Shown: positions 1-64,000 of the stretch, in pieces | How positions within the stretch are numbered: the first letter of the stretch is position 1 | Layout: each line of letters starts with the position of its first letter | NCBI GenBank assembly: GCA_037379345.1 | Contig: CM074517.1 | Coordinates: forward strand, 1,426,001 to 1,490,000 | Source of the DNA: Perna viridis | Lineage: Eukaryota | Reading direction: 5' to 3' | Length of the DNA: 64,000 nucleotides | Position numbers and translations under genes: made by a program | The notes under the pieces: model-generated | Databases searched by the model: none | What the model was told of the DNA's origin: nothing | The model's input: the letters and a program-made list of their open reading frames with translations, nothing else

Positions 1-115
1 TCTCTTCTTTGGAGAGTGTGGTAGCAGTAAAGAAAAAAGAAGTAGGGAAAAAATGAAATTCCTTTTGAGTGGGTGAAAGCAGTACGGTCAATGATTCAAT
101 AACATCGTCTTCAAC

Positions 116-268
116 GGTGGACCCAGAGGGAGTGCATGGGGTTGAAAAATTTGTCATTTTCATTTGTTAAATTAACAAAAAAATGGCAAATAATGTCCTA
201 GCAGCCCTCTTTTTCTGGGAAATCCCGACTGGCACCCCTCTTTTTTAAAGCGTCTGGATCCGCCCCTG
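116..268. mobile_element. Degenerate short MITE-like element with GGCGGATCCAGA-type termini
   Basis: GGTGGACCCAGA at 116 and TCTGGATCCGCCCCTG at 253-268 form imperfect inverted termini about 150 bp apart. Confidence 0.35.
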
Positions 269-499
269 CATGGTCTTTATATGTAAAAGTCATTACATTA
301 ATAGATCGATGAAGGATATACATATGCAACACTTTCGATGGACAAAATTGTAATCATACAAATCCGTGTTATCTTAATTATTTTGGTGTTTTCACGAAAG
401 GTAAGGAGTGTAAACCCCCTTTTTGTGCTTAGTATCAAAATTTTCTCAAGTCTCCACAAAACCTGCTTCATGCTGGGTCTGCTAAGTGCACAAGTCAAC

Positions 500-915
500 A
501 TATCTCTTCTTTGCTAAATTCTTCCATTTAACAACTCTGAAAAAAGCTCCCCGAAGTTATCCATGCTATACGTTTAAAAGAAGTGATGTTAATCAGATAT
601 GGTAAAACAATTTTTTTAAATATCCAAAGCGACTTTATGTTTCAAGTTACAAAGGACTACAAAAGTAACTTGTCATAAGCCAAGAAAACCTTCCTTTTTG
701 AAAAAAATAATTCTGAATCAAACATGTTTACGTATGGTGAAATCATTTATAGTCCGTTGAACTTTTTTGATTGAAAATATATTGATACAGCTTAGTAGCT
801 GGGTGTTTCAACAGAAGTAGCCATTCAGATGGACACTAATTGTGCACAATTTATTGCTAATCTCATAGTTAAGAACACCACAGACACATTGAAGTCTGCC
901 TCTTGTCATGACCTG
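500..915 (+). pseudogene. Highly decayed Penelope-like element (PLE) reverse transcriptase fragment
   Basis: Across frameshifts it reads roughly FLIENILIQL..VFQQK..IQMDTNCAQFIANL and VKNTTDTLKSAS. These resemble the PLE RT motifs FLIDNIFV..VFQQ..GIPMGTNCAPLLADL and IKDTT...KSASYLD; the latter is intact at 26.6 kb. Confidence 0.55.
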
Positions 916-1399
916 TATTCACAAAATCGGTAGGATTTCTGTAGTGAAAGAAGAAGGGCCATGCAGAGTTCTCATAAAGAATAAGAAGATATTGCTGCCC
1001 TTATTCGCTAACAGTTCTGACTTTACATCATGATGTGATATATTTCTGGGAATGTTTGTTTATACCTTATTTCACCCTTGTTTAATTAATTGATCGACAG
1101 ACTATTCGTTTTTTTTCCAGACATTAATGCTAAATATATCTTGTACAAAAACCTTAACATATTAATAACAATTTGAAATGATTAAACTTACCTTGAATGA
1201 TAATGCTAAGGCAAGTTTATATTAAAGCCACGAGTTTCTCTACCGCTGCCTAGGGAAGTGTTGGGGCCTAAAATGATATGTTCGATGGGATCATTATGAT
1301 TTATAGTGACATTTTACATTATTGGTAGGAAAAAATGTTAAATTTATGGGTCCGACGCGAAGGAAACGACGAGCAAAGTGTACTCAAACCCCACCAAAC

Positions 1400-2689
1400 A
1401 TGGCTGCGCCCAGTCAACTCACGAACAACAATGTCTTACCCGAACTTTCACAAGTTATCGCTAGGGTGAATGAATCTATTGACGGTATGAATAATATGCA
1501 CAGTTTGAATAGCAGAAATATGAACTTTATTATACCAGAAAACCTGCACAGTACTACTATTACGAACAATCCAAATTTACTTAATTTCCAACCTCATATG
1601 CCCTTTCCAAATCATCAACACTTAGGATGGCGATGCCACAACTTATGTCACAACCTGTACCAGGCCTATGTACCACATTACCGGTATTACATACAAATAC
1701 CATCTCTGAACCCAACAATGCTCCATCAACCATTCAAGAAGATCTCGCACAATTTCAAATGCTGATAAACACTGTCAATCAAATGAATATGCAACTTGCA
1801 AAACTTGACAGACTCGATGAAATATGTACAAAAATGAATGAGATGGAGAAACACTTTTGCAAATTAGAAAATGAAGTTCTTGACATAAGAAACGACTTAA
1901 AGGAGCAACCTAAAAGAAGTAATGACGAAGATTTTCACTATAGTATTGTTGAGGACAGGGTTTCTAAGATGGAAAATGAAAATGAATCGCTAAAGTTTGA
2001 AAATCACCAGTTGAAGGGAGAATTGCTTAATTTTAGAACATATTTCATGAAGTACAATCTCATATTTGTTGGCATACCTGAAAGTGAGAACAGAGATTTG
2101 GAAAACTGAAAATGTTCTTCAAAAATTCATAAATGAAAAACTAGGTATAACTGGTGACATAGAATTCCAAAATGTACATAGACTCCGCCAAAGGGATAAC
2201 AAACGTAGAAACATGATTGGTAAATTTGTAAAATACTCAGATCATCATAGGGTATTAGATGAAGCTAAGGCAAAATTCTCGGATCGAGGATGTCCCTTTT
2301 CGGTCTTTCAGCAATTTCCGATTGAAATTAGTAATCGCAGGAAGGAATTGCTGCCGAAAATGCACACTCTAAGACGTCAAGGGTACAGAAATGCTAGGGT
2401 TGTGATAGACAAGTTATACGTCGGCAATCAGTTGGTCAATCATGCAGATGTACCAACCGAAGAACCTCAGCCGCAAAGTGGTTTTGGTGCTGGACCTGAC
2501 TTCAAGCCTAATAAAGGACCTCAGTTCCGTACGCCTGTTCCCCAACAGCAAAGGCCACAATTCGTCACACAAGGCCCACAGTTCCGCCCTCATGTACCAC
2601 AATTTCGTCCACAGGTACCAGAGTTTGCATCGCCGACAGGATTTCGACCCGAAGGACCGAATCATGACTGTCAAACTAACAATAGCTAG
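1400..2689 (+). pseudogene. LINE-A ORF1 (coiled coil + L1-type RRM/CTD), frameshifted
   Basis: Start AACATGGCTGCGCCC (MAAPS). Heptad-rich coiled coil, then NLIFVGIPE, FQNVHRL, QQFPIEISNRRKEL and VIDKLYV motifs spread over three overlapping frames. Confidence 0.8.
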
Positions 2690-2749
2690 GGATTCCGTAA
2701 CAGGAGTCGATCTAATTCGTCGGAAAACAGAAATCTAGTAGGAGAAACT

Positions 2750-3146
2750 AATGATTTATCATGTGTATGTATTAACGTTTGTGGTATACGAAGTAAACTG
2801 CTTGATCCAGAGTTTCAAGAATTGATGTTATCTAATGACTTGTTAATTTTTTTAGAATCTAAAACTAATGAAAATGATATTTTGTCTTTGCCAAAAGGGT
2901 ATAGATCTCACTGTAAACATAGATATAAATCTAATAAGAGATCTGGAGGCATTGTTATTGTTTTCAAAGACAATTCAGATTCTTTTTTCAAAATTTCCAA
3001 AGTCAGAGTCGGAGTTTGTCAAGTGGGTGGTTATTGATAAATCATGCTTTAGTATTGAGGAAAATCTTTTATTGGTCTGTGTCTATATACCACCTGAAAA
3101 TACCAGATACACTAGTAACGATGCCTCCAACGAAATTGAAAAATAG
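2750..3146 (+). pseudogene. LINE-A ORF2 APE endonuclease, N-terminal part
   Basis: Motifs CINVCGIRSK, DLLIFLESKT, RSGGIVI and VCVYIPPE. Confidence 0.8.
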
Positions 3147-3373
3147 ATTCATTCATTCATTCATTCTTTAATTCCTCAAAATAGAGATTACATGAATTGC
3201 AATTACACAATTACAAATTAATTAAGACACAAATAGGAATTATTAAATAATAATAATAAGGAATTGTATTACTAATTCGTATCTATATACAAGTAAAGTG
3301 AGCAAGATATGTTCGTGTACTGGTGACATTACATGCATTAGCTACAAAAATGTATTGCAACAACGTAAGCATC

Positions 3374-5859
3374 TTAAATATTCCCTGTTGACTTTACAAT
3401 ATGGATGTAGCAGAGTCGTCTGAATTCATCTATATCGGAATCACAGAGTTCAGTAGAACTTTTTCTACCGAGGAGAATTCGGACAAGCGATTCATCATCA
3501 TACTCGCTTAGTTCTACGTACAACTCTAGAGGAAAATGTTTAATTATAAGGTCCATCCAAACATGAAACAACTCTGAAGTACTTGTACAGTTTTGGGTAA
3601 CATGGACAAGCATATCGGTGAATATTTGATCACATAATTTACATGATTGTTCGATTAGGTTTGGTATAGAGGAAATATATTTAGCAATAATGTGAGCGGT
3701 ACGCAAATCAAAGCAGTTTGTAGGGTACTTCCAGATGTCAGCAACAGCAATGGAATTGTGGATTTCTCTGAATCGACTAAAGCAACTATGCGAGTCTATA
3801 CGTGTTTTCCAGTCATTATCATGTTTTGTATGAACGCATTTACCACCATGTGTTTCCATCGTAATTTACCAAGAAAGTCACCGTCTCTGATAAAGATCGC
3901 AAGGGATTCGTACAGGTTATATTTGATTAAGATATCTAAAATATCAGGGATAAAGCCTATGCGATTTCGATTGTCTGTTAGGCATGTAAAAAGTCTGTGT
4001 AGGAAGATGGTTTTCGCCAAGCAGCTATTATCCAACCTGCAAAGTTTGCCGAAGAAATAAAGTTTTTTTTATTTCTCTTGTTATGCTGCGTAACCCAACC
4101 ATACTTTAGCAAATGTCCGATCGTGTGAGTGTGCTGAACTTTTGTGCATGTTTGGTGTTTGTTTGTTTGTTGGGGTTTGACTTAGGCTTGCCACCACCTT
4201 TAAATAACGGAACCAAAAGACCCTTTGGCCAATCACTGGGTACTTCACATTTAGATATCATGGTATTTAGAAAAAAAACTGTGATGCATTCAACAATTAG
4301 TTTCGGTCCGCCAAAAATTAAATGTTCATTTTGAACCAAGTCATTTCCACTAGCTTTTCTACGTTTTAATTGTTTGATAACCGCCGCAACATCTTCGTCT
4401 GTTATGATACCACCGGGTAAGTATTGTTCTTTAACAACGTCACACACAGTTTCAATGTCGTCATACATTTTATTCACTTCACGGAATGTTGATTCGTCAA
4501 ACATAGAAGTATCGGACGGTGTATATAAGTCTTTGAAGTAACTAGCAAACGCATTACAAACCGATTCGGGGGTATTATGAACAGTGTTATTAAATTTTAT
4601 CTCATGGCACACCTTTGACTGTTTGGTTTCTGTCGCTTTATAAGTTTCCAAAACAACTTTATATCACATTCAGCTGCATTGTTTATATCATCGTATGTCT
4701 CTTCCATATATTGATCATGAGCAAGTTGCTGTATATTCCTAAAATTACGTTTTGCTCGTTTATAATTAATAAAGTAAGACGGATATTGCATACCCCTTGG
4801 TCTACCATCCTGCAACCATATTTTACGCATTTCACGTTCTTTACGATGCGCTGTTTTAACGTCTGCATTCTAATACGGCTTCGTATATGGATTGAATGTG
4901 TTACATGGTATTGATTCTTTTGCCGCATCAAGTATCGTAGTCACCAAATCCGAATAAAAGGAATCTATATCTTTGTCGTTGTGTTGAAGATCGTGTATAA
5001 GTCTATTTAACGGTTCACAAAGACTGTCTTGGTATTTACGCACATGCTGATCGGTGACATTGTGCCACGATGGCAACTTCGAACATTTGTTTGACTCAAT
5101 ATGAATATTTTCTTCTAGCACAACGGATGCAATAACGGGCAGATGATCCGATGTCGAACTTAACGTTCCTTCTTCGAGAATTTCGTATTGTCTTAATTGT
5201 CTGACTAGCGTCTCTTCAAGTAAAATGTAGTCTAACAAGGTGTTCTTTAAGGGAAATGTAAAGTCTGGACCTTTCCGCAAAGCTTTAAAGGAATCAGTAA
5301 ATGGGTGATATAGAAAATGTCTTTTTACGAAATTTTGTAGTTCTTTTGATTTTACTGTGTTTGTAAGATTCATGTGTTTACTGATGCAACTAGCGTTTAA
5401 GTCTCCTGCAACAATAATTTTACCATAATTAGTGTAAAACGAACACAGGTCATCAAGGGCATTTAGCTCTTGCCTATATTTATCAACTGAACTATATGCA
5501 GGTAAGTACACGCCAAAAATAAAAATTGATCTAGAATTTTTGCATATCACTTCAATACCTACAATTCTATCAGAGTTTGTATCTAAAATTTCTTCAACTG
5601 AGAATTGTAAAGTAGATTTATACATTAAAGAGATACCAACTTTTCCATGTGTATAGTAGTATGGTTTATGTAGCTTGTAAGTTTTTGATATACTACGATA
5701 TCTTTTATCGATACTTTCCATATACGAAAGAAAGTTTGGTTTAAGTTTATGCTCACACATAATTGCAATATCACAATTGGTATGATTAAGTAAATTTGCC
5801 AAGCACACAGTAGATGACATTATACCTCTCACATTCCATGTTAATATGTTAAGGCTCAT
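3374..5859 (-). pseudogene. LINE-B ORF2 (APE endonuclease, linker, RT start, C-terminal CCHC), frameshifted with internal deletion
   Basis: MSLNILTWNVRG, CEHKL, GVYLP, AGDLNA, LDYI and SDHLP motifs. KASGNDLVQNEHL..W.KGLLVPLFKGG then jumps directly to post-RT sequence. Confidence 0.85.
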
Positions 5860-5937
5860 TATAGCAAAAGCAATAAAACAAATATTAAAAATAAACATTA
5901 TGAACAACATGGGGACTAGTTTATTGTATATAACCGA

Positions 5938-7556
5938 CTAATTTTCTGGACTTTCGCTCCATTTCTGTTGCCAGTCGCGGTTGCTTAACCATCTTCTACA
6001 TCGTACAACGGACGGCCAATGAGTATTGTTTTCAATAATGTCATCGCAATCTTCTGATACGTTCAATTTTGCGGAAATACGAGACGATCCATATTTGCCA
6101 TAGAAGAGTTGTAAAAATGTAGGTTTTACTCCTTTTAATTCGAGAAATCGTAGAATACCAGACCTCGTGGACTTATTGTCAATTCCAGATAAATAGAACC
6201 TTGCCGAACGTTTTCTGGGAAACACACGAACGAATACATCAGAGTTGGTCGGTTTTGTTTCCTCGGTATTTCCATGCACACGAACAGGAATTCTAAAATT
6301 TACTTGGTCTTTATTCGTATCAGTTATATTTATATTGTTAGATTCGGAGTTTAACAAAGTTTTTTAACACCACTTGATTCTGATGGTAGCATGTCATCGC
6401 TATAACTAAAAACTCGATTCGTACCGTTACTTTCGCCGGAAGATATTCTTGTGTCTAGCTGTTTATTGATCTGCGGCGAAACTGTACTCACTTTTTCGTG
6501 TGAATTTGCCGACGTGTTTTTGACATTTAAATCCGTAGGGGCTCGCTCCGTGGACAACTTCGAAGCATAAGACGGCTTGTGCAATACTTTTAACTCGTTT
6601 CATGTTTTTTTCATCATAGCTTGTAGCTTGACATGTCTATCCAGATCTGAGTTCATAAGATCTATGTCCGTTTTAAATTTGTTCAAGTCAAAATCATCCA
6701 GTGGTTTGATTTGTTGTGAGATTAATTTAAATTTAGTGTCATTTTGTATTGACTTACTTTCACATTCACTCAAATGTGTATTGAATCAATCTTTTAGATC
6801 GCACAATTCTGAACGTAGCTTACTGTTTAACAACAATAGATTCTTAATTGTTTTTTCTTTCAATTGCTCGGATTTTTCTAGTTCAGACACTCTTTCCAAA
6901 AGAGCATGTAAACTAACACGCATCTCGATAATTTCAGTATTAAGGGACTCGCTAAAAGTTTCGGTAACAATGGATTTACTGTGACCATCGTCTTTTCTGA
7001 AAACGTCTTCAATTTGAGTTTTATCGCCTTGCAGAAACATATATAATATATGACAATCTCTAGCATACTTTGTTAATGAAGAGCTTTTTGTAGTCGTTTT
7101 TCTTGTAAATAATTTCCCCGTGGGACACCCTTGTAATGATTTTGGTCGACTAGCAAGCGAACTGCGATACCATGTAAGGCAATCTTCCGAATTATTTGTT
7201 AGTTCAATAAGTTTTATTATGTATACATCTTTTGGGAGATCTGCAAGATCCCAATCTAGTTTTGTAATGAATTCTTGTTGAGGAACATAATCGCTTTGAA
7301 AAGTTTGGTTTAAGGTAGAGTTGAGTTCACCGTGGCCATTGTTTACCTTTCGTTGACTTGGGGTACTAATTTCGGTGAAAACTCTGATAAAGTCAGTGTT
7401 TTGGGGTGGATACTCTCCTAAGGTTCCATTTAACTAAGAACTATCAATAACGCTCTGATCCATGGGAAGAACAGGCGATGAATCCATAAATACATCCATA
7501 GTTTGACTGATTTCAACACCCGGGCAAATAACATGTCCACCACTATCGGTAGCCAT
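5938..7556 (-). pseudogene. LINE-B ORF1 fragments
   Basis: Coiled-coil segment plus a C-terminal FYLSGID...SAKLNV...HWPSVVRCRRW motif typical of invertebrate LINE ORF1. Several stops and frameshifts. Confidence 0.7.
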
Positions 7557-7570
7557 CTTTTAACCCATCT

Positions 7571-8045
7571 TTTTTTATGTGTAATAAATTTGATTGTACA
7601 CCTGCACTTATTGGTGATTTGAATGCAAAAACCAAAATTTTGAGCGATGTTGTTATACCAGATGATAACCTTATTAATATACTGGATGAATTTAACGATG
7701 ATGAATTGTTGGCAAGTATGTATGTCTATCAAAATTCGGTTAATTATAAAATTCCATTAGAACGGTCATCGCATGATTTGTCAGTCCCTAACAATTTTGG
7801 ATATAAGATACAGAATTCTGTAAACACAATACTGTTTATATTGGCCACGGTAGATTATAAGTGACTTTAAAATTGGTCATACTACATGTAACAATGTGTC
7901 ATTAGTAGATTATTTCATTTTATCTTCTAAAATATTTCCTTTGATTAAAAACTTTTGTGTTATGGATTACAATCCGCTATACTCTGATGTTCACTGTGCC
8001 TTATGTTTTTAATTGTACGCATCGCTGAACAAGTTTACTACGAAT
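7571..8045 (+). pseudogene. LINE-A ORF2 APE endonuclease, continuation after the LINE-B insertion
   Basis: LIGDLNAKT, NNFG, SLVDYFILS and YSDVHC motifs continue the domain broken at 3150. Confidence 0.8.
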
Positions 8046-8057
8046 TTCATTGATAGT

Positions 8058-8577
8058 TTGTTTTTGTTTGTTTGTTGGGGTTTAACGTCCGAGCAGCAAT
8101 ATTTCAGCTATATTCAGACGATGAACATGAAATTGATGATAAAATGAACATGCAATGGTGGTGAAATGAAAAAGGGATGGGACACAAGGACAATGGGGTC
8201 GATAAATTTTGATTGCCACAGGGAATAGGGAGAGGTGGGTAGGGTCGGGCAATTTAGCCTCCTGTGGCGGAGCCCTATGGTTCCTACTCCGGGAGAATAC
8301 CACAGTATGGTTCTTTAACGTGCGAGGAACATGGCATCTTTCCCAACACGGTGCACCACTATGGTTTGCGGTCAGGTTTTCCGTATTATAGCCTGACAAC
8401 CCCAGCATGTAACACGCCAGGGGTACCCCATTCCACCACCTGGGGCACACATCCCAGTTGCTCTGTGGGCAGAGCGCCTAGCCCCCGGCTAGGTTTCTGA
8501 GCACCATTTAGTCGCCTTATACGACAAGCTTAGCGCTGCTGCAGGCCTATTCTTTTAACACCCGGACCTGCACGGGG
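8058..8577 (-). mobile_element. SINE-like non-autonomous retroelement, copy A (full length)
   Basis: Head CCCCGTGCAGGTCCGGG, core GCACGTTAAAGAACC, tail GCTGAAATATTGCTGCTCGGACGTTAAACCCC(AACA)n. Near-identical to copies B and C. Confidence 0.85.
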
Positions 8578-9479
8578 CGACAAATTTTGATTGCCACTGG
8601 AAAAAGGGGGGATGGGTAAGGTCGGGCAATTTAGCCTCCTGTGGCGGAGCCCCGTGCAGGTCCGGGTGTTAAAAGAATAGGCCTGCAGCAGTGCTAAGCT
8701 TGTCGTAAAAGGCGACTAAATAGTGCTCAGGACCTTAGCCGGGGGCTAGGGCGCTCTGCCCACAGAGCAACTGGGATGTGTGCCCCAGGTGGTGGAATGG
8801 GGTACCCCTGGCGTGTTACATGCTGGGGTTGTCAAGCTATAATACGGAAAACCTGACCGCAAACCATAGTGGTGCACCGTGTTGGGAAAGATGCCACGTT
8901 CCTCGCACGTTAAAGAACCCTGCTGTGGTATTCGATAGGAGTAGGAACCTTTGCGCTCCGCCACAGGAGGCTAAATTGCCCGACCTTACCCATCCCCCTC
9001 TTTCCAGTGGCAATCAAAATTTGTCGACCCTATTATCCTTCTGACCCATCCTTTTTTTTTTATTTCATGTTCATTTTATCATCCATTTCATGTTCATTGT
9101 CTGAATATAGCTGAAATATTGCTGCTCGGACGTTAAACCCCAACAAACAAACAAACAAACAAACCTGTGGCGGAGCGCAAAGGTTCCTACTATCGAATAC
9201 CACAGCAGGGTTCTTTAACGTGCGAGGAACGTGGCATCTTTCCCAACACGGTGCACCACTATGGTTTGCGGTCAGGTTTTCTGTATTATAGCCTGACAAC
9301 CCCAGCATGTAACACGCCAGGGGTACCCCATTCCACCACCTGGGGCACACATCCCAGTTGCTCTGTGGGCAGAGCGCCTAGCCCCCGGCTAGGTTTCTGA
9401 GCACTATTTTTAGTCGCCTTATACGACAAGCTTAGCGCTGCTGCAGGCCTATTCTTTTAACACCCGGACCTGCACGGGG
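8578..9479 (-). mobile_element. SINE-like element, copy C (split by B, lacks its own tail, abuts the head of A)
   Basis: Head at 9479; continues across B to 8578. A and C together are flanked by one 12-bp TSD, TTCATTGATAGT (8046-8057 and 9481-9492). Confidence 0.85.
8650..9163 (+). mobile_element. SINE-like element, copy B, inserted antisense into copy C
   Basis: Flanked by the 13-bp TSD CCTGTGGCGGAGC (8638-8650 and 9164-9176); ends in an (AAAC)n tail. Confidence 0.9.
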
Positions 9480-10081
9480 ATTCATTGATAGTAAAATCCC
9501 CACGCGCCGAGGGGGGATTCCGGAGAAGGAAAACCAGTTTGTCATATAAATGCAATAGTTGATGACGTCACTAAGCTGGATGGAATTGACTATCTTTTCA
9601 CAGAAAATCGATATGACACTTCAAGTGAAATTGTTAGCCTCGCGGTCGATAAAATTTGTGAACTGTTTCTTGATACATCTCAGAGCGTATTTTCCTTCCG
9701 TGCGAACAATCGTGCGAAGGGAACGCTAAATTGGTGAGGTTTGGTATACAAATTCTTGCCGGGTGAAAAGAAAGGCAAGAAAACGTTACAATCGCATTAA
9801 AATTTAATTAAAAAGAGATATTATGAAGACAGCTGCCAAAAAATATATAAATGAGATGTCTAGATGCTATGGGCAATTCCAGCATGAACTCGAATCAGAT
9901 CTGCTATAATGAAGCTAGCGAACAATTATATGGTCATATCTGATAACCAAAAAATCAAAGTAAACCATAACGTACCATCAAATTTTAATTGCTTTAAAAT
10001 CGACACTAACAATATTTCAATTCAATATGGAAAGGTTATCTATCTAAAAAAATTAACGACTTAACAAAAATCTAATAAAAA

Positions 10082-10545
10082 GCCAGTCGATCTAAGGTTT
10101 CTCAACTATAAAACAGGGGTGACCTGACTTGGACCCAATTTTAAGGGCCTTATTTGAAATAGTGCCAGGGGGTCATGGGGTATAGCGTTGTAGAGGCGAC
10201 CCGTACGCACCATTCTACTTCGGAAAAAGTGGGGTCAAGTTCAATTTAGTGAAGTGCCAGTCGACGGAAAATTTTCCAACTATAAAACAGGGGGGACCTA
10301 CTTGGACCCACTTTTAAGGGCCTTATTTGAAATAGAGCCAGGGGGTCATGGGGTATAGCGTTGTAGAGGAGACCCGTACGCACCATTCTACGTCGGAAAA
10401 AGTAGGGTCAAGTTCAATTTAGTGAAGTGCCAGTCGACGGAAAATTTTCCAACTATAAAACAGGGGGGACCTGACTTGGACCCAATTTTAAGGGCCTTAT
10501 TTGAAATAGAGCCAGGGGATCATGGGATATAGCGTTGTAAAGAAT
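10082..10545. repeat. Satellite-like tandem repeat, about 173-bp unit, about 2.6 copies
   Basis: CCAGTCGA recurs at about 10083, 10257 and 10430 with near-identical intervening sequence. Confidence 0.9.
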
Positions 10546-10549
10546 ACAT

Positions 10550-25622: not shown

Positions 25623-25900
25623 AGATAGAATCAACTTGTTTTGGGGTTGTTGGGTCCGAGAATATCTTCCAATGTTGCAGGAACGGCAAAAATGGAACAA
25701 AGTCAAGCGTAACATGAAATGTGGTGATGTCGTTCTAATAGTCGACGCGAACGCTCCTAGGAATTCACGGCCGATGGATATCATTCTAGAGACGGTTCGG
25801 ATAAGGAGGACTTGTTGGCCAAGTGAAAGTCAAAACAGCAACAAACGTTCTAATCAGACCAGTTGATAAACTGTGTTCAATTCTCGAATGTGAATAACTT
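20609..25900 (+). pseudogene. BEL/Pao gag-pol polyprotein (941-aa open segment 20900-23725; rest frameshifted or deleted)
   Basis: Three Cys/His knuckles (CIFCQDSSHAFLKC, CFACLKSGHNKTSC, CSCGKIHPTILH), protease AFLDSGS, RT YLPHHGV..RVVFDC..FYVDD, RNase H LHHFADAS, integrase GVDYFGP/RSDNGTNF and C-terminal FW..W.REYL..LQERQKW. Confidence 0.92.
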
Positions 25901-25925
25901 TACTTACCTGCATTTATTTCTTGTG

Positions 25926-26624
25926 GATTTATTGATAAAGAGTAATCAAGGGAACCAAGGTTATAGCGGTAATCAAATGAATGTAATCCAGGGACAAAGA
26001 CCAGGCATGGAAAACAGACATACACAACAAAGACCAAAAAGTAACTAAAATCATACATACAAAGTAACAAAAGTAAATGAGCAACTCGGACTCCACTAAA
26101 AACTGGGAGCATGGACCAGGTGCACCGGTAGGGTAAGCGTCCTCTGCTTTTCTAGAAACACCCGCCGAGTTGCTCATAAAAAGCCAAGTCCGGGGTAGAC
26201 AAACGAGGAAAGGAAAACTATGACCCGTTGAATAAATCAGTTTTCATGGTGCTGATGGATACACCATAACGATCCACGAGTTCATGATGACGACCATAAA
26301 ACTTCTGTAGTGATGATTTCAATCTTGTAGCAACATAACCCTGTTCCAGAAGCCTATTCGTTAGAGTTCTAGCGCGATACAAAAAGTCTGCGTAGTTTCG
26401 GCAAGCTTTGGCATAACGTATGAGTTGTGATATGAACACTCCATACGCAGGAGCCGAAGGGATGTTGCCACAGATGAAAGGAAAGTTGACAATTCTGAAT
26501 GAAAAGTCATCACGTTTGTCGTAAAGTTTGGTCAATAGCTTTCCTTTATCATCGATTTCTAAGTGTAGGTCAAGATATGAGGCTGACTTCACAGTGTATG
26601 TAGTATCCTTTATCTCAAGTTCTT
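25926..26624 (-). mobile_element. 5'-truncated Penelope-like retroelement (RT C-terminus + structured 3' UTR) inserted in the BEL 3' UTR
   Basis: SASYLDLHL..KLYDKRDDFSF.IVNFP...NIPSAPAYGVFISQLIRY thumb region ending without a C-terminal GIY-YIG. AATAAA at the element's 3' end (about 25928-25933). Confidence 0.85.
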
Positions 26625-26750
26625 ACAAGAAATACTAGTACTTGTATTTTTCATGGTTGATAGTACATTTGTGTGAAATTGTTTATTAATTGATTTATTT
26701 TTGTGTGGTAATTGTTCATGATTTTATCATTCACAATTAAGGTGCTGGGA

Positions 26751-26857
26751 TGTAATGATCATTTATTTTCATTTTTGTGCTGAAAGCCACTTCCAATATT
26801 GCATTACCATAATTTGCGTTTCTTTCCCCACTCCAAGTTTTCCCTCAAGTATGAAGG
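26751..26857 (+). repeat. BEL/Pao 3' LTR remnant (107 bp)
   Basis: Matches the start of the 5' LTR, then switches abruptly into the 478-bp repeat at a shared AGG. Confidence 0.85.
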
Positions 26858-29800
26858 TCTCAGTATCGTATTAATTTTCCCATAGACTTCTATAGTGAAG
26901 TGCATATTTTTAGGATTTTTAAAAAAAATATGTAAATTTATTCAATAAAACTTTCACTTATGTAGCATTTCTAAGGACATGTGAAAAAATAATTTCCCGC
27001 AAAGAAAATAGGGTGAGTCCACGAAGATCGGACAGAAAAGTAGTCTCGAACTATAAATAGCCATTTTCCCTACTTTCACTTTCGTTTTGCACTCACCAAA
27101 CCAACCTTTTCAGTGGAACATTTTTATGATATTATGTTAGATTTTCTTTTAAAAAAGTTCTTCATCTTACAGTGTGATGTTTGCTCTATTTTATAAGTCA
27201 TTGTTCATATCTTTTGACAAAATATTAGTTTGTAGAGGGGCAGAAAGAAAATGCACTATATTTTTATAGCATCCATGTTTTGACGTACACCTGCTCAGGG
27301 ATATGCAATACGATACTGGTACCTATTACTAATAAACATTTCAATATAATCATAAAAGTTGTTGTTTTTCTGCTAGAGTATTCATTTTCATACTGAAAAT
27401 TCAGAACATCATTGCCCTGCTATAAACATGAGTTTTCTATTAAAATTTTTATATAGGTACCCTATTCCAGGCATGAGACTAATATCTCATTGTTAGCCAG
27501 AAAATATTACTTTTGATAAAAGGCTGCTTCATTAGTCAAACTAAGCAAATTTGTGGTTTATTCTGACATGGTAGATACATGAGCTGTACTGTGAGTTCCA
27601 AATCATTATTTAATCCCCACTTGTGACTTCCATATATGGAAATATTAATATTCGAACCTCCGTTTTTGTCTTTAACTCAAGGGAGCCTCTTGTTTAAAGT
27701 AAAGTATAATGACTGGTACAACCAACTGTTTTAAACTATAGATATGGTCATTTCAATTATAATAAATCCAAAAAAAATTATACCAATATCATAGTTTTAA
27801 AAAAATATAGCTTTTCATATGCAGAAAATACAGATTTTAAGCCATTTTGTTACCCCAGGCAGATACAAAAGGACCTCAATATGACAGGAAAAGGACTTTT
27901 TCTTTAAAACAGATAGCTATGATGCAAGAAAAATAGTTTATTGGTATAAATATTATAATAACAACTGTCTGCTTTAGATACTTTTTGAAAAAATTCAGTT
28001 TTTATATGAAAAAACACCTTTATTTTTCTTGCCGCATTAGAATCTGTCCATTTGAACCACTAAAAAAAGTCCACTAAAAAATTGGCTGTTGACTTTTGTG
28101 ACATTTCTGTGTTTAAATCAACCACACAGTTATATGGCAACTCATTTTAGCTATTTATTTGAAAGAAAAACAAAAAATAAAAAAAATATTCATTTTTTCA
28201 TATATAAGAGGCAATGTATGGAAAATGACTACTTTCAAGTCCTAACCACATACTTAAAATGTGTTGTAACTTGAAAACTATCCTTTATGCAGGAGTATTA
28301 CTTGCTTTAGGTTACATGAATATAGATATGCTCATCATAAACAGTCAAGATAATAATTTTATTGAACTGATATTATACAAATTCATGAAAACAAAATGCA
28401 TTTCCAAATTTGGTAAAGATTAACCATAAATGCAAAAAACCAGAGCTACCATAAAAAATCAGGTTCAAAAGTTGGCTAATTCATCTTAAAAGTGTTACCT
28501 GCATTGGGGTACTACTTTTTCAGCTGGTAAAGACCACTTGCTGAATATCCAACTTTACTTGAAAAACTGGCTTACTAGGTCTCAGTATCGTATTAATTTT
28601 CCCATAGACTTCTATAGTGAAGTGCATATTTTTAGGATTTTTTTAAAAATATGTAAATTTATTCAATAAAACTTTCACTTATGTAGCATTTCTAAGGACA
28701 TGTGAAAAAATAATTTCCCGCAAAGAAAATAGGGTGAGTCCACGAAGATCGGACAGAAAAGTAGTCTCGAACTATAAATAGCCATTTTCCCTACTTTCAC
28801 TTTCGTTTTGCACTCACCAAACCAACCTTTTCAGTGGAACATTTTTATGATATTATGTTAGATTTTCTTTTAAAAAGGTTCTTCATCTTACAGTGTGATG
28901 TTTGCTCTATTTTATAAGTCATTGTTCATATCTTTTGACAAAATATTAGTTTGTAGAGGGGCAGAAAGAAAATGCACTATATTTTTATAGCATCCATGTT
29001 TTGACGTACACCTGCTCAGGGATATGCAATACGATACTGGTACCTGAATACTAGGTCTCAGTATCGTATTAATTTTCCCATAGACTTCTATAGTAAAGTG
29101 CATATTTTTATGATTTTTTTTTTAAAATATGTAAATTGATTCAATAAAACTTTCACTTATGTAGCATTTCTAAGGACATGTGAAAAAATAATTTCCCGCA
29201 AAGAAAATAGGGTGAGTCCACGAAGATCGGACAGAAAAGTAGTCTCGAACTATAAATAGCCATTTTCCCTACTTTCACTTTCGTTTTGCACTCACCAAAC
29301 CAACCTTTTCAGTGGAACATTTTTATGATATTATGTTAGATTTTCTTTTAAAAAAGTTCTTCATCTTACAGTGTGATGTTTGCTCTATTTTATAAGTCAT
29401 TGTTCATATCTTTTGACAAAATATTAGTTTGTAGAGGGGCAGAAAGAAAATGCACTATATTTTTATAGCATCCATGTTTTGACGTACACCTGCTCAGGGA
29501 TATGCAATACGATATTGGTACCTGAATACTAGGTCTCAGTATCGTATTAATTTTCCCATAGACTTCTATAATAAAGTGCATATTTTTATGATTTTTTTTT
29601 TTAAATATGTAAATTGATTCAATAAAACTTTCACTTATGTAGCATTTCTAAGGACATGTGAAAAAAATAATTTCCCGCAAAGAAAATAGGGTGAGTCCAC
29701 GAAGATCGGACAGAAAAGTAGTCTTGAACTATAAATAGCCATTGTCCCTTCACTTTCGTTTTGCACTCATCAAACCAACCTTTTCAGTGGAACATTTTTA

Positions 29801-30110
29801 TGATATTATGTTAGATTTTCTTTTTAAAAAGTTCTTCATCTTACAGTGTGATCTTTGCTCTATTTTATAAATCATTGTTCATATCTTTTGACAAAACATT
29901 AGTTTGTAGAGAAGCAAAAAGAAAATGCACTATATTTTAATAGCATCCATGTTTTGACTTACATCATCTCAGGGATATGCAATACAATACTGGTACCTAT
30001 TACTAATAAACATTTCAATATAATCATTAAAGTTGTTGTTTTTCTGCTAGAGTATTCATTTTCATACTGAAATTTCAGAATATCATTTCCCTGCTACAAA
30101 CATGAGTTTT
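26856..30110. repeat. Higher-order tandem array A-B-A-A-A-B' (A about 476-478 bp, B about 1.25 kb)
   Basis: GGTCTCAGTATCGTATTAA at 26856, 28578, 29054 and 29532. The sequence after the first A (CCTATTACTAATAAAC...) recurs after the last A. Confidence 0.92.
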
Positions 30111-32992
30111 GATTTATTAGTTTTGTTAAGAACGTCAGTAATTCATATCCGCCATACTTGAAATGTTCTGTCATTACTCCTAGACAAACTGGGGACTTGC
30201 GATTTTTCATTGAGGAGATTATATCTTGCACCTCAGATTCCAGAAATATTGGTGTGATATCTGTATTATTTTTACATATATCTTCCAGTAGTAGACGATC
30301 AAGTTCGACTCGGGTGTTGTATGAATCATCTGAGCAATCAGGACTATTTGCGTAGCTAAATCTTTGAAATATTCTGCCCACCCCTCACGAATCCCATCAT
30401 TAGTTGTAAGAGTTTGGTCATTCACAATGAGGTAGGTAGTTCCCCTATTTCCATCTTTTCTCTGTTCGCCTATGAGTTTGTAAAAGATAGTTTGATCTCC
30501 CTCATGAGCTGCCATAATATTTTCATATGTTGATCTCTTTTTACTTGCCTCGCGCTGACGTTGTAATTTACGGAGGTTCTTTTGGGCTTCTTTCATGAGT
30601 TTAAAGTGTTCATTAGATGGGTCAACTGGTCTACCATTCTCCTTCCATATCCAGAAGTATAACTTACTCTCTTGACATGCCTGTTTGATGACAGGTGACC
30701 AAGAGCGTTTTTGCTTTATGGCTTTTATATTTGGTTTTGATTTATTTGAAGCTATTGTTAGTATATATATCACACAACTGTAAGATGAGAGAGTTTACAG
30801 ACTCTTCATGATTAATCTACGTTCTAGGTTTTCAATGGAAGTAGAGACGAGTACTTAATATAGTTCAATGTCAACTTTTTCCCAGTTTATTTTATTACTT
30901 TGTATAATTACTTCATCATCCGGTTTAAATATTTCCAGGTTCACCCTTAGGTCACCATAAATAGGATCGTGTTAAGAGGCTCCCTCTCAAGTGTTTGTAG
31001 TTACTAATGATTCCAAGTTTACTTTGAATAAAATAGTCAATTTGAGTCTTACTACTGCCATTTGGATGGAAATAGGTAAAGCATTCTTTGACGCTGGCAG
31101 GTTTACATATTTGCTCATCTTGCATTCATTGAATCAGTAGTTTATCTCTTGTTGTGGGACAATCTCTATTCAGAGATGCATTCATATCTCCCGCAATTGC
31201 AATTATTATTTCACAAGTTGGCCTGTATTTATGTATAATTTCTCTTAACACATCAAGCGAGTCTGCATATTCTAGGTCAGCAGATGCCTTACCCCGACAT
31301 GGCAAATATATACTCCAATAAGAATTATTAGTGTAGGTGTAGCATTTATCTTGACAGTTGCTATGCTTGGAGAACCATCCGGTTTTTCCTCTGTACTTTT
31401 TCTTACGTTATCTCGGTAACAGATGGCAATCCCACCCATGCCCCGTGGACGTTGGAGTGGTGAGATCGGATCCATTTCATCCACACAACTGACAAGACAC
31501 CGAAATCCTGGTAAAAAAGACTGCAGCTCAGATTTTTCAAAGTCATATAACCAGTGTTCTTGAAGGATTAAAATATCAGTGTCACATGGAAGTTTTTCTA
31601 AATATGGGTTACCGGCCCAAAGCCTTCGATGTTATAGGATAAGATCGAGATGTCGTATTCCACGGGATCATTGGATAGATCGGAAATATGCTATGTTGGT
31701 TTAGTAATGATTGTTGTGGAGGCAGCATTAGCTGGTGGACATACGGTGTCCAGAGAGGTTTCATTTGAGGCTGATGACGGGATAAAAAAAATGCTATTGG
31801 TTTGGTACCAGGTACCAGTGTGATATTAGTATTTCCATATCTAGTGTCTATACACTTGGTCAGATGTTTGGATACTTTATAGTTCTTTTCATTTTCTGTA
31901 GGTTCATTACTCTTTTTAGTACCATTGATATCAGAGATATTTTGCTCCTTTCCTCTGTCTCTCCATTGGTACATCTGAGTTCCCATATGAAGTGTGACTC
32001 TGTTCAACACCATGATCAGAGTTAAGTTCAGTACCACTCTGTTCATGCGAGTCAGTTTCATTGGTTGTAGTTTCCAATTCCACGTTCTCAGGGGCTGTTT
32101 GTATTGGGTGTTGTGGGAACATGTTCATATTCACAGGTGATCCGTGTACATGAGGTAGAGGTGTAGAGGTTCAGTAAACATAAACGGCATTGAGAGTTTA
32201 GGAGTTTTGGCTGATCGACTACCGTTTTGTTGTCTCTTTGGTTTATGATTAGTAGCTTGATGTTTTGTTGGATTTTGGAACTTTAGAAATTGTTCTAAGG
32301 AGTCCATTCTACAGATATTCCTGATGTTTTCTAGCTCTAGCCGTCGAATCCTTTGATCTTGTAATAGGAGATGAACATTAGAAGTATCAGATCCACATGA
32401 AGCATTCTGAGTCTTAGGAGTATTTGAGTCAGCAGATCTATCTCCCTTTTCTAGAATGAGTATCTTACTTTTAAGTATTCTATTTGAATCTTCAAGTTCT
32501 TTACACATATTTTCTAGTTGCGCAACATATGCCTTGGAGGTAGCAAGTAATTTCTTAGAAAGCTCAAATTCAGATTCTACCTTTCATGGTTTTATATTGG
32601 TTTGTTTCAAATTCTTACGTAATGCCTCCATTTCAGTTTGATCATTGTTATGAATGACCTGGGTCTTGTCAGTTGTGCTTTTTCTACTTCCACGTTGTGT
32701 GGTACTACCTGCAAATATGCTGGTATTATTTGTTGTAATTTGAGATTTAGTGACTATATCAGTTGAGCCACACGTAACTTGTGACAATAATTTCGGAGAT
32801 GGGATGGTTACATTGACTATTTTTGGTGGTTCCTGGTTCGGGACAAGAGAGTTTATATTCACTTCATTTATTGGGTCTTTGTCAGCAATTGTCCCTATTT
32901 GTAGCCATCTTCTTTTTCTTAGCAATAATCATTTTCAGCTCGGGGAAGTTGAGCTCGGGCTCAGTATACCCAAAATACTGACTTCCATGTTC

Positions 32993-33023
<31 letters not shown>

Positions 33024-33600
33024 TGTGGTGTACGAATTTGGTTTTTATTTTATTTTGTTTTATTTTTTGTGTACTTTTGACGTTCCCGGCGTTGCATATT
33101 TTGTCTGTAAACCAATTCAATTCACCATCGATTTCTACTTCTGTGACGCGGATCTTCATACCCTCAGTAATATTTCAATTAAAAAAAAAATTGCAAAAAG
33201 AGTGGAAGTGTATTTATTAGTCGTACGTAATTTTCATTTCTACCGGCAATGGTTTCTGACTTACCATTTTACTGCAAAAATAACTCAAGTGTAAACGATT
33301 TTGCTTCACTGTTTCATTCGTAATTTTAGCATTCTTCATTCGAGGACAAAGACATCTGATATATTTTGTTGGTAGATTTTTATAACTTGTGCAGATCACG
33401 GGGACTTGGATTCTAGATTTTCTCCGGGTAAAATATCAGGTTTATTATTTTCTACTCTTATGTAAACATTAATATTTTTTAAGACATTTCAAGACATGTG
33501 TTAGTGGTGCATTATGATTAATATCTTTAAAGATTATATGAAAAATCCCATTTTTGCTGCTAGAAATCCAAATACTCAGAAACGGGCGTTCAGAAACGAA
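30111..33600 (-). mobile_element. LINE-C: non-LTR retrotransposon, ORF1 + APE + linker, 3'-truncated at the RT start
   Basis: APE motifs DILILQEHWL, RGMGGIAICY and IGVY. Linker WSPVIKQAC..WKENGRP..FYKLI. Ends at KSP..GV..EHFKYGG. ORF1 coiled-coil fragments at 31.9-33.4 kb. Confidence 0.8.
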
Positions 33601-34138
33601 AAACGAAATTACAATAACCAAGAGCTATCTTCCACTGAAAATTTCTTAAGGCCCTTTTTTACCAAATAGCCCAACAGTTCGAGAGACAGTGGTTACAACA
33701 GATTGGCAAAAAGACTGGGTACTATACATAATACTGATATGCCGGTTTTGACAAGTAATCATGACATGGCGGAAGTGCTTGTCCAAAAAATACTTTGTCA
33801 CACTTTCAATACATTCCTTTGTTTCATCAAAGCAAACTAGTCTGAACATAATCCATTGAGTGTAAGCAACTTGTCCGTACAGGCGCAATATCTATACCAA
33901 CAGACATAAAATAAATCAAAAAGGCTCTCTTTAAATAATAGGGTACATTGATATGATGGTTTTTCGGCCCATCACTCACCTATGGTAAAAACTCTCTACC
34001 ACTGTTGTCTGATTTTATCTGTTTCTATATTCATATGACGTTTAACTTTTACAATGGATCACCTTGGGTCTCACTGATTTTACCCACTTGTATTTGTGAC
34101 CAGTGCCACTGATGGAGATAGATGTAACGAGAATAGGT

Positions 34139-34300
34139 ATGGTGAATATGTCTTGGAGACAAAAACCCCATTTGGATGAATATGTCAGCCCAAGGCCATC
34201 CATTGTTCTTCATTGAACAAGGAAGAGATATGCTTACCCTTCCAAAGCACCTGATTTCACTCCTGTTTGTTGTTTTTAGTGAAAGTTCAGAATGGAAGTT
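34139..34300 (+). repeat. Dispersed repeat fragments (family shared with 54678-54750, plus a decayed PLE 3'-UTR motif)
   Basis: ATGGTGAATATGTC..GAGACAA.AACCCC...CAAGGCCA.CCAT..TCTTCA occurs at both loci. GCTTACCCTTCC.AAGCACCTGA...TTTTTAGTG resembles the PLE UTR at 26.1 kb. Confidence 0.5.
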
Positions 34301-36601
34301 TCTATTTTTTGTGTTTTTTTTCCTTCACTTTTTATGTGTTACTGTATTATATTCTGTTGAGGATGTAAATTGTACCCTGTTTTCATGTGTTGGTGATGTC
34401 TTGGATCCTGATGTCTGAATTGTCCACCTAATATGATGTGCAATTATTTAAACAAATCTGAAAAGCTATTTCATTACATTTGTATAATTGGTCAATGACA
34501 ACAACAATAAATCAAGAGAAATAAGATGATTTATGTTATAGTATTCTGTGGTCTGCATTGTGTATGTAGATTGTGTTTCCTGCTTTCATGTGTTGCCAAT
34601 GTCTTTGGATTCTGATGTCTGTGTATTGTCCTTCTTTTTCGATGCCTCATTATTTCTTTATTTATTATAATTTGTAAACCTTTAAATTACCTTATCATTG
34701 ACATTGAATTTGCATTACTGGTAAATGACAAATAAGATGTTGCAAGGGAGTTAAGTGGGAATGTAAAGTCAACTATTCAAAAGGTAGACATTTATTGACT
34801 GTTATATCTGACTGTGGGATAATATATAAAAAAGTTAACATATTTTGGGATCACTTATTTCAGCATAGAGCATTCAACTTTTGGCATAGAGACAAGAGAA
34901 CTAGGTTAGAGTTATTTTATTGGTATTCTATTATACCAGTGTATTTATATCTACACAAGATTGTACATGTAAAGCACAACAATACACACATGCATACATG
35001 TACATACAGTCTAAAATAGCTCCCTCACAACTCTCAAATCACTGTCAAGCTAAACCAAAAACTGCTAAACCATGTATACTTACAAATGCTGTACAAGCTA
35101 AAACCTTTATGTTATAGGAAATGGATGGAAAATGTATGTGATCATTTTGTTTAAAATTGTTTGTAAAATTAAATAACTTTCTAGAGCTTAAATTGCTTAA
35201 TAAACTTATCAAACAAAACACTTCTGTAAGTACATAAAAATTAATAGAAGAAGTAATTATCACTTAAATATTATCATTAATTTTAAACAACCAACATTCA
35301 ATTAAATTAAATTGTTCTCAGAATTTCATAATGCTGACTATAGGTCCCAAAACCTCCTTGGAAAAACATTTATTGTACAAAATAAGTTGTAACAGGAGCA
35401 TATGAGATAAATCCTTATGATTTTTTTTTCATTTAAAAAAAAAATATACATATTTCTTTCCTTTCTTGGCATACAACCATTAGAGCACTTAGAGCTTGTT
35501 TAAAGTATAACAACCACATCTTGCAGTATATGATAAGACTCCACCTTACACACTTATAAAATTACCATTAAAATCGACCATGCTAAGTACATGAAACTTC
35601 CACAACATTCATACAAAACTTTCTAGTTCCATCTTGACACAAACAAATACAACATATACACTTCATTACCAATAAAAAGTGTTTCTTAAGTACAATAAAG
35701 TATAAAACAGATCACATCATCAAAGTTTAAAATCATCTGGACTTACAATATGCCTTGTGCCAAGAGGAGATCACTGCAATAAGATCATTTACCAAGAGAA
35801 TATAATAAAGTGTGGTGAAAACAAACTTTTTTTACATTGACAAAATCAGTGACAAGAATATAGTTGATTATTGATGGGCTCATCCATAACCTTCAGCTTG
35901 GCTTATCTTTATGTCAATTTATTGTCACTATCATTTACAATAACCTATAAATTACTTAAAAAATACATTTTATCATTATTAGTCATGATTAAGTCATGCT
36001 AAACTTTTATGTAATATATTTCTAAGGTCTATGATAGTAGTGATTGTAATCTTAAGAGAAAATAATGTTATCTTTCTGTCAAAGAGCACCTTCAAAACAT
36101 CACCTAAAGAGAAAGACCTTGTGTATATGAAGAATCTAAGACACTTTAAAGTTAATAGTTCTACTGGACTATAGAGTGCGGTATAATACTGAGGATATAC
36201 TTATTGGAAGTCAAAGTTCATGTGCATATATTAACTTAAATAATAATATCCAACACTAATATCAACAAAAGGTCAAAGCCTTCAATATTTTGATAAAAAC
36301 ACAGGACTAGCATCGATATACACGTATACAAGAAATAAATACATAGTCTGTCCTATTTGTTCACTCAACCAATTAAAATTACTGTTACATTTGATCAAGC
36401 ACACACAGATCACAGTCAGTGATGTGAGCAACTTCTGTCCAATCAAATAGCGCAACACATCATGGCAACATAACCACATGGCTTTAGCTAACCAATCAAA
36501 ATGAATTGTCTGAGGTTTGTGGAAAGGCTTGGAAGTTTGATCACATTTAATTTGAATAAAATGACTGGAAATGTTATTAACCTAAGTTTGATTTAAAACA
36601 T

Positions 36602-36673
36602 TCATGTTTCTCCCATCTTCTTCTCAGATTCCTTTTGTTGATTTCTCTTGATGTATAAATTCAATAACTTTAC
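36602..36673 (-). CDS. CLASP: CLASP last coding exon (VKLLNLYIKRNQQKESEKKMGET*)
   Basis: CAG acceptor; 72 nt to TGA; conserved CLASP C-terminus. Confidence 0.93.
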   Translation of the reverse strand, partial: VKLLNLYIKRNQQKESEKKMGET

Positions 36674-39600
36674 CTGAAACAAAAATCCTTACACATTCAA
36701 ATATTTTTTTAAACAATCTGAAACTCAATAAAGTTAGTTCTTGATTTATTAATGAAATAACAAGTAAATATCAATTGATCGTAAATTTTAGGATTAAAAT
36801 TAAATATAAAATAAATCCAATACTGTCATCTAAAAACTTGATTAAAATAATAACTAACTCCTCTATCTAACTAGTAATTAACAACAGAAAGACTTTCATC
36901 AAAAAGATAACATGACATAACCAACTTTAACTTCACATTCTTTCAATTCTATAAATTTATGACAGTATAAAGTCATTACTTACTTTACTATAATTAAGTT
37001 TAGTCAGATAATTCCATATGGTTTCTCCGACTTTAGTATGGATGGCTACCAGACAGAATACAGCTGATTTTCTAACAGTACTAACTGGATCATCATAGGC
37101 CTATCAAATGTACACAAAAATCAATCTAATGATCAAATAACATTTTTTAGAAGTTTAATTTCCCCATTCACATTACTAAATAAAACAAACAAATGTACTA
37201 CCATTGCCATCATCGCTCCTAACCCCAGACAACAGACCACTGCAATGATCCGTTCCTAACCCCAAACAACAGACCATTGCCATAATCAGTTCTAACCCCT
37301 GACAACAGGCCAATACAATCATCGGACCTAACCCCACATAACAAACCATTGCCATCACCTTTTCTAACCTCTTACAACAGACCATTGCCATCATCAGTTG
37401 TAACCTCTGACAACAAACCATAGCCATCATCGTTTCTAACCATTAACAACAGACCATTGCAATCATCGGTCCTAACCCCAGATAACAGACCATTGCAATA
37501 ATCTGTTCCTAACCCCAGACAACAAACCATTGTAATCATCGGTTCTAACCCCAGACAACAGACCACTGTAATCATCGGTTCTAACCTCTGACAACAGACC
37601 ACTGTAATCATCGGTTCTAACCCCAGATAACAGACCACTGTAATCATCGGTTCTAACCCCAGACAACAGACCACTGTAATCATCGGTTCTAACCTCTGAC
37701 AACAGACCACTGTAATCATCGGTTCTAACCCCAGATAACAGACCACTGTAATCATCGGTTCTAACCCCAGACAACAGACCAATGAAATCATCGGTTCTAA
37801 CCTCTTACAACAGACCACTGTAATCATCGGTTCTAACCCCAGACAACAGACCACTGTAATCATCGGTTCTAACCTCTGACAACAGACCACTGTAATCATC
37901 GGTTCTAACCCCAGACAACAGACCACTGTAATCATCGGTTCTAATCCCAGACAACAAACCACTGTAATCATCCGTTCTAACACCCAGACAACAGACCACT
38001 GTAATCATCGGTTCTAACCTCTGACAACAGACCACTGTAATCATCGGTTCTAACCCCAGACAACAGACCACTGTAATCATCGGTTCTAACCCAAGACAAC
38101 AGACCATTGTAATCATCCGTTCTAACACCCAGACAACAGACCATTGCCATTATTGGTCCTAACCCCAGACAACAGACCATGGTTTATATGGTCTTCTATT
38201 GTATGATTCTAATGCCATCTTTTTCTACAGTTTTCTTTTAAAGAATTTCAAACAATATCAAAATGCAATTTTTAAAAAAAGATTAAAACTGAGATAAAAT
38301 TACCTTGACCAGACCAGGAATGATATCAGTTAATTTCTTCTCTAGGGCATCATTCGGCATTCTTTCTACAGCTTTAGTCTGCATTTTAATGGCTCCTAGA
38401 TTGATAGGATGTGATGCTGACTGAACTATAGGACTGAGTATTCTAATACATTGTTCTGGAGGAATATAATTAGCTAATGTCTCTGCACACTCATCAGCTG
38501 CCTTCTGTACCTGAATATTCAAAACACACTCATAAATTCTTTAATAAATTTATTTAAAAATTCCTAATTTGGCGTCACAGAATGACTGTTTCCCTTTCTT
38601 CATAGGAGTAACTTCAAAAATCAGATCAACAATTATCTGTGTCGGATGGACATAATACATTTATAAACTATTTTTTAAGTGATTTAATTTTTCTCTGTAA
38701 TGTATGTAATTGTTCATAAGACAATATCTACAATACACCTGATGATACATGTAGTAATACCATCAGGTCAGAAAAAGTTTCAAATTTGCATTTCCAGGCC
38801 AAAATGTCATTTTAGTGATAGCTATTTACAGACTCTTACATAGTCAAATTATAAAAACAATGATGTCAGTATTAATAATTATATTGTATAACTATATCTG
38901 GTTTCAATAATAGAACCTAAAATTAACAGTAATAAATCTAATGATATCTACCCTCCAGTCTGGGTCTTTATGGGCCTCTAAAATCCTTAGAGTTGTCAAC
39001 TCGGCATAATCACAGAATCTACGAGGCTGGTGACGTAAAATTTCACGTAAACATTTCAATGCTAATGCTCTTATTTGGATCTGAAAGTAAAAAATCAAAC
39101 TTTTAAAGAATATACTGTAAACAACAGCTAGCAAACCAATAAACTGTAATCACCGAGATAAGTCTCGCCTGTCAAACATGGACGCTGTTATTCAAAACTT
39201 GATTGATGATGAGTTAATTGTTTGCATATATGGAATTGTGACCAAGTAATAATCTGGAAGTCAATGGACTGCGGAGGCATGTGCACAAAATACAGTTTTG
39301 TAGTAGAGTGACGCTAATGCAACTGCTGACCAAATATAATTGACCTAGCATAAGTGGTTCATATCAAACTGACATAATCAGAAAACATAACATGAAAATC
39401 TTAACCAGAACACCAGAAACACAACACCTTAGTCTTGCTTTTTGCAGGATTCATTGCAGGCAAGACAAAAACTTATCTCTTTACAATAAACTTCCTACTT
39501 GTTTTAATTATGGGTGCCACTACCATACAAGTGTATTCTAGTTTAGAATAGAACACCATAAGAAACTTCTTACATTTACTCTAGACACAGTCATAAGTAC

Positions 39601-42600
39601 AACTTGTTCCTTATTGATAACAACACTCATTCAGTCACATTGGTCTAAACATTACTATATTCGCTTGTAATTTTACAGAGTTTCAGAATAGTATCAAGAT
39701 TACACATTCTGTAATACTGTGAAAGTATTATTGTTCGTGGGGTACCAATTTTCGTGGTTTTCATGGGTTTGGTAAACCATGAAATTTTATCCTAACGAAA
39801 AGGAAATTTATCATTTGTTTGTCCTATAGAGTTTAACGTCCACAAATTCAAGAATCCATGAACTGATAATTTTTCCCTAACCCACGAAAATTGGTACCTA
39901 TCAATTATCTTCACAATAAGTGTCTTATAATTAAACAAGCTTGCCCATCCCCATACTTACATCGTTATCACCTAAGGTTTCCAGTAAAATTAACAATATT
40001 GTTTTAAAGTGTTCATCCCACAACCCAAATGTTCCCTCACGGGTCAACTTGATTAATTGTTTCATAGATTCTTCTCTTTCCTCATTCCTGAAAGGTAAAA
40101 CAAATGACTTATCTAGCTGGTTCTTCACACAACTCAAGTCAGAAAATACATGTCATATTTCCACTTAATAAAATTATAACAGTTGGTATCCATTATAAAG
40201 TGACTTTTAGAAAATAAATCATGTAACACTTTAAGTTCACACTATATCAAATATCTACTGTGTTTAGTTCTATCTACACAAGTTATCTATTAGAAAGAAT
40301 TCAAACTATACCAATTATCATTTATGTGGAGTTCAAACCGCATAACACAACCTTTCAACAAGATATACAGAATAACATCAATTTCGAAGATGAGACAGAA
40401 ATTATAAATGAGCTCAATAGGGCGAGATATGATTTTCTGTCCAGAGCTTCAAATCTGACATTCTTTCATTGTAATTGTTGATGTTTGATCAGGGAAGTTA
40501 ACATCAGAAAAAGTTAAACAATAACAACAATAGAAAACAAAAATAAAGTCACATTTAAAAACAAGTACTATCATTAAAAAAAGATAGCCGACGCAGTAAA
40601 ATTTTGTTCCTTTTACTTCGAAATTCTACATTTCTTTCAAGAAAATAACATGACATGTAATTTCAAATGTTCTATACAGTTTTTTTGTACGCCACTAATT
40701 TATCAGTATTTGGCCAATTGGAAAACAGAATTACGATCAGATGACTTGCGTTTACATAGAAGAGCGTCCTTAAGGTCAAAGGGTTAAAAGCGAAACTATA
40801 CCAACTGCATCGGAAAAACATTCATTCAACTGATAAATAATATAAGTTTGAACAACTTTGCCAAGAATTTGTTTCATTAAAATCTAGGCTATTTTTTCTA
40901 TCAATTGATGTTGAGGATTAAAAAATTAAATATTTTACCTTTCATTATGGTTAGACAACTCTTTTAAAATATCAGATATTATGTCGTTTTCTGAAAAATC
41001 TGGAAAAAAAATATAAGTGAAAATTATGAATGATGAATTTAACTAAAGATTCAGCATTGACAGAATGAAACCAAATAAAAGAGTGGAAACAAAAACATTG
41101 ATCCTGATTTTCATGATATATAAATGAACAATTAGTAAACACAAAATTAAGCATGAAAACATATACATTGCTACAGATAAGCTTAATTAGTCTCTTGGCA
41201 CAGCAACTTAATGTATATCATGTATTGATTTTGGCAGGATATTACAGCATTGAGCTGGGCATTACTAAAAAAAAATTATCTTCAATATCATTATATCAAA
41301 TGTTTCAAATGAGATAATTATCTAGCATTGAATAAAGAAAATATAAAGCAACTATCATGCAATGAACAGCATATAGAATTAAGTTGTGAGATGCTGACAA
41401 AATTTATAATTTTCATCTTTAGGAACTGCATGCCATATTTAATTTGAAACAACACGTCTAGTGTAATTTTTCATGCTGATACTCTCTAACACCATGCTTT
41501 CAAAAACTCAATGTCAAGTTTTAAAATGATCACATCTTTGCATTATTCAAAAAGTCTTTTGCAGAACAAGTTTTTGTCCTTTTAGATAAAAAATCTTCAA
41601 TACTTAAAAAAAAACACAGAAATGAAAATCAAATGAAATACTCTCCTTAACATATGCTTTACAATAGAATATTTCAAAAACCTTTCTGGTTTTTGACTTT
41701 TTTACAACATTTGAAGACTTTTTTATTCTTTAACCTAATAATGAAATAAACCTGCTATATATCCGGCAGTTAGCATTAATATGAGATGTAAAAGTTAGAA
41801 GACAAGATATTTATTTGATACATGCTGTTATTACAACATAGAACAAGTCAACTTTGTGTATTACCAACTTTAGGGTCTTGGTGAAAATATTGGGATTTTC
41901 ATTTAAAGATTTATTTCAAAGTACAGTAAAAGTTCAAAGTCTGATCTTTATAATATACTGACACTATCTGACCTGTTACAATAATATCCAACTTCAATTT
42001 TTTTTGTTTAAAATGTTAGAGTTAACAGAAAGTAACATGTGGCTTTTCATAAAACCCTTGTTCTTAATAGATAAACATTATATAGATTGTGTTGTAGAAT
42101 TAAAAATAAAGGGCGATAACTCTGTAAGTGACAACTATATGCAATAGAAACTATGTGAACAGACAGATTAGAATAAATGATCATGAATTTTATCATTAAG
42201 ACCCACAAAAAAACTTTATAACAAAAATAATGTGAACCTTTTGTTGGGTGTCACACATATTACACAGTATGCATGACTCTTACAAATACTACTGCATAAG
42301 AATCCATAAGGTCTTAAGAGCCAACAAATTTTTTTTGAAAACTTTAGCCATAAAAATGGAAAAAAATATTGATTAACAGTAAGTAACAGACCCTGCACAG
42401 TTCTAAATTCTGTATTTAACAATGAAAACAGGTAAGCCAGTGTCAGTAATGTTAATAAAAGGGAGGTAACCACAATCCTTTGGAAACACCACCACACAAT
42501 AAAATATTACCCGGCTCGTACTGAGATATTCCTAATAAGGCTTTCCACGGCTCTGTAGGGCAGGAAAATTTTATAATCAGTATAAACAATCATATGGGAG

Positions 42601-45600
42601 ATTTGAAATTTTAGAAATCATGGGGATAGTATCCTGTATAATAAACTTCTGTTTACATTTTATTGATGGTAAAAAAGATAGTGTCTTCAAGCTTTTATCA
42701 AAAGAATGACAAGCACTGAAGCATGGTGATGTTATGAAGTTAGTCCCTAAACCAATAATAAATTCCACAAGCAGCCATGAATATATAAATGATCTTATAC
42801 TATATGACTGAATGGTTGAATCAAGCAACACGGTCACTCATCTATATATGTCAAATATATAATATAAATGATGTCTACTGTAAAATTATATAAAAAATAG
42901 TATTTAAAGAAGTAGCTGCTTCTTATAAAATCTGCAGAAATATACTAAATAAGAAAAAAGTCACAAAGTTATCCTGCAATACATGATTTATTTATAAAAA
43001 CCCCTCATAATCCCAGTTATTTCTAACACTAGAATGGGTACAATGATTTCCTGGCCATTAAGTTATGACGTCAAATTGGTCCTTTACTCAATATTGATGA
43101 ATTTCAACAGGATATTTTATAGCAAGTAATATAATTAACTTCAGGGAATAGAGGCAGTCTTCCTTGGATTAAATGACAATCCCCTGATGTCATTAACTAT
43201 GTAGTTAACTAAACAAGGATATTTAAAGTTCTTATTAAACTTAGATTAAATATCTGATATAAAAGAAAGTTTAAATCTCCTTGTTGATTGTCCAGTTTAC
43301 TACCAAAGGCATTTCATCAGATCCTGATGTTAACTATACTACACGCTGTAAATTTTTGTCACCTTATCTTAATCTCTGATTTACTGTTCTGTATTTTAAC
43401 TATAGGTTGATGCATTTGTTGTGTTTTAACATATCCATACTTTTTTCCTGTAAATTTTGATTGAACAAGATTGCAGGATAACAATATGCAAACAGGAACA
43501 TTAATTTCTGAATCCTGACTCTACAATAGAGACAAAAATCCAGGTTCCCAAATGAACTGGTCTATAAACAGTAAAATCTGTTTCCCAAATAGCATGGTAC
43601 ATCTAGATTACAGCAGGATATGGCTGGATATAATTTGGTACACAAACCTTTAGGAAGACAGAAAGACTCTATTTCTATAACAAAAACATTATAACTAAAA
43701 CAAAAAGGCCAACTTATTGTATTCACAAAATATATAAGGTATTCCTTTTACTAAGTTATAACCTATTTAAGTTTAAATACGATCTAAAATAATAAATTCA
43801 CTTTATCACATGAAGAAACCACCTAATGAAGAGATACCTCATGCCAAATGACAGATAAGTCTATATTGACAGTGTGAGAAAACTTCTTCTACCCCAACCA
43901 GACCAGGTACCTATAGATCATACATACCTTCATTGAAAGACTCCCCTTCATCAAAATCAGGATCAGCCAATCGTGATCGGTTCAAACCATTTAATGTATT
44001 CTGATAAAAAGAAAAGGAATCATATCATTTATTTAAAGAAAAAGAAAAAAAAATCAGTATTCATAAGGATTTTAAATGGGTCACCCAGCACTACCTTGTC
44101 TAACTTTCTTATGGAGAGATTTAATTGATAATGTATAACATCAGGATGAATGTCTCTTTATTTACCTGATAATATGACACTTTCAACAGTGTATATTATT
44201 CTAAGACAATAACTGCCATTCTCAACTACTTCTATATTTCAAGTTGGGTGAATATAAAGGAACTGTTAAAAAGACCATAAACCTTTAAAACAGTTGTAAT
44301 GTTGAGACCTTGGTGTCATAAATGTAATAAGTCTATTGTCTTTCTATTTTAACTCGTAATTACACTTGTTTTTCAGTGTATGATTTGCATGTTTTTTTTT
44401 ATTTCCTGCTCTTTTTTTATGTATGTTTACAGCAAAGGTATAAATTCAACTTCAATTCAGGCGTTCAATACTTTCATGAGTGGAAAGTCCTTGACATTTC
44501 CAAGTTTCAAATCTATGGTCTACTTGAGGAAAATCAAAGTTGACAATTAAGTGTAATTTAAACGGCTGAGGGTCCAGGACTAAGATAAAAAAAATTGTGG
44601 GTCCTGGACTTGGGACCAACACAAATCTGAACCACTGCCTTTATCCTATATCACAACAGCAGAAACCGGTAACATATTTATATTTTTATGTTTAGGTCTC
44701 ACTAACCACTTCTAACGTTTCCATTACTTTACATGTTAAAAAAGTAATTTTCAAAGTCTCACTGTGAATTCCCAGGACAAATGACATCTTAAAGCTGCAT
44801 ACCATTGCGAAGCTTGGAAAATAAGGCTTCCAAAATCATTATGCTAATGGTACAATAATAGTAGAAATTCTTCACAAAATTTACTTGAATAAATAATACT
44901 GAAAATCCACATTTTTACCTGTTCTGCTAACTGACAGCATGGAGGCAAATTACTCACACATGTAAACAATATTCATACACTTTTGTAGTTAATTACATAT
45001 ATGATTTTTAAGTACACATTCTCAGCTTTATTTTGACTACTTTTAATCATAATACACACAAATAATGCACTTACAATGCATATGTCTAGGTTCAGTGTGT
45101 TTTTGGTACTACATAGGGGGGTGGCCATTTGACCCGGAAGTGGTTAGTGAGACCTTATGCATCATTTCTCTCAAATTCATTAATTCAATTCCCTTTGTAG
45201 TAAGGGGAGGTAACTCACCTCATCTTGGTAATGTGAAGGATTATAATGTGGTTTCCTGCCATCGACAGCATCAGGACTATCATTCCGTAAATCCTGAATA
45301 CCACTGTCCTGAGAAGTAAAGTCCATTTTTTTCTTAACACCATCATAACTGTCAAGTTTACTATTTATAGAAAGATTCTGAATGTCAGCTGAAGTCTTTT
45401 TAATAGAATTATAAATATCCTCAGGATTCATATTCTCTGTTTCCAACTCGTCTGGATGTTCATTCCTGGAATTTAAGATTTATTAGCTATTGGTAGCAGG
45501 TAATCTTGTAACAACATTTTATGTTTATGTTTCAAACACTTTGTTCTGTTATTAATACAATGTACTCAGAGGGATCAAGCAAAGGATCTGAGTACATTGT

Positions 45601-48600
45601 TATAGTACTAGAATAATGATAATATTTAAGTGTTTAAACATCTGACTTTGTTAACTTCACTAGGTTTTACATTCTCACAGTCAAAGAATACACAAAATTT
45701 GCAGGATGTTAAACAAATTTCTAAATACTATTGTGAACTTTTTCTTTTACCTACATTCTTGAACACTGATAGGGTTCTATATTTTCCTTAAAAAATTGAC
45801 TACAAATCCAATAAAAGGTGTTGACAGAAGCATGTTTAAATGGTGGTTGTGTAGACAGACGGACAGACAGATATAGTACTATATCTCATAGCAATTTTTT
45901 TACAAGGAAGTAATAAAACTGTACCGTGATGGGGGTCTACTTCTGTTTTGAGGAGGACTGGTAACGTTTCTAGGAGACAGTACATCACTTTCGTGACTAG
46001 CACTACGAATGTGATTATGTAATATTTTCGTTGCACCATCCTGTAAAGATAAAATAATAAGATAAATAAAGCAGTAAATCTGGGTTGACTCTCACAGGAA
46101 TAAAACTGAAAATTTTGTACATTTTCTACCTTCAAATGTGTCATCACATTCCATAAAGTATTCTATACTGAAATATATGTACCTGTAATAAGAGCTTAAA
46201 CTTTAATTCTAACCACATATCATTAATAAAAATAATTACATAAACACTGGGTTCTAGTACTAAGTAGTTTTCACCTTAACCATTCCATTACAGTTTAGAG
46301 TAAGAACATGGTTAAATCTTAGTAACTCAACTTTTGACAAGTTTCCTTAAGATTAAAAAAATATGAAAGTAGAACTTAAGTTTTAATGTTTCAGAAATTG
46401 GTGTTCTAGAAATCCAAATAGATTATACATAAGAAAAGGTTGGTATGTTGATTTTTTTTTTTAGACAATCCAGATGTTCAAGCCATCCACATTTGTGCAA
46501 GGGTGAAATTTAAAAACCTAAATATGCTTATAAATGGAAACCACAAAACTAAACAGACATGTACTACTTACTTGGAATGCTTTAGGTAAGTATGACAACA
46601 TCATGGAAAACTCCGGAGGATTCAGATTAAATAATGCTATTAATACCACTTGAGCACCCTGGAAATATCAAACTAATAAATTAACATTCAGCATGATGAC
46701 AAGAAATGGTCAAACATTGTAATCACTTGAACCAGTGCTATATTCTAGGTTAAAGAATCTTCCTGTACTAGATTAAATGACTTAAGATACTGGCAGTTTA
46801 TTACACATATTTTGCTTTAAGAATTTCTTTACTGATACTGATTTAATGATAACATACCTTTCTAACTTCAACACTCTTTGGTTCTGTGGTCCAGTTAATT
46901 ATTCGTGAGATAGCTAATCGAGAATCTGCGGAATTCATTAAATCTGACACATCCATCACTTGGACCAAACTATGTAAAAAGTTCAATAGGCTTGACTTCA
47001 CCTGAAATAAATTAAATGTTTCTTTTTTTTTTTTAAAGTTTATCACAGCTTTCCTCATCAACTGTTGTTACTTTGTTCTACTGAAAATAGTGAGAAAAAT
47101 ATTGAATTCCATAACCATGCATCCCTGCCTGCTATAAATAAATCAACTATACACAACAGAACAGGTTGACCTAAAGATTTAGCATTATCTATTGTGACTA
47201 CTTTATTTTATTCTTTCAAGTCAATCTTATAAAATTATGTAAAAAATGTTATCATGAATAACTTCTGTATTCATATAAAGCGACACCCACCCTTTTACTG
47301 ACCAATAATCTGACCTAAACATGGGGGAAGGTATTACACTCTGAGAAACACACAAAGCAAAGGAAAAGTATCTGGTTGTTAACAGCTTTAATTAAGAGTA
47401 ATACACCTCAAATTATTCTAAACTTTACAATAGGATTCTAAATGAAGAGGAATACACCTCAAATTAATTAAAACTTTACAATAGGATTCTAAAATTATTA
47501 AAGTCTAAGACAACTTCATGTTTTTAACATTATAGATTTTGTACATTTAATTCAGGAAAAGCTCTATTTATAATTAACTGAGAAATTTACTTATTACCAA
47601 ACATGGGAAGCAACAGAGGTAAAATTCTGATTAGTCCCATGTGAATCTCCACAATAGGCAAAGCAGCAGGCACCCACACCAAGTGACCAAGGAACTTTTC
47701 TTCATAATGTGTAAGTATATGTGAAGATATATTTTGATCAAATGAAACTTTCACTCATTTCAAAAGAATATACAAATATAAAAAGGTGCAGTTGTTGGAA
47801 AAAGATTTTATGAATGAGAATAAAAATCTTTATAGAATTTAAACTATATACATTTTTACTGGAATGAATGGTTACAATTAAGCATGCAAATCCCCAGAAT
47901 TTTGTCAGCAGAAATCAACACCAAATTTCTACATACAACACACAGACCAAAAAATTGTAACCATTAGCTTTCTGTAAGTCATAATCAGGAACAAATCTGA
48001 AGAAATTGGCCATGTTAGAATTAAAATGTATATACAAGTGAAAAGTGAATTCCTGTGAACTAATTTCAGATTTGCACAACAGTTATTATTACAACGTAAA
48101 ATGAAGAAAAGTTGGTAGAAGGTGAAGAAAGTATGATTTACCTTCGGCTGCAAGAAAGCATGAAAGAAAAACAGATATATTTCAAGTTTTTCTTTTCATA
48201 CATAACATGATACAATATCATAGATACACTGAAGTGAAATAATGAAAACTAGACACTGAACAGACTGAATCAAATCATTAAAATCCTATGTACTGTACTT
48301 CTAACGTTAATAATTGTAAATATAGTGACATTAACAATCCTTTCTTTACTAAGGCACATAATTATATTTACTAACATCACAATGGACAGCAAATAAAGTA
48401 ATGTCATCTGCATTGAGGTATAAATCAAGCAATTTTCTGTGTATTACCCAGTCGTAGCTCTAAAGCTAAGTGCATCGGAGGCATGGGGATAGGGGTCTCA
48501 AGAGGGCTTTCAAGAAGGCTTTCAAGAGGGCTCTCAAGTGTTCTGCACTTTGTTTCTAAAAGAATTCTGTTTTGATTATTTTTAGAATTAGTAATTCATT

Positions 48601-51600
48601 AATATATATTTTAGTCCATACCTAATGATACATAGTTATCATTACTAATTAAGGATTCCCATGCTTTTAGGTTTTGTATTGGATACCAGAATTATGGGGA
48701 TATTGGACATTGTCATACAAACCTGAGCAGTTAGTGCCTAATAATCAAAAACAGATTTAAAGTGTAACAAGTGAAATGTACATTAAATGATTATTGTTCG
48801 GTACAAAATTTTTGTACTTTATAAAATGTCACTAAATCTTTCTTCACAAAGGTTGGCAATTTCTAAACAAGGAATCTTGAAGTTTGGAGATGTAATCTGA
48901 CTGTTTTGGCCTTGTACTTAACATTACTAGAAGAAATAATTCTCTACTGTTTTTCTTTTTATTTTTTTAAATTTCTAAACGAAACTGACATTAATGCCAA
49001 ATCAATAAGAATTCAAACAACACGACGTGATATAATGATGTGAACACCACCCAACCACCACATCATCAATAAGTTGTGATTTTGATTTTAGTAGAAGCTA
49101 ACATGTTAACATTTCAATTAGAAAACTCATTTCAAGGGAGACTACTTGTCTACTAGACTACAGCTGATTTTGCAGGACATACTTTGGCTGAGATTAGACT
49201 TTCTGATAGATCTCTCACATTGGAATTCTACAAAGTATTAGTTTCAAAGTATAACAGAAAACAAAATTGAAAGAAAAATAAAAGAAATGTTAAAATCTTC
49301 AACAAAAACAATCAGTTTGTAGCAGCATCAGATGCAGAATGATCTACTGCAATCAATTTCATACTACTCACAATGCCAAATTTATTCAACATGTTTTAAA
49401 GACTAAACAGAATTTTGACAATGAAAAATGTTGTTCTTCTAATTATTAAAACACACATGTCATCAAACTAATTTAAAAAAAATAATATTTGGAAAAAATA
49501 AGATGATTGCAGGAAACCAGTTCTACAGTAATGAATGTCACAAATCATCCATATACAATACCATAAGCAAATACATGTATCTATTGAGAGTTATATAGAG
49601 CTTTTTGTTGAATACTTGGTGTCATAAGCTTTATATGATTTCCTATCACACCTGTGTTGGATATATTCCAATTATCACACCTGTGTACAGATATATTCTA
49701 AGTGTGAACACAATACATGTATATACTGCCCTAAAAATTCTTACCTTTAAACTGTGTGATTGTGTCTGATCTATTATGAATTTGGTTATCACATTAAACT
49801 GCATATTGAATGGAAAGTTATCCCTAGAAAATAAATTGGAGTTAGATTTAAAAAAAAAAATATAAATGTTTTAAAAGAAGGCATAAATAAGAACAAATCA
49901 ACAAGGTGCTCTTCACTGAATGGCAACATTGGTTTAAACATGAAATCTTTGAAATATCAATAATCCAACAGAACTTAAAATAGACTCTGGTCTCTGAACA
50001 GCAGTGAACAAGGAACCTATTTTCTGCACCCTACCAATCAACAATACAAATTTACATTTTACTTTTTATTGGTAGCCCAGCTGAGTTTCATTTCAAAATA
50101 TAGAAAACGATGAAATTACAGTTTCATATATCTTTACACCTCAACATTTTTCAAAAAAATGAAAAAGAAATATAAAGAACTATGTAAGATAAATTTTTGT
50201 CCCATCATCACTCACTCTAGGACTTAAGTTACCTTATAGAATCAAGACATTTCTGTACTTTAGCCTGTTGTGAGCCCAGCATGTCGGCACCAGTTTTAGT
50301 TATCAGTTTTGTTAAGACCATATATAAATGGTCGTGTAAGTCTCTACTATGTACTATAACTAAGTCTACTAAGGTATCAAAAAATAAACTTAAAACCTGA
50401 AATACAAAAATACACTCATAAATATCAAAACATTAATATACAAACCAAAGAGAAATGGTTAGTCATCATATTATCTGCATCATGAGAAATTTTATTGATG
50501 TTTGTATATAATGATAAATGTCTTACATGTATTGACCAGATTAATGAAGCACTTTCAATCTTTTATTTACTAAGCCCTGATGTTGGATGGGCAGACAGAA
50601 CAAAAAAAAAACTTAAAATAAAAAAGAATTTTTACTTCAATTTGTTTTTGTTAAGCATTGTAAACAAATTCTACTTACTTTACTGGCAGGGTCATGGAAC
50701 ATTCGGGTAAATATCTCCATAACTTTACGTAGTTCTACCCGCCTGAAGTGTAAATAAAAAAAAACATATTTAATGGATTGTATAAATTAAATATCAAAAT
50801 AATCAATCTTCCGGTACATGCAATTTACTACATCTTTAAGAGTCTTTACCCTTTTAGTGCAACCAGTCCATACTTCCACTTTTAGTGGAGTCTGGATTGT
50901 ACATTGATTGTTCAGTGTATTTAGTATAAGTTAATTTGTGTTATTTAAGGCATTTTGTCTGTTTCCATTGTCTGGTCTGGATAATGAATATCCTCTATGG
51001 TTTTACTTTTAAGAAAAGCAGAGTTTGTTTTCCTCACATGAGCACCTCGGTCATGCACCAATAATTTTTAGTGAAGCCAAGTTTGCTTCTAAAAATATAT
51101 TTTCTATTTTTTTTCTACAGTTTTCAGTAATTGTTAGTTTACTGTTTCAGTTTTCTTTGCTTTCTATCATTTTCTGAATTTTTTATTTTGGTCTCCATCA
51201 AAATAAATTACACATGGGAATTTAAATCTCCGTGAATCTTTGAAATTAAGATATCTAGTATTAGATATCTATTTAATCATACTAGAGAAAAAAAACTTAC
51301 GTTAAATATCGATTTAATCGTAATAAATTCTGGAGAGCAATTAAACCATCCTTCCTGTCAGCTGATGAAGTACTTCCTAACAAGGAAATGATCTCTGCTG
51401 TGTCCTAAAAACAAAATAATTCATACATTAAAATAAAACTTAATGCTCTAGACTTGATAAAAAATTCACATAAAAAGAAGACATATATTTTATAGTTCTA
51501 TATAATACCATGCTATTCCTTTTATACAAACAACGTTAACCATTCAACATGGTTTGATATCAAGTTAAAGTGAAATATACATATCTATAATAACTGTAAA

Positions 51601-54600
51601 CCATATATGTTACAAATGAACTCCCTAATGTATTTATTCTTAAATTGATAACATGGTGTAGTTGGGCCATACAAATGTTTCCTGTGCTAATATTATGATA
51701 ATATAGAAATCTTAAATCTTTGATGATATTAACAAATCATTCACAATTTCTAAATGAATAGCTGGTCTAAAATACATCAAATGAACTCTCTTCAAGTCAT
51801 GAGTACAAAAATTATCATAACGTTTATTTCCATACAATAACGTTGATATAATTAAATATTGACACTTACTGTATACAGCTTAAAATATATCAAATATGAC
51901 AATAGAAAAAAACTTCAGTTCCAAACAATGAAAGAAAATTATCAATGAAGTCGTCATTTAAAAAAGAAAATATGTTTATAAAATAAAAATATAATACAAT
52001 ACATGTATTGATAACCAACTTATTTTCATGCATGATTTCGTTTCACTAACTTTGTGAATGAACCAAGAAAAAAAATCACGAAAATATATTACCATGATTT
52101 TCTTCTTTCATTATGGAATAAATGTTAAACAGAGCGGTAAGTCAAGAAAATAAACAGCAGCGAAATTGAATTGATATTGTCAAATGCAAAAATAAGTTGG
52201 TTTAAAGTAATACAGACGTAGAAACATTTAACAACAGTTTCATCTTACACTAAACAGACAAAATCACACAAGTTCCCATGTACATCTTTTATAAAAAACA
52301 GAAACAAATTATTGGGCTCAGAGATAAAAATAATAATTAGAAGCCCAAAGATGAATAGTTGAAATAAAGCAAAACATAATGAAACAGTAACCATGACAAC
52401 AAGGTACCTTTATATCTTCAGGTTTTATTGTAGGAGGTGATGAGGAAGATTCCATTTCTTTTTGTTGCTGCATGTGTTTATCAAAATAGTTAATTATAAA
52501 GAAGTGTGATGTTTCTTTATTTGGTATGATGATGAGATCAACAGACAGACAAACCTGGTTTACATCAGAGATCAGTTACTACAGACTTCATGGGTTTCTA
52601 AATAGCTACGTAGGCCAAAAATACATATTTCAGACATTTATACATAGCGATTGCTGGTCTGCAGTGGCTAACTTTACAAGCCCATCACCATTTTTACAAG
52701 CTACAGACCTCTGCAAAATCAGGGGTCTGAAGTCTCATTCAGACAAAACTAAGTTTGTCTGTCGTGTACGTTCTGGGTTTTGATATGAGATTACAATATC
52801 TAAACACTGATATCAAGAGACACAACAATAATATATGTTTTACAATATTAAAATCAAAGGAAAAAATACATGGTCAAAACTAAAGTAACCAAACCTAAAA
52901 GTACCACATTTACAATACAAAATAATTCCTCAAACGCAAGAAAAACCAGCAAACTAATTTGACAATAAATGGCCACAAAAAAACAATCATGACAGAGAGA
53001 GTAATGTATCATACCTCAATGGTGATTCATGGTACATAATAACAATGCAACTTTCAAATTACATAACATTACTGGTACTTAAATCAGGTACATAGCAGAG
53101 ACGTAGCACCCTAGATTGGTATGGAAGGGGTAATGATAACATGTTTGAACTTGATTTAATTAGTTACCGAGTAAAATACCGTTTGTTTTTTAAGAATTTA
53201 TTACAAGAAATTCAGGTACTGCATGACGAACTAACAAAAATTATTGTAGTGCTCCAGCAGTTCCTGCCATACCAGATATGCTACACATGCCCCTGGATAG
53301 ATAAGTTTGTAATTCACTTAAAATGTCAAAAATCTATAATAACATTGTTAAAATGTTGGTGATTTTTTTTTGTTAAAGTTTTATTATATAAATTTTTTTA
53401 AAAACATTTTCCAATTTTAGTTAATACCATGAATGACCACTCGTATGATTTCAGAGGAAACCTATATGGAAACACAAGATATACAAAACTAAGTACCTGC
53501 GTGGGCGTGGAAAGCCGATAGTACCATTTTTCAAATTCCGATGATGCCTTTACGAAGCAGCAGAAAAAAGCAAAAAGCAACAAAATGAATCAACTTGACC
53601 ACAGAAATGAACTGAGATACTACACTGAGTTATATGGATGTGGTGATGGGAATGATGTTAAGGGTATCACTTCTAAAGTGCAATCTCATAGTACTTTAAG
53701 TGTCTTTGAAAGAAATTTATGATTACATGTTTTATGACCTTTATATGCTTAAATCTTAAGTTAATAAAATACAATACAAAAACAAACTTTTTAACACATT
53801 CTGTTTTATCACAATAAAACAAACTATTCAAAACTTTAAACATAGTGACTTAAACTTTTAACTGTAATGATCACACCAATTATTCTTTATTTAACAAGTT
53901 ATCATGAAGTAATATTTTTATTTCAGTGTACCTACCTCTGAAGTTTTGCCAAGGGATGCAAATGATCTATCTGAACATACACTTGAATTCTCACTGGCAG
54001 CGTCATCAGAGTCGTATGTATCATATCTACGACCACGATTCTAAAAGTACAGATAAAAATGTATATAAAAAGTCCAAATATATATGTCATTAACTTCTCT
54101 ATAGTTGAACTTTCCACTGGTTATATAGAACTCTCTTAAATGTTATGTCAACATTGTAATCAATGCCATGATTGATCTTCCAAAGATTTATCACTCTAAT
54201 TTTCACAGATATATTTGATGGTTGCATTAAAACAGATATAATTGAATTGTTGTTGTAGAGTTGTAGTTGTCAATCTAGTTTTGACAGTGGTAAATACACA
54301 TTTAATGGCTCTGCTGATACATCACCTGTATTGTCAAATCAATGACTGACACTACCTAATACACATCTAAGTGTAGTGTCTAAAATGTTGTCGTCTGAAT
54401 ATAGCTGAAATATTGCTGCTCGGCATTAAACCCCAACAAACTAAAATGTTGTTTTGGTTGGATTCTTTATATGTTCATTAAGTTGAGTTTATCTTGTAAT
54501 TATTCTATATTATTTTTTTCACATGTTATTTTCCAAAAATGCTCTACTTGTTCCTTGGAGAAGTTTTTAAGTTGTTATTAAAGTCAATGAGATTACCAGA

Positions 54601-57600
54601 GCATCAGCCAAAGCATCCTCTACGTCTGAACCATGCCTTAGAACTCTGTGATGAGTTACTGTAAATATAGAATAGACATGGTGAATATGTCAGAGACAAG
54701 AACCCCTGCTGAATGAAAAATACCAGTTCAAGGCCACCCATGGGTCTTCAAAGTCTTCAAAGATTTATACAGAGAAACAAAATAATAAGGAACCTTCTTC
54801 GTGCTTTCTTTTTTTTTTTTAATTTACTTTGGAAAAATGTATAATACTCCAGGTCTTAAGTAACAAATAAATGTTGTACTGCAAACTCTAATAGAGCATA
54901 AAATATTCCTAATGGTAATCCTTACACATTTGACCTATGACTTATGAATCTCTAGGAATTCCTTTGCAAGGAAAAAAAATCCTGCACATATGTCATCACA
55001 AAGGAATTCAAAAACCTACTACATTAGACTGGTCACCTAGTTTCTATGGATATCCGCCAGAAAATACTTTTTATGAAAAAGATGTTTTGGTATGAAGTAC
55101 AGCCACCATTGAAATCAGGATAAACCTTCATGAGTTTTTTCATCCTTATAGTATTGTTAGATCACTGCTTATTTACCTTTAGTTTTTCCACCAGATGATG
55201 GTATTTTACTTCCACTTAATCGTCTCTCCCGACCTGATTGACCATATCTGTTAGGACTACCTTCCCTACTAGCACCTTGGCTTCTAACAACCCCTGATCG
55301 GCGTGGTTTGGCTGGTGTCTTTGAAATATAGCCGAGTCGGGATGTAGGTGAGTTAGATCTACTGTTGGCTGCAAACAGAAAATATTATTATAAAACAAAA
55401 CTCTTCTCAAATTTGAATTATTTTCAATAAATGACTTTTTCTTTACTGACATTCTATAAGATTTCCAATACAAAATCCTACATTTCTTAAAACAGCTGAA
55501 GTGAGTTTTATGGGTTTTTCACATTTCTATAAAAATGCTTTGTTTTCTTTATTTTTACATGCATGTACATTAATTTTTCCACAACAAAACCATCAATGTC
55601 CAATCTTACCTCCTATTGGCCTATATCATTCGGAAAGCCCAGGAAAGCTATTTATACAACACAATATATAACAATGGACATTAACAACAACATGTGAAAG
55701 CTACCACACAAAGCTGTGCAACATAATAGGGTAACACACAAACTAAAGAACAGTTGGAAAGATAGAGAGAAGTCGATCAAGTCTAAGCAGTATAAGGTCT
55801 GGCTAACCTGCTCTCAGCCTCATCTACATCAGTTTAAATCTAGTCGTAATACTCCATGCAGTGCCAAAATTTCCTCAACATTTGATGTGAATTATACAAG
55901 TACATGTACACTATAACATTTATAGTTCACAATAAAAACATTACAATATATTGAATCTGTGATCAATTGAACACATATAATGAGATGGACCATCACCACT
56001 GATACATAGATGCCATATTTTAAGGACCAGTAGCCTTCTACTTACGCTGGGATTGTGAAGATCCTGAGGTTCTCCCTCGTCGACTTGATGACACTGCCTG
56101 ACTGCTACTCCTCTGTCTTGCTGTAAATGGAGCAATTTGTAATGTACACCCTTCAATCAACTTACTTTTTGAAACACACATAAAACAAAAGAAAGACCAA
56201 AGCCCAACATAAAAGCAACAAAGAAAATCTAAAATTAAACAAAAGGTTTAACAATGACATCGATACTGTCTACAGATGTTCATTACCAAATCTCGTTGTC
56301 CCAATTTTGACATCCTGAACTCAGAAAATTACTCAAGAAGTTGGATTTTTAAGGGAATTTTCAAACTTGATACTGTATAAAATCAAATTTGGGATATTTT
56401 AATTCACAAAAATAACAAGGTTCGTGCAGAGAGAAAATAATCTCCCCATAGATTGCTTTATGTGAAAGTTAGCGGGGAAACTTATACATGAGCTCATACA
56501 TGTACATTCATATTAAGCATAAAATATCTGTAATATGTTTCTACAAGTGCATTATATAGAGATTACAAGTTACTGGGTTGCAGTTATACTGTACAGTCCC
56601 TAGGTACCAGATAATCTAGCCATCTAAACCCATCTTAATAGTGTAAACTATAAATATGTGTATGCTACATACTTATAAATATTAAAAAAAATCAAAAAAA
56701 AACAACAACAACAACACATAAGTACAAAAATTACCATCCTGAATTTCTTTGTCATAGATTGACACCTCCTGATAATGATTTTCTCCAGAATCATTATAAA
56801 TTTCACACTCTATGTCTGACCGTGCTGGAATTTCAACTACATACGGAAAAAGAGCAAAATGAACTTTCTTTGGTCTATTCCAGAGTTCATTGACTCCTTG
56901 TGCCGGCATAATCATTTTCCACAAAATTACATCCAGTTATAAAACATGCATGTAATCAAGTAAGCATATCTCAAGTCAAGTTACATCAATGCCAGAATTA
57001 AACCATATCACACTCACTTGTTAATCGCAAAAACTATATTAATTCCATGTAAAACAATCCAGTTTAGATGTTTGACCATACATGTTTCAAATTCTCATTC
57101 ATCTGCTCCAAAACTTGTCATGCATATTTATCTACCAATCAAAATATTTAACATTTCACCATAACACATTTTTGTACCATTAAACAATAAAAAACAGCAT
57201 CGATTCTCTCAGCCATTTCAGTCTTTTACTGAAAAATTCTGGGTTTAAATTGTTCAGAATTGATTTTCCTTAATTATCCAATAAATGCCAGCAAAACACC
57301 AAGAAACAATAAAATTGTTTATACATCAAAATCCAGAAAAACAATCAAATCCAAGAGGATGGTTAAAGTATAGTGACCAGAAATCCAATATAAATACCAA
57401 ACTTTCCCATATTTGTCCATTTTAAGCATAAATCACTCATTATTAAAATTCCATGTTGATCAAACAACAATTTCAGAAGTTTAATAGATTAAATCAATTG
57501 GTGTTTTGATCCAATTGTGAGGTTAAACAGATGTCCTGATCAACAATTACTCCTACGGCTAATTACACAAACACTTTGTCAACTGATTATCACGATTATG

Positions 57601-60600
57601 TGATTACAGGATTAACCTTTTATCTGATGGTCAATGGAAAGGTCAAGGAAACGTTCAAATAAAAACAACACAAATTATAACTTATTGACACTTTTGGCAA
57701 TCCCTTCGACTGGGTAAATATCTTGCTCTACAAATACAGGTGGCTATAATTATGAATAGCAAGTTGACTAAAACACCCCTGAAGGACTACCCTCTTTTTA
57801 ACTTATACTGTCTTTAAAGGAATAACTGTCGGTGTAAAAATATCCCAACTGACATGTTAACTATCCATGTTGTGTAACCATGCTGACAAAAGTCATCACT
57901 TTATTACATAAATCTGTTTGAAGTTTGACATTTCATAACATGATTAAACTGACCATACAAACTTTCCTTTAAGTGGAATTTCCTTTCTGACAGAATCTTA
58001 CATTGAAAATTTTATCCTAAACACTAAAGAGGTAGTAGCCATTTCATTTTACAAACTTTAATAGATTAATACATTGATCCCCATACAAAATAATCTCCAT
58101 ATGATATACCACCATCATATTCTATGTCACCTTCAATAGAAGGCTGAGAAATTTTACATCCAAATACAGCAACCTATTTAATTGGCAAACTCCTACTTCA
58201 CATAAAATATTTAACTACTTTCTGAAGCCATTCAAATAGCTAACATTGCAACAATGTTGCAATTTAAACCTCATGATAAAAGTCTTAAGCTGTGAGTCAC
58301 TGGTTAATCCCTTCAGAGTACAATAGATGTCAATACTGTACCAACATATACTAATGGTCAGTAGGTAGATAACTGGACAATACAAAAACTAAGGACCAAA
58401 TCACTATGTGATATCACCAGAGTTCTTAGGTTTAACCTGAACTAATATGAATCAGCACAGGTAAACTGTTACATTACTTTTGACTTATTACCTTGTTAAT
58501 ATAAAATCAACTTCTCGTTAACTGCCCATCATTTGTACCTGTAAATAGCCCCTTAATGGCAGGTGAATTATTTTGAGTCAAAAAACCTCCTACAATGTGT
58601 GCAATTTTTCTCTTTTGTAAGGTAATTTTTCACATGACCTCACTGTGCTATGAGAAAATTATTTTCCCAATTATATATTTTCAAACAACTTACAATTCTC
58701 CCTGATCAATAAGGACAAAACATTTACCCTTAGAATTTTAACAATTTTTGAATAACTCATTATAAATATAGAAAATAAGAGAACCTTTCTCATAAGATTT
58801 CATCAAAATGTACTGAAAACTGAAGGAACATCTACCAGTATATAGGTCATAACTTTACAAAAAAGTTAGAAATTGACAACTATACACTGCCATAAGTGAC
58901 ATTTGAGAACAACATCTTGAAAGATCTCCATTGAATTCTGGACTTCTGTCCAACAGTAACCCACATTAGAAATGATATTACTTCAGACTATGGGAAAGTT
59001 AATAAAGTATTGAAGGGCAATGTCTTGCATGTCGTCAGCCATATACATATATATTAAATCATAAATCAGGATTTATTCACTAATATCTCAAAGAAAACTG
59101 TTACATATCAATTACTCTGCCAAGATCAGAGATTTGTATGAAAGAGACGACCATTATATTACTCCTGATCCTTAAATAGATAAACCATATTGATTTACTA
59201 TAATCTTCTATTTAGGTAATACAGACTTATTAGTGACTACCATAAACACTGGGTCATCAACTAGAAAAACATAGAACTTTGATAAATGAACTGGTTTCAA
59301 GACAACGGAAGCAAATAAACCCTAAAAACTGGAAAATTCTATCTTTTTATTTTGTAATTTACAGAGCAGGTACATTTTCCCACAGGTTATCAAAGTCATT
59401 TCTTAAGGGTCATAATTACAATTTGGAAAATATTACTTAGACTGGCTGTAACCACACCAATTGCAGAAATAAAGGAAAAACTTTATGACAAAATTGTTCC
59501 ACATTGATACATTTCAATCTGCATTTTTTCAATGAAAATCAACTCTGAACTTTAAAAAGCTCTATGTCACAATCAAAATACATTAACTTAGTTACATCAC
59601 TCAGGATTAGACAACCATCAAATCCATCCAAAAATTAACAAAACATCTTAGATTTAATAATGTAAACCATTCTAACATTGGGTACAAACCATGCCATGAC
59701 CATTCCCTGATCACATGCATCCATATCCTTTCATCACCTTAAGCCATGCAATTGAACAATTATCAACCATTAATTCAGCAAGAAGTGTACCCTAAAGATA
59801 GGCAAATCTAGAAACAAAAATAAGTAAAGGCCCATGCTTAACCTCATACCATTTAATCCTATATAAAAAAAATCTGTGGTAAAAACAAAAATGTTGATTT
59901 TATTAGTGACCAAACTTTCATTTTTCATGCCTCAGGCACCATTCTCAAAACAAGTTAAAATTCCTTACGCAGTGAGTTATACGTTGAGTTATAAGATGAC
60001 ATATGATTTGGAGTTGTTCTCCCTGTAACTGATGATGTTGGGGTCATACGTCCTGAGATTGAAGACGTTGGGGTCATTCGGCCAGAGATTTGAGATGTTG
60101 GTGTCATGCGACCAGACATTGACACCGGAGTTGTCCTTCCTGATGTTGTATTTGTACGTCGATTACGGGGTGTTGTAGCATATGGATTGTTTAAATCTGC
60201 TGCACTGTTGGAGCGCCCAATTCTACGCCCATATAAATCGTAAAGAGGTTTGTCAAGGTCTGAAAGTTATCACCAGACATAAAACAAACATATTAACAGA
60301 AATAAATGTTATAAAAGGAAGAAAAAGAAAATTAAATTGTACATGTATAAAATTAATAAATTTTAATAGAGTCATAAGGTAAAAGGATACAGAAAAGCAG
60401 CTCTCAGCAATGATTGAACAGAAAAAAAACATATCATTATTACCTGTCTACTTCAGTTCAAACATTTGCAAAATTTTAGATGCAGCAAAACATTATCACA
60501 TTTTTAAGATGCCAAGACTTTCAACCAATTCTGCATGCATTAATTTGACAAATTTCCTTCATTTAAAAAAAAAAAAAAAAAACAATGATGTGTTTTTTAT

Positions 60601-63600
60601 CTGCCAATCAATGCTTAGCTTCATGCTAAGAAAGGGTAAAAGTTGAAGAGAAAGGAATACATTAGTATGTGAAAGGCTATAGGCCAAACCACAGCAATAG
60701 CTGGTATGGATGTAAAAGCACTCAACTGATAGCATGTCACATGGGAGTCATGTGATCACCTTACCTTTAGGAGTGTCATCCAAATCTGGACGTGAAAGTG
60801 AAAGAAGAAAGTCAACAGAGTACATGCAAACACAAGCACAAAGGATAAATAAAATGCAGACAATTCAGTGGAAGGGGTTTTTGTCAAAAAATGGGAAATC
60901 TAGACCTATGATGTAAATATAATTTGGGTTAGGGACATAACAATTATCTTTCCAACTCAAATTCTTTCATGCAAATAGTCAAGTATAAGATTAACAGTAG
61001 TACTTTACTTATCACTATGGAAATATATTGATCAATACAAAAATGTGTTCAACTGATCAAGTCTCTCACGAAGGAGATTTTATACAAAGGTGCTTGTCAG
61101 TAAATTTGTTTTCTGTTCTTCAAATCATTTAAAGGTTGATATACTTCTATTATGTATACACATATTGACCCTCCTGAAAGGTAGAATAATCCTGAACCAG
61201 GTAGTATACACCTATTGACCCTCCTGCAAGGTAGAATTATCCTGAACCAGGTAGTTCCTTTTCCCACAGATAAGATATGATGCACACATTCATACTACCA
61301 GGTGCCTATTGCACTGTTAATTAATTCATATGAAACAATTGAAATGATCAACCTTATTAATAATATTTCTAGAGCTCAAAGCTTTGAAGCATACTAGTTA
61401 GGTACCAATTCACTATTGTTAGTTCTCAAAACTTCTGATTCTATTCTACCATTATCTGTATAAATCATAGACTTATGTGGTATACTTCCATAAACAGACA
61501 CCATGTAATTGGACTTATTCAGAAATTCAATTTCAATCCCCATCTTCTTCAAGATTTGCATCATCTAAAGGTATATGTGTAACTGGAAATCAAATTACTT
61601 TACTTCCATTACAATACTATATAAAATATAAATGAGATCTTAACAACGATGAAATAAAAATCAACATTTTTATACAAATATCTTCATCGCCATTTGAAAT
61701 GAGATAATTTTAAAGCATTGGTCAATCAAAGACTACACTAAGATAAATGGTGTCTGTTTTCAGAAACTTTAAATTTTCATGCTAGTATGGACTATAATTT
61801 GATCACTGCCACATGCAAATTTGTCTTTGATACCACCATTTTTTAAAAATAAATAAACCTGTTTACCATTTGTTAAAATCAGTACTTTAAAAATTCATTA
61901 ATTTGAAGACTTACAGCATTGTACAGTTATAATATTATAGAACTCACCACATTAAAATTTAAGCCAATTTTCATCTTGGATTAAAAACCAAATATTGATT
62001 TTAAAAAAAAATGAATATACACATTAAGCATTAAATGTAATTGTGTTTTACCTGCTCCACCTGTATCACTGCTGGCAGAACTAAACTTTGAATGTTTCTT
62101 CTTTCCTATTCTCCTGTAATCAATAAACAGAACATATCCTGGTTATCTCCCTTCACTTCTCATTCAACAAGTCTCGAACATTGAATTCAGAAATATTTTC
62201 TTAAGAAAAAAGACATCTCCTCTAAATAAAATATCATTTCTTGAGGGAAAATAAATAGCCATAGTACTTCAATTTCTGTTGGTTTTTCTAAAACATTAAA
62301 AACAAATTACCATAGAATTCTGTGAAGGAATGCAATTAATTGCCATTACAGTGCATTTTGTTATATTTCTATTTCAGACCATGTTAAAAAAAAATTTGGA
62401 AGATGAACTCTGAAATAAATCAAATAACAGGTTTAGATACATTACAAAATTTTGACGACTTTTTACTAATAGGGCAATAGCCTGCTTACCCTAGGGTACT
62501 TGAGTCAAATCCTCTGTCAGTACTGTGTGATCGAGGTCGTGAGGTCAACCCTTCGGCACTATTTAATGAGTTATTGCTTGAGGATCCACTGAGTTCACCT
62601 CTAATTTGTTTTTGTTTGGCTGGCTCCAAGGAATTTAACAAAGCATCAGCCTGATCTTTAAAATGGTCAGCAAATCCCCAAAAGGCTCTGAAAATAACGA
62701 AGCAGAATTTATATATTTAATCACATATTTAAACCCTATATTTCCTGATTCATATAATTAAAGGTACCAAAACTTGGAAGAAAAAGTCAAAGCTATCACC
62801 ATCATTACATATTTCATTAACTTACTTTTTAGAAAATGCCCTAGCTTAAAGTGAGATCATTCATTAGTAACTTAATTTCTAGAGAATGCCCTCACCTCAG
62901 CGAGAGAGATGATACATTACAAACCTACTTTCTAGAGAATGCCCTCACCTCAGCGAGAGAGATGATACATTTCAAACTTACTTTCTAGAGAATGCCCTAG
63001 CTTCACTATCAGCATCATTAATTCCTTTCTTTAAGGCATCTTGAAGATTGGCAATCTGTTTTTCTAATACATGTGTTGACCATGTGTGTAAAATTTGGTT
63101 TAAAAATTCACAGGAAGTCCTGAAATAAAGACATCTTCAACTACTTTTTTTAATTAAAGTACATTCTAATTCAAATGAAGTCTAAGTTAAAAAATTTTAA
63201 AAACCCATGATGACGAATGCGACTGTGCCATTATTTATACATGCACAATTTTTTTGTGGTCGCATAAAAACCCAAGGCATTTCCAATAACATACACACTA
63301 AGACCTCTGAGCAATAATACAGATTTAATTTGCAATTTCATCACCTTTGAAAGTTTTTTATTTTTTTTTTCTAACAGCTTATGACATTACCTAGAGCTTT
63401 GTGTGAAACCTGCAATCTGTTCCTTTTACACATACAAATTTCTTTGTATGAGTAAAGCACTGAAAGCACAGTCCATGTGTTTCAAGAAATTAAAATTTTC
63501 AAAAATTCTTATCTCATGTGGATAGCAAAAAATAAAGACAGAGAATAGATACAGCATTACTTACCGTCTAATGGTACTGGATTTAGATGTCATCCCTGAT

Positions 63601-63635
63601 GTGATGAATGGTATTAATCTATGGGAATGAGTGTA
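36602..63635 (-). CDS. CLASP: CLIP-associating protein (CLASP1/2, Orbit/Mast) orthologue, 3' 24 core exons; 5' exons lie outside the window
   Basis: Spliced 991 aa: end of TOG2 (HRLIP..TSKS..RR..EFL...W..H.LEK..KKGI.DADSEAR), S/R-rich region with SKIP, TOG3, and CLIP-binding domain ending KLLNLYIKR. All introns GT-AG with matching phases. Confidence 0.96.
36984..37100 (-). CDS. CLASP: CLASP exon (AYDDPVSTVRKSAVFCLVAIH...NYSK)
   Basis: TAG/GTAAGT boundaries, 117 nt, conserved VRK..VFCLVA. Confidence 0.93.
37195..38180. repeat. 33-bp intronic minisatellite, about 30 copies
   Basis: Unit ACAACAGACCACTGTAATCATCGGTTCTAACCCCAG-like. It produces the repetitive LEPMITVVCCLG and VRTDDYSGLLSG pseudo-ORFs. 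Confidence 0.95.
38304..38510 (-). CDS. CLASP: CLASP exon (VQKAADEC...IIPGLVK)
   Basis: CAG/GTAATT, 207 nt, PINLGAIKMQTK motif. Confidence 0.94.
38952..39080 (-). CDS. CLASP: CLASP exon (IQIRALALKCLREILRHQP...HKDPDWR)
   Basis: CAG/GTAGAT, 129 nt. Confidence 0.94.
39715..39918. mobile_element. MITE in a CLASP intron
   Basis: Perfect 17-bp inverted repeat GGTACCAATTTTCGTGG (39741-57) / CCACGAAAATTGGTACC (39882-98); outer ends TACTGTGAA / TTCACAATA. Confidence 0.75.
39961..40087 (-). CDS. CLASP: CLASP exon (NEERE...WDEHFKTILLILLETLGDND)
   Basis: CAG/GTAAGT, 127 nt, highly conserved WDEHFKTILL.LLETLGD. Confidence 0.95.
40939..40990 (-). CDS. CLASP: CLASP exon (ENDIISDILKELSNHNER)
   Basis: CAG/GTAAAA, 52 nt, conserved LKELSNHNER. 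Confidence 0.93.
42511..42552 (-). CDS. CLASP: Candidate CLASP cassette exon, 42 nt (EPWKALLGISQYEP)
   Basis: ttttcctgccctacAG acceptor and GTAATA donor; phase 1-1 matches the host intron; stop-free. Confidence 0.55.
43928..44000 (-). CDS. CLASP: CLASP exon (NTLNGLNRSRLADPDFDEGESFNE)
   Basis: CAG/GTATGT, 73 nt; needed to bridge phase 0 to phase 1. Confidence 0.85.
45219..45465 (-). CDS. CLASP: CLASP exon (NEHPDELETENMNPEDIYNS...HYQDE)
   Basis: CAG/GTGAGT, 247 nt, conserved TENMN.EDIY.S. Confidence 0.92.
45925..46040 (-). CDS. CLASP: CLASP exon (DGATKILHNHIR...PPSR)
   Basis: CAG/GTACAG, 116 nt, conserved DGATK.LHNH. Confidence 0.92.
46572..46658 (-). CDS. CLASP: CLASP exon (GAQVVLIALFNLNPPEFSMMLSYLPKAFQ)
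   Basis: CAG/GTAAGT, 87 nt. Confidence 0.93.
46858..47001 (-). CDS. CLASP: CLASP exon (VKSSLL...RLAISRIINWTTEPKSVEVRK)
   Basis: CAG/GTATGT, 144 nt, conserved WTTEPKS. Confidence 0.94.
48142..48147 (-). CDS. CLASP: Candidate 6-nt CLASP microexon (CCG AAG = PK)
   Basis: tctgtttttctttcatgctttcttgCAG|CCGAAG|GTAAAT; phase 0-0 as in the host intron. Confidence 0.6.
49745..49823 (-). CDS. CLASP: CLASP exon (DNFPFNMQFNVITKFIIDQTQSHSLK)
   Basis: TAG/GTAAGA, 79 nt. Confidence 0.93.
50233..50396 (-). CDS. CLASP: CLASP exon (VLSLFFDTLVD...GADMLGSQQAKVQKCLDSI)
   Basis: CAG/GTAACT, 164 nt. Confidence 0.93.
50679..50742 (-). CDS. CLASP: CLASP exon (RVELRKVMEIFTRMFHDPASK)
   Basis: CAG/GTAAGT, 64 nt, conserved EIFTRMF.DP.SK. 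Confidence 0.94.
51301..51404 (-). CDS. CLASP: CLASP exon, start of TOG3 (DTAEIISLLGS...RKDGLIALQNLL)
   Basis: TAG/GTAAGT, 104 nt. Confidence 0.92.
52006..52209. mobile_element. MITE in a CLASP intron
   Basis: 14-bp inverted repeat AACCAACTTATTTT (52013-26) / AAAATAAGTTGGTT (52189-202). Confidence 0.65.
52408..52467 (-). CDS. CLASP: Candidate CLASP alternative exon, 60 nt (QQKEMESSSSPPTIKPEDIK)
   Basis: CAG acceptor with a weak pyrimidine tract, AAG|GTACCT donor, phase 0-0, stop-free; an ATG lies directly upstream in frame. Confidence 0.35.
53497..53547 (-). CDS. CLASP: Candidate CLASP cassette exon, 51 nt (ASSEFEKWYYRLSTPTQ)
   Basis: ttgctttttgcttttttctgctgcttcgtaAAG acceptor, CAG|GTACTT donor, phase 0-0. 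Confidence 0.55.
53936..54040 (-). CDS. CLASP: CLASP exon (NRGRRYDTYDSDDAASENSSVCSDRSFASLGKTSE)
   Basis: TAG/GTAGGT, 105 nt, conserved SDD..S..SSVCS.RS. Confidence 0.92.
54392..54440 (+). mobile_element. 49-bp 5'-truncated copy (tail only) of the SINE-like element or its partner LINE
   Basis: CGTCTGAATATAGCTGAAATATTGCTGCTCGG..TTAAACCCCAACAAA flanked by the 12-bp TSD CTAAAATGTTGT (54380-91 and 54441-52). Confidence 0.85.
54597..54658 (-). CDS. CLASP: CLASP exon (THHRVLRHGSDVEDALADAL)
   Basis: CAG/GTAATC, 62 nt, conserved RVL...D.E.A.ADAL. Confidence 0.92.
55177..55368 (-). CDS. CLASP: CLASP exon, S/R-rich EB1-binding region (NSRSNSPT...RSQGASREGSP...SKIP)
   Basis: CAG/GTAAAT, 192 nt; RSQG.SRE.SP motif and SxIP motif SKIP. 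Confidence 0.92.
56046..56120 (-). CDS. CLASP: CLASP exon (RQRSSSQAVSSSRRGRTSGSSQSQ)
   Basis: CAG/GTAAGT, 75 nt; SQSQP junction as in vertebrate CLASPs. Confidence 0.88.
56735..56915 (-). CDS. CLASP: Candidate alternative first coding exon of a short CLASP isoform (MIMPAQG...RPKKVHFALFPYVVEIP...EIQD)
   Basis: AAAATGA start with an upstream in-frame stop; 60 codons + 1 nt ending at G|GTAATT; phase 1 matches exon 56046-56120. Confidence 0.55.
59969..60259 (-). CDS. CLASP: CLASP exon with (S/T)GR(M/T)TP repeats (LDKPLY...RSNSAADLN...SYNSTYNSL)
   Basis: CAG/GTAAGG, 291 nt, stop-free, phase 1-1. RSNSAADLN resembles vertebrate RSRSDIDVN. Missed by the ORF track. Confidence 0.88.
60765..60785 (-). 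CDS. CLASP: Candidate 21-nt CLASP microexon (DLDDTPK)
   Basis: ctttcttctttcactttcacgtcCAG|ATTTGGATGACACTCCTAAAG|GTAAGG; phase 1-1. Confidence 0.68.
62052..62113 (-). CDS. CLASP: CLASP exon (RIGKKKHSKFSSASSDTGGA)
   Basis: CAG/GTAAAA, 62 nt; bridges phase 2 to phase 1. Confidence 0.82.
62490..62687 (-). CDS. CLASP: CLASP exon (AFWGFADHFKDQADALLNSLE...STLG)
   Basis: CAG/GTAAGC, 198 nt, conserved WGF..HF...A..L...LE. Confidence 0.93.
62819..63003. repeat. ~53-bp tandem repeat (4 units) built from an exon end plus its 5' splice site
   Basis: AAC(T/C)TA(C/A)TTT(C/T)TAGA(G/A)AATGCCCT occurs four times; the last copy is the true exon/donor junction. Confidence 0.9.
62982..63119 (-). CDS. CLASP: CLASP exon, TOG2 (TSCEFLNQILHTW...KKGINDADSEARAFSRK)
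   Basis: CAG/GTAAGT, 138 nt. Confidence 0.95.
63565..63635 (-). CDS. CLASP: CLASP exon, TOG2 (YTHSHRLIPFITSGMTSKSSTIRR)
   Basis: CAG/GTAAGT, 71 nt. Confidence 0.93.
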
Positions 63636-64000
63636 CTGAAAATAAAAAAAAAACATCACTGGCATTGATAGGTTATCACCAGAAAGATTGTTTTGACCAC
63701 AAGGTCATCACTTCTCAATATAAATATTACACACACAGCTGAGTAGCAGAAATTTCTCACTTAACGTTTTAGACTTTGATATAGATGCATGATTCAAAGC
63801 ATCCATTCCAAAAAAAAGGTGCAAACTTTCATTCATTGGATAAGGATCAAGATCAGGAAAAAAAACCCACAAAAAACATGTGATCAGCAGAGTTTTTTTA
63901 ATACCAGGAATTAACAAGTAAGACAACCAGTTGGAAGTTACAATTATGTACTTACTTTAACATTACGATAAATATTATACCTATATAATGAACTGTATTG

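Follow-up and report, generated by a model that had tools for sequence, protein, structure and literature searches.

The CLASP locus and the candidate start exon

The window, by which we mean the whole stretch of 64,000 nucleotides of Perna viridis DNA that was analysed, contains a CLASP gene on its minus strand, and the features discussed below are collected in Table 1. Matches to the structures 4K92, 3WOZ and 8WHH, together with the SKIP motif, put the exon under study inside the CLASP unit on the strand of the gene, after the end of TOG2 and before the RQRS, SxIP, TOG3 and C-terminal exons. This agrees with the preliminary description, which had placed it past TOG1/2 and ahead of SxIP, TOG3 and the CLIP-binding domain. 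Its host intron, given there as 3.8 kb, measures 3,848 nt and has GT..AG ends, and RNA reads join 59969 to 56120 across it. The 291-nt exon on the upstream side of this intron is a cassette exon that about half of the reads skip in run X21, while the 75-nt exon on the downstream side is bounded in the same run by the RNA joints 59969 to 56120 and 56046 to 55368.

Table 1. Features of the CLASP locus in the window, in the order of transcription (^, splice site)
Feature	Position	Strand	Basis or remark
Exon-containing open segment, TOG2 end	62489-62716	(-)	CLASP1 TOG2, PDB 4K92 residues 229-270, E 0.0066
Upstream canonical exon, 291 nt, GRMTPTS repeats	59969-60259	(-)	RNA reads
In-frame TAA, 8 codons 5' of the ATG	56937-56939	(-)	Sequence
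Candidate alternative translation-start exon of CLASP	56735-56915	(-)	ATG + 60 codons + 1 base, phase-1 end
Start codon, context gtggaaaATGa, A at -3	56913-56915	(-)	Sequence
Conserved core, codons 14-36 (RPKKVHFALFPYVVEIPARSDIE)	56808-56876	(-)	Synonymous excess and profile matches
KKVHF, strict RVxF-type match	56856-56870	(-)	Pattern
V26-V27 hydrophobic pair, candidate PhiPhi, 5 residues past the RVxF Phe, then E-I-P	56835-56840	(-)	
GT of phase-1 donor (GATG^gtaatt)	56733-56734	(-)	Sequence
Next CLASP exon, 75 nt, A-RQRSSS...SQSQR, phase-1 acceptor, putative splice partner	56046-56120	(-)	RNA joints
S/R-rich CLASP exon with SxIP motif (SKIP)	55177-55368	(-)	20 junction reads and sequence
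Exon-containing open segment, TOG3, downstream	46846-47061	(-)	CLASP2 TOG3, PDB 3WOZ, E 5e-12
Exon-containing open segment, C-terminal (CLIP/LL5beta-binding) domain, downstream	38286-38522	(-)	CLASP2, PDB 8WHH, E 9e-19

Reading of the minus-strand letters gave again the 60-codon open reading frame (ORF) described earlier, with an A at -3, an in-frame stop codon upstream and no usable acceptor. On inspection, the stretch between this TAA and the ATG was found to hold no AG dinucleotide, so that no acceptor can open the frame of the exon from upstream, and use of the segment as an in-frame internal exon is ruled out. The translation contains the peptide string RPKKVHFALFPYVVEIPAR. The claim that the donor has the phase needed for the next CLASP exon also held, since a phase-1 donor faces a phase-1 acceptor at 56120. 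The 75-nt exon opens ...acag^CA AGA CAG, and the codon formed at a junction with the start exon would be GCA (Ala). The length of the ORF by itself is nothing unusual, as 21 ATG-initiated ORFs of at least 77 codons were counted on the minus strand of the window and 18 on the plus strand.

The RNA evidence consisted of one stranded RNA-seq run, X21, of which 19% of the reads were used. The junction predicted from the start exon to 56120 was not seen there, with no 56735 to 56120 joint at the listing threshold of 3 reads. Nine reads entered the acceptor at 56120, all from upstream canonical exons: 59969 supplied four of them and the exon preceding the cassette the other five. Five reads at 56123 share a loose end with 6 reads at 60262. 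Depth in X21 was 0.15 over 56810-56990, close to zero for the 5' half of the exon, compared with 0.3-5 in the surrounding intron and 5-24 in exons. Reads also form a bump at 57353-57714, 5' of the exon. The start exon was thus used very weakly or not at all in X21, the one RNA sample, so it probably serves a particular tissue or stage. An exon missed by the expression data of one sample can be proved real by coding constraint, start codon, donor phase and synteny alone.

Conservation of the exon and of its place in the gene

About 25 related ORFs with the same core were found in other assemblies by two database searches, and their shared core reads [RK]x(V)HFA(I/L/T)FPY(V/I)xE(I/V)P. A first word search gave three foreign ORFs that begin M(IM)P... 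and carry an invariant RPKKVHFALFPYV(V/L)EIP(A/S)R with divergent acidic tails; searching 1.84 billion representatives with a profile gave 12 true matches, and a second word search gave 11 further clusters. Contamination from a single genome is an implausible source of the foreign ORFs because their synonymous divergence is saturated.

In the core, 14 codons differ synonymously from locus L003 and 2 non-synonymously, with the changes mostly at third positions. For a 19-codon block the Nei-Gojobori estimates within types were 0-0.09 for pN and 0.4-0.85 for pS, with synonymous sites saturated. The 5' 108-121 nt of the exon were the sole part of the intron that could be aligned to L003/L016 and L004, at 75-79% identity, which is the level of the neighbouring true CLASP exons. 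When the 5.7-kb L016 sequence was compared with the window, only three stretches aligned, at 75% identity for the start exon, 73.5% for the RQRS exon and 76% for the SxIP exon. DNA similarity to the relatives starts 10-13 nt 5' of the ATG, and the start codon itself is conserved, with ATG-ATT/ATA-ATG-CC (MIMP) kept in four window-type loci and a conserved MG(K/R)G(E/K/Q)K start in the long-type relatives.

ORFs of such lengths are common in this AT-rich window and the exon showed no expression in X21, as would fit a random ORF or a conserved non-coding element (an enhancer or splicing regulator) that is open by accident; however, the changes fall at third positions and at synonymous first positions (AGA/CGA, CTT/TTA), with pS nearly saturated and pN at about 0.02-0.09, and about 25 lineages keep the ATG and the frame. 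We consider such an origin extremely improbable, and the codon-difference and pN/pS results refute it for practical purposes.

The position within CLASP is conserved as well. A phase-1 G^GTAA(A/T/G) donor stands at the end of the similarity in all eight loci with DNA, and the orthologous CLASP exon, A-RQ(R/K)S...SQSQR, lies 0.6-9.8 kb downstream on the same strand in five of the five loci with enough flank, each with the phase-1 acceptor yag^C(A/G). Exon order and strand are as in the window in L016, L018, L014 and L015, and the SKIP exon has 81% amino acid identity to L016 and 44% to L018. In L013/L015 the window-exon peptides gave no CLASP exon by tblastn; the orthologue, RQKS...SQSQR, was located by a subsequent pattern scan at 9.8 kb on the downstream side. 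Given that synonymous change far exceeds non-synonymous change and that start and frame are kept, we regard 56735-56915, on comparative sequence grounds, as a real protein-coding start exon that selection has kept in many related animals and that belongs to the CLASP locus.

A protein continuing from the exon into CLASP was not found in public collections at 42-135 or 246-782 amino acids or among 50%-identity representatives, and all of the approximately 25 related public ORFs end just past the donor, which marks them as calls of the unspliced DNA type. A separate small gene inside the CLASP intron, unspliced to CLASP and encoding 60-90 amino acids (300-450 in the long type), would be consistent with the absence of the spliced product from all searches, with the lack of X21 junction reads and with database members that are all self-contained ORFs with their own stop. 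Past the donor, however, the sequence is hydrophobic and shows no conservation, and the stop falls at varying positions. The phase-1 G^GTAA occurs at the end of similarity in 8/8 loci, and in 5/5 loci the exon lies on the CLASP strand directly 5' of the same phase-1 exon despite synonymous saturation; moreover, the database ORFs resemble prokaryote-style gene-finder calls made on unspliced DNA. We therefore judge a nested gene to be quite unlikely, and strongly infer that the start exon is spliced to CLASP. The resulting isoform may already be present in the automated annotations of some genomes.

Within its own genome the locus has a whole-locus duplicate, 99% identical, that was found by short-query searches, and the core motif is confined to CLASP and this duplicate. 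The stretch is therefore no dispersed repeat. The duplicate has a single difference from the window within the exon, at 56752 (Asp55 to Gly), and differs by 0.5% over the rest of the intron. When 10 kb of DNA was used as the query against the same genome, the matches were dominated by a satellite-like repeat.

The RVxF-type motif and its possible partners

A stricter form of the RVxF pattern is [HKR][ACHKMNQRSTV]V[CHKNQRST][FW]. Strict matches are rare in the six-frame translation of the window, at 11 per 119,793 residues; five of them are accompanied by a hydrophobic pair, and the combination occurs in only 1 of the 181 open segments of at least 60 amino acids. Cross-species conservation provides the decisive excess over chance. 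The KKVHF motif, whose conservation in related genomes the preliminary description had put forward as a check, was kept in strict RVxF form in 21 of 21 first-set members and 11 of 11 further members from other assemblies (32/32). The forms seen were KKVHF, RRVHF, RHVHF, KRVRF and KSVHF, the last in all 11 further members, with variation between K, R, H and S at position 2 and between H and R at position 4.

The general RVxF pattern is [K/R]-x(0,1)-[V/I/L]-{P}-[F/W], and PhiPhi is a hydrophobic pair 5-8 residues C-terminal to it (PMC10731240). Both variable positions change only in ways that the RVxF consensus allows. No part of the exon is more strongly conserved than the RVxF-type motif, which is invariant in about 25 lineages. 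The RVxF Phe is followed in all members by A, I/L/T/V, F, P, Y and then a (V/I)(V/I/L/M) pair, so that the RVxF-PhiPhi match first noted in a single sequence, a strict RVxF with a pair at 5 residues, is found in every member. These features make docking of PP1 by the start exon plausible.

Pfam returned nothing meaningful for the exon ORF and nine relatives, the motif profile gave 0 matches among PDB sequences at E <= 10, Rfam gave no match over 55000-60400, and the ESM Atlas gave no usable match with a long-type relative as query.

The invariant stretch also includes A21, F23, P24, Y25, E28, I29 and P30, 13-15 residues in all. RVxF docking needs a shorter core, so a different partner, or a further one, may be involved. 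The exon could be real and linked to CLASP while its core docks PP2A-B56, through FPY(V/I)xE and the acidic tail, which resemble an LxxIxE site, or a reader of the whole HFAxFPYVxEIP, an alternative that draws on the invariance beyond RVxF and PhiPhi. The ELM-style B56 pattern is [LMFYWIC]..I.E or L..[IVLWC].E, and it is fitted by the FPYIIE/FPYIVE of two lineages; among the members it is passed only by the FPYI(I/V)E lineages (P0010, P0016 and P0022), and the FPYVVE of the window fails it. A loose [LMFI]xx[ILV]xE fits all members, and acidic residues come after it in each. Known B56 sites do not typically have Pro at position 2 or Tyr at position 3. Against a partner other than PP1 it also counts that the V and F of RVxF are invariant and that the permitted positions vary just as the RVxF rule allows. 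We hold a different or additional partner to be rather unlikely.

The predicted isoform and known systems

Binding of CLASP to microtubule plus ends is switched off when GSK3/CDK phosphorylates the S/R-rich sequence that surrounds the SxIP motifs. How this phosphorylation is reversed locally is, to our knowledge, poorly defined. The reading that we favour, with moderate confidence, is that the exon is a conserved alternative first coding exon of CLASP located after TOG2, whose RVxF-PhiPhi N terminus likely docks PP1. We infer a promoter for a transcript that would start 5' of the exon and be translated from the conserved ATG. Its phase-1 donor, G^GTAAT, would be spliced to the phase-1 acceptor at 56120, with Ala as the junction codon and ATTCAGGATG joined to CAAGACAGAG. 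The predicted product would lack TOG1 and TOG2 and keep the S/R-rich region, SxIP, TOG3 and the C-terminal partner-binding domain. The N terminus that it gains, KKVHF-ALFPY-VV-E-I, is of the RVxF-PhiPhi type and would most likely dock the PP1 catalytic subunit, tens of residues (about 40) ahead of the kinase-regulated EB-binding region. PP1 docked there might keep the EB-binding region dephosphorylated, or might travel with CLASP as cargo.

More tentatively, and with somewhat less than even confidence, we suggest that an invertebrate clade keeps a TOG1/2-less CLASP isoform with a PP1 dock beside the EB-binding region, which would act as a self-dephosphorylating plus-end tracker restricted to a tissue or stage. 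If this is true, a phosphatase dock of its own would be a simple answer to the local dephosphorylation of CLASP, and PP1 would have a new route to microtubule ends, the cell cortex or kinetochores. A literature search on CLASP with RVxF/PP1 and on alternative-promoter isoforms of CLASP found no description of such an isoform, as had been supposed at the outset, and no paper that ties CLASP to an RVxF site.

Vertebrate CLASP2 is the nearest parallel in gene structure. Its alpha, beta and gamma N termini were reportedly traced to alternative first exons by Akhmanova et al. in 2001. In both cases one gene would have several N termini through internal start exons, and the short vertebrate forms likewise lose N-terminal TOG(s) and keep the S/R-SxIP region, a later TOG and the C-terminal domain. 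CLASP2gamma retains TOG2, whereas the window start exon lies past TOG2, so that both TOG1 and TOG2 would be lost. We know of no RVxF-type motif in the vertebrate CLASP2 N termini, and no vertebrate protein among the 1.84 billion representatives matched the motif profile at E <= 0.001.

The concept of a microtubule-end-associated protein that carries PP1 is familiar from KNL1, Kif18A and CENP-E, which deliver PP1 via RVxF motifs. Astrin, a microtubule and kinetochore protein, likewise delivers PP1 via RVxF (PMC6930079). The motifs of these four proteins are constitutive, whereas in CLASP the motif would come only with the choice of the alternative start exon.

The motif itself has counterparts elsewhere. 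Spinophilin, with the motif KIHF-STAP-IQVF, shares with the KVHF-ALFP-YVVE of the window a Pro at +4 past the Phe. The order basic-basic-V-x-F followed by a hydrophobic pair 5 residues on is that of spinophilin/neurabin, PNUTS and GM (PMC10731240), although Pfam and PDB searches gave no sequence homology to these proteins and the window motif lies at the extreme N terminus of a plus-end protein. The likeness to RVxF-PhiPhi(-Phe/Arg) goes on with the hydrophobic I29 two positions further and an Arg (R32) in the window, and the window motif, like those of RVxF-PhiPhi proteins, stands in an acidic low-complexity context.

Structure of a probable start exon within the CLASP gene

Read on the minus strand (57100-56600), the candidate exon begins with an ATG at 56915-56913 in the context gtggaaaATGATTATGCC and runs for 60 codons and one base to 56735, directly followed by a GT at 56734-56733 (GATG^gtaatt, where ^ marks the splice site). 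Eight codons 5' of the ATG there is an in-frame TAA (56939-56937), with no AG between the two; therefore no upstream exon can enter this frame, and the candidate exon can serve only to start translation. The preliminary description of this ORF (ATG, length, upstream stop and donor) was confirmed as valid, and its peptide RPKKVHFALFPYVVEIPAR was found in the translation. The length of the ORF by itself is no excess over chance; ATG-ORFs of at least 77 codons number 21 on the minus and 18 on the plus strand of the window.

The host intron defined by RNA extends from 59968 to 56121 (3,848 nt, GT..AG ends). Since the single base left over at the donor, G, forms the codon GCA with the CA of the 56046-56120 exon (the RQRS exon), the earlier claim that the donor has the phase which that exon needs is correct. 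So is the position proposed for the candidate exon: the PDB matches and the exon map put TOG2 5' of it and the S/R-SxIP region, TOG3 and the C-terminal domain 3' of it.

CLASP features of the window, and the orthologous A-RQ(R/K)S exon at related loci
Feature	Position	Strand	Basis or detail
End of TOG2	62489-62716	-	open segment with exon; match to CLASP1 TOG2, PDB 4K92
CLASP exon, 291 nt	59969-60259	-	X21 RNA reads; phase 1 to phase 1
RQRS exon, 75 nt	56046-56120	-	X21 RNA reads; phase 1 to phase 1; starts acag^CA AGA CAG
CLASP exon, 192 nt	55177-55368	-	X21 RNA reads; phase 1 to phase 1; contains SKIP (an SxIP motif)
TOG3	46846-47061	-	open segment with exon; match to CLASP2 TOG3, PDB 3WOZ
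C-terminal domain	38286-38522	-	open segment with exon; match to CLASP2 C-terminal domain, PDB 8WHH
A-RQRS exon, window	0.6 kb downstream of motif exon		
A-RQ(R/K)S exon, L016	1.0 kb downstream of motif exon		
A-RQ(R/K)S exon, L014	1.25 kb downstream of motif exon		
A-RQ(R/K)S exon, L018	1.85 kb downstream of motif exon		
A-RQ(R/K)S exon, L015	9.8 kb downstream of motif exon		

Conservation of the peptide and its attachment to CLASP

A word search with the candidate ORF matched three foreign ORFs (P0002, P0003 and P0004), all of which start with M(IM)P, share the invariant RPKKVHFALFPYV(V/L)EIP(A/S)R with it and end in diverged acidic tails of differing length. Searching 1.84 billion representatives with a profile of residues 1-45 gave 12 true matches, none with a name or Pfam domain, and a second word search using a long-type member added 11 further clusters. 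The family falls into a short type, that of the window, with 5-60 residues ahead of the motif, and a long type with about 250-410; one long-type subgroup has a conserved MG(K/R)G(E/K/Q)K at its start and in another NSW(K/R)T is conserved close to the N-terminus. Conservation of the motif in related genomes, proposed earlier as a check, was observed: the common core, [RK]x(V)HFA(I/L/T/V)FPY(V/I)xE(I/V)P with acidic residues after it, is kept in roughly 25 database ORFs. The long-type P0007, P0011, P0013, P0016 and P0021-P0028 carry extra conserved blocks in the N-terminal extension (LDINNPNLFSD(F/L)EDSDD(D/E), SESAI... and VSDSAI...), absent from the window's lineage, that may be further docking motifs, gained or lost together with that extension.

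Between the window and the related locus L003, the 23-codon core differs by 14 synonymous and two non-synonymous codons, and third codon positions account for 14 of the 18 base changes (AGA/CGA and CTT/TTA are among the others). Nei-Gojobori values over 19 codons at eight loci were 0.4-0.85 for pS (saturated) and 0-0.09 for pN within each type. High pS with low pN and third-position changes bears the signature of translated sequence and argues against a regulatory DNA element. A dispersed repeat was ruled out, the motif occurring in its own genome at the CLASP locus and its duplicate and nowhere else.

Just three DNA stretches of L016 (5.7 kb) align with the window, at identities of 75% for the candidate exon (108 nt), 73.5% for the RQRS exon and 76% for the SxIP exon. 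In L003 and L004 the similarity starts 10-13 nt 5' of the candidate ATG, and in L007, the closest relative, which is collinear through the intron, the motif is the best-conserved stretch (88%). At each of the eight loci with DNA, protein similarity ends exactly at a phase-1 G^GTAA(A/T/G), beyond which lie unconserved hydrophobic text and stops at varied distances. The next recognizable same-strand feature, in 5/5 loci with enough flank, is the orthologous CLASP exon A-RQ(R/K)S...SQSQR with a phase-1 acceptor, yag^C(A/G), and the SxIP exon comes next in L016 and L018. Across a divergence that has saturated synonymous sites, the exon has thus remained linked to CLASP, with its intron, strand and phase unchanged. 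From this independent comparative evidence it is very probably a real, conserved start exon of CLASP. At L004:1470-1640, a ~60-bp stretch with the exon donor (..GAAAATAGGG^GTAAATGG..) is tandemly repeated three times, giving three candidate donors.

Putative PP1 docking

The RVxF rule is [K/R]-x(0,1)-[V/I/L]-{P}-[F/W], with a PhiPhi pair 5-8 residues C-terminal, often followed by hydrophobic ("Phe") and Arg contacts (PMC10731240). The window has K16-K-V-H-F20, five residues, V26-V27, E28, I29 and R32. The V and F are unchanged in 32/32 family members, in which position 2 (K/R/H/S) and position 4 (H/R) vary exactly inside the strict consensus. Strict matches are rare: six-frame translation of the window contains 11 per 119,793 residues, five with a following hydrophobic pair, and the combination occurs in just one of 181 open segments of at least 60 aa. 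Given the RVxF-PhiPhi fit, the invariant V and F and the consensus-bound variation, PP1c docking appears the most likely function of the motif. A second or different partner for the conserved core is a live rival, since more residues are invariant than PP1 docking needs; FPY(V/I)xE with its acidic residues is loosely similar to a B56 site, but only a few lineages, the window's not among them, match the strict B56 pattern.

If PP1 does dock here, it would precede by ~40 residues the S/R-rich region of CLASP that bears the SxIP motif; phosphorylation of this region by GSK3/CDK is known to release CLASP from EB and microtubules. That the isoform recruits PP1 is plausible from its sequence, and slightly favored. 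In full-text literature searches, neither a paper connecting CLASP with an RVxF site nor a description of a CLASP isoform starting after TOG2 was found. One of the nearest precedents is vertebrate CLASP2, with its alternative N-termini. The other is the RVxF-bearing microtubule and kinetochore proteins, for example Astrin (PMC6930079).

Transcripts and other features of the locus

The RNA evidence, the weakest part of the case, comes from X21, the sole listed run recorded as RNA (stranded, raw reads, about 19% read; joints listed from 3 reads). Four reads join 59969 to 56120, 20 join 56046 to 55368, and five at 56123, with a loose end identical to that at 60262, skip the 291-nt exon. The junction from 56735 to 56120 suggested in the preliminary description was not among them, no joint from 56735 being listed in that portion of the reads at that threshold, and depth was 0.15 over 56810-56990, 1.9 over 56629-56809 and 0.3-5 in the rest of the intron; therefore the exon is unused, or nearly so, in this sample. 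No continuation into CLASP was seen in any of the ~25 database ORFs, all of which resemble gene calls made on unspliced DNA; the searches for spliced products covered 42-135 aa, 246-782 aa and 50% representatives, leaving full-length isoforms of ~800-1100 aa, or isoforms clustered with canonical CLASP, outside their reach. Splicing of the candidate exon to 56120, which would give a TOG1/2-less CLASP, is strongly inferred and likely, and is not seen in RNA.

The 291-nt exon, which encodes GRMTPTS repeats, is a cassette whose skipping preserves the frame (five X21 reads joining the preceding exon straight to 56120 vs four including it). Within the intron, 57353-57714 (-) has an RNA depth of 4-5 on the gene's strand, equal to nearby exons, with no splice joint listed in X21; it occurs in a single copy and matched nothing in Rfam. 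Its 57382-57505 part is 79% conserved in L007, alike in all three frames, and therefore looks non-coding. The stretch may belong to the alternative transcript, as 5' UTR or promoter-proximal sequence, or may be an intronic RNA.

The CLASP locus occurs twice on one contig (window 38000-64000 and G000:C7:1147175-1163250), 325.5 kb apart on the same strand with 99-100% identity (3.45 kb at 99.4%), the cause being a segmental duplication of very recent date or else a haplotig retained, or a false duplication made, in the assembly. A ~467-bp element in a CLASP intron (about 44690-45157) matches at 97-99% long tandem arrays on C8 (about 46.96-47.06 Mb, period about 1,047 bp) as well as smaller arrays on C1, C2, C3, C4, C5, C6, C10 and C13, and looks like a satellite-like repeat. 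A tandem repeat immediately 3' of the last CLASP exon (37179-38180, -) has long open frames in two phases, reading MITVVCCLGLEP... and SGVRTDDYSGLL..., and is probably a minisatellite and not a gene. Beyond the CLASP part of the window, long endonuclease/reverse-transcriptase-like ORFs at 3377-5910 and 30094-32508 (-) resemble non-LTR retrotransposon remnants.
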